A stretch of 64,000 nt of DNA, from positions 8,990,001 to 9,054,000 of the forward strand of contig OX597819.1 in the NCBI GenBank assembly GCA_951406725.2, written 5' to 3'. The stretch comes from Octopus vulgaris (Eukaryota). Below the pieces are notes generated by a model. The model saw only the letters and a list, made by a program, of their open reading frames with translations. It did not search any database and was not told the origin of the DNA. This document shows, one piece after another, positions 1 through 64,000 of the stretch (position 1 is its first letter; each line of letters starts with the position of its first letter). Position numbers and translations under genes: made by a program.

Positions 1-79
<79 letters not shown>

Positions 80-94
80 TTATTACATACTTAC

Positions 95-142
<48 letters not shown>

Positions 143-150
143 TATATATA
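1..150. repeat. (TA)n microsatellite
   Basis: Long TA run with minor interruptions. Confidence 0.95.
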
Positions 151-486
151 TAGATATATCATTTATTGGCTAAATCGAACAGGTATTGAACTACGAGCGT
201 GTGTATGAATCATAACTTCAAGTCTGCTGCAGATTTTTCGTTATCATTTTCAACAACATATGTAATTCATCTCGATGTTCCAGTCTATTTATTGTCTCTA
301 AGAAGAAACATGCTTACTCTCAAGGCGGACATTTGTCTCTCCTCTGCTTAACTGCACAAGAACCAGCATTAACCACCGGTCACATAGAACTCTATGATCC
401 GTGAAAAAAGTTGCTTCTGCACTCACACACACAACACACACACACACACAAATATCTATTTATCTATTTATCTGTCTTTCTATATA

Positions 487-541
<55 letters not shown>

Positions 542-637
542 TTGTATGTTCATAATTTAACCTTAGTGATTACATACTTATACATACCTCAACATATATG
601 CATACACATACACATACATATGAGTGAGTAGGTGTGA

Positions 638-855
638 CGGCGAGCTGGCAGAACCGTTAGCACGCCGGGCGAAATGCTTAGCGGTATTTCGTCTGCCATT
701 ACGTTGTGAGTTCAAATTCCGCCGAGGTCGACTTTGCCTTTCATCCTTTCGGAGTCGATAAGTTAAGTACCAGTTACGCACTGGGGTCGATGTAATCGAC
801 TTAATACCTATGTCTGTCCTTGTTTGTCCCCTCTGTGTTTAGCCCCTTGTGGGTA

Positions 856-857
<2 letters not shown>
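638..857 (+). mobile_element. tRNA-derived SINE with Nin/Deu-type central domain
   Basis: Head ggcgagctggcagaaccgttagc...gagttcaaattcc (A/B-box like), then gactttgcctttcatcctttcggagtcgataa, resembling the Nin/Deu domain. Near-identical copies at 16265, 34517 and 48049. Confidence 0.85.
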
Positions 858-886
<29 letters not shown>

Positions 887-1030
887 TGTATGTATGTATG
901 TATGTATGTATGTATGTATGTATGTATGTATGTATGTATGTATGTATGTATGTATGTATGTATGTATGTATGATGTGTGTGTGTATGTATGTATGTATGT
1001 ATGTATGTACGTACGTACGTATGTATGTAT
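858..1030. repeat. (TATG)n microsatellite
   Basis: Tandem tatg directly after the SINE 3' end. Confidence 0.95.
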
Positions 1031-1659
1031 TTTATCTTTTACTTGCTTCAACCCTTAACCTCTGGTCCTGATGTGGCACAACCCTAAAGGGTTTTGCCGA
1101 ATATATTTACCCCAGTACTGATTTTCTTTTTAATCCTGCTACTTATTATATCGCTCCTTTTTTTGCCGAACTGCTATGTTACGGGGATTTCAACAAACCA
1201 ACAACAGTTGTCAAGGGCTAGTGGGGAACAAATCCAAACACAAACACATACACAGATATATACAAATACACGCACACACACACACACAACACACACACAC
1301 ACACACACATATAGATATATATATAGAGAGAGAGATACATACACACATGCATATACGTCTACATATATATTTATATATGTATATATTTATATATACATAC
1401 ATACATATATACATACATGCATACATACGTACATACATACATATATACCTATATATATATATATATATATACATCATCCAAATGTAGTATTTGTATTATT
1501 TAATATTTCTGTCAGAAGAATTTCTAATAGGAAGTACCTTATATGTCTATCTAACATGTAAAACTCTGTAATTCCTATGAGCAAATGAAACATGTGTAAT
1601 GATGAATGAATGATATCAATAAATTTTCTAACTGCCCGTTTTGTTATGCATTTTTATAA

Positions 1660-1715
<56 letters not shown>

Positions 1716-2164
1716 AAACCATTCTTGTAGAAATTGATTACTTCTTAATTAATTAATTTTACCCTTTGTTATTATTGATAATAGAATTTTCTCCCTGATA
1801 ACAAACTACAGATTTTTTCTGTAGTATTTTACTTGACGACGCACGTGGATGGGCAGGGGAAGGTAAATGAACCTCATTCATATTTTGAATTCTGCGCTGC
1901 TAACACTGAACATGATCTGTCTGATACCGTTAGGTGGAGAGATATGTTCACTTATTCCAGTACCTTCGAATTTAATATTTCAATATTTAACATTGTTGGA
2001 GTACCATGCTGATGAGGAAAATGGTTGGTAAAGTATAATTCTATGTTCTTTATACCGACTCTGGGAGTCCCTTTTTAAAGTAGAAGAAATAGCTAAGGTT
2101 TTGGCTGCTATTTCTAAACTTCGGTATGTGGTATAGCAAATCTTCGCTGAACCTTAATTATAAA

Positions 2165-2211
<47 letters not shown>

Positions 2212-2489
2212 TATGTATGTATGTATACATTATTTACATATTGTGACATGTCGAAATGAACTCATCCTAAAACATTCATTTGGTTGATGGTGCCTTCAAA
2301 CCATGACCATCACATGAAACGTACGGACAATAGAATTATTAGATATTTCCGTATATTATGACATATGTTACATAACCCTCACGGGTGGGATACCTAGCAA
2401 CTGGTTTAGGAGTATCCTACGGTGCAAATGTGTCACTTCAGGTGATTACAAGTTGTATCCCGTTAAAATAACAACTGTTCCACAAGATA

Positions 2490-3734
2490 CGAAGGGCGTT
2501 CAATAAGTAATGCCCCTGACCCACTTGCAGTTGTTTGATCTAGCTGAGATTTTGCATGTGCAATTATTTATACCTCTATAGATAAAGTGGCGAATTACAG
2601 CTGGTTTCTGATTTACAGGTGTTTGAACTGAGTCAAGTGTGAAATGGAGCCTGTTGAGTGTCGAGCAGTGATCTGGTTTTTGTATTTGAAAGGACGCACA
2701 CCACGGGAGACTTTTGATGAAATGAAAGTAACTTATGGTGATGATGCCCCATCATATAACCTTGTAAAACGCTGGCATTGTGAATTCAAACATAGTCGGA
2801 ACTCTGTGGAAACAGCTCCCAGATCTGGTCGGCCCCCATTCTGCCGTTGATGAGACGTCTGTCCGTCAAGTTGAGGCTGCCATTTTGGAAGGTCAACGCA
2901 TAACTATTCGCCAAATAGCCCATAAGGTCAAGATTAGTACCGGGTCTGTGGAAACTATCATTCATGACCATTTGCATATGCAAAAGGTGTCTGCCAGATG
3001 GATTTCCAGGTTGCTCACACCTTTCCAGAAGCAAGAACGCGTCAAGTGCTCGAGGACGAATTTGGAGATGTGCCAAGAAGATGAGTCAAAATTTTTCAAA
3101 AGACTGATCACACAGGATAAAACCTGGGTCCATCACTATGATCCATAGACCAAAGCCCAGTCAATGTAGTGAAAGCACCGTGACTCACCCCCTCCAAAGA
3201 AGGCAAGGGTGCAGCCCTCCGCTGACAAGTTTCTGGGACCAGGACGGAGTAGTGATGACAGATTTCCAGGCAAAGGGTACCACAATTACAGGAGCCTATT
3301 ATGCTTCACTGTTGAGGAAATTAAGAGAAGCAATCAAAATCAAGAGGCGGGGCAAGATCAGCAAAGGCATCCTCCTCCTGCAGGACAACGCTCCGGTCCA
3401 CAACTCGCGTGTCGCCAGATCAGAAGCACAGGCGGGCAGCTATGAACTCCTCCCCTTGCACCCTCTGATTTTCACCTCTTCCCAGCCATGAAGATTTTTT
3501 TGAAAGGAAAGCGTTTCCCAGATGATGCAGCCTTGATTTCTGAAGTCACGTCGTGGTTGGAGGACCAAGCTGTGGTCTTCTACAAAAACGGTCTCCAGAG
3601 CTGTATCAAACGATGGGAGAAATGCATAACTCTGAATAGTTCTTATGTAGGAAAAGACTAATAACTGTGCCAAGTGTCGTTGCTCTACTGCTATGGGAAG
3701 TGGGTCAGGGGCATTACTTATTGAACGCCCCTCG
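2490..3734 (+). mobile_element. Mariner DNA transposon, irritans-like, full length, disrupted (copy 1)
   Basis: TIRs cgaagggcgttcaataagtaatgcccctgacccactt / aagtgggtcaggggcattacttattgaacgcccctcg; TA at 2488-2489 and 3735-3736; transposase motifs inside. Confidence 0.95.
2644..3661 (+). pseudogene. Mariner (DD34D-type) transposase pseudogene
   Basis: Fragments in different frames: MEPVECRAVIWFLYLKG..RSGRP (HTH), SARWISRLL (WVPHEL-like), ITQDKTWVHHYDP, LLQDNAPVH. Frameshifts, stops and small deletions relative to copy 2. Confidence 0.93.
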
Positions 3735-3848
3735 TATCTTCTCGGTTTGTGAATAGAAAAGCAGAGAATTAGAGTATACAGTTTTATTTTCATATAAGAT
3801 CAATAATAAGTAACACTTTATTTAAAAGCAGCAGAAATATAACAAACG

Positions 3849-3886
3849 CTGTTACTCTGAGTTTCACGTTCCCGTTCGTCGGACAG
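3849..3886 (-). ncRNA. Type I minimal hammerhead ribozyme-like motif (CCGACGA core) in a PLE-like tail
   Basis: Minus strand: ctgt-ccgacga-acg-ggaa-cgt-gaaa-ctc-a-gag-ta-acag, giving stem I ctgt/acag, stem II with GGAA loop, quasi-palindromic stem III and a GUA site. Followed by aataaa and adjacent to (TA)n. Confidence 0.7.
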
Positions 3887-3892
3887 TTTTGT

Positions 3893-3977
<85 letters not shown>

Positions 3978-4004
3978 ATTTGTGTTCTCTTCTGTTTTAA
4001 TTAT

Positions 4005-4525
4005 TTAAATTCTTTCTCTGGGGAAGTAGGCTGGTTCCTAACAAAGATACAAAGCTCCATCATCGGGATGTAGATAAGTAACATAATGTCACGTTTTAAA
4101 CTTCAGAAACGTCTTGCATGCATTCCTGTTCTACTTACAGATTGTGTTTGTGATATTCAGCGTGACACAGACAGTGACAAGGCCGGCCCTTTGAAATACA
4201 GGTACAACAGAAACAGGAAGTAAGAGTGAGAGAAAGTTGTGGTGAAAGAGTACAGCAGGGATCACCACCATCCCCTGCCGGAGCCTCGTGGAGCTTTTAG
4301 GTGTTTTCGCTCAATAAACACTCACAACGCCCGGTCTGGGAATCGAAACCGCAATCCTACAACCGCGAGTCCGCTGCCCTAACCACTGGGCCATTGCGCC
4401 TCTACCCTGATTATTTTTAGTATAAATGTAAATATATAACCTGAATATAAAAGCTGGAGGCTTCGAAGCAATTGTCCATGGTTTTCCTTTTTCTCTTTGC
4501 TTTTCAAAGAGATATTCTCGGGGCA
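4005..4525 (-). mobile_element. R4/Dong-like (RLE) LINE 3' remnant interrupted by a SINE
   Basis: 4005-4150 and 4405-4525 align by eye with 33270-33620; minus strand reads ENISLKSKEKKENHGQLLRSLQLLYSGY. Confidence 0.65.
4152..4401 (-). mobile_element. tRNA-derived SINE (head gaggcgcaatggcccagtggttagggc), 3'-truncated
   Basis: Near-identical to 11393-11777 and 59403-59786. Confidence 0.88.
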
Positions 4526-4540
4526 AGGGTGCACACATAA

Positions 4541-4745
4541 TGTGACCTCGTGTGTACCGTTGGCGATTTTTTTCCTCTGTCTTCCCTTCTCTGGATCTTT
4601 CCTTCTTCTATGTTTCCGACGAAGAGCTCCGCTCGAAACGTTAAACCCTCCTTCTTCCCTTCTTTCCTGAGCGTCCAATAATACTATATTTGTTCCACGT
4701 CCTCGCGTTGTTGTGTTTTTTGTGCTTTCTTGTTTGGATTAACTA
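4541..4745 (+). mobile_element. Short non-autonomous PLE-type or retrozyme-like repeat with hammerhead motif (copy 1 of 3)
   Basis: About 205 bp, repeated at 50316-50521 and 56760-56965. Each copy ends in ggattaact followed by TA-rich sequence. Hammerhead motif at 4612-4646. Confidence 0.75.
4612..4646 (+). ncRNA. Type I minimal hammerhead-like motif (CCGACGA core)
   Basis: gttt-ccgacga-a-gagc-tcc-gctc-gaaa-cg-tt-aaac: stem I gttt/aaac, stem II gagc/gctc, palindromic aacgtt stem III. Confidence 0.65.
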
Positions 4746-4772
4746 TGTATATATATATATATATATATATAT

Positions 4773-4971
4773 AAGAAGGGTGCTGAAAATTTTCTCGCTT
4801 TAGGGTATGGAAGGCCCAACCTTCCGATTTCTTTTACGGGGCTTAGAAAAACTAATGGACTGCTGCAATAAGTATATGAATCTGAGAGTGGAATATGTTC
4901 AATATAATCACAATTAACTGATACTTTTGCATTTCTTTTTACCCAAAGCCATGATTTTTCAAACTCTCTTA
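4773..4971 (+). mobile_element. Degenerate internally deleted mariner (MITE-like)
   Basis: Imperfect TIRs (agggtgctgaaaattttctcgcttt / aaagccatgatttttcaaactct) around a remnant translating as [21 protein letters not shown], resembling a mariner C-terminus. Confidence 0.55.
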
Positions 4972-5300
<329 letters not shown>

Positions 5301-5510
5301 AAAGTCTGGTGCTGTGAGAACACACAGCAATAGCGTTTCCTTACTTTTTCAAATATACCCAAATTTAAAACGATGTTATACAACGATATCATTCATTCGG
5401 CATGTGTTGATATATGCCAAAGCACTTAAATTCCACACAAATATATGTTACTTTACGTATAATTTATGTATTAATTCTAGTTACTGAAACTTGCAAAAAG
5501 CATATTTTAT

Positions 5511-6480
5511 TCTAAAGTGTCTCCTTGTAGACACAATTGTCAGTAATCATACTGTTTCCATTTCTCTCAGCCAATGTTTTTACATTAGCCTTATTTCAAG
5601 CACTAGATAATGCAACATACAGCTGACCATGTGAGAAGAATTGTGTCGGAAGATATATTGCAATTTGTTCAAAAGCCTGTCCCTGTGCCCTGGTGCACGT
5701 CAAAGTAAAAAGCTGGCTTGACAGGAAATTATTTGCCTGTAAATGGAAATGGAAATTCCATTTCTTGAGATACATGTGGTTTTGCAGAGTTGGTCCTGTA
5801 TAAGGAGCAGAAGCAACCTCAGCCTCAATAACAAGATCATGTAAACTGATAATGGTGTAGTGTGTGTCATTGCAATGTCCTCTAAATTTCTCGGAAGCAT
5901 TATCATTATGCATCGTTTTGTCTTCAGTTTGAGAATGTGTGGTGGAAACTCTGATGGTTTCTGAAGCTTGTTGATGAACTCGATTGGGTACAGAGTTTTA
6001 TTATCAGCTGTATCTGAGCTTCTGTATATTTTTAGTTCACCAGGGATCCTGGTCAACAGAAAATCATCCACAAATTGTGCTGCTGCATTTGTTGGAGTAA
6101 CGATGCTTCTATTTGCAAGCCACACAGTGTTTGTAAATTTATTTTTGAAGTCAGCATATACAAAATCACATAGATCTAAAAGAGCACCACTTTCAAGGTA
6201 AGGGTCATTGGGTAGTTTGATTTTGAATTCACCTGTTGCCATTTCCTACATCAAGAAGGTAATTAGCAAACTCTCTTTCTGTAAGAAGTCTTAGACTGGC
6301 TGTCAACTCCGCTACTTCCACATGATCGCTAAGAAAAGATCTCTTTAGTGTTGCATCAACAATTTGTGATCTGACACCCTTATTTTGAAGTAGAATATTC
6401 TCCTCTCGGGGTACTCTAACCAATCGGTCATGTGTAGCGGAAACAGAATCATGTCTACGTCTCCGTACATATTCAGACAT
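5511..6480 (-). pseudogene. Helitron Rep/Hel PIF1-like helicase C-terminal region, decayed
   Basis: FANYLLDVGNG, NRSIVTPTNAAA, LYPIEFINKL..PPHILKLK and AQGQAFEQIAIYLPTQFFSHGQLYVALS are Helitron PIF1 helicase motifs; several frameshifts. Confidence 0.9.
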
Positions 6481-6704
6481 CTGTTTCAGTCGCTTTGCCC
6501 TGGATTCATCTGATTCAGTTGCCCATCTTTCTCTCTGCCCTTGTTATTTGCTGCTAAATTTTCTCTTTCAGTCGCATATATAAATGAAAGCTCGTTAAAA
6601 AACTACCTTGTTTAGCGTACTAGAAATAGCAGCGATCACATAGTTATTATTATAAGGCTTATACCGTTCCAAGTAGTCATACCAACAAAATACTTCTTCA
6701 TTGA

Positions 6705-7045
6705 CAAAAAAATTATACCCTTATATCAAAGAATTTTCATTTTATCAAAAATATTCATTTAACAAACTCTGGAAACTGATAATATTCTTGAAATTGTGCC
6801 TCGTATCAAAGTTATACAGCTATTTTGTGTAAACATGAAATTAAAAAAAATCGTATAAGTGAAAGCTCGTTAAAGTTATACAGCTATTTTTTGTAATAGC
6901 ATGCATTCATTCAACACAAAATCACTTAAAAATTATACCTGTATATTAAAAAATTTTCATTTTATCAAAAACATTCATTTACAATCTCTGGAAACTGATA
7001 ATATTCCTGAAATTGTGTTTCACATCAAAGTTATATAACTATTAT
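6705..7045 (+). repeat. Diverged ~120 bp direct repeat pair (period ~220 bp) next to the Helitron remnant
   Basis: aaaattatacc...ctctggaaactgataatattc.tgaaattgtg...atcaaagttata at ~6710-6827 and ~6928-7045. Confidence 0.75.
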
Positions 7046-7902
7046 TAAATTATCTTTAATGAAAATAGAAGCGAGCGAGAATGAGAGACTGTTGCAAATA
7101 AAAACGTAAAATGTTGCCCGCAACGAATAAATTATGTTTATTATTAAACTTGAAAATCTACCCCGCAGTGAATGCAATGAATATTTAAACTTGTGAAGAA
7201 TTGGACGCAGTGAACACAATGAATATTTAAATTTGCAAGAATTTAGAGTTAAAAAAATAATTCAATAAACTTCAGAAATCGAAATTATTGGAAATTTCTT
7301 AGAACATGAATTTATAAAAATATTTCCAGATGGTCAACTCTTTAATAATCGCTTTCTTTTAGTAGTTTTAGCAATTGTTACATACCTAATTAATAAGCAG
7401 CTTTCTCCATTATAGTATGTATGTATGTATGTATGTATGTATGTATGTATGTATGTATGTATGTATGTATGTATGTATGTGTGAAACCACCTCTTAGCTA
7501 CTATTGCTTTCAGGTCTATGGAGCAGTAGCACGTGTCAGGGTCCCAGTTGTGGATTAATTAGCATATTAGCGCTTCCCTACCCATGCATTTAACACCTGG
7601 ATCCAGAGGACTGTGCTGGAGAAACCTTCATTATTCAACGGAGGGAAAGTAGGCTGTAGCAACTTAGTGGGGAATGTAGAGAGCAAGATGGACAAGTGCC
7701 TTCTTCTATAGCTTAGAACCGACCAAAGCTTTGTAAGTGGATATGGTAGACGGAAATTGAAAGAAGACCGTCGTATATATGTATGCGCGCGCGCTTGTGT
7801 TCTTTGTGCTTATGTTTGTCCACCAACACCGCTTGACAACCGGTGTAGGTGTGTTTATTTCCCTGTAATCTAGCGGTTCGGCAAAAGAGAACCGATAGAA
7901 TA

Positions 7903-9195
7903 CGAGGGACGTTCAATAAGTAATGCCCCTGGCCCACTTGCATTTGTTTGGTCTAGCTGAAATTTTGCATGTGCAATTATTTTCTATCTCTATAGATTAC
8001 GTAGCAAATTACAGCTCTGAACTAATTGTAGTTTCTGATTTACAGGTGTTTGAACTGAGTCAAGTGTGAAATGGATCCTGTTGAGTGTCGAGCAGTGATC
8101 CGGTTTTTGTATTTGAAAGGACGCACACCACAGGAGACTTTTGATTAAATGAAAGTAACTTATGGTGATGATGCCCTATCATAGGACCTTGTAAAACGCT
8201 GGCATCGTGAATTCAAACATGGTCGGAACTCTGTGGAAACAGCTCCCAGATCTGGTCGGCCCCCTTTCTGCCATTGATGAGGCATCTATCCGTCAAGTTT
8301 AGGCTGCCATTTTGGAAGATCGACGCATAACTATTCGCCAAATAGCCCATGAGGTCAAGATTAGTACCGGGTCTGTGGAAACTATCATTCATGACCATTT
8401 GCATATGCAAAAGGTGTCTGCCAGATGGATTTCCCAGGTTGCTCACACCTTTCCAGAAACAAGAACGCGTCAAGTGCTCGAGGACGAATCTGGAGATGTG
8501 CCAAGAAGATGAGTCAAAATTTTTCAAAAGACATTACACAGTATGAAACCTGGATCCATCACTATGATTCAGAGACCAAAGCCCAGTCAATGCAGTGGAA
8601 GCACCGTGACTCACCTCCTCCAAAGAAGGCAAGGGTGCAGCCCTCCGCTGGCAAGGTCATGCTCACAGTCTTCTGGGACCAGGACGGAGTAGTGATGACA
8701 GATTTCCTGGCAAAGGGTACAGCAATTACAGGGGCCTATTATGCTTCACTGTTGAGGAAATTAAGAGAAGCTATCAAAATCAAGAGATGGGGCAAGATCA
8801 GCAAAGGCATCCTCCTCCTGCAGGACAACGCTCCGGTCCACAACTCGCGTGTCACCGGATCAGAAGCACAGGCGTGCGCCTATGAACTCCTCCCCCATCC
8901 CCCTACTCTCCTGACCTTGCACCCTCTGATTTTCACCTCTTCCCAGCCATGAAGTTGTTTTTCAAAGGAAAGCGTTTCCCAGATGATGCAGCCTTGATTT
9001 CTGAAGTCACGTCGTGGTTGAAGGACCAAGCTGGGGTCTTCTACAAAAACGGTCTCCAGAGCTGCATCAAACGACGGGAGAAATGCGTAACTCTGGGTGG
9101 TTCCTATGTAGAAAAGGACTAATAACTGTGCCAAGTTTCGTTGCTCTACTGCTATGGGAAGTGGGTCAGGGGCATTACTTATTGAACGCCCCTCG
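7903..9195 (+). mobile_element. Mariner DNA transposon, irritans-like, full length, disrupted (copy 2)
   Basis: Same TIRs as copy 1; TA at 7901-7902 and 9196-9197. Confidence 0.95.
8071..9122 (+). pseudogene. Mariner transposase pseudogene
   Basis: QYETWIHHYD, AGKVMLTVFWD, LLQDNAPVH, and frameshifted YSPDLAPSDFHLF; in-frame stops near 8146 and 8182. Confidence 0.93.
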
Positions 9196-10280
9196 TAAGT
9201 ACCAGGCTTTGAGTAAAAATTCTTCAAGGAAGTCCCCAGAATGACTCAAGTCTAATCACTGACACCAGTAAAGGCTAAAAGAAATTGCGTAAATCTATCT
9301 CTACGTAATTATTTTACAACTTAGAGTCACTCAAATTTAATTTAACTAGTTGTTCTTATTCAAAATTGTCAATTGATGTCATTAATAAATAAGCAAACTA
9401 TAGCAGCACATCGTGTAATAATAGAGTTAGTGCTAATCTTTATTTATTATGCTTTTCTTTGAACGACGATTGCTTAACAGACCGAGAAAAAATAACGCAT
9501 GCGCATCAGCCATTCTCGTCCTTGAGGAGGTGAACGCATAAAAACGAGTCTACAGCATCTTTACATCTGAACACCTGCATTTACCTGTAGCTTATAAATT
9601 ATTCCTTGTATAGTAAGCCGTATCACCGATATTTCCATGAATTAAAAATGCATTTCGTTTGTAGCAAAGCTTGTGGTCTTGTTTTATTTATTCGTTAGAG
9701 TCCTTAACTTAGATTAATAAACTTGGTTGAAAAGGTTTTATTTTCTGATAACGAATCGTTGGCAGTAAAAAAAATTTTTTTTTTTGTTCTTTCTTGAATG
9801 TTTTACTAATTTTCGTATTTTTTTTTTCTTATCCTCGTTACCAATGTTGTTTTGCTTGTTTTACATACGACTAAGTGTTTTTTTGTGTAAAAATTCATGA
9901 GGTTTCCGTTTTTGTTGTTGTACCTATTGCTGTTATTGCTGTTGTTGTTGTTGTTACTCTCCTTGTTACTAAGCAGTTTCGTTATTTTTTGCTTCTTTAA
10001 TTATACACTACGTTCGATTACGTATGTAATTAACCATTCTAGTTGGAAACTTTTATTCACACACAGACACGCACGGCTATATGTGTGTGCGCGTACGTGC
10101 ATGCATGTGTGTGTGTGTGAGCGTGTGTGTATGTATGTGGTGTGTTTTTATTTATGGATTAACAAGGCTACCATTGGTTTCATGCTGAGAATTCTCAGCA
10201 ATTATCAAGCCTGCTACGTGGGTTGCTACTTGCCTCCATCATGGATACGAATACAACGAAGCTACATGAAACTTGGATAA

Positions 10281-10345
<65 letters not shown>

Positions 10346-10962
10346 TGCTTAAAGGCGGTGCTCCAGCATGGCCGCAGTCAAATGACTGAAACAAGTAAAA
10401 GGGTAAAAGAGTAAAGAGTAACTAAGCATCATCCATATGCAAACACCAAACGCAAACTGATACCATGGTCATGAACAAAGATCTCAAAAGTATTTGCCGA
10501 TGGTTATACATCAATTTTGTCTTCAACAGCGAAAAACACAAACGCTATTCATATCAAGAATATATCATCGAACCACACACCCCTGAAGCATGACTGTCGC
10601 CAAACTAGCATCTGGTAGGGTTATACAACGAGGTTCAAAAGTTGAACTTCTAACTCATAATCTATGATTCTAATCTATCAAATCTAAACCGGATCAAACA
10701 TCTCTATATATCTCAATATGAATATAAGTGTCAAAAACAAAAAAACAAGAGACAGAGAAACCCAAGAATAAGAGACCTCAAATATACAATGAATCGTCAA
10801 TAGAATTTTAATTATTTAAAATTTAACGATGTCTCCCAGCCGTTTTATTATTTTTTTTCGGGATAAGTAATTTAAACAGAGATTATCCCCGTAACTAAAA
10901 GTATAATTTAAATTTCTTGGTTTTGCCCATGGAGAAAACTTGTCTCAAATCTGGGGGAATCG

Positions 10963-11157
10963 TCAGCATGCTGGCAAAATGCTTAGCGACATTTCGTCCG
11001 TCTTTATGTTCTGAGTTCAAATTCTACCGAGGTGGAATTTGCCATTCGTCCTTTCAGGGCTGATAAAATAAGTACCAGTTGAATACTGGAGTCTATGTAA
11101 TTGACTTACCATCCACACCCGCGAAATCACTGACCTTGTGCCAAAATTTGAAACCAA
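10963..11157 (+). mobile_element. Nin/Deu-type SINE, diverged
   Basis: gagttcaaattctaccgaggtggaatttgccattcgtcctttcagggctgataaaataagtacc. Confidence 0.7.
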
Positions 11158-11392
11158 TATTTCATACAGCAGGCATACTAGCATATTTCATTTACGTTGC
11201 TTGAGTTTTTAAGTTCATTCTGTGTTCCTTCGCAGGAAACCTATATATCTCCAGTAATTCTAAGATCTTACCGTAAGCTTTGAATATCTTTCGTTAATGT
11301 GCTATAATAAGAACGGATCCCCGTGAAAGCAAAATTCACCACAGCACATCATATTTAATCAATTGTCTTCCCCGTTATGTATAAATATGTAG

Positions 11393-11777
11393 TGGAAGCA
11401 CTCCATCGATTACGACGACGAGGGTTCCGGTTGATCCGAATCAACGGAACAGCCTGCTCGTGAAATTAACGTGTAAGTGGCTGAGCACTCCACAGACACG
11501 TGTACCCTTAACGTAGTTCTCGGGGATATTCAGCGTGACACAGAGAGTGACAAGGCCGGCCCTTTGAAATACAGGTACAACAGAAACAGGAAGTAAGAGT
11601 GAGAGAAAGTTGCGGTGAAAGAGTACAGCAGGGATCACCACCATCCCCTGCCGGAGCCTCGTGGAGCTTTAAGGTGTTTTCGCTCAATAAACACTCACAA
11701 CGCCCGGTCTGGGAATCGAAACCAGGATTCTACAACCGCGAGTCCGCTGCCCTAACCACTGGGCCATTGTGCCTCCA
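11393..11777 (-). mobile_element. tRNA-derived SINE, full length, with TSD
   Basis: tRNA-like head on the minus strand; 13 bp TSD tatgtataaatat at 11376-11388 and 11780-11792. Confidence 0.92.
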
Positions 11778-11991
11778 CATATGTATAAATATATGGCGGG
11801 GGGTCAATAAAATAAAAGTACCAACCAAGCACTGGGTCGATTTAACCAATTGGCCCCAACCTCCGAATTCCTGTCCTTGGGTCCAGCTTGGAAAATATTT
11901 TCTCGCATTCAATTTGTGGGAACCACCACTCTTCATGCAATCTGTCTTTCTAATGGTCCTTTTTTCAAAATTCCTTTGGAAAATAAAAGGT

Positions 11992-12265
<274 letters not shown>

Positions 12266-12266
12266 A

Positions 12267-12470
12267 GGTGGCGAGCTGACAGAATCGTTAGCACGCTGGA
12301 CGAAATACTTTGCGTTATTTCGCCCGTCGCTACGTTCTATGTTCAAATTCCGCCGAGGTCGATTTTGTGTTTCATCCTTTCGGGGTCGATAAATTAGGAA
12401 CCACTGAAACATGTAATCGACTAGTCTCCTCCCGCAAAATTTCATGGTCTTGTACCTTCAGTAGAAAAGA
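12267..12470 (+). mobile_element. Nin/Deu-type SINE
   Basis: ggtggcgagctgacagaatcgttagc...ttcatcctttcggggtcgataaa. Confidence 0.75.
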
Positions 12471-12488
12471 TTATTATTATTTTTATTA

Positions 12489-12547
<59 letters not shown>

Positions 12548-13094
12548 GAATGAGAGAGCAGTGCATGTCATCAAAGTGACACTGGGGTAAAATATACGAA
12601 GCCCAATATACCCATCATGACTACCCGTCTGATAAGGGTACACCAGGCACATGCATCACTACCATATGTGCGCGACATGGTGATCTCATATCAAGATAAA
12701 CAGCGCATGACCTTGCAGGTGGGGCCCAGTTAGAATTTTCTTCAGGTCGAGTAACACATCCCGCTCAAAAGGTCCCTGAATAAGGTTTGTTTAAGGATGT
12801 TGAACGAAACACCCATGTTTCCAGAGGTGCATTATTCGAACTCCAAAGAATTCCACTCAGCACATGGTTATGATGCTCCCCCACTAATTCTGGTCGTGAT
12901 CAGAAATGCACATATCGTCAGCTACTGGGGGACATACTCGACTGGTTAGGGTCAAACATCTGACAAGCAAATCTGTGGTATTGAGCAGAATATTTGCTGT
13001 AGCCCATCTTTTATACCAAAACAAAACAATATACATGTTCCGATCTGTTAAGATCAGAAGTCATGAGAGCAACTGCCTGGTACTACGTCAGGGC
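12548..13094. mobile_element. Unclassified ~550 bp interspersed repeat embedded in (ATT)n
   Basis: Reverse complement of 39833-40387, 41184-41650 and 41695-42245; (ATT)n on both flanks. Confidence 0.85.
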
Positions 13095-14114
<1,020 letters not shown>

Positions 14115-14670
14115 AAGGAGGTTCGGATTACATGCTTAGCAGCATTTCTTCAGATTCCTTCAATTTTTCGGGGGTTCGATAAAATAAAGTAAAGTACCAG
14201 TGAAGTACTGAAGTCGATGTAATTGACTTGCCCTCTCTCCCCTCAAAGATGCTGGCCTTGTGCCAAAATTAGAATGAATTATAATAGTTGTTGTTGCTGT
14301 TGTTGGTGGGTGGGGGGTGGGGGTGGGGGTGGGGCGTCGTCGTCGTTGTTGTCGTCATCGTGTTTCCGAAATCAGAAAAAAAAAAAATTCTGCTCAGTAG
14401 GTCGACATATTGCCGTAGTATTCCGTTTTTACCTCTTGGCATCAGTAACAAAACTGAAAAAATGTTCCAACTTGACTCTGAAATAAGATTCACCGTGTCA
14501 ATGCTGTCATGACAACAGACACACAGACACACACGCACACACACGCACACACACACACACACACAAATCTCTATATTTCCAATATCTCTCTTTCGTTCAC
14601 TCTCTGTCTACGCGTCTCCTTCTCTCTCTCGCTCTCTCTCTCTCGCTCGCTCGCTCTCTCTCTCTCTCTG

Positions 14671-14754
<84 letters not shown>

Positions 14755-14770
14755 CATACGTATATATAGT

Positions 14771-14828
<58 letters not shown>

Positions 14829-14846
14829 ACTATATATATATGTATG

Positions 14847-14884
<38 letters not shown>

Positions 14885-16264
14885 GTACATATGTGTATGC
14901 ATGCACACGCATACATAAGCTTATAGACACATGTATGTATGTATGTATGTATGTATGTATGTATGTATGTATGTATGTATGTATGTATGTACGTATGTAT
15001 GTATGTACAGGAGGCAATATTTCAAAGCAGCCAAGTAGCCAAGTGCAAAGAATGCAAACGAAGCAACGGTCGTCTTTAATTGTCCTTAGGAGTAGATGAA
15101 ACGTGGCAGTCAGCAAACTGCAGCATTTCCCTGTGATCTAGTGCACGTGGTGGACCCTTTCCAAGTGACATGAACAAACTGACTACGCCCGCTTTCCAGT
15201 TGCGGTCGATATTGATATTATGAGAAGCGATAGCAGAATAAGCAATGGTGATAACATTACAGCCTATTACACGTTCCCTTCGTTGCCAGCCGCCAGTAAT
15301 AGAAGACAGTTGTAGATCAGTCACCTTCATCAGAAAGCGTGTCGAGGTAACTATCGCGGTCATTCAGTACTGAGACAAGCAAACCGTTTTGATCTTTCTT
15401 GCTCTATTGGCTTGAATGTGTAGTATGACTCAGACAGAAAACTGCGACTGGCAATTAGGTGTACCGTGACAGCAGTATGCAGTCAGCAGTAAATCTCGAG
15501 CCGATTTTTATTGGAAATGATCAAAGGACATTTTTTAAAAGCCGAAGATCTGTCATCATTGAGTTGTTCGATCAATCAGTAAAAGTGGAACGACATCCAT
15601 GTGGGAATAATACTGAATAACTGGCATTCTTAATGTTCCTATTTGCTCTTCATGAACCCAGCGAAACGACAACAACAAAAAAAGAGAAAATGAATATATA
15701 AATAAAATATAAATTATTTAAAAAAAAAAGGGCAAGTGATCGAAGTAGATGTACAAGCCAGAACACATAGCCAGTAAATTGTCTAGTGTGATATAGCAAG
15801 GATTCTTTGTAATAATAGAATGTGCAGCATCTAGAACAGACTACAGGAACGAAGATGTGCAAGATAACACTTAAAGAATTTCCGTTTGAAACAAAATAAT
15901 ATAAAAAGAAATAAATAACAAAAATATAGCATTTAGAACAAGAATTTTGATTCCCGAAGAATGTAAATGCTACTCCTGTGTTCTGTATGGTTTAAACCGG
16001 ATTTTTTTTTTTGTTTTTTTTTTTTTGTCTTTTCAAGGAAAAGATAGATAGGGTTAATATAAGCGATGGAATCGACCCACAGTATATTACTGTCACTTCC
16101 AATATTATTCCTACCTACTAAGGTAAATTTTGGTCCCAGAATCAACTGCATTTTGAAGGCTTTCCGTTTGTGTTCTGTCGTTTCCTACAAGAGAACTTGA
16201 TGTTTGCGTGAATATTTGTTTCCCTGACAGTGGCCTTTCTGGAGTTTACAAATTGAAAATACCT

Positions 16265-16485
16265 ATTTCTTCATTACCCACAAGGGGCTAAACATAGAGG
16301 GGACAAACAAGGACAGACATAGGTATTAAGTCGATTACATCGACCCCAGTGCGTAACTGGTACTTAATTTATCGACCCCGAAAGGATGAAAGGCAAAGTC
16401 GACCTGGCGGAATTTGAACTCACAACGTTACGCAGACGAAATACCGCTTAGCATTTCGCCCGGCGTGCTAACGTTTCTGCCAACT
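16265..16485 (-). mobile_element. Nin/Deu-type SINE with 16 bp TSD
   Basis: Reverse complement of 638-857; TSD caaattgaaaatacct at 16249-16264 and 16489-16504. Confidence 0.92.
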
Positions 16486-16967
16486 ATCCAAATTGAAAAT
16501 ACCTTGGATAGTTGTTTGTGGGTTGAACGATACTTTGTGAGAGGAATTTGGTAGGCAGCAAGTAAGGTGGTCTCTGCTACGTCTATCTAATCATCGATAA
16601 TCCTTTTCTACACTAGGCACAAGGCTCCAAATTTTGGGGGAGGAGGCCAGTCGATGAGATCGACCCCAGTACGTAACTGGTACTTAATTTAACGACCCTG
16701 AAAGGATGCAAGGCAAAGTTTGGTGGTGCAATGTTGCTGCCATTTCGCCGATACTCTTGTGAATGTATATATTTATTAGAATCCATGGAATTGCCACGGT
16801 TGGAAAAATAATTACTCTTGTTTCCTTAAACTGCTCCTCTCATCTGCCGTAAATACTTATTGCTTCTTCCATTCATATTTCTTCTTTTGTCTGTTAGTCG
16901 CTTCCAGATTTATTCTAGTAATTCATTCCTCTACTCTTGTTATGTCCGTTCACTATTCACTAAAGCT

Positions 16968-17038
<71 letters not shown>

Positions 17039-17508
17039 GTTTATTTCGTCAATCGTCATATCTCAAAAAAATCGGAAAAATAGAAACAGTTCAATCTTCG
17101 TTGCCTAGCAGACGACCATTACTTGTATTTAGGCGCATGCGTTAAATGACTGATAATTTAAAAATATATTTTCAAATTCAATTTTAAAGAAAGCTATATT
17201 CTTCCCCGTCACCTCTTTACCACTATCACAAGTACAACCGACACTTTTACTAACCCTCTGTCTAACCCCATCCTTTCACAAACATATTGCAACAGGTCTT
17301 AGTATGTCACATATGTGGGCGTGCGTACGATTATATGTTTATGTAGCGTTCTTTATTCTCCTCTCTTTCTTACCGGTACCACTTCTCTCACACCTCTTGC
17401 CTCTCTATCTTTCTTGGACTATTATTTCTTAGACTAATATAACTCCTCTCACTTCAACTGAAAGCGTCTGAAGAGCTTCTCAGTCGTGTGTTGATTATAA
17501 TATTGATA

Positions 17509-18016
17509 TCTATATATATAAAACTCATCTTGTGTGTCTGTGTGTGTATTTGTGTGTGTGTCTGTGTGTTTAACTTCCCGGCACATCTCCTCCTAGCCAA
17601 CAAATCGTAGAACCACCAAAAATGGGTCACTTAAAGTTTAGGCGAATGAAAATTGAACTGCGTTATTCTGTTCCGAAATTCATCTCGCAAGTGCAAAAAT
17701 CGATAACGTGTTTGTTTAGGCCTTATCCCATGCATTGAATAGTGAACTTTACTCAGTCAGCTGTTTGACGTGAACTGTGTTCACTACGCGTGCAAACATG
17801 CGTAAATTGCATGAAAAATAAAAAATCAAGATATAAAAACGAATCGCCGTAAACATTGTAGAAATTCGGCAAAGAAATGAATTTTCGGGATGTAGCCTGG
17901 AGGGTGTTTTCGTATTAATCGTTTGGACTTTGTGAACACATACCAATTGTTTTCATAACATTTTTAACGCTTTGAATTAAATGTGACCATTTTGCAAAGC
18001 CGGGCAATACTGCTAG
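17509..18016 (+). mobile_element. Non-autonomous Helitron (family B)
   Basis: A|TCtatatatataaaa start and gcaaagccgggcaatactgCTAG|T end, the Helitron terminal pattern in an AT target. Confidence 0.75.
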
Positions 18017-18372
18017 TAACAGATAAACGAATAATGGAAATCACTAAATGTATTCCATGCATAATTTGTTACTTTACAGTTTTGAGCTCTAATCATTCAA
18101 GGGTCGACATTACCCATCAATCCAAAAAATAATTTAAGTTGGATGTTGGGATTGATTCAAATGATATATCTTTTCTTCCCAAAACGTAAACGTGTATCTC
18201 ATCATCGGACAGAAAAGCTCGTAACTTAACGGAACTAGAAAAAGAGCGAGGATTTTCGTTCAAATACTTTGTCTACTTTGAAATAAATACCAGTAATATA
18301 CCTTGGATTGGCTCATCTATCTATACTTTCTCTTCTGTAAAACTGATTTTTGAAGAGAAATCAATATGGATT

Positions 18373-18603
18373 GGAAGTACTCCGTCGGTAACGACGATGA
18401 GGGTTCCGGTTGATCCGAATCAACAGGAAGTAAGAGTGAGAGAAAGTTGTACAGCAGGGATCACCACCATCCCCTGCCGGAGCCTCGTGGAGCTTTTATG
18501 TGTTTTCGCTCAATAAACACTTACAACGCCCGGTCTGGGAATCGAAACCACGATCCTATGACTGTAAGTCCGCTGCCCTAACCACTGGGCCATTGCGCCT
18601 CCC
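18373..18603 (-). mobile_element. tRNA-derived SINE, internally deleted, with TSD
   Basis: Both ends match 11393-11777; TSD caatatggatt at 18362-18372 and 18604-18614. Confidence 0.88.
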
Positions 18604-19115
18604 CAATATGGATTACAAAAGATATAACTGAATCAGTTCCATGACAGCTTCGAATGATCAAATCTATGGCCAAAGACTTTCCACATTTGATCATTCCAAA
18701 CTACCAAAGTGTATGATTTGAGATTATTTGGTTGCACTTGTTTATGTTTCTAGCAATCATGTCGAGTGACCAAATAGGTACACCTACGATTTTTTCCCCT
18801 GAAAGAGGTAAAATTTTGATGTGCCAAGTTTTGTGCTGTTTCAATTCACAGCTGCAACCATTTGAATTTTCCAACATTCCAACAGAAATTGAGAAAGGCA
18901 TAAAAGCCAGCACGTGTAACTTCAGCCGATTTGTTTATACCGAAACATGTCTATAGCTGTCCCTTTGCTTAATATTGAAGATAGGTATAAAAAGGAATAA
19001 TTATCAGTGATTGTTATGAAAATCATCTCCTTGCTAATTTGAAAGATGAAAACAATTGTCGCGGGCTTTTCGTTTTCTTTTTCCAAATAAAAGGCTAACT
19101 TCAGTTTTTAAGTAT

Positions 19116-19452
<337 letters not shown>

Positions 19453-19454
19453 TT

Positions 19455-20150
19455 AAATCTGTTCCACGCTACTTTAGTTAGCAAGGACGCTCTCTTGAGG
19501 GTTGGTAATAAATTTCTTCAAATCTCTAGAATCTTTCTCGAGGATTCTTGCAGAATACAGGATACCACTTTTTCTGCAGGCTGACAATGCAGGTTTCAAT
19601 TCCATGATCCTTCAACTTTCTTGGTATTACTTTGGGTGTTGTGCCAAATGCATGTCACTCCGGGAACAATTGTTGCCTTACACTTCCGCAATCTCTTTAT
19701 GTCACTGATAGGTGAAGGCGCGTGGCTTAGTGGTTAGGGGCATTCGGCTCATGATCGTAAGGTCGTGAGTTCGATTCCCGGCGACGCGTTGTGTCCTTGA
19801 GCAAGATACTTTATTTCACGTTGCTCCAGTCCACTCAGCTGGCAAAAATGAGTAGTACCTGTATTTCAAAGGGCCAACCTTGTCACACTCTGTGTCATGC
19901 TGAATCTCCCCGAGAACTACTTTAAGGGTACACGTGTCTGTGGCGTGCTCAGCCACTTGCACGTTAATTCTACGAGCAAGCTGTTCCGTTGATCAGATCA
20001 GCTGGGACCCTCGTCATGTCACTGATATTAGGATTTGATATTTGGTCCTGATATTTCTCATGTTTCTCAATTTCTTTGGTATTCACTCTATCACTTATAT
20101 GGTACTGAAAAGTGTATGGTCTTACATTTCCTTTTGTTTTTCCTTTAATA
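19455..20150 (-). mobile_element. R4/Dong-like RLE LINE 3' remnant split by a SINE
   Basis: Minus-strand pieces HFSVPY..DRVNTKEIEKHEKYQD, AFGTTPK and LQK..ILYSARIL resemble the restriction-like endonuclease C-terminus. Confidence 0.65.
19711..20015 (+). mobile_element. tRNA-derived SINE (second head/body, shared 3' tail) with 12 bp TSD
   Basis: ggcgcgtggcttagtggttag (A box), gagttcgattccc (B box), body gtgtccttgagcaagatact; TSD atgtcactgata at 19699-19710 and 20016-20027. Confidence 0.92.
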
Positions 20151-20624
20151 GTAACAATAGAAAATCAAAAATAGGGGGAGCACGTTTGTGTACCAGAGGC
20201 TGGAGCGTGTCTGTTAGTGATTGAAAACTAATCAGTCTCACGGTCAAGAATATCTTTGTGTCACAGCACCACTGTTCCAGATGTAAGAGTCGTACTCCAT
20301 TTTGAGTTTCAGGAGAGCCTTGTTGAGAGTATCAGCAGCTATTGAGAGCTGATATGTCATCTGTCTACCAAACTGCACCCTTAAGATATATGGAGTAAGA
20401 TATTTACCCTAAGTGCCGCACAAGGTCTGGGAGAGAAATTGATTATATATAATACCTCTATCATCAGATTTATCATGTATCAGCGCCAGGGAAGTTCGAC
20501 TCAAGGGCGACAGCGTCGGCATTTTTTTATTAACCCGGCTTTTTTATTAACCCAGAAGACCAGCAATTGCTTATACAGCAATCTTCCCTCTCCATGAAGG
20601 TGATTTTATCCAACACAAAGGTAA

Positions 20625-21002
20625 TCTTTATATATAAAAGAAAGGTTGTGTGTCTGTCTACTCCGATTTAGATTCCTAACTACTCCCACATTTTGCGGTG
20701 CAGTTTAACCAAAACCGGATATCTTATAGTCGTGATTCATATCAAGTCCTTCTGGGTATTAGCGCGCGTCTACGATGAGGCTACGATTTTAAAAAATTCC
20801 ATTTTAATGCATATTTTTTTAAATACAAGGGAAGTAACTCTCTAAAAATGTCTACGATGAGTCAACGATTTAAAAAAAAATTACTATAATTCTTTTTCCA
20901 TTTTTAATGCATTTTTTGCTATTTTTTGGGGCTATAACTCTCTAAAAATGCTTTATAGTTATTTCCCTTACAAACCCGAGCAACGCCGGGCGATACTGCT
21001 AG
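20625..21002 (+). mobile_element. Non-autonomous Helitron (family A)
   Basis: A|TC start, subterminal hairpin cccgagcaacgccggg, CTAG|T end; copies at 30583 and 42528. Confidence 0.9.
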
Positions 21003-21409
21003 TTATCTATATAGCTTGCTTTTATCGCCGTAAGCAGGCTCAGGGCAACATTTTTAGTCTGACGCCCTGATTTTTTTTTTACGGCTTCTGAAGAATGAAA
21101 ATCAAGGTTTGCTTCAGCGGGATTTGCACTTAAAAACAAATAACGCAAGGCATTGAGTTCGATTCCACCCCCACCCAGTTATTCCATTAATCCACTGTCT
21201 TAAACTTATTAGCCACATCATTATGTAGGTATCAATGTATGTATGCACACACACACACACACATATATACATATATTCATAGACATACATGCATAAATAT
21301 ATATGCATACGTATGTGTATATGTTTGTATGCATATATATACATGCATCTATGAGCATTTATACGTCTATAGATGTATACATGCATCTATGAGCATTTAT
21401 ACGTCTATA

Positions 21410-22580
21410 GATGTATGCATGTAAGTATGCATGCATGTATGTATGTATGTATGTATGTATGTATGTGTATGTATGTATGTATGTGTGTGTGTATGTATGT
21501 ATGAATGTGTGTGTGTATGTATGTATGTAAGTATGCATGTATGTATGTATGTATGTATGTATGTATGTGTGTGTGTGTATGTATGTATGTATGTATGTAT
21601 GTATGTATGTATGTATGTATGCATGCATGTATGTACGTATGCAAGTATGTATGTATGTATGTATGTAAGTATGTAAGTATGCATGCAGGTATGTATGAAT
21701 GTATGTATGTATGTATGTATGTGTGTATGTATGTATGTATGAATGAATGAATGTATGTATGTATGTATGTATGAATGAATGTATGTATGTATGTATGTAT
21801 GTATGTATGAATGTATGTATGTATGTATGTATGTATGTATGTATGTATGTATGAATGAATGTATGTATGTATGTATGTATGTAAGTATGTATGAATGTAT
21901 GTATGTATGTATGTATGTATGTATGTATGTATGTATGTATGTATGTATGTATGTATGTATGAATGAATGTATGTATGTATGTATGTATGTATGTATGTAT
22001 GTATGAATGTATGTATGTATGTATGTATGTATGCATGTATGTATGTATGTAAGTGTGTGTATGTATGTATGTATGTATGCATGCATGCATGTACGTATGT
22101 ATGTATGTATGTATGTATGTATGTATGTATGAATGTATTATGTATGTATGTATGCATGCATGTATGTATGTATGTAAGTATGTATGTATGTATGTATGTA
22201 TGTATGTATGCATGCATGTATGTATGTATGTATGCATGCATGCATGTACGTATGTATGTATGTATGTATGTATGTATGAATGTATTATGTATGTATGTAT
22301 GCATGTATGTATGTATGTATGTATGTATGTGTGTATGTATGTATGTGTGTATGTATGTATGTAAGTATGTATGTATGTATGCATGTATGTATGTATGCAT
22401 GCATGTATGTATGTAAGTATGTATGTATGTATGTATGAATGTATTATGTATGTATGTATGTATGCATTGCATGTATGTATGTATGTATGTATGTATGTAT
22501 GTATGTATGTATGTATGTATGTATGTTTGTATGTATGTATGTGTGTATGTATGTATGTATGTATGTATGTATGCATGTAT
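21410..22580. repeat. ~1.2 kb compound (TATG)n microsatellite
   Basis: tatg with catg/aatg/taag variants. Confidence 0.97.
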
Positions 22581-22870
22581 GTGGGTGGAAGAACAGGAAG
22601 TAGAGGGTAAGATACTTATTGAAAAATATCTTACAAGACAAGAACAGAGATAAATATCAGCGTCCATTTTATCTCCCCCCGCCTCTGTTTCTGCAAACCC
22701 TTTCACTGGCTCCCTATCCGCCACTCTCTTTTTCCACATTTCAACCTGATGCTCACTCATACGTTGTCTCTCCCTCTTACTGTCCCCCTCTCACTTTATT
22801 TCACTCAATCTCTCCTTTCTCTCTATCTATCTACTTAATAGTCTATCAATCTAGCTAAGCTAAGCTATAT

Positions 22871-22953
<83 letters not shown>

Positions 22954-22973
22954 TATACATATACATATATATG

Positions 22974-23022
<49 letters not shown>

Positions 23023-23153
23023 ACATATATATACATACATATATATGTATGTAAGTATACATGCATGTATGGATGCTTGTATGTGTGTATGTATGTATGA
23101 ATGTATGTATGTATGAATGTGTGTATGTATGTATGTATGTATAGATAGATAGC

Positions 23154-23245
<92 letters not shown>

Positions 23246-23505
23246 ACCTTATATAAATGCACACGCCAAATAGATCGATACATCGATGCTTAGAGAGATG
23301 TTTAAGGTTGAATACTAAATAATGTACCTGAGCTATTGTAAACCGGAAATATATATGTGGAATCATATCCTCGATGAAAGACTAACGGAACAAAGGAGAA
23401 AGTATTAAATTAACAATAAAGTCTAGAATAAGCCAAAAGAAAAACATATCTCTAAGATAATTAAAATACGCGCGATATACGTATACACGTACGCATATTA
23501 CACAC

Positions 23506-23536
<31 letters not shown>

Positions 23537-23748
23537 CTGTGTGTGTGTGTGTATACATACATCCATACACATATACATAAATGCTTGTATGTGTGCTTCT
23601 CTGTATGACTGTGCAATAGTTTTCAACCTTACCAACACAATCTTATTGAACATTTAGAGTAATTATCTTAGGACTATCTTTCCTTTTTTTCCCTTATGAT
23701 CTTTTCCCTTAATATTATACTATATATATATATCCGTGTGTGTTTACG

Positions 23749-23779
<31 letters not shown>

Positions 23780-23812
23780 CACCCACACACATTTTATATA
23801 TATATAAATATG

Positions 23813-23909
<97 letters not shown>

Positions 23910-24430
23910 ACGCGTGTATGTGTGCACGTGTGTGTGTGTGTGTGTATAATAGGAAAGGAACAGTTTACTTTCAAACAGGTTATATCAAAAACACGGTAGT
24001 GCACCAGTTTAATCATTTTTATTAAAAATCTTTCATATTTCCTTATTGACCTTTATATTTAGTTTTGGACAATGCTGTTCTTATATCGATATGTTTCCGT
24101 ATCTATTAAATAATATACTTGTATGTTTAAGTTTATCTCTATTTATATCTGTGTACGTCTGGTCGTCCAATTTCTGTATGTGTCTCCTCGGTGTATTATT
24201 TACCTGATTGTCTACCGTTTGTATATTTTTCATTTTTATTCAAACCTTACCTATACACACTCATAGGTATATGTGCATGTGTGCGTATTTATGTGTAGTG
24301 GCGAGGAGTTGGTGTGTGTGTGTCTCTCTCTCTCTATATATATATATATGATCTAAAAAGGGGTATAAAAGGTTAAAAAAACCAAATAAAAAGGGTAAAT
24401 AAACATATATAGATACAGACTATAGATATA

Positions 24431-24843
24431 GGCGCAGAAGTGGCTGTGTGGTAAGTAGCTTGCTAACCAACCACATGGTTCCGAGTTCAGTCCCACTGCG
24501 TGGCACCTTGGGCAAGTGTCTTCTGCTATAGCCCCGGGCCGACCAATGCCTTGTGAGTGGATTTGGTAGACGGAAACTGAAAGAAGCCCGTCGTATATAG
24601 GTATATATATATATGTGTGTGTGTGCGTGTATGTTTGTGTGTCTGTGTTTGTCCCCCTAGCATTGCTTGACAACCGATGCTGGTGTGTTTATGTCCCCGT
24701 TACTTAGCGGTTCGGCAAAAGAGAACCGATAGAATAAGTACTGGGCTTACAAAAGAATAAGTCCCGGGGTCGAGTTGCTCAATTAAAGGCGGTGCTCTAG
24801 CATGGCCGCAGTCAAATGACTGAAACAAGTAAAAGAGTAAAGA
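24431..24843 (+). mobile_element. CORE-type tRNA-derived SINE, full length
   Basis: tRNA-like head, CORE-like accttgggcaagtgtctt, internal (TA)/(TG) tract, gagtaaa-repeat tail. Confidence 0.9.
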
Positions 24844-24886
24844 GAGACTGATAGCTGAATAGACATACATATATGCATGTGTGTAA

Positions 24887-24991
<105 letters not shown>

Positions 24992-25031
24992 AACACACGA
25001 GTTGATATATATGAAAGGAACACACGAGTTG

Positions 25032-26210
25032 ATATATATGAAAAAACAAGTCAAAAATAGAAAATGCTAAAATAATTTTATAGTGAACATTTCAGTACCG
25101 GTTTCGGTCATTTTGAGACCTTTTCAACTGTAACGATTAAATAATTAAATTTAGAAAAATTAGAAGAAAAGTTTTTTTAAAGGGATATTTCTATAGTAGT
25201 GTTCAGATTTAAGTGGCATTCTGCCTTTCTCTGACTCCCTGGTTTGCACTTGTGTGTTGGAGGTCGTTGTGAGTTCTTGGTAGGGTAGTAGAGGAAGAAG
25301 GCTGATGAGGAAAGGGGTGGGAGAATCTGGGAGTGCCCTGATGGTCGTATTTTGAATGGTCAGTGGCGGCTGGCAGTCGCAGTTCAATTCAGGAGAATAT
25401 TTCTATTGAAAGGCTTGTTTATAGAATTTGCGTAGGTGTTATACTAAAAAACATTAGTGACAAAGTTAAGGGGTAGAAGGTGGGGAAGTAGAAGAAGAAG
25501 AAGAAGAAGAAGAAGAAGAAGAAGAAGAAGAAGAAGAAGAAGAAGAAGAAGAAGAAGAAGAAGAAGAAGATGACGATGTTGATGATGATGATGATGAAGA
25601 AGAAGAAGAAGAAGAAGGAGAAGGAGAAGATGACGATGATGGTGATGGTGGTGATGATTATGACGACGATGATGATGATAATGATGATGATGAAGAAGAA
25701 AAGGAAGAAGAAGAAAAAAACAGAGAAGGGAGAATATGAATGGGTTAAAGTAGTGAGGTGTTGTATGATTTGAAGTTGGCATGTTATGGATTATAGCTGT
25801 GATTTTAGCTGTGATTAGTAATGGATTCTTTGGAATGTAATATTTGTGTGTGAATATTTCTTTTATTCTAAAGTTGAGGTATATTAATCGTTTGTCGTAG
25901 ACCCGTTAAGAAGTGGCCTGTATTTTGCAATAAAGAGAATGCACTTGTCAATAAGTGAAGGTGGATAGTTCCTGGTGATAAGGGTATCTTTTAGTTCTTG
26001 TAGTCGTGTGTCTCTGGTGTTTGCGTTAGAGACTATAGTGCATATCCTTTTTGCTAGATTGGAGGGGATATTCATCCTGGTGTGTCTGGGGTGGCATGAA
26101 TTGAATGGAAGATATTGCTTAGAGTCTGTAGGCTTATAGTATATGTCTGTTTCTATTATATTATTAGCTTTCTTAATGAGGATATCGAGGAAGGGGAGTT
26201 GTTGCTGGCT
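25032..26210 (-). mobile_element. Penelope-like element, internally deleted (left arm of palindrome plus spacer)
   Basis: Minus strand: QQQLPFLDILIKKANNIIETDIYYKPTDSKQYLPFNSCHPRHTRMNIPSNLAKRICTIVS..L.TRNYP (PLE RT thumb), then FIAKYRPLLN, a 3' UTR and a hammerhead motif. Confidence 0.92.
25093..25130 (-). ncRNA. Type I hammerhead motif, U3:A8 variant
   Basis: Exact reverse complement of 27250-27287. Confidence 0.72.
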
Positions 26211-27337
26211 ATATCCTCATTAAGAAGGCTAATAATATAATAGAAACAGACATATATTATAAGCCTACAGACTCTAAGCAATATCTTCCATTCAATTCAT
26301 GCCACCCCAGACACACCAGGATGAATATCCCCTTCAATCTAGCAAAAAGGATATGCACTATAGTCTCGAACGCAAACACCAGAGACACACGACTACAAGA
26401 ACTAAAAGATACCCTTATCACCAGGAACTATCCACCTTCACTTATTGACAAGTGCATTCTCTTTATTGCAAAATACAGGCCACTTCTTAACGGGTCTACG
26501 ACAAACGATTAATATACCTCAACTTTAGAATAAAAGAAATATTCACACACAAATATTACATTCCAAAGAATCCATTACTAATCACAGCTAAAATCACAGC
26601 TATAATCCATAACATGCCAACTTCAAATCATACAACACCTCACTACTTTAACCCATTCATATTCTCCCTTCTCTGTTTTTCTTCTTCTTCCTTTTCTTCT
26701 TCATCATCATCATTATCATCATCATCGTCGTCATAATCATCACCACCATCACCATCATCGTCATCTTCTCCTTCTCCTTCTTCTTCTTCTTCTTCATCAT
26801 CATCATCATCAACATCGTCATCTTCTTCTTCTTCTTCTTCTTCTTCTTCTTCTTCTTCTTCTTCTTCTTCTTCTTCTTCTTCTTCTTCTTCTACCCCCAC
26901 CTTCTACCCCTTAACTTTGTCACTAATGTCTTTTAGTATAACACCTACGCAAATTCTATAAACAAGCCTTTCAATAGAAATATTCTCCTGAATTGAACTG
27001 CGACTGCCAGCCGCCACTGACCATTCAAAATACGACCATCAGGGCACTCCCAGATTCTCCCACCCCCTTTCCTCATCAGCCTTCTTCCTCTACTACCCTA
27101 CCAAGAACTCACAACGACCTCCAACACACAAGTGCAAACCAGGAGTCAGAGAAAGGCAGAATGCCACTTAAATCTGAACACTACTATAGAAATATCCCTT
27201 TAAAAAAACTTTTCTTCTAATTTTTCTAAATTTAATTATTTAATCGTTACAGTTGAAAAGGTCTCAAAATGACCGAAACCGGTACTGAAATGTTCACTAT
27301 AAAATTATTTTAGCATTTTCTATTTTTGACTTGTTTT

Positions 27338-27349
<12 letters not shown>
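26211..27349 (+). mobile_element. Penelope-like element, internally deleted (right arm of palindrome)
   Basis: Near-identical inverted copy of 25032-26185; ORF 26321-26512 differs from 25884-26075 by one residue; ends in (TA)n. Confidence 0.92.
27250..27287 (+). ncRNA. Type I hammerhead motif, U3:A8 variant
   Basis: cag-ttgaaaa-ggtc-tcaaaat-gacc-gaaa-ccgg-ta-ctg, with palindromic accggt stem III. Confidence 0.72.
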
Positions 27350-27434
<85 letters not shown>

Positions 27435-27847
27435 TTGGTTGGTCAGTAAAGTGATTGAGGGAAAGAAGAGGAGATAATTATATGCACAAATAGAATTTGT
27501 TTTATAAGAAATAACAAATAACTCTGTATATGTCTGTGAGCTAGCTCGTGTCTGCGTAAGTATATATGCATAAGTATGAATATTTTATATAATTAATTTT
27601 CCTTGAGATGTATATACCCACATATGCGTAGATACACACACATGAATAGCGATATATAAACGTAGACACGTATGTATGCATATGTGTGTGTGCATGTCTT
27701 TGTGTGTGTATGTGTGTGTACGCGTGCGCGCGTGAAGGCGCTTGGTTTCGATTCCTAGACCAGGTGATGCCTTGTGTTCTTGAAGAAGCACTCCAATCCC
27801 CAATGCAACGGTCCACTCAGCTGGCAAAAGTGAGTTATCTTGCGAGT

Positions 27848-28061
27848 GACGCAAACACGCACATGCGCATGCATAGATACATGCATACATATACATTCAT
27901 ACATGTACATATACATACGCAGGTGTACACAGCCATACACATACACACACGCGCACACGCACACACATATATATAAGTATATATGTATGTATATATGTAT
28001 ATATATGCAGGGTATACATACACACGCACACATACACACACACACACACATGATATGTGTG
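27848..28061 (+). repeat. Local ~210 bp duplication, copy 1 (empty site)
   Basis: Matches 29581-29714 plus 29929-30012. Confidence 0.85.
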
Positions 28062-28119
28062 TGCTTGCAAGTATATGCATGTGTTTCTGTTTCTGTGTAA
28101 GTACGTGCGTACGTTTGTG

Positions 28120-28233
28120 CGTATGCATATATGTATGTATGTATGTATGTACGTATGTATGCATGCATGCATGCATGCATGTATGTATGTATGTATGTAT
28201 GTATGTATGTATGCATATATGTATGTATGCATG

Positions 28234-28267
<34 letters not shown>

Positions 28268-28370
28268 TGTATGCATGCATGTATGTATGCATGCATGTAT
28301 GTATGTATGTATGTATGTATGTATGTATGTATGTATGCATGCATGTATGTATGCATGCATGTATATATGC

Positions 28371-28401
<31 letters not shown>

Positions 28402-28449
28402 CATGTATGTATGTATGTATGTATGTATGCATATATGTATGTATGCATG

Positions 28450-28481
<32 letters not shown>

Positions 28482-29040
28482 CATGCATGTATGTATGCAT
28501 GCATGTATATATGTATGTATGTATGTATGTATGCATGTATGTATGCATGTATGTATGTATGTATGTATGTATGTATGTATGCATGCATGCATGTATGTAT
28601 GCATGTATGTATGTATGTATGTATGTATGTATGTATGTATGTATGTATGTATGTATGTATGTATGTATGTATGTATGTATGTATGCATGCATGTATGCAT
28701 TATGTATGTATGTGTATATGTATGTATGTATGTATGCATGCATGTATGTATGCATGCATGCATGCATGTATGTATGTATGTATGTATGTATGCATGCATG
28801 TATGTATGTATGCATGCATGCATGCATGTATGTATGTATGTGTGTATGTATGTATGCATGCATGTATGTATGTATGCATGTATGTATGTATGTATGTATG
28901 TATGTATGTATGTATGCATGTATGTATGTATGCATGCATGCATGTATGTATGTATGTATGTATGTATGTATGTATGTATGTATGTATGTATGTGCGTATG
29001 TATGTATGTGTGTGTATGTATGCATGAATATATGTATGCA
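28120..29040. repeat. Compound (TATG)/(CATG) microsatellite
   Basis: Directly visible. Confidence 0.97.
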
Positions 29041-29714
29041 TCTGTGAATGTATATTTAAGTGTGAATATATCTTCAAATATTGAGTAAACTTCATTCTAT
29101 TACACCGTGAAGCAAAGCTGAAGTTGCTATGTTTTTTGGGGGTTTTTTCTAAGTACTAAGAGTGACTGAGTGATGACGAGAAATTTCAGGCAAGTGAAAT
29201 AACTGCGTCTGTCATATAGTATGGCGTCTGTGTAATAACAGGAGATAAAATATCTCTATTCAACAAAGAACGGTGGCATAGAGGCATAAATGATATACTT
29301 GATGATGTACGACTAAATTGAAGCTTAATTCAGTGAAATAGAAACGACAAAGAAGCTTGTTTCATGTTCAGAGTAAGCATATTTTGGAATTCTCTTCGCA
29401 TCATTAAACTACTGGAGCTGGTCTTCGTTTCAAACGTATTTAATGGCCGTGCTAGTGTGAGAGCTAATCGATTTCTTCAAGGCATCATACTCCACCCAGG
29501 GATATATTCTAACATTTTATCAATGCTATTGAAATATTAGGGGTAAATTTATATCGGTTCGGCCGACAGATACCAGAGCAGACGCAAACACGCACATGCG
29601 CATGCATAGATACATGCATACATATACATTCATACATGTACATATACATACGCAGGTGTACACATCCATACACATACACACACACGCACACGCACACACA
29701 TATATATAAGTATA

Positions 29715-29921
29715 ACGGGAAGCTTTACGATAATAAACAAAAGACGAAGGCAGGTGGAGTACAAACAAACAATTGTATTAGTATGGCGCTCAGGAATATA
29801 AATAAAACAAGTCTTTTACGTTTCGAGCCAACGCTCTTCAGCAGAAAGATACACAGAAAAGAAACACGGAGAGAAACAAGGAGAGAAAAAAATGCGTGCA
29901 GGAGCTAACGAATCAACATGG
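29715..29921 (-). mobile_element. Short PLE-type insertion with hammerhead-like motif
   Basis: Absent from the paralogous site at ~27981. Minus strand 29849-29812: tcttt-ctgctga-a-gagc-gttg-gctc-gaaa-cg-ta-aaaga. Confidence 0.75.
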
Positions 29922-30582
29922 ATGTATGTATATATGTATGTATATATGTATATATATGCAGGGTATACACACACACGCACACATACACACACACACACAC
30001 ATGATATATGTGATTTATCGTCATTTAATGCGTTTGTGTACACTCGGACGTGGGAAGGCGTTCCTCTGCCGAAATATTTCCGGAAGAAAATTTCTCCTCA
30101 TAGACAACACGCATGTGAATATGTGTGAAAACACATCATTAGACTTTGAATAATGTGTTTTTATTAAAAAAAAAACGACCGTTCTTATACACATCTGATT
30201 AATTTGGTGTTCTTAGCTGATGAAGAAAGGTGTGCGTCCTACGGCTCAATAACGTTATTAATAGCCCACTGTTGTGATTTTACATAGTGTTTATGAGGAA
30301 AGACTTTTCCGGAGAGTTATTTCCGCAGTGAAAGTTCTTCCACGTCCGAGTATACATGAACATATTAAAAATGATTGTACACACTTATATTTCATCCAAC
30401 ACTGCTTTATACATCTCTGTTGTGTGGGGGGTGTTAGAAAGTTATCGTACAGGGAAGTTAGGGGTTAGGGTGCTAGCTGAATCGCAAGGTTGACATAAAT
30501 CAACGTTTAAAACTTCCCTCGAGAGTTTTCTATAAACAACCCTTTCTCTGCATACGTTCTATAAAAGAAAATTATATTTTAA

Positions 30583-30981
30583 CTAGCAGTATCGCCCGGC
30601 GTTGCTCGGGTTTGTAAGGGAAATAACTATATAAGCATTTTTAGAGATGTAAAGTATAATAGCCATCTCAATATGGCTAACCACGAAGGGAGGGAGGTGT
30701 TACTGTAGCTTTTTATGTTCTGAGATTTAATAATAAATTTTTAGAGAGTTACTTCCCTTATATATGCCAAAAATACATTATAAATGGGAAAAATTGATGG
30801 TAAATTATTTTTAAAATCGTAGTCTCATCGTAGACGCGCGCTAATACCCAGAAGGGCTTGATATGAATCACGACTATAAGATACCTGGTTTTGGTTAAAC
30901 TGCACCGCAAAATGTGGGAGTAGTTAGGAATCTAAATCGTAGGAGACAGACAGCACACAACCTCACTTTCATATATAAAGA
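30583..30981 (-). mobile_element. Non-autonomous Helitron (family A)
   Basis: Reverse complement of 20625-21002 with TC/CTAG termini and hairpin. Confidence 0.9.
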
Positions 30982-31398
30982 TTTCAAGAAACGTTCACGA
31001 TATCATTCTCAAAGCTGGTTGTCAATACGAAACAAAAAAAAAAACAAATACATATTCGTCTACAAAGATGAACTTCCAAGTCCTGCTGTGATTATATAAT
31101 CATTGATAATGCTTCAATAGTTTGTACAGAGTGAGCATAAAGTTATTGGATTACATACCTTACGAATACCCATATATAAATGTAACATTATCGCGCACCA
31201 TGGAATAGGATCGTGTCTCAAACTTTTATCAGTAATAGACATATTTATATTAACTTTTCCTTCCTTTCTTCTAGTGAGATGTTCGAAGCATTAATGAATG
31301 CCTCGATCAATAGATATCAGTTATTGATAGTTAATTATATCTAGATGCATTATAATGTATGTACATATATATATATATACACACAAACTCATATATAT

Positions 31399-31479
<81 letters not shown>

Positions 31480-31480
<1 letters not shown>

Positions 31481-31484
31481 TACA

Positions 31485-31515
<31 letters not shown>

Positions 31516-32484
31516 CATACATACATACATACAATCATACATACAATCATACAATCATACATACAATCATACATACATACATACATACATACATACATAC
31601 ATACATACATACATACATACATACATACATACATACATACATACATACATACATACAATCATACATACATACATACATACATACATACATACACACATAC
31701 ATACATACATACAATCATACATACATACATACAATCATACATACATACATACAATCATACATACAATCATACATACATACATACATACATACATACATAC
31801 ATACAATCATACATACATACATACATACATACAATCATACATACATACATACATACATACATACATACATACATACATACATACATACATACAATCATAC
31901 ATACATACATACATACATACATACATACATACATACATACATACATACAATCATACATACAATCATACATACATACATACATACATACATACATACATAC
32001 ATACATACATACATCACACATACATACATACATACATACATACATACATACAATCATACATACATACATACATACATACATACATACATACATACATACA
32101 ATCATACATACATACATACATACATACATACATACATACATACACATACATACATACATACATACATACATACATACATACATACATACAATCATACATA
32201 CAATCATACATACATACATACATACATACAATCATACATACATACATACATACATACAATCATACATACATACATTCATACATACATACATACATACATA
32301 CATACATACATACAATCATACATACAATCATACATACATACATACATACATACAATAATACATACATACATACACACATACACACATACATACATACAAT
32401 CACACATACATACATACATACATACATACATACATACATACATACATACATACATACATACATACATACATACATACATACATA
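31480..32484. repeat. ~1 kb (CATA)n microsatellite with recurrent caat interruptions
   Basis: Directly visible. Confidence 0.97.
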
Positions 32485-32870
32485 GGCGAAGGCATGGCTG
32501 CGTGCTAAGAAGTTTGCTTCCTTATCACAACCTTGGGCAAGTGTCTTCTACTATAGCCTCAAGCTGACGAAAGCCTTGTGAGTGGATTTGGTAGACGGAA
32601 ACTAAAAGAAACCTACCATATATACATATGTGTGTGTGTGTGTGCGTGCGTGCGTGTTTGTGTCTGTGCTTGTCTCCCATCACACTGCTTGACAGCCAAT
32701 GTAGGCTTGTTTGCGTCCCCGTAACTTAGCGATTCGGTGAAAGGGTCCGATAAAATAAGTACCATCTTTAGAAAACCTAATACTGGGATCGATTCATTCG
32801 ATTAAAAGTTCTCTAAGGCGGTGCTCCAGCATGTGCGTAGCCAAATGACTGAAACAAGTAAAAGACAAAA
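32485..32870 (+). mobile_element. CORE-type SINE, diverged
   Basis: Colinear with 24431-24843. Confidence 0.85.
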
Positions 32871-33269
32871 CATAAACATATATCTTTTGAAGAATGGAAT
32901 TAACCATGATATTCTATGGATTTGATGAGCGAGCCTTCTATAATTGTATCATCTTGTAGAATGTACAGTAGTACTATTAAAAGTATTACATATATATACG
33001 TGCAAACACTTAAAATGGTTTATTACACACTAAAATAAATTATCTTTTCATGATGTTAGCTGCGAAACGATCGTAACCTTATGGATATCAACTGGTGAAA
33101 TAAATATATTCATCTCATACCTCCTGACTTTCTTCGTATCAACGTGGTTTATAGCCTTGTCCACTAAAGCAGCATTTTTGTGAATATCACCAGATTAGAT
33201 AGATCCATATATTGTGAATTAAATATATGTGCGTGTGTATGCGCGTACATCTCTTCTATTTTTGATTAT

Positions 33270-34280
33270 TAGAAATCTTCCTTTGAGAAGAGAGCCGGTT
33301 TCCAACAAAGATACAAGGTTCCATTTTTGGTATGTAGTTAACACAGACAAATTTACATTTGGAACTTGAGAAAAGTCTTGCATATTTTTACTGTTCCACT
33401 CACAGATTGCGCTTGTAATGTACGAATTAGCAGGTCGATTTCTCTTTCTGAAAATCCCAGTTTATCCAGATTCTCCTTTAAGCATTTACTAACATAACTT
33501 AGTGCTCCAATTATTATTAGTATGAATATGAATTCATAGTCTGGATATAGAAGCTGGAGGTTTCGAAGCAGTTTCCATAGATATCCTCTATTTTCAAAGT
33601 ATTATTTTTATCTGCAGGGCAACTGACCTCTATTACCCCTCTGTCCCAAACAATAATATCCGGCCTGTTATGTTTACATTTGATAGAAGTTTTGATGAGA
33701 ATATTCCACCGGTATTCTATGAGTTGGTGTTTATGAATGTATTCCATAACAGGAATTTTCTAAGTTTATTTCAGGACAGTCCATTTGGAGGTTGGTATTG
33801 TAAATTACTTTAGCAACAACATCGTATCGCATAGGGAGGTAACTGCTAATCACATGCATGATGTTTTCCTCAGAAACATGGCATAGCCCACACATGCGGT
33901 TGCACCTTGGGATTACGAGAGCGTCACTGTCTCTCCTGTTCACCAGGTACTTTGTGGCAATCTCCTGTTCCTGGATTGCAAACGCATAGCCTTCAAAGTA
34001 TAATGTGATGTATTAGTATTCTGTCCAAGAGAGGCTGCGCTTCGTGTCAATTCTCCTGTCTTCCTCAAACTTCCGGACAACATAACTAAGCATAGTCTTT
34101 TTTGCTGAGTGCTTTGCATATGTACGTATGTATGTATGTATGTATGTATGTACGTACGTATGTATGTATGTATGTATGTATGTATGTATGTATGTATGTA
34201 TGTATGTATGTATGTATGTATAGGAGTTTTGTGAGTTGTACATTGTTCTAACTTTCGTTCTGAAAAATGTTTTGATGAAT
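33270..34280 (-). pseudogene. R4/Dong-like non-LTR retrotransposon 3' region (zinc knuckle plus RLE endonuclease), decayed
   Basis: EGYAFAIQEQEIATKY, CGLCHVSEENIMHVISS (CCHC knuckle remnant), KHNRPDIIVWDR..IEVSCPAD, IIIGAL, GTVKICKTFLKF; interrupted by (TATG)n. Confidence 0.85.
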
Positions 34281-34516
34281 TCAAAACAAGTGAGCCGAAA
34301 CCAATGTATGACTGGTATTTATTTTATCGATCCTGTTGGATCTATTATAGTCTTTGAAACAGTGGTATTTAATTCTAAACTGTTTATGGGTTGTACTTAT
34401 AATCAATTATTTCAAATTATTTTCTCAAGATTACCTCGTGTCTTCCCTGAAGCATGAACATCACAACATCACAATACATACGTCTCCTAATGATATATTT
34501 CTAATGATATATTTCA

Positions 34517-34910
34517 AGGCGGCGAGCTGGCAGAACCGTTAGCACGTCGGGCGAAATGCGTAGATGTATTTCGTCTGCCGTTGCGTTCTGAGTTCAAATT
34601 CCGCCGAGGTCGACTTTGCCTTTCATCCTTTCGGGGTCGATAAATTAAGTACCATTTACGCACTGGGGTCGATATAATCGACTTAATCCGTTTGTCTGTC
34701 CTTGTTTGTCTTCTCTGTTTAGCCCCTTGTGTGTAGTAAAGAAATAGGTATTTCGTCTGCCGCTACGTTATGAGTTCAAATTTTGCCGATGTCGACTTTG
34801 CCTTTCATCCTTTCGGGGTCGATAAATTAAGTACCATTTACGCACTGGGGTCGTTTGTCTGTCCTTGTTTCTCCCCCTCTATATTTAGCCCCTTGTGGGT
34901 AATAAAGAAA
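34517..34910 (+). mobile_element. Nin/Deu-type SINE followed by a tandem partial copy
   Basis: Full copy ~34517-34746, then the body repeats from gtatttcgtctgccg at ~34749-34910. Confidence 0.88.
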
Positions 34911-35159
34911 CAGATCTATTTCTAAGATCATGTACCCTTCTATGGGTTAATCAATATTTGACTGTATTTTCTTGGGTTGGTGTAATATGTCCAGTTCATT
35001 ATCTCCCTTGTGAATCTTGTTTCCGACAACCATCTACGACGGTGATGATGAAGAGGAGTCTGAGAAGATGAGGCAAAGGCACAGTGCCGATGAGAGGGAT
35101 TATGGTTATGGCAGAGACATTCCTAAAAATGTAAGGGTGGGCAGCGTTGGAGATTATGA

Positions 35160-35742
35160 CTCTTGGTGGTAACGACGAGAATGATGGGGCCGAAGAAGAT
35201 TGTGATGATGGGGATCATGATAATCACGACGATGACGATGACGACGGCGACGACAATGACTACGACGACGAGGAGGAGGTGTAGGTCGAGAAGGAGGAGG
35301 ATGGGGAGAAGGAGGATGGTCGTTGTGGTTGCGGTGGTGGTGGTGGTGGTGGTGGTGGTGGTGGTAGTTATGGTTGCGGTGGTGGTGGTGGTTGTGGTGG
35401 TAGTGGTGGTGGTGGTGGTGGTTGTGGTGGCGTTGGTGGTGGTGGTGGTTGCGGTGGTGGTGGTGGTGGTGGTGGCGGTGGTGGTGGTGGTGGCGGTGGT
35501 GGTGGTGGTGGTGGTGGTGGTGACGATGATGACAATAGAGATGGCTGATGTGGGGGGGGTGATGTAGAAGATAATCATTACGATAGCAGCGGTTATAGTA
35601 ATGATGGTGATGACGATAAATTTGATGATGATCATGATGATGGCGATGGTTATTGTTCGATGAGAAAACACTAATAAAAATGCTCTGATGAACACAGCGG
35701 TTGATTAATTGCTAACAGACACCTGCTGTTCAATGTGGGGAC

Positions 35743-35824
<82 letters not shown>

Positions 35825-35848
35825 ACAACAGCAGCAGCAGTAGTGGTG

Positions 35849-35891
<43 letters not shown>

Positions 35892-35908
35892 CAGCAGCAG
35901 TAGTAGTG

Positions 35909-35948
<40 letters not shown>

Positions 35949-35950
35949 GT
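35160..35950. repeat. Compound trinucleotide repeats (GGT/GAT/GAC, then AGT)
   Basis: Directly visible. Confidence 0.9.
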
Positions 35951-35970
35951 GTTGTTAATATTGTTGTTTA

Positions 35971-36016
35971 TTTCCGGTAAAGAAATGGCGTTGATACTAA
36001 CCGGAAGCGGAAGTGA
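35971..36016. promoter_or_regulatory. Possible promoter-like motif cluster (ETS sites plus YY1-like)
   Basis: ttccggt, gaaatggcg and accggaagcggaagtg within 45 bp; motif match only. Confidence 0.25.
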
Positions 36017-36196
36017 GGAATGAATCAGTAAATGAACATAACGACGCAACGTACAATGTATGTCAGATTGAGTAAATGAAAAGAAGACGGTATGTATATA
36101 TTGTGTGTGTGTGTATGTGTGCGCGTGCGCATGTGCTTGCGCTTATGTATACATATATATATATATCAATATGTATACACACACACATATATATAC

Positions 36197-36264
<68 letters not shown>

Positions 36265-36459
36265 GTGTGTATATATTTGTATATAAGTAGATACATTACA
36301 TATTTAAAAGGAAAAAGCAAAACAAAAACAATAAACAGGTTTATCGACATATACTACCTGTATAATATGAGGTAAAAGTATTGATTGTTTGATACGGTTG
36401 AATTATTCCTTTGGTGGAATAAGTAATTCTGCCAAATTACCGACAATATACTGGGAAAT

Positions 36460-36502
<43 letters not shown>

Positions 36503-36705
36503 TAAGTATGCAAGTGTGTGTGTAGTAACTGGACTCAGATGTAACGTCGGTTACCTTCACAGATTTCACAGATTTTAAAATTAATTAGAGAAGTGTATGG
36601 TATAGAAATCGTTAATGGATAAATTTGCTTTTAATAAATATCTTTTTTTTTCTCACTTCTTCTGAAAATAACTGTAGAAATATTGTACATTTGAGTGCAT
36701 ACATT

Positions 36706-36744
<39 letters not shown>

Positions 36745-37073
36745 TAAATCCAAAAATGGACGTCTTCGTACTACACATATTCTTCATTACGATCGTTTCA
36801 ACAAAGGTCATTTTGACCTGTCTCTGATGAATGAGCCTGGATCGCATGTAGCATTATATTACGTAATCATTATGTAAATTCAGAACTTATCTGCGCCGTG
36901 TAATGTTGAAATGATGGTAAAGATCGAGTTCGATAAAAGAAGTGCCAATTGAGCTCTGGGGTCGATATAGTAGACTTAACACCCTTCCCCTCGATATTGT
37001 TGGTAATGTGCCATGTGGTTCCAGTTAGTGGTGTATAATCTCTCATTAAGCTTGTGTACTATATATACCACAT

Positions 37074-37330
37074 CTGAGACCCCCTTCGGTCACGACACAG
37101 ACCATCGGATCGCACCTAGAAAGTTACCCTCCCAGGCACAAGTCCGGGAAAGGTTGTTTATGGAAGACCAGCAGTCGCCCATGCATACCGGCTTCCCCTC
37201 TCCGCGCCACCAGTGTTATCCAAAGGAAAGGCAACGGCCGATACAGCTTGGCACCTGTGATGTCGCAACTCATTTCTACAGCTGAGTGGACTGGAGGAAC
37301 GTGAAATAGAGTGTCTTGCTCAAGAACACA
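37074..37330 (-). mobile_element. SINE sharing the body of 19711-20015 but with a different 3' tail, head missing
   Basis: Minus strand tgtgttcttgagcaagacact..ttcacgtt.ctccagtccactcagctg..aaatgagt, then an unrelated tail. Confidence 0.75.
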
Positions 37331-37356
37331 TATATACCACAACAATAAAGACTATT

Positions 37357-37395
<39 letters not shown>

Positions 37396-37960
37396 TCTTT
37401 TTTTATAAAGGGTTGATATGTGTCACAATAGTATCCAATCGCCTGCAGGCAGCTCTGGTCTGCGAATACCAACTTTTCTCCAAAGATTTCCTGATGAAGG
37501 GCTCCTAGTCGTGAAATATTAAAATACCAGGTAAAACTATCAACCTGAAGTATTACAATAACTTGCATTGTTTTGGCTTTAAACACACACACACACATGT
37601 ACGTGTTTGCTCCCCCAACCCCTCTTGATGACTGGTGTTAGTTTGCTTACATCCTCGTAACTTAGCGTTTCGGTAAAAGAAGCTGGTAAAATAAGGACTA
37701 GGCTTTAAAAGTAATAAGTACTGATGTCGATTTGTTTCACCGACCCTTTTGAAGGCGGTGACCCAGGATGGCCACAGTCCAATAACTGAAACAAATATCA
37801 GATAAAAGATGAAACAGTTTGTTAACCCCGGGGTATATAGTCTGTTTCGATTTCGCTTAGAAAGTTGTTTTTATTTACTTATGAAACGTTTGATCGGTTA
37901 CAATTTTCTATACTCATTATTTAAGAAATCTGAGGTAGAACAGTTACCCCGCCGGACTTC

Positions 37961-38061
37961 AGGATTTTCATTCGCATGCACAGCAACACCGGCTAGCCGT
38001 AAACTATAGAATAACTTTTTTCAGCTTATCGAACTCCTATATGGGAAAAACTTGCAACAAC
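37961..38061 (+). repeat. ~100 bp interspersed repeat, also at 44100-44200
   Basis: attcgcatgcacagcaacaccggctagccgtaaactata...aaaaacttgcaacaac in both places. Confidence 0.85.
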
Positions 38062-38551
38062 ATGCGCCAATGAACCACTATTGTTCCTGAAAGTTGGCTT
38101 TTATACCTTCTACAGACTGCTTGAGACTTACTAACTTCCTACGCCTTGATCCTTCGCTCTTGCCTTTACACACATACATACATACATACATACATACATA
38201 CATACACATACATACATACATACATACATACATGCATACATACATACATACATACATGCATGCATGCATGCATACATACATACATACATACATACATACA
38301 TACATACATACATACATACATACATACATGCATGCATGCATGCATACATACATACATACATACATACATACATACATACATACATACATACATACATACA
38401 TACATACATGCATACATACATACTTTGTGACATTTCTGCTTCAAATAGTCGAGTTCAACTTCACCTTCAATCTTTTCAGCATCGATACAATAAACTCCAG
38501 TTGAGCCCTGCTGTCGATAAAATCGACCACCACACACATACTTATGCACTA

Positions 38552-38746
38552 TGATATAATGTTGTATTCAGTAGGAAAACAGATGCTAACAATCCTACAA
38601 AATTTTCCGCCGCTGTAGGCAACCATTTTCCTAAATCCAATAAATACAATATAAACCTTGTCCGGCACACGGTCAGATTAGCATTCTCTACTAGCAAAAA
38701 TTTAACCCAAAATATTGCAGCGCATAAACATTCGGAAAACATCTGA
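38552..38746 (+). pseudogene. Penelope-like RT-to-GIY-YIG linker remnant (possibly Naiad-type)
   Basis: YNVVFSRKTDANNPTKFSAAVGNHFPKSNKYNINLVRHTVRLAFSTSKNLTQNIAAH resembles the W.NPP.S...HFP....N..TVK.SYS...N...I..HN motif. Confidence 0.55.
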
Positions 38747-38769
38747 ATTCCATAACAAAAAAAGACCGC

Positions 38770-38834
<65 letters not shown>

Positions 38835-38854
38835 TGATGATGATGATGATGAGG

Positions 38855-38911
<57 letters not shown>

Positions 38912-38932
38912 TTAATAATAATAATAATAATG

Positions 38933-39747
<815 letters not shown>

Positions 39748-39764
39748 TGATGATGATGATGATG

Positions 39765-39832
<68 letters not shown>

Positions 39833-39833
<1 letters not shown>

Positions 39834-40387
39834 CCCTGATGCAGTACCAGGCAGTGGCTCTCATGGCTTCTGATCTTAACTGATTGAAAGTGTTATCATG
39901 TACAGTGTTTTGTCTTGGTATAAAAGATGGGCTACAGCAAATATTCTGCTCAATACCACAGATTTGCTTGTCAGTTGTTTGACCTTAACCAGTTGAGCAT
40001 GTCCCTTAGTCTCTGACGATATGTGCATCTCTGATCACGAGCAGAAGTAGTGGGGGAGCATCATAGCCATGTGTTGAGAGGGATTCTTTGGGGTTTGAAT
40101 AGTTCACCTCTGGAAACATGGGTGGTTCTTTTGAACATCCTTAAACAACCCTTATTCAGGGACCGTTTGAGCGGGATGGGCTACTCGACCTGAAGAAAAT
40201 TCTAACTGGGCCCCACCTGCAAGGTCATGCGCTGTTTATCTTGATATGAGATCACCATGTCGCGCACATATGGTTGTGATGCATGTGCCTGGTGTACCTT
40301 TATCAGACGGGTAGTCATGATGGGTATGTTGGGCTTCGTATATTTTACCCCAGTGTCACTTTGATGGCATGAACTGCTCTCTCACTC
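39833..40387. mobile_element. Unclassified ~550 bp (TAA)n-embedded repeat
   Basis: Reverse complement of 12548-13094; (TAA)n on both flanks. Confidence 0.85.
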
Positions 40388-40437
<50 letters not shown>

Positions 40438-40821
40438 TGATGATGATAATAATGATGATGATGATGATGATAATAATAATAACAACAACAACAACAACAA
40501 CAAAAACAACAATGACAATAACAACAATAATGATAGCAATAACAATAATAACTCGTGTCACACGTATTGAGAAGAGCATTGCCGCTGTGAATATCCTTTC
40601 CTTTTCCTCTTTATTTTCTTTACTTTCTTTTTTAATTTTTCCTATTTTCTTATTTTTTGCTCTTTTCATTTTCTTTCGTTCTTTCCCCTTTTTTTTATCA
40701 CATGACTTTGTAAAAGAACAATCTGGTGTGTTTATTCTAATAGTCTTCCAATGTATACCGTGAGTTTCTTTGAGCACTCGGCAAGAAATGGAAAAAAAAT
40801 TGAAAGAAGATAATAATATTT

Positions 40822-41180
40822 AGTTCAGTCCCACTGCGTGGCATCTTGGGCAAGTGTCTTCTGCTATAGCCCCGGGCCGACCAATGCCTTGTGAGTGGAT
40901 TTGGTAGACGGAAACTGAAAGAAGCCCGTCGTATATATGTATATATATATGTGTGTGTGTGTATGTTTGTGTGTCTGTGTTTGTCCCCCTACCATTGCTT
41001 GACAACCAATGCTGGTGTGTTTACGTCCCCGTCACTTAGCGGTTCGGCAAAAGAGACCGATAGGATAAGTACTGGGCTTACAAAGAATAAGTCCCGGGTC
41101 GATTTGCTCGACTAAAGGCGGTGCTCCAGCATGGCCGCAGTCAAATGACTGAAACAAGTAAAAGAGTAAAAGAGTAAAGA
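40822..41180 (+). mobile_element. CORE-type SINE, 5'-truncated
   Basis: Near-identical to ~24483-24843. Confidence 0.9.
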
Positions 41181-41183
41181 GAG

Positions 41184-42245
41184 ATAAAAAGATGGGCTAC
41201 AGCAAATATTCTGCTCAATACCACAGATTTGCTTGTCAGTTGTTTGACCTTAACCAGTTGAGCATGTCCCTTTGTGGCGGACGATATGCGCATCTCTAAT
41301 CACGAGCAGAAGTAGTGGGGGAGCATCATAGCAATGTGTTGAGATGAATTCTTTGGAGTTTGAATAATTCACCTTTGGAAACATGGCTGTTTCGTTCAAC
41401 ATCCTTAAACAACCCTTATTCAGGGACCATTTAAACAGGATGGACTATTCGACCAGAAGAAAATCTGACTGGGCCCCACCTGCAAGATCATGCGTTGTTT
41501 ATCTTGATATGAGATCACCATGTAGTGCACATATGGCTGTGATGCATGTGCCTGGTATACCCTTATCAGACGAGTAGTCATGATGGGTATACTGAGCTTC
41601 GTATATTTTACATTAGTGCCACTTTGATGGCATGCACTGTTCTCTCACTCAACAATAATAATATAAATAATAACAACAACAACAATAATAATAGATGCTC
41701 TGGTCAATACGAGACACTAGCTCTCATGGCTTCTGATCTTAACTGTTTGGAAGTATTATCATATACATGTTTTGTCTTGGTATAAAAGGTGGGCTACAGC
41801 AAATTTTCAACTCAATACCACAGATTTGCTTGTCAGTTGTTTGGCCTTAACCAGTTGAGCATATCCCTTGGTGGTTGGCAGTATGTGCATCTCTGGTCAC
41901 AAGCAGAAGTAGTGGGGAGCATCGTAGCCATGCGTTGATAGGAATTCTTTTGGGATTTGAATCATTCATCTCTGGAAATATGAGCATTCCGTTCAACATC
42001 CTTGAACAACCCTTATTCGAGGACCTTTTGAGTGGGATGGGCTACTCGACCAGAAGAAAATTCTAACTGGGCCCTACCGGCAAGGTCATGCGCTGTATAT
42101 CATGATATAAGATCACCATGTCGCGCACATATGGTTGTGATGCATGTGCTTGGAGTACCCTTATGAGATAGGTAGTCATGATAGGTATATTGGGCTTCGT
42201 ATATTTGTTCCCCAGTGACACTTTGATGTCACTGCTCTTTCACTC
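41184..42245. mobile_element. Tandem pair of the ~550 bp (TAA)n-embedded repeat
   Basis: 41184-41650 (truncated at the SINE junction) and ~41695-42245, separated by a (TAA/CAA) spacer. Confidence 0.85.
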
Positions 42246-42527
42246 AATAATAATAATAACGATGATGATGATAATAATAACAACCGTGTGCATTGTGCTG
42301 AAAAGATAAATAGTGAATTTGAGTGGGGTTTGAACACAGCACTTTCAGACAATGATTAGAAAACGTAGGTCATAATGGAGGCGATCAGTGGAAGGGAAGC
42401 AACCGATACAATACCTAATTAAGCTGAACCAGAAATAATAAACGGGAGAAAGAATAACACGAAAACTTGAGAGTGTAGTCGAAATGTAAACAATCGGAGA
42501 TTTGTGGATAGAGAAATAGAAGAGATA

Positions 42528-42824
42528 TCTTTATATATAAAAGTAAGGTTGTGTGTCTGTCTCCTACGATTTAGATTCCTAAATACTCCCACATTTTGCG
42601 GTGCAGTTTAACCAAAACCGGGTATCTTATAGTCGTGATTCATATCGAGCCCTTCTGGGTATTAGCGCGCGTCTATGATGAGTCTACGATTAAAAAAAAA
42701 TTTACCATCATATTTTTCCCATTTTTAATGCATTTTTTTGCTATTATATAAGGGAAGTGACTCTCTAAAATGCTTATATAGTTATTTCCCTTCAAACCCG
42801 AGCAACGCTGGGTGATACTGCTAG
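42528..42824 (+). mobile_element. Non-autonomous Helitron (family A)
   Basis: A|TC...aacccgagcaacgctgggtgatactgCTAG|T. Confidence 0.9.
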
Positions 42825-43310
42825 TACTTTATAAACCAATATAACGCTAGCTAAACCAATATACCAATCTGCTTCAAACTACGACAGGGGCTAAACTTTG
42901 GATAAAGCTGCATAAAGTCTTGACCAGATGAATGAAAATGGGTACAAATACAGTTGCAAGATGTCTATGCAGCAGAAACGTACGTCAGGCAAATCAAATA
43001 TGCTGCAAAACTGTGCAGAAGTATTATCCTCCGTATTTATTGTAAGTACTTTATACATACGTATGTATGTGTCTCTCTCACTCTCTCTTTCTCTCTTTCC
43101 GTATATCTGTGTGTGAGTGTGTGTGTGTGTGTGTGTGTGTAACTGTCGAACGATGAAAATGAGTGCTCAACATGGCATTGGTGGATATAATTTCTTTATT
43201 TGTTAATTAAGGCTACCATTGGTTTCATGTAAGAAAAGTAGGAAAATATCCTGGTGTTTGAACACTTTTTCAGCCGATCACTTGGAAAAAGGTGTTCACC
43301 TCCATTTTCT

Positions 43311-43388
<78 letters not shown>

Positions 43389-43403
43389 TATATATAATAT
43401 ATA

Positions 43404-43540
43404 CAGTAATCCCTCGACTATCGAGAGCGTTACGTTCCAAAACTTCACACAGAAATAATTAAAATCTGAAAGAATATAAATACCTATCGGCCGCAGAAAT
43501 CCACGATATACTGAGAAGGTCGCGATATAAATTTACATAT
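43404..43540 (+). mobile_element. Possible Tigger/pogo-like transposon end
   Basis: TA|cagtaatccctcgactatcg...ttacgttccaa resembles Tigger-type TIRs; no partner TIR seen. Confidence 0.45.
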
Positions 43541-43636
43541 ATTAGCCAGAAAAGGCAAGCACATTGACAGGAAACAATTGATAATGGAAAATTAGGGAAA
43601 ACATAAGTGTGAATTATTTTAATTTTCCCCTACGTA

Positions 43637-43960
43637 TCATCATCATCATTGTTCGACCGAGGTCGAGATAATGGAATTTACCATGCTACGCCAGACTTCA
43701 CGGTCCATCATGGCATTACGGAGGTCCTGTTGCTGGATGCATGTATCCCTGGAGATTACATCAGGGTAGGAGAGTGTGCGCCCTCTGGTATTGCGAGTAG
43801 ATGGCTTCCAGAGGAGAAGAGTAGAAATTACCTCTTTTTCAGCTCTACAACACTGTCCAGCAAACTGGATTTCATATATCATAACTAGACACTCAACAAA
43901 GTACAGTTGTAGAATGACCAATTTATTGGAGGCTGGCTGGATAATGATAATGTACATGGA
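43637..43960 (-). mobile_element. RTE-type LINE 3' end
   Basis: QFAGQCCRAEKEVISTLLLWKP..RGRTLSYPDVISRD..LRNAMMDREVWRSMV, stop, then a (TGA)n tail. Confidence 0.8.
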
Positions 43961-44200
43961 GCTCTAGTTCATACAGCTGTAATCGTATACCTAACTGTGC
44001 AAACAATATATAAACACATACATACATACATGTACTTCTGGGGTTCTGCTGGCTATGAAACATTTGTAGCTTGGATTTATCTACTCCATTCCCTAATTTA
44101 GGATTTTTATTCGCATGCACAGCAACACCGGCTAGCCGTAAACTATAAAATAACTTTTTTCATCTTATCGAACTCCGATATGGAAAAAACTTGCAACAAC

Positions 44201-44536
44201 AAGGGCTAGTTCGACGAGTCGTGTTCTGTTCTCACCTTCGAAACACGCTGGAGTTGAACTAGGGACAGCTGATGAAGGGGAATTTTCCTTGTGTAGTTTG
44301 TCTTGTACTCTGTTTTTTCGTTGTTAAAAAAGGTCCTTTTCCATGTTTGTTTTTACGTTGTCTATTTGTGGTGTCCTGTACTCACGTATATATATTTATA
44401 TATGCATGTATATATACATGTAAATGTAGTTACGTACATATATGTATGTATGCATATATTTTATTTATTACACTATTGTATGACTGAGCGCCCTCGCGTC
44501 GATTCGATTCGTTTCGTTTCATCTCCTCCAAGTAAG

Positions 44537-44540
<4 letters not shown>
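44201..44540 (+). mobile_element. PLE-type tail carrying the permuted hammerhead (copy B)
   Basis: Colinear with ~52490-52864, including the downstream T-rich and TA-rich parts; ends in (TA)n. Confidence 0.7.
44206..44280 (+). ncRNA. Candidate non-circularly permuted hammerhead ribozyme (copy B)
   Basis: cgtgU-U(17)-ctgttct...cttc-GAAA-cacg...gggacag-CUGAUGA-a-gggg, plus outer helix ctagttcgac/gttgaactag. Confidence 0.7.
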
Positions 44541-44584
<44 letters not shown>

Positions 44585-44597
<13 letters not shown>

Positions 44598-44812
44598 ATA
44601 TGCTTGTGTGTCTGTGTTTGTCCCTCTAGCATTGCTTGACAACCGATGCTGGTGTGTTTACGTCCCCGTCACTTAGCGGTTCGGCAAAATAGATCGATAG
44701 AATTAGTACTGGGCTTACAAAGAATAAGTCCCGGGGTCGATTTGCTCGACTAAAGGCGGTGCTCAGCATGGCCGCAGTCAAATGACTGAAACAAATAAAA
44801 GAGTAAAAGAGT
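44585..44812 (+). mobile_element. CORE-type SINE 3' half
   Basis: Matches ~24615-24843. Confidence 0.85.
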
Positions 44813-44840
44813 ATATATTGTATATATTTATTTATGTATT

Positions 44841-44933
<93 letters not shown>

Positions 44934-45127
44934 TTCGTTTGGGGATTTGGTTTACAAGATTCTTTATGTGAGTTCGTGTGTTGAAGCATATTCTGTTGTG
45001 TCTGGGGAGAGTCATTCTCTTTTAGTGCCTTATAATTTAACACACACACCGGTAAAATTTCCACTCATTTGCTTATTTATTTTTCTAAAATTTTCATCGT
45101 GTCTTGCAACCTTTTCAGTAATTGACT

Positions 45128-45194
45128 ATGTATGTATGTATGTATGTATGTATGTATGTATGTATGTATGTATGTATGTATGTATGTATGTATG

Positions 45195-45228
<34 letters not shown>

Positions 45229-45675
45229 TATATGTATGTATGTGTATGTATGTATGTATGTATGTATGTATGTATGTATGTATGTATGTATGTATGTGTG
45301 TGTATGTATGTATGTATGTGTGTGTATGTATGTATGTATGTATGTGTGTATGTATGTATGTATGTGTGTGTATGTACGTACGTATGTATGTATGTATGTA
45401 TGTATGCATGCATGTATGTATGTATGTAAGTATGTATGTATGTATGTATGTGTGTATGTATGTATGTATGTATATATGTATGTATGTGTGTGTGTATGTA
45501 TGTATGTATGCATGCATGTATGTAAGTATGTAAGTATGTATGTATGTATGTATGTGTGTATGTATGTGTGTATGTATGTGTGTGTGTGTATGTATGTATG
45601 CATGTATGCATGTATGTATGTATGTATGTATGTATGTATGTATGTATGTATGTATATATGCATGCATGCATGCAT
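45128..45675. repeat. Compound (TATG)n microsatellite
   Basis: Directly visible. Confidence 0.95.
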
Positions 45676-45919
45676 AATTTATTCGAATCTAAAGTTTTAC
45701 TCGGTTCCTGCTCTGGATTTCTATCATACCACCTCAAAGAATGCGTTAGGGAACAGGGTGCAAGATTCTTGGATTAGCATCAGAGAAAAAAAGGGAAGAG
45801 TTTGTAGAAACAGGGGGAACAGAAAACGAGTGAAGACAGGGAGAGAGAAAAGATTGTGAGACTGAATAGAAAAAAGTAAAGGAGATAAGATACTTGTATG
45901 ATTTATTGAAGAAAAATGC

Positions 45920-46400
45920 AAGGAAAAAAAGAAGAAAGAAGAAAAAAATGTTTGAAAGGAAGCCTGAAAGAAAGGAGGAAGGAAAGAAAGAAAGAAAGAA
46001 AGAAAAAAGAAAGAAAGAAAAAAGGAGAAAAAATCTTTGAAAGAAAGAAGGAAAAAAAGAAAGAAAGAAAGAAAGAAAGAAAAAGAAAGAAAGAGAGAAA
46101 GAAGGAGAGAAAGGAAAAAAGAAAAAAGGAGAAAAAATGTTTGAAAGAAAGAAAGAAAGAAAGAAAAAAAAAAAAAAAGGAGAAGAAATGTTTGAAAGAA
46201 AGAAGGAAAGAAAGAAAGATAGAAAGAAAGAAAAAAGAAAAAAGGAGAAAAAATGTTTGAAAGAAAGAAGGAAAAAAAGGAAAGAAAGAAAGAAAGAAAA
46301 AAAGAAAAAAGGAGAAAAAATGTTTGAAAGAAAGAAGGAAAAAAGAAAGAAAGAAGGAAAGAAAGAAAGAAAGAAAGAAAGAAGGAAGGAAAGAAGGAAT
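45920..46400. repeat. Polypurine minisatellite (GAAA-rich, anchored by ggagaaaaaatgtttgaaag)
   Basis: Anchor recurs about six times with variable (GAAA)n spacers. Confidence 0.85.
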
Positions 46401-46949
46401 GAAAGCAAAGTTAAAGACAAAGAAATGAGTGAAGGAACTATGGAAGAGAATAAAGGAAAGAGGAAAGAAAAAATGAGAGAATGAAAGATGAGAAAGAGAT
46501 TGTGTTTATGAAGGAAGGGATGTGGGGAGGGGAGAAAGTGCATATGAGGCGAGGGGGCTGAGAGGGACAGTGGGGCAGATGGTGGGGGGTGGGGGGTGGC
46601 CCAAAAGGGCTATCAATCAAGGGGCGAACTGTGTGGAGGCAAGAATGGTGGAATCAATAAAACATGCAGCAAGTTGAGAATGCTGGTTTATTTGGTGAGG
46701 GTTACGTTTCCAGTACACAAGAGTTGGCAGCTAATTACTGAAACCTTTGTTGGAGGGAGGAGGAGGAGGAGGAGGGGGAGGAAGGGAAGGGAGGTAGTAG
46801 GAGTAGGTTGAGTGAGGAGCAGGGGGAGAGAGAGAAGGGATGTGTAAGGGTAAGTGAAGGGTGAAGATGGTGGTATAAGGGCACAGAGTAGAGTACAGAA
46901 TCTGGATGGAGGAGCGAAGCCTGTTAAATATGGCGGAAGAGTCGCGTGT

Positions 46950-47815
<866 letters not shown>

Positions 47816-48048
47816 GTTCCAGGTTAATCCTGTTTGAATAAAACAATGATCAAAGTTATTTCCAGACATGGTAATCCAACCTTATTTTTAAACAACGCAT
47901 CCGAGACATTATTCAATTTATGTCCTTCCGTTTTTAAAATGTTCAAATATTGTTTAATGAGAAACTGGCTGCTTTTCTAGTAAGACCCAGCGACCACCAC
48001 CTTAGTGGCCCCTTTATTGCCTCGGTGTTATTATGTTGGTGATCAATG

Positions 48049-48278
48049 GGCGGCGAGCTGGCAGAAACGTTAGCGCGCCGGCGAAATGCTTCGCGGTATT
48101 TCGTCTGCCGTTACGTTGTGAGTTCAAATTCCGCCGAGGTCGACTTTGCCTTTCATCCTTTCGAGGTAGATAAATAAAGTACCAGTTACGCACTGGGGTC
48201 GATGTAATCGACTTAATACCTATGTCTGTCCTTGTTTGTCCCCTCTATGTTTAGCCCCTTGTGGGTAATAAAGAAATA
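48049..48278 (+). mobile_element. Nin/Deu-type SINE with 12 bp TSD
   Basis: TSD ttggtgatcaat at 48036-48047 and 48283-48294. Confidence 0.92.
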
Positions 48279-48679
48279 TATTTTGGTGATCAATTGTTAC
48301 TGGGGGGAGGGGATTCGTGGAGGAGGGGGTAGGAGGGGAGAAGGAAGAAGAAGAGCTGGTCGAGGCGGTGGTGGTGGTGTTTGGCTCTAGCGCTCTTGCT
48401 TAGCCCATTGACAGCCATTGACGTTGGAGATTAGCGCCAGACAGTGCTGAGCCAACGGACTTATGTTCCAAAATGTTCCAGTAATGACTATCCCGTCTTC
48501 AGCTGAAAAATTTTACCCACTACCCCATCTTTTTTCTTTTCTCTTTTTGGAGTGTACGCTAGACTACTACATTGTTCCATGTCCTTCGCCTTTAAAAGAC
48601 GATAGGGTGTGAATTACATGGATGCTGCTATTTCTGGCGGGGTTGAACGATTGTGTTAGAGGCTATCTCGTGATGGCTT

Positions 48680-49410
48680 TTGACGATGATACTGATAGTG
48701 GCGGCGGTGGTGGTGATAGCAGCGGCGGCGGTAGTGGTGGTGATGGTGGCGGTGGAGGTGGCGGCGGCGGCTGCGGTGGTGGTGGTGGTGGTGGTGCTGG
48801 TGGTGGTGCTGGTGGTGGTGGTGGTGGTGGCGGCGGCGGCGGCGATGGTGGTGGTGGTGGCGGCGGCGGCGGCGGCGGCGGTGGTGGTGCTGGTGGTGGT
48901 GCTGGTGCTGGTGCTGGTGGTGGTGGTGGTGGTGGTGGTGGTGGTGGTGGTGGTGGCGGCGGCGGCGGCGGTGGTGGTGGTGGTGGTAGTGGTAGTGGTG
49001 GTGGTGGTGGTGGTGGAGGTCACGGCCACTTCGGCGGCGGCGGCGATGGCATTACCGGCGGTGGCGATGATGGGCGGTTGCTGGTGATGGTGGTGGTGGT
49101 GGTGGTGGTGGTGGTGGTCATCGTCATCGTCGACGTTATTGTCATTATCGTCGTCTTTGTCGTCATCGTCGTCGGCGTCGTTGTCATCGTTGTCGTTGTC
49201 ATCACCATCGCGCTGATGGTAGTTCTAGTGAAGAAGAGAACGTCGTAATGATGTTAGTGGTCGTACAGATGATGATAATGATGATAATGATGATCATGAT
49301 GATGATGGCGGTGTTGGTGTTGGTGCTGCTGCTTCTGCTGCTGGTGATGGCAATGATGATAGTAAGATGGCGATGATAATACTGGAGGTGATGATGGTGT
49401 GTTGATGATC
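48680..49410. repeat. Compound (GGT/GGC)n, (CGT)n and (GAT)n repeats
   Basis: Directly visible. Confidence 0.9.
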
Positions 49411-49999
49411 GTGGATGGGGGAATGATACTTGTTAATGCCTGTAAGAGCTATTAAATTTATAGTTTTGCAGTCGATGGTGTTGTTGTTGACTATTTTTTT
49501 ACGTTTTATTTATTTATGTATTTATTTATTTGCAGTGCAATATCTTCTGATGGCTGCTTTGATATGGTAATGCCCTTGTCTAGCTGTAATTGTGTGTGTG
49601 TGTGTGATGTTTGTGTGCCTGAGTGCATGTCAATGTGTGTGTGCGGGTGTTTCCATTTGCGCGCACGCGCGTGTTTCTGAAATGTGTGAGCATGTGTCAA
49701 TGAGAGCAGCTTTTGTTTCTTCTACGTAATTTAATCTAGGTGCCATAATAATAATTCTTTCACACTATTTGCCACAAGGGCTTCTGCATTTAATACAAAA
49801 CGCGTTACAAAGTGGTTAAACAGTGTGTGATTTTGCACAGATTTTACGTATTTGTGCTTGTTGTATGTATATGTATGTATGTATGTGGGTAGGTAGGTAG
49901 GTAGGTAGGTAGGTAGGTAGGTAGGTAGGTATCTACACATATACACAAATTCATATACATACAGCTGCATATACACAGACACACACATATATGTATGTT

Positions 50000-50288
50000 A
50001 CGATCACGATCACGAGACCGACCAGACCATCAGATGTTGTTACACACCGCTGGTCACAATGCGTTCGCATGACGCCACCCCGCTGGCTAAGCGAGAAGGC
50101 CAACAGACGAAAGAGTGAGAGAAAGAGTGGTGAAAGAGTACAGCAGGGATCACCACCCCCTGCCGGAGCTTCGTGGAGTTTTTAGGTGTTTTCGCAAAAT
50201 AAACACTCACAACGTCCAGTCTGAGAATCGAAACCGCCATCCTACGACCGCGAGTCCGCTGCCCTAACAACTGGGCCATTGCGCCTCC
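50000..50288 (-). mobile_element. tRNA-derived SINE with the 11393-type head/body and a different 3' tail
   Basis: ~50112-50288 matches the head and body of 11393-11777; 50000-50111 is unrelated to that family's tail. Confidence 0.8.
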
Positions 50289-50315
50289 ATATATGTATGT
50301 ATGTGTATGTATATA

Positions 50316-50517
50316 TGACCTCGTGTGTACCGTTGGCGATTTTTTTCCCTCTGTCTTCCCTTCTCGGGATCTTTCCTTCTCCTATGATTCCGACGAAGAG
50401 CTCCGCTCGAAACGTTAAACCCTCCTTCTTCCCTTCTTTCCTGAGCGTCCAATAATACTATATTTGTTCCACGTCCTCGCGTTGTTGTGTTTTTTTTTTG
50501 TTTTCTTGTCTGGATTA

Positions 50518-50521
<4 letters not shown>
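50316..50521 (+). mobile_element. Hammerhead-motif short repeat (copy 2 of 3)
   Basis: Near-identical to 4541-4745; motif at 50386-50420; (TA)n follows. Confidence 0.75.
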
Positions 50522-50569
<48 letters not shown>

Positions 50570-51731
50570 CTTCTATCTATCTTTCGAAAGATTCTTAGCT
50601 CGAAACGTCAAGAATGCTTCCATTTTTTTTTTTACTGATCATTCATTTAGCGCTTAACTAATAATTACACTTTCTTTTCACTTCATTTCGTGCCTTGATA
50701 TTTTCGCCATAAATTTTCAACATACATGTACATACATACATCCATACTTACCTACCTACCTACCTACCTGCCTACCTACCTACCTGCCTGCCTGCCTACC
50801 TACCTACCTACCTACCTACCTACCTACCTACCTACCTACCTGCCTACCTGCCTACCTACCTACATACATACATACATACATACATACATACATACATACA
50901 TACATACATACACAAAGCGACCACGTGGATACAAAATAAGGCGGGGAAAATTAGCATAGTATTGTTCTTAATACACGCAACTGTTTGATGATCGGTTACC
51001 TGAAGCTTGAATAACTGTTTATGCAGTTTCTCAATTTCAATAAATCATTTTGTGTGAGTACGTCTGTGTGTTTTATGTGTGTGCATGTGTGTGTGTGTGT
51101 ATACACGAGTATTTCACCTTATATTGAAAGTGTTTCAGACAATCACCTAACGTGACGAGCATCTCACATCTTCTTGGTTGTCCTATTTCATCATGAGTAT
51201 AGGGTTCTACCGTAGGTTTTACAATGATTTATCATCTACTCTAAATAAGGATCACAACATCTGAATCTCTCGTAATTTTCAGTTCGTTTTGCAGATCCAA
51301 CAGAAAATATTTGATGATTCGAAAAATCGTAAATTTCATGCTCTTTCGCGCGTCACATTTTGGGCTCATTATGCCTTTTTTCAGCCCTCCTCGACTTTTC
51401 TTCCTTTCATCAGTATCTACATCCTTTCCATCGTCTTGCGCGATGTGCTGACACTAGTAATTGTGGTCTCCAGTGGGCTTTGTGCAACGAGAAGTTGGGA
51501 AAATTTCTTGATTTTTGGTGCTCTATCTCTAGGTCGACTCCTGTACATTATCAACCAAGGAATACCGAATCCTCCGTGCAGAGGGAGTTTGTAGCATTTA
51601 GACGTTATGAGCAGTGGAACGCTTTCAGTTAGAAGTTTAAAGAGCTGACACTCCAATCTAGTCAAACGAAAACTGGTTCACGCACGATAGTTAGCTGATG
51701 ATAGATAATGAAGACGACCTATGTGTCCCCT

Positions 51732-52507
51732 GACTTCGTTGAAACAGTCCTTCCCGCTAAGCAAATTAAATGAAATTTGGAATTTTTTGTGGAGGAGTAA
51801 AAATGGAGACAAGAGCAGGACAGTAAAAACAAAACAGTAAAAGTGATACAAATGAAAACAGTAAAAGACAGGACAAGGATAATAACACAGTGAAAACAAA
51901 CGATGAGGGCTTTTAAACCGAGACGATGGAAAAATTATTTTGAACGCATTGAGAAGACAGCTTAAGAGGACAGGAGAAGCCGTTGTGGACTTGTTGAAGG
52001 CAGTAGTCAGAAAGAAAGTTAGTTACCCTCTGGTCAGCGATGAGAGGGAGGAGGAGGAGGAAAAGACAGGGAACGGTGAAAGGGAGAGGAGAAGAATAGG
52101 GATGGGTGGGAGAAAAACCAGAAAGGATGAAAAATAAGAGAGGGAGAGAGACAGGCAGGGTGGAAGACAGACAGGCAAGGAGGAACCGTTCCCTCTCTCT
52201 TACTCCTCCTCCACCCTCTCGTCGCTAACCGGAGGAAAAATAACTTTCTTTCTGACTACTGCCTTCAACAAGTCCACAACGGCTTCTCCTGTCCACTTAA
52301 GCCGTTTTCTCAATGCGTTCAAAATAATTTTTCCATCGTTTGTTTTCACTGTGTTATTATCCTTGTCCTGTCTTTTACTGTCTTCATTTGTATCGCTTTT
52401 ACTGTTTTGTTTTTACTGTCCTGTTCTTGTCACCATTTTTACCCCTGCGCAAAAAATCACAAATCTTATTTGATTTGCTTAGCGGGAAGGATTGTTTCAA
52501 CGAAGTC
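51732..52507. repeat. Diverged inverted repeat (arms 51732-52077 and 52185-52507)
   Basis: Arms are reverse complements with scattered mismatches; the similar ORFs 51678-51899(-) and 52340-52540(+) reflect this. Confidence 0.88.
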
Positions 52508-52567
52508 GTGTCTTGCTCTTACCTTCGAAACACGGAGTAGTCGAAGCAGGGGCAGCTGAAGAAGGGG
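52493..52567 (+). ncRNA. Candidate non-circularly permuted hammerhead ribozyme (copy A)
   Basis: cgtgU-C(17)-ttgctct...cttc-GAAA-cacg...ggggcag-CUGAAGA-a-gggg, plus outer helix tgtttcaac/gtcgaagca. Confidence 0.7.
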
Positions 52568-52706
52568 AATGTTCCTTGTGTTGTATGTCTTGTACTCTGT
52601 TTTTTCGTTGTTTGAAAAAGTCCGTTTCCATGATTTTGTTTTTATGTTTTCGTTTCTCGTTGTGTTCTAGGTTTTTTTGTTTTTGGTGTCCTGTAACCAT
52701 ATATGC

Positions 52707-52753
<47 letters not shown>

Positions 52754-54750
52754 TAGATAGATAGATGTAGGTATGTACATATATGTATGTATGTATGCAT
52801 ATGTTTTATTTATTAATTTGTTATTATATAATCGAACGCCACGCATCCACTTCCAAGTAGGTTATATATATACTTTTTTATATATATGTATGTATATGTA
52901 TATGCATATATATGTATGTATGTATATACTATCTATCTATCTATTCTCTTTGTAACTTTCTCCCTACCTCAGCATGTCTTCCTCTGCCGCGACCTCACCC
53001 TCATTCGTCGAATTCCTTGTTTGCCTCTTCCTGGTGTCATCTATAACCAGTAGAGTTCATCCTTAACTTACCTGGGCTCTGCTAGCAACGTATCCCTTCC
53101 TTTTCTCTTTCCGTCTTTCTCTCCTTCTCTCACTTTTCTTCCGTCTGTCTGTCTCTCTCACTCTCTCTCTGTCTCACTCTCTCTCTCTGTTTCTCTCTCT
53201 CTCTATTTCTCTCTCTCTCTCCCCTCTCTCTCTCTCTCTCTACCTACCTACCTACCTACCTATTTTCCTTGTACCTTTTCTCAGCATATCTTCCTCATCC
53301 GCTACCCAACCTTCATTCCTTGAGTTCCCTCGTTATCTTTTCCTAGCTTCATCTACAACCAGTTCTTACCCTTATTCTTTCAATATCTGCCCCTCTCTAC
53401 TCTCTGTACCTCTCCCCTACCTCAGCAGCCCTCCTTCTCTGCTACCCGACCCTCATTTTCTACTTCACTCATTGCCTCTTCCTCTAGTTTTCTATAGTCT
53501 CAGCCATCCCTAATTGATTAAAGACCTGCTTAACGATACGCTCTATCAGCAACTCCTCCTTTTACAATACTGTCCAATCTCACCTCTCCCCTTCCCCCTC
53601 CAACTCAGCACTTCTATTTCTACTCAATCCCCCGATTACTCACCTCCTCCTCACTTTACCTGCCTTGTATTTCTTATCTCTTCTTGCCTTTCCTCAACTT
53701 CTCCACTCCCCTTCCCTAAACCGCCTGCATTCTCTCTCTCCCTACCGCTTACTTCTCTCTTCCTCTTCTCCCACTCAACCTTTAAATCTCTTGCACCACG
53801 ATGTGAAACAGGTTATCTGTCAATTTTCCCTCCTGGCGAAGGAAGCCAGTATATCCATCTACTGGTTGCATATCTATGACTCTTTGCACATTCCATCAGC
53901 TAATTATGAACATTACAACTATTACGTAATTCCGAGCTCTCAGAAAGAGCAGTCAAGTTAGAAAATCTATCCATTCGCCCTCTAGTTTTCTGTATTTTTC
54001 ATATCCCATGTAAAAGTAAATTTATTTATCAATACATATAATTTCCGTAAGCTTGTACACATGTTTATCTTCTGAATATATCTAGTTTTTGCATCTACAT
54101 TGTTGACATCCTTTTGTCTCGAGAGACAATGGAGTTGCGCATAAACTAATCCAGTCTGGTTTTTACATTTCATGTCCTCTCCAGTTTTGTGCAGGCCTGG
54201 GCTAGATGTAAGAAAATCCTGGGTAACCCAATCGTTAGGATTCCTCTCTCGACCTTGCTGACGTAGTCCAAAGGAGTGCAGAGCATTACGTTTGGCACCA
54301 GCTTGGTTGCAGGAGCTGCCGGAAGAGTGTCGAATCGAACACTGAACCGCCTACGGGGCTCCATCCGGATTTCTTTGAAGGTTGTCTCTTTTCCGTAGCC
54401 CTGGATAGAGGCCTATACCGGGTTCTGTCAGCTGGAGCCAGCTGAGCCCGGGACTCGTGTCAGACAGGGTCGTCATTCCCTGAAGTAGTGAAGAAAATCG
54501 CTGCCCACTACATATATCCATATATATATGTGTGTGTGTGTGTGTGTAATATATGTATATTTATACATACCAAGCCTAATCATGTTTATCTGTATCACTA
54601 TCTCCATATCAGCTCATCTGGATTTCCCTTATAGCTACTCATTACACCGTGGGTCTGGTCCTTGATAAAGGCTTCGGAGTTTAAGTTTAAATCATTTGAG
54701 TACTACAATATGTTTTCTACATTGAGTATCTCTAGATCTGACCTGTTGAT

Positions 54751-54782
<32 letters not shown>

Positions 54783-54851
54783 CATACTGTGCAATTTGGT
54801 GAGAAGATTGGTGAATCCAGTGGTGCTGTGCATATATATAGATATAGATAT

Positions 54852-54942
<91 letters not shown>

Positions 54943-56351
54943 CAGGTATAGATATAGATATAGATATGAATGTATGTATGTATGTATGTATGTATGTATG
55001 TATGTATGTATGTATGTATGTATGTAGATAGGTTTGTATACACTACCACCAAAATCACCAACCTTCCCACCAGACTTCACACCCCAATCAACACTGACAT
55101 TCTCAGGATCATTGAAAGGTTTTCAACGCAATCAGCATCTAGTTTTCAAATAGCAGAGATAACAAAAGGAGTTTACATAATATCATTACAACTTCGAACG
55201 CTTTGTAAGCATTTCGCAACAACACAAATATTTCACGAAACTAACTACAAAACGGAAAACAGAAACATCGTTAAAATCTTCAAAAAGACAGAATAAAACG
55301 AGTTCACCTAAGAAAAAGAGTCAAGTTTTTTTGTTTTTGCTTTTTTTTTTAGACTTCAACAACACGACAATTTTCAACATAGACACTGCTGTATATTATA
55401 CATTGAACGTAATGATTATAGACATGATACCTAACATCGATGTCAACAAAGGTTTCCAGTTCATTCTATTTTCCATTAATTCAAAGAGTCTTCAACACCA
55501 TCTTAAACAACACAAAGCGTTGCCTAACAAACTAACAACTGATCTAATAATCCAGAACATTGCCAGAACGTGCAGTGATTTGAATAGGAAACCACAAGTC
55601 TCTATCCTCTCATCTACTTAGTTAAGTTCTACGCAAAAAGAAAGCTACTAAAGCACAGGAATAGCTCCGACATCAATGACCTTACTGGCCTCAAATACTG
55701 TGCTGGGATGTACACCAACAATAAATTCAGAAAAATAGCAGCAGTCGCCTATGGTGTAGTCACCACCGAAATTTGCAGACTTACAGAAATCACTGGACCA
55801 TGGAGAGTGTACATGTCCAGACACTATGTCGAATTGTATATCACATGTCATGAGACATGTGATATCTGACATGTGATATCACATGTCATGAGACATGTGA
55901 TATCTGACAACATGCATTCGTTGTTCGGCTTACTATATGCAAGCTTTATAAGACCGCTCCAACAAGGACGACTCATTGGATGCACAACAATAACCGATCA
56001 CAAATTTCTACAGATACTGTAAACTAGCTAAATACTTCTACATCAACCGGTAGTATATGCCGAATTCTTCAACTATGTTTATTTCGTGCCCTAATCATCA
56101 TTGTTGTTGTTCATCAATATTCCTATCAAATCATTGAACACTTTCAAAAGTTTTGTTTTCTCAACCTGCTTTGATAGCCCTACTCTCAGATGTCAAGTTT
56201 TGTCCCAAATTGTACAGCGAGGTTATCTACTTTGATGATCGAACAAATATAAAAAAAAAAGGTCATTGTGATCCTGAATATATGGAATATGGTCGACTGG
56301 AAGACTTGCACCAACTATTCTTGAATAATTACATCGAAAACTTCCGACAGA

Positions 56352-56700
56352 TCTTTATCTTTTATCTTTTACTTGTTTCAGTCATTAGACTGCAGCCATG
56401 TTGGCGCAGCGCCTTGAAGAATTTTAGTTGAATGAATTGACCCTTGTACTTATTTTATCAGTCTCTTTACCCAACAGCTGTTACCAATACCGGTTGTCAA
56501 GCAGTGCTAGGAGACAAAGACACACACAAAATAAATATATATTTATATTTACATACGACTGGTTTCTTTCAGTTTCCGTCTACCAAATCTATTCACAAGG
56601 CTTTGGTCGGTCTAGGGCTATAGTACCCAAGGTATCACGTTGTGGGACTGAACGCGGAAGCATGTGGTTGGGAATCAAAGCTCTTAGCCACATCCATGCT
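56352..56700 (-). mobile_element. CORE-type SINE, diverged
   Basis: Colinear with 62387-62806, with deletions. Confidence 0.75.
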
Positions 56701-56759
56701 TAATTTGATTAATTCCACACCAAAGTTAGATTAAAATTCAGTAGTCCATATATATAAAT

Positions 56760-56965
56760 GTGACCGCGTGTGTACCGTTGTCGATTTTTTCCCTCTGTCT
56801 TCCCTTCTCTGGATCTTTCCTTCTCCTATGTTTCCGACGAAGAGCTCCGCACAAAACGTTAAGCCCTCCTTCTACCCTTCCTTCCTGAGCGTCCAATGAT
56901 ACTATATTTGTTCCACGTCCTCGCGTTGTTGTGTTTTTTTGTGCTTTCATGTTTGGATTAACTTT
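56760..56965 (+). mobile_element. Hammerhead-motif short repeat (copy 3 of 3, core mutated)
   Basis: Matches 4541-4745; gctcgaaac has become gcacaaaac. Confidence 0.72.
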
Positions 56966-57617
56966 ACATAAATATATATATATATAAAATACATTAAAAG
57001 TCAGTTTCAATCTTGCTTTCTTGCTTGTAATGTTACTCAGCGAAACTGGCGCGTAATAGGGAAATACCATGAATTAAGTTTACCCTGAATATTAATACGA
57101 ATCGAATGAAACAAGTTTCGCGTGAATCGGTAAAGTAGTTTTCAAGATATTAGAAATTTTCAGATTATAAATACCCAAAATGGTGCATAATCGGAAAATG
57201 TTCCGAAAATAATCTTCATTCTGAAACGGAAGAAACTCTTATCATTCTACTAGACAGTGAGTTGACAACGAAAACAAAACGATTTTGTTTTGGTTTTTTT
57301 TTTTTTTTTTTACAATTTCTATTTTCGCTTTTGCTAAACACAATATTTTAATCATTTAGAAATATTTTAAAGTGAATGTGATTTCAAAAATGTAAGTTGT
57401 TTGTACAGTAAGTATTTATATTTTAGCTTTCTTTAAACAGACAATATTTTTATGTTGTTTTTTTTTTTACTATTTTCAAGTGAATATCATTACAAAGAAT
57501 TCTTTTGGCATATTTAAAAATATTCTTAAGTGAAAATAACTTTTAAAATACGGTAGATATTACGTAACCTCAGTGTGAAATAGTTTTTTTTTAGTGCATT
57601 CAACGTATCTCCCCTCC

Positions 57618-57736
57618 AAAGATTTAGCTGCTATTTCTAGCACGCCCTGCTACAATGTAAGAGCTATTTGCGATAAAGGGCCCGAAATTCCTGTTACGTG
57701 GTAGCAGGGCGTGCAAAAAATAGCAGCCAAATCTTT
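57618..57736. repeat. Imperfect inverted repeat, ~43 bp arms (MITE-like)
   Basis: aaagatttagctgctatttctagcacgccctgctacaatgtaa / ttacgtggtagcagggcgtgcaaaaaatagcagccaaatcttt. Confidence 0.8.
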
Positions 57737-57812
57737 CCAACCCACGAAACAAAACTCTGTTGCTTGGAAACTCACAGTTTCCCGGTGACCCAACGGGTCA
57801 CGGGTAGTTTAG

Positions 57813-57895
<83 letters not shown>

Positions 57896-58075
57896 TTTAT
57901 AGTAATCTACATACTGTGGCCTGGTACTGAATGTTTAAAAAAGTGTACATCTTCCCAAAATAGCACATATTTAGTATCATTCTAATTATGGTGTATACGA
58001 CAGACATCAGTACAATTGCTAGCAGCGTTGCTTCAGTATTTAAACTATTTCTCGGTGAATTCTAGTAGAAACCGT

Positions 58076-58242
58076 TGGCTGTGTGTAATAAGAAACTTGC
58101 TTCCAAACCACATGGTTCCGGATTCAGTCCTACTGCGTGGCACCTTGGGCAAGTGTCTTCTGCTATAGCTTCGGGCTGACCAAAGCCTTGTGAGTGGATT
58201 TGTTAGACGGAAACTGGAAAGAGCCTGTCGTATGTATGTATG

Positions 58243-58310
<68 letters not shown>

Positions 58311-58540
58311 TGTGAATCTCCGTGTCAGTGTTTGTCCCTCCACGACCACTTGACAACCAGTGTTGGTGTGTTTGCGTCCCTGTAACTTTGTGGTTCGACA
58401 AAAGAAACCGATAGAATAAGTACCAAGCATGAAAAATAAGTACTGGGGTCGTTTCATTGAACTAAAAATTCAAGGCGCTGCTCCAGTATGGCCCAGTCTA
58501 ATGACTGAAACAAGTAAAAGATAAAAAAGATAAAAGATAA
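58076..58540 (+). mobile_element. CORE-type SINE
   Basis: Colinear with 24431-24843; expanded internal (TA)n. Confidence 0.87.
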
Positions 58541-59402
58541 ATCTACAGCTTCCAATGGAGAAAGAGTCGTTCATGTTTTTTCAAGGGCTAAGATGTTTAG
58601 AGAAGTTAGAAACGGAAGCGGCCCCGGACTTAACTTAATGAGTCCCCGTGTATGTAATGTTACTGGTGCTTAAGTCAAGAAGAATGGCATTGAGATACAA
58701 TAAATAATCTGCTAGAATTCTGAACTGACTCCATTGGATTTACATTTTCCTGTTGTGATATTTCAGTGTTCATCGATCTTTGTTTTTCTTTCTCTTTGAC
58801 TTTGCTTTCCCACATGGTTATTAAAGTTGACTAATCACATAGTTTCAATCGTATTCCGTGTGTAATAATCATAAAAACGTTATGTTAATGATTAATATTG
58901 TGAAGGTAAGTTAATCAGTCATCTCTTATAACGCTCTGCGATCACAGTCGTCTCTTTTTTTTTTATGTTACTCAATTTGAGAGGTGAACTAGAGGACATC
59001 ACGAAATTAATTTGAACCTCAGTGAGAGACTGTAATTAAAATTGGACTGCTGACATAACAAAATGGGGTATCGATGTTGAAAGCAAGAAGTAGCATTAGT
59101 GTTGACTGATATTATCCCCAAGTCTGTCGGTAAAGTTTACAGAACAATGTTTTTTATGATTTTTTTTACCCTTAATATCGAAGAGACGTCAGATCATTAG
59201 TTTTTGGTATTTTTAATCTGTTTAAAATCTGACAGATCAATATGCTCCAAAATATATTTTCCAAAAATCTATTTAATCTTTTAAAGACATTCCGTCATTG
59301 AGAACTATATTGATCTAGGTACAGAGATCCAAGGCACATATCTATATTCCAATTAGTTTCACTTTAACTTTCAATTACTGTACAAATGGTGAGTTGTACT
59401 AT

Positions 59403-59786
59403 GGAAGCACTCCGTCGGTTACGACGACGAGGGTTCCGGTTGATCCGAATCAACGGAACAGCCTGCTCGTGAAATTAACGTGTAAGTGGCTGAGCACTCC
59501 ACAGACACGTGCACCCTTAACGTAGTTCTCGGGGATATTCAGCGTGACACAGAGAGTGACAAGGCCGGCCCTTTGAAATACAGGTACAACAGAAACAGGA
59601 AGTAAGAGTGAGAGAAAGTTGTGGTAAAAGAGTACAGCAGGGATCACCACCATTCGCTGTCGGAGCCTCGTGGAGCTTTTAGGTGTTTTCGCTCAATAAA
59701 CACTCACAATGCCCGGTCTGGGAATCGAAACCGCGATCCTACGACCGCGAGTCCGCTGCCCTAACCACCGGACCATTGCGCCTCCA
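59403..59786 (-). mobile_element. tRNA-derived SINE, full length, with 12 bp TSD
   Basis: Near-identical to 11393-11777; TSD gagttgtactat at 59391-59402 and 59791-59802. Confidence 0.92.
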
Positions 59787-60497
59787 CTAAGAGTTGTACT
59801 ATATCCATCATTAGTCAAGTTTTAACCAATTAAATGTGAACCTTGGTGAACCTTCATTTGTTTGATAAAGCTTCTCACATTTGATATCATCTTATCATTT
59901 GATATCATCTTGCCAATCATACAAGCTTCACTTCCCTGATGTGTCTGTTTTTTGTGTGAAAGAAATATCGATATAAAATTCTGTATTCTATTTTGATTCA
60001 TTGATTATAAATTATCATGTTTTAGGAAGCTTCCCAATTATTATGTTTATTTTTATGCTATACACAGAGTGCAAACGTTTGGATTCTTAGGAATATTGCA
60101 AATTATTTAAATAGCTTCAAATGCCCATATGGCGATTGCATAGGGCATAATCATTTCTTATCTAGGACACTATAGCCGTACTTCACTTTCTAACTCGCAG
60201 ATACAGGAGAAGATATGAAGGATGATGAAATGTATACATCAGGCCATTTAATGAAAGTTATTTGATTGGAAAGAGGGTGGAAGAATCAGGAAATATAAAT
60301 ATTTTTTTTAAAGCCGTAAAAGAGGGATTGGAAAATTGTTTTTTAAAAGTTGTGTAAACCGTCAAATGAGCAAGGAAACAGAAATGAGGAATTCAGAAGA
60401 GTAGAAGAAAAAAGAGTAAGATGAGTACATAATAGGAGAGCAAATAAATGAATGAATGGATTTATTTGTTCAGTTCTTTTTGTACAGACTTTTGAGG

Positions 60498-60624
60498 AAA
60501 GGCATTCTAGCCATGACCATCCTGGTTTTATGCTTGCTTTTTCTGTTAGCAAAAAAAAAAAACCCAGAAAAAGCAAGCATAAAACCAGGATGGTCATGGC
60601 TAGAATGCCTTTTTTTTTTGCTAA
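60498..60624. repeat. Perfect ~48 bp-arm inverted repeat with a second interleaved inverted repeat
   Basis: 60498-60545 is the reverse complement of 60565-60612; spacer ttagcaaaaaaaaa is the reverse complement of tttttttttgctaa ending at 60624. Confidence 0.9.
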
Positions 60625-61236
60625 GTGGGTTGTTTGATTCAGATGCTGTATTTCTCAGATTCCAATTTGTCCTTCTTTTTAAAGAAGCACAGACTGTTAT
60701 TTAAAAGTAATTTGGCTACTATTCCTACAAGGTCGTGCGACTTCTGAGGATCCCACATTTACGTTGGGACTAAAAGAGTAGTGAGAGGGGATATAGGGGT
60801 TGTGAATGGGAAATATTGTGAAATGGAAAAAAAGCATTTACTGAGGAGATTCTAACTGTAAAAGAGAGAGAAAGAAAGAGTATGAGAGGGAAGGAGGGAG
60901 GGAGGGTAAGCAAGAGAAAAGATGGAAAGACATAGAGATAATAGATGAGAGGGGTAGTATAGAAACCATAAGAAAGAGACAGTGAGCTGAGGAAGGGCTG
61001 ACTAGATAAAAGGTAAGATTAGTGGTGGAGAGTGAGGCGGAGAGGATTCAATGTAAAAGAAAGAATTAAAAAGTTAAATGCAGATTCAGAGACAGGGATA
61101 ACACAACATTTCTGTTGGTGGTTGTGGTGGGTGGTAGCACTGCGATGGTATCTGGAGGGGAACAAAGATTAAATGAAGCAAATGACATAAAAAATATAAA
61201 AAGGGAGGAGTAGGAGGAGGAGAAGTAGGCGGATGG

Positions 61237-61668
61237 AGAAGAAGAAGACAAAGAAGAAGAAGAAGAAGAAGAAGAAGAAGAAGAAGAAGAAGAAGAAGAA
61301 GAAGAAGAAGAAGAAGGAGGAAGAAGAAGAAGAAGAAGAAGAAGAAGAAGAAGCAGAAGAAGAAGAAGAAGAAGAAGAAGAAGAAGAAGAAAACGAAGAA
61401 GGAGAAGAGAAGAAGAAGAAGAAGAAGAAGAAGAAGAAGAAGAAGAAGAAGAAGAAGAAGAAGAAGAAGAAGAAGAAGAAGAAAAGAAGAAGAAGAAGAA
61501 GAAGAAGAAGAAGAAGAAGAAGAAGAAGAAGAAGAAGAAGAAGAAGAAGAAGAAGAAGAAGAAGAAGAAGAAGAAGAAGAAGAAGAGAAGAAGAAGAAGA
61601 AGAAGAAGAAGAAGAAGAAGAAGAAGAAGAAGAAGAAGAAGAAGAAGAAGAAGAAGAAGAAGAAGAAG

Positions 61669-61698
<30 letters not shown>
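61237..61698. repeat. ~460 bp (GAA)n tract
   Basis: Directly visible. Confidence 0.97.
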
Positions 61699-61699
<1 letters not shown>

Positions 61700-62386
61700 G
61701 AACTTGCTTTGTGGTTTCGTTTTTTTTTTTCTTTTACTGTCTCTTAAGGGACATTTTTTTTCTGGTCTCACTTTACGCATGGTTGTTGTCCGCGGCCATT
61801 AGTTTAAAAGTATTTCTTACATTTTACGGTTTGCGAAGTCAAATAATAATAATAATAATAATTTTACATTATTAACAGAAAGTCAGATATTAATAGGAAA
61901 ATCGTTGTAAACGATTGACATGAGCTCGGGTTATAATTGGTACTTATTTGATACAAGAAAAACCGTCAAGATCAAACCCAACGGAATTTGAAATAAAAAA
62001 TTGAATGCACGAAGTTAAAAGCAATGATGCAGTATCCGCTAGTCTCTCCACTGCTCCTTAATGTTGCACAATTTACAAGGCTACAAATTTATGGGAAACG
62101 TGAAGTTAGTTGATTCAATATTCACATTATTATTGGTATTGGGGAGCCGGCGAGCTGGCAGTCCCGTTAGCACACCGGACGAAATGCTTAGCAGTATTTC
62201 GTTCGTCTTTACGTCCTGATTTCAAATTCTTCGAGGTCGACTATACCTCTCATCGTGTCGGGGTAGATGAAATAAGTACCGAAATTGGGACAATGCAAAA
62301 AAGATGTAGCTAAATACCACAAAGCCGCTTATTAAGAATTACAAAGTTTCTACTAACGCTTTTTCTCCTGTAACTTTAGGAGCATT

Positions 62387-62604
62387 CTCTTTTACTCTTT
62401 TACTCTTTTACTTGTTTCAGTCATTTGACTGCGGCCATGCTGGAGCACCGCCTTTAGTCGAGCAAATCGACCCCGGGACTTATTCTTTGTAAGCCCAGTA
62501 CTTATTCTATCGGTCTCTTTTTGCCGAACCGCTAAGTGACGGGGACGTAAACACACCAGCATCGGTTGTCAAGCAATGCTAGGGGGACAAACACAGACAC
62601 ACAA

Positions 62605-62635
<31 letters not shown>

Positions 62636-62806
62636 CATATATACGACAGGCTTCTTTCAGTTTCCGTCTACCAAATCCACTCACAAGGCATTGGTCGGCC
62701 CGGGGCTATAGCAGAAGACACCTGCCCAAGATGCCACGCAGTGGGACTGAACCCGAAACCATGTGGCTGGTTAGCAAGCTACTTACCACACAGCCACTCC
62801 GGCGCC
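62387..62806 (-). mobile_element. CORE-type SINE, full length
   Basis: Reverse complement of 24431-24843. Confidence 0.92.
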
Positions 62807-63163
62807 ATTAATGACTAATAACTTTTTGAGTCCATAATGATTTCTAAAATTGAAAAAAAAAAAAAACACGAATATGAGGAAAAAGAAAAGTAGAATATAT
62901 CAGCCCTGGAACTGGACTGACACTTTATTTTATCGACCTTGGGACAATGGAAGTTTTTGCCGTAATAACAATAAAATATAAGCGATAATTAAATGAATGC
63001 CCAACTGTTTCTCCAATTACCATATTATGTAAGACCAAATCGATGATATTATGTAAGACCGAATCGAATTGGCCAAATCGATGAGCTATCAGTCTTTCAT
63101 TCTTTCAGAATCGATAGAGTATTAGTCCAGTCTTCGGCTCGCTTTCTCTCGCTCTTTCTCTCA

Positions 63164-63239
<76 letters not shown>

Positions 63240-63240
63240 C

Positions 63241-63279
<39 letters not shown>

Positions 63280-63406
63280 ATCTCTCTCCTTCTCTCTCTC
63301 TCTCTATCTATCTATCTCCTCTCTCCTCTCTCTCTTTCTCTTTCCCGCACTCTCTCCTTCTCTCTCTCTCTCTATCTCCCTCTGTCTTCCCCCTCTCTGG
63401 ATTGTA

Positions 63407-63890
63407 TTGAGCCATCCCATAAATAATGCGGTTTTTTATACTTCTATTTTTCAAAGTTAAGATAAACTAAGTTCTTTTTGAATCTAAAGCATACTTTCCA
63501 CCCTTTTCTACAATGCTCTTCCATTCTATCTGGTAGACTTGCAAAGCCCCTCTTCCAAAATTCACTTGTCCGTGATGAAAAATTCTCCTCCCGTACTGTT
63601 CTGACCTCGTCTACAGAATTCATATTTTTCCGTCCAAATGATTTTGTAGACGGCAGATAAAATGATAATTCGATGGGGCAACGTCCAGCGAATATGGTGG
63701 GGGGGGGGCATCGTTTCCCATTCAAACTGCTCCAGCCTTTGGAATGTAATCCTCGCTGTATGTAGACGAGCATTATCTTGATGGAAGAACACCTTTCGAC
63801 TTGAAACCAAAGATGATCCTTTTTTCCTTTTTCTTCTAGCGCTGACTTAAGACTCTCAAGCTGCTCGTAGTAGATCTCCTTTGTTAACGT
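63407..63890 (-). mobile_element. Mariner 3' fragment of a different subfamily
   Basis: TA|ttgagccatcccataaataatgcggtttt TIR-like end; minus strand FFHQDNARLHTARITFQRLEQFEWETMP, PYSLDVAPSNYHF and EFWKRGFASLPDR. Confidence 0.88.
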
Positions 63891-64000
63891 TTACGATGGA
63901 AAGGTAAAAGACGAAGTCGAAACTAACAGTTCATAAGCTTTTAATATGAAAGAACCGCAAAGTATATTGTCTGAACCTCGGAGAAAATGATTGCCTGAAA

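Follow-up and report, generated by a model that had tools for sequence, protein, structure and literature searches.

A covarying hammerhead-like motif with a putatively split core in non-coding, probably Naiad-like Penelope elements of Octopus vulgaris

The locus and its repeat family

The window, i.e. the complete stretch of 64,000 nucleotides of Octopus vulgaris contig OX597819.1 analysed here, contains two matches to an S-G-C hammerhead descriptor, with H17 at 52512 (copy A) and 44225 (copy B). The features of both copies are given in Table 1. Copy A keeps all five helices discussed below, with two mismatches in hairpin y, and its stem I differs from that of most relatives by one C-to-U change. 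Copy B lacks strand z, hairpin y and G10.1, and thus both extra helices. Both copies are probably decaying insertions, selection having acted on their source lineages.

Table 1. Components of the hammerhead-like motif and of its carriers in the window
Feature	Position	Strand	Remarks
Inverted arm, same subfamily as the direct arm	51732..52184	-	86% identity with the direct arm; stops 5 nt short of the predicted cut
Direct arm of the non-coding element, 5'-truncated	52185..52863	+	Family 3' end approx. 350 nt past the cut, followed by (TA)n
Strand z (CCCCU)	52442..52446	+	Pairs with strand i after the core (putative closing helix)
Hairpin y	52447..52485	+	Between strands z and a; the two mismatches are private to copy A
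Strand a (GAAGG)	52486..52490	+	Putative 10.x strand of stem II, G52486 = G10.1; covariation
Outer helix, 5' strand	52493..52501	+	Probably corresponds to the I-II interaction helix in types SGC/CSG
Internal-loop strand GAAGU	52502..52506	+	Faces GAGUA 52535-39; basis: sequence
Stem III, 5' strand, and H17 (C52512)	52507..52512	+	Predicted cut after 52512; covariation
Stem I strand 3' of the predicted cut	52513..52519	+	Covariation
Block G: strand e (CCUUC), GAAA (52527-30), stem III 3' strand (52530-34)	52522..52534	+	
Outer helix, 3' strand	52540..52548	+	Descriptor match, covariation
Stem I strand and core CUGAAGA (C3 52556, A9 52562)	52549..52562	+	Sequence, descriptor match
Strand i (AGGGG)	52563..52567	+	Partner of z in the favoured model; stem II strand in the sequence-only reading
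Copy B, 5'-truncated at approx. -25	44201..44541	+	H17 44225, GAAA 44240-43, CUGAUGA 44269-75

A sequence-only reading of this DNA had recognised in copy A a GUC site with H17 = C52512, stem III (CGUGU/ACACG, 52507-11/52530-34), stem I (UUGCUCU/GGGGCAG, 52513-19/52549-55), CUGAAGA at 52556-62 and an outer helix (52493-501/52540-48) with eight of nine pairs; all of these are present as described, and GAAA lies at 52527-30. Copies A and B also differ as reported, stem I pair 4 being C-G versus U-A and pair 1 U-G versus C-G, with changes at N7 and H17. These differences had been taken as covariation and are real, but they separate subfamilies rather than two selected copies. The order of the parts, named "ZYX" in that reading, holds as well; it is, however, already the published type-SGC permutation (PMC10085705).

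No hammerhead match is found with Rfam, neither in the window at the gathering score nor in 52300-52700 at E<=10. Nested folding of the span given by the sequence-only reading yields no signal (z 0.37; further values 0.03 and -0.47), and the whole motif of copy A is not significant at z -0.54 (other longer spans -2.06, -0.88 and -0.97). Nested minimum free energies were rejected as evidence; the method cannot model crossing stems. Single helices are recovered in nested folds of other copies, namely z-i and y (L062), a-e and y (L095), and y, outer helix and stem III (L041). The internal loop 52502-52506/52535-52539, between stem III and the outer helix, is what we take by eye to be loop-E-like; presumably the same form (GAA/AGUA) occurs in subfamilies A, C, E, F and G, a tandem-GA form in subfamily B and a k-turn-like form in the Naiad subfamily (loci L091-L120 and the window).

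The window contains several further features. Upstream UUUUCGCAG was considered as a splice acceptor and rejected: these bases form hairpin y's 3' strand, which reads CGG in several subfamilies. Left of the inverted arm, GAAA and CUGAUGA occur at similar spacing (51667-51705) in the absence of a stem I partner, probably by chance. A 470-nt inverted repeat with arms 99% complementary and 25 nt apart occupies 25716-26680, and a direct repeat, 99% identical, lies at 27848-27981 and 29581-29714, 1,733 nt apart.

The genome (2.8 Gb, 227 contigs) contains 9,966 matches to the pattern TCGAAA-N23-27-CTGANGAWGG, versus 17 in the reversed control; the pattern fixes the CUGANGA and GAAA core, which is therefore not independent evidence across the copies so collected. 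A scan for all six permutations in 251,515 nt of fetched DNA, mostly loci picked for their likeness to the motif, returned 53 SGC matches, and none of any type in three shuffles. Of the first 100 matches listed among the 9,966, 93 were sampled, and two that proved to be canonical type I hammerheads of a different element were set aside. By eye, the remaining 91 copies make up about ten subfamilies, which differ in their stems.

The carriers are non-coding units of approx. 800 nt, 5'-truncated and ending approx. 350 nt past the cut in (TA)n, with the order S-G-C instead of a type I hammerhead, and they elicit no Rfam match. Partial tandems are spaced 790-816 nt apart (L032, L040/41, L051), and inverted pairs occur elsewhere. 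Among the units listed, none of the family contains a long RT-like ORF. The (TA)n insertion bias, 5' truncation, partial tandems and inverted copies are all seen in the window family. The retroelement context that the sequence-only reading had proposed is supported. Copies of different subfamilies frequently lie within 1.5 kb of each other (L035, L037, L038, L040, L054, L061, L161), which fits a shared (TA)n target. At L032:640-720 and L207, inverted pieces of the downstream part of the element abut the direct copy close to or exactly at the predicted cut. That many loci have an inverted arm with its end at the cut proved to be an artefact of the query used. The pattern is also matched by hammerheads in canonical type I order that belong to a different repeat family, probably a standard Penelope-like element (PLE; L154:1441-1575, L239:441-575), and a type I-order candidate with stems of 7, 10 and 8 bp is present at L038:2245-2390.

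Covariation of the stems and the partner of stem II

Alignment A2 comprises copies A and B and 54 of the 91 sampled copies (56 rows). The other 37 were dropped: 27 are truncated within -16..+14, five have deletions, two are duplicates and three are of the Naiad type. On A2, the model of the sequence-only reading has 87.5% of its cells paired, versus 75.3% in shuffles, a control that ignores relatedness, and 38-51% in slid controls; cells count sequences, not events. Two-sided change is found in 17 of its 24 pairs across the 56 copies. The proposal of the sequence-only reading, purifying selection on the fold within a mobile family, is upheld by the same figures, but for the active lineages, not for the two copies in the window.

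Stem III is 93.2% paired with two-sided change in four of five pairs, stem I 91.6% with five of six, and the outer helix 79.2% with seven of nine, the register of the outer helix being off by one in subfamily C. The compensating changes are seen repeatedly from subfamily to subfamily, each time with other letters. U16.1-A15.1 is retained in 54 of 56 rows, and no row has G at H17 (56/56), neither being fixed by the search pattern. The hammerhead core, H17, U16.1-A15.1 and covarying stems I and III are thus all present, and covariation shows that stems I and III form as the sequence-only reading drew them.

Stem II is a different matter. The sequence-only reading implied a pairing of CUUC with the GGGG directly after the core. 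In A2, this helix has 92.4% of its cells paired, with two of its four pairs fixed by the search pattern; a single pair changes on both sides (C-G 28, G-U 13), and two positions are U-G in 56/56 and 40/56 rows, respectively. An alternative register of CCUUC with G8-A9-AGG is 89.6% paired, lacks any two-sided change, is no better than shuffles and was rejected.

The strand before GAAA (strand e) possesses a Watson-Crick partner approx. 25 nt upstream of the cut, strand a. The pairs are GAAGG-CCUUC in most subfamilies, GAGCA-UGCUC in C, GAACG-CGUUC in L175 and GACACC-GGUGUC in the Naiad type. The a-e helix is 93.6% paired in A2, mostly Watson-Crick, with two-sided change in three of five pairs (slid controls 43-63%), and 95.2% paired in alignment A3, which comprises the 50 rows left after removal of six truncated upstream. 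G10.1-C11.1, formed via the upstream strand, is G-C in 48/56 rows of A2 and 46/50 of A3, the C being fixed by the pattern. Hairpin y lies directly 5' of strand a, and its outer four pairs are 92.3% paired with two-sided change in three of four (slid controls 17-46%). Strand z, directly 5' of hairpin y, pairs with the bases after CUGANGA (strand i); four pairs are 93.2% paired in A3, a fifth is C-G in 25 and A-U in 12 of 50 rows, and the outermost three pairs are 54% paired. Two-sided change in z-i is confined to the outer pairs; the search pattern itself fixes GG in strand i.

The stem II of the sequence-only reading, rich in wobble pairs and out-competed by the upstream partner at 52486-90, is therefore probably wrong, the upstream partner being better supported. 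The span had likewise been set too short: the structure starts near 52442 instead of 52493, and the construct proposed for cleavage assays (52488-52575) would cut off part of the five-helix fold. Since strand e pairs upstream and strand i with z, with hairpin y between them, the ring of core strands seems to be opened between A9 and G10.1. Its strand order appears to be that of types SGC and CSG, with the opening at A9/G10.1 clamped by the closing helix and the hairpin. The junction would be four-way, and the outer helix would stand in for the published helix connecting stems I and II. As in type SGC, the blocks follow the order S, G, C, and stems I and II are presumably linked at their distal ends by a helix, here the outer one; an intact block C with its stem II strand directly after CUGANGA is absent from this fold, although the classic pairing is still possible in this genome. 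From the aligned sequences, we consider it fairly likely that the split-core fold is the active one.

Naiad Penelope-like elements

Naiads are described as PLEs that lack a canonical hammerhead ribozyme (HHR) and insert in (TA)n, and eight of them are marked "HHR_half_core" (PMC8557442). The 3' ends (last 300-600 nt) of 31 of the 54 consensi in File S5 of Craig 2021 were inspected by eye, with names assigned from the table order. Non-circular hammerheads of the split, CSG or SGC layout can be drawn by eye in 14 of the 31. The split layout is seen in six, Obim, Ovul, Plae, 2_Movir, Bfor (with a short stem I) and Esco (with an imperfect stem II); CSG with all stems and the joining helix occurs in another six, Parc, 2_Nbra, 3_Nbra, Hcon, Hpol and Smim; Naiad_Lpol and Naiad-Ppla show SGC with a long insert and an intact block. 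In the inspected part of the other 17 no such motif is resolvable, 1_Dst being a possible SGC. Six of the seven inspected half-core cases are explained by the non-circular hammerheads in their 3' ends.

The contiguous z-y-a layout recurs by eye with unrelated sequence in Naiad_Plae, Naiad-2_Movir and Naiad_Bfor. The strongest case against the stem II of the sequence-only reading comes from Plae, 2_Movir and Esco, where by eye no pairing is possible between the post-core strand and the one before GAAA.

A sister of the window motif lies in the 3' UTR of Naiad_Obim and Naiad_Ovul, and the ribozyme layout is common to the window family and the Naiad subfamily. The Ovul-type motif has 273 sites in this genome, versus none in the control. 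The Naiad remnants of the genome closely match the published Octopus consensi by eye; the copies are old and broken. Of 30 loci that match an RT-like C-terminal peptide from L094, 15 have the sister motif on the same strand and downstream of the match, the 15 including the locus of the query itself and four matches with two mismatches. This peptide has no Pfam match and is tied to Naiad_Ovul via the flanking UTR only; four short motifs of it were not found in the visible parts of the Craig 2021 supplement.

In the listed units of the window family, no ORF with N-terminal GIY-YIG, CxC and RT was found, and no coding partner of subfamilies A-C was detected in 30+20 GIY-YIG loci and 30+10 RT loci. 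The genome contains a young PLE with an open frame of 781 aa (RT and C-terminal GIY-YIG) in many near-identical copies, including L247 and L252. It was rejected as a partner: the motif occurs in one of 30 loci and one of 20 longer stretches, both times on the opposite strand.

With a slightly better than even chance, the split core is common to Naiads of molluscs, a cnidarian, a ctenophore and an acanthocephalan, the Naiads of nematodes, spider, horseshoe crab and crab representing the CSG and SGC openings of the same ring, and would be a natural active hammerhead that is split at A9/G10.1 and rebuilt by a four-way junction.

5' junctions, alternative explanations and known hammerheads

The stretch of 18 nt between -4 and +14 of the predicted cut holds the 5' ends, placed by eye, of 25 of the 91 copies, and the 41 nt between -45 and -5 those of seven, i.e. 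1.4 versus 0.17 ends per nt (by hand); 59 copies reach upstream past -45. Genome-wide, subfamily B junctions with (TA)4 occur at +2..+10 in 35 distinct loci, at -26..-12 in five and at -4..+1 in none; a further 23 loci at +24..+38 derive from a slightly wider pattern, to which sister subfamilies respond as well. Copies whose end coincides with the cut beside (TA)4 were searched for across the genome, with four matches versus two in the control, i.e. no enrichment. Junctions are frequent downstream of the cut too, hence the signal is a drop upstream and not a spike. Truncated ends are frequent 3' of the site and become abruptly rarer at it, which is what a template pool beginning in part at this point would produce. 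TA microhomology shapes the positions of the junctions, and stalling in structure contributes. Reverse transcription of an anole PLE is initiated internally, and the HHR of this element, which is protein-assisted, is dispensable for insertion in vitro, so that the cut need not be required for insertion (PMC11167929).

We consider it highly likely that the family works like a hammerhead. The explanation that we regard as likely is a hammerhead-core motif in a high-copy, non-coding, Naiad-like Penelope element, which would cleave itself after 52512 with its ring opened at A9/G10.1. Stem II would consist of the strand before GAAA and the upstream strand, as their covariation suggests, and the strand after CUGANGA would close the molecule with a strand further upstream, with hairpin y in between, such that a four-way junction may replace the A9-G10.1 link. 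The outer helix would bridge stems I and II at their distal ends via linkers of 0-3 nt and turn back to stem III at the internal loop. Predicted cleavage would determine where the unit RNA begins at its 5' end. This RNA would be reverse-transcribed from approx. 350 nt downstream into (TA)n targets by a Naiad-type protein, the presumed mobiliser of the subfamilies in the window; where the template is cleaved, cDNA would stop at the cut or immediately before it, and it would run through uncleaved or circular templates, which may give rise to the partial tandems.

Three other explanations bear on the same evidence. The motif may be a classic type SGC, in which CUUC and the GGGG that follows CUGANGA directly make up stem II, while the upstream helices are incidental. 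The 4-bp helix is paired in 92.4% of cells with one two-sided change (C-G 28, G-U 13), its 3-nt linker between stems I and II agrees with the SGC of Eckert (PMC10085705), and, by eye, Naiad_Lpol and Naiad-Ppla have SGC forms with the block intact. Its pairs are, however, mostly wobble with two fixed by the search pattern, they amount to 2 bp at most in the Naiad_Ovul type and to none in Plae, 2_Movir and Esco (by eye), and the covariation of a-e and hairpin y is left unexplained, all of which makes this reading improbable. The last three Naiads also bear on a two-state switch, in which a-e and z-i would form a conserved OFF fold that hides both stem II strands, and the SGC pairing would be the ON fold reached after refolding, protein binding or dimerisation. 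Both pairings are possible in most subfamilies of this genome, one PLE hammerhead needed protein for cleavage (PMC11167929), and the majority of copies keep uncleaved upstream sequence (59/91 past -45). Yet the classic ON fold is impossible in Plae, 2_Movir and Esco (by eye), and the identity of G10.1-C11.1 is held in a-e (46/50 rows, the C fixed by the pattern); a switch thus appears unlikely.

The fold may, thirdly, be kept as a signal for protein binding or template switching that no longer cleaves, with the 5' junctions arising from RT stalling in structure. This would agree with junctions being frequent throughout the structured part and with the dispensability of the HHR for insertion in vitro in another PLE (PMC11167929). 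It would leave without a reason the retention of U16.1-A15.1 (54/56) and the absence of G at H17 (56/56), neither fixed by the search, and the junctions stop at +2, past the point where all helices would already have been unwound; we regard such a loss of cleavage as doubtful.

Among known systems, type SGC is validated in vitro and found in metatranscriptomes, and two CSG sequences come from metagenomes; genomes of known organisms contain, according to the available text of that report, no non-circular permuted hammerhead except one GCS candidate (PMC10085705). The present motif shares with SGC/CSG (HRIMA-1; Eckert 2023) the order S-G-C, crossing stems I-III and the same strand ring at another opening, as well as the 3-nt link between stems I and II and a helix joining their far ends. 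It differs in that the 10.x strand is detached from CUGANGA, with the extra helices z-i and y at that step, and in its setting in an animal genome and a retroelement host. The scheme of Eckert assumes CUGANGA and its neighbouring stem strands to be inseparable (PMC10085705).

Like Naiad PLEs, the window family shows (TA)n targets, 5' truncation and partial tandem and inverted copies; unlike them, it is non-coding, with a unit of approx. 790-815 nt and no linked ORF (PMC8557442). Non-LTR retrozymes are likewise non-coding tandem hammerhead units, argued to derive from the pLTR of PLEs, but only type I models serve to define and find them, with no mollusc and no permuted form mentioned in the available text (bioRxiv 10.64898/2026.07.22.740005). 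In the PK hammerhead (Zhan 2024), helix II is also contributed by a remote strand (pseudoknot) and the core keeps hammerhead chemistry, but its connectivity is Pistol-like, with the standard block order and lacking the z-y-a junction (PMC11300833). In the open-access literature, including the available parts of PMC10162972 and PMC13725137, no earlier report of non-circular hammerheads in Naiads or of a split at A9/G10.1 was found.

The motif is real, strongly covarying and hammerhead-like and, to judge from its sequence, a non-circular hammerhead variant in a new host setting. Non-circular hammerheads thereby shift from anonymous metatranscriptome contigs to animal genomes, with deep natural covariation. 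Naiads may have seemed devoid of HHRs because descriptors presumed the canonical strand order. The core connectivity proposed here is the one assumed impossible in the published scheme, and three openings of one ring suggest how permutations may interconvert in tandem or circular retroelement RNAs. If true, the split core would add one more opening to the mirror-order (SGC/CSG) ring, one that falls outside the scheme of six types, and non-circular hammerheads would be the normal ribozyme of the Naiad clade, with approx. 10,000 copies in one genome.
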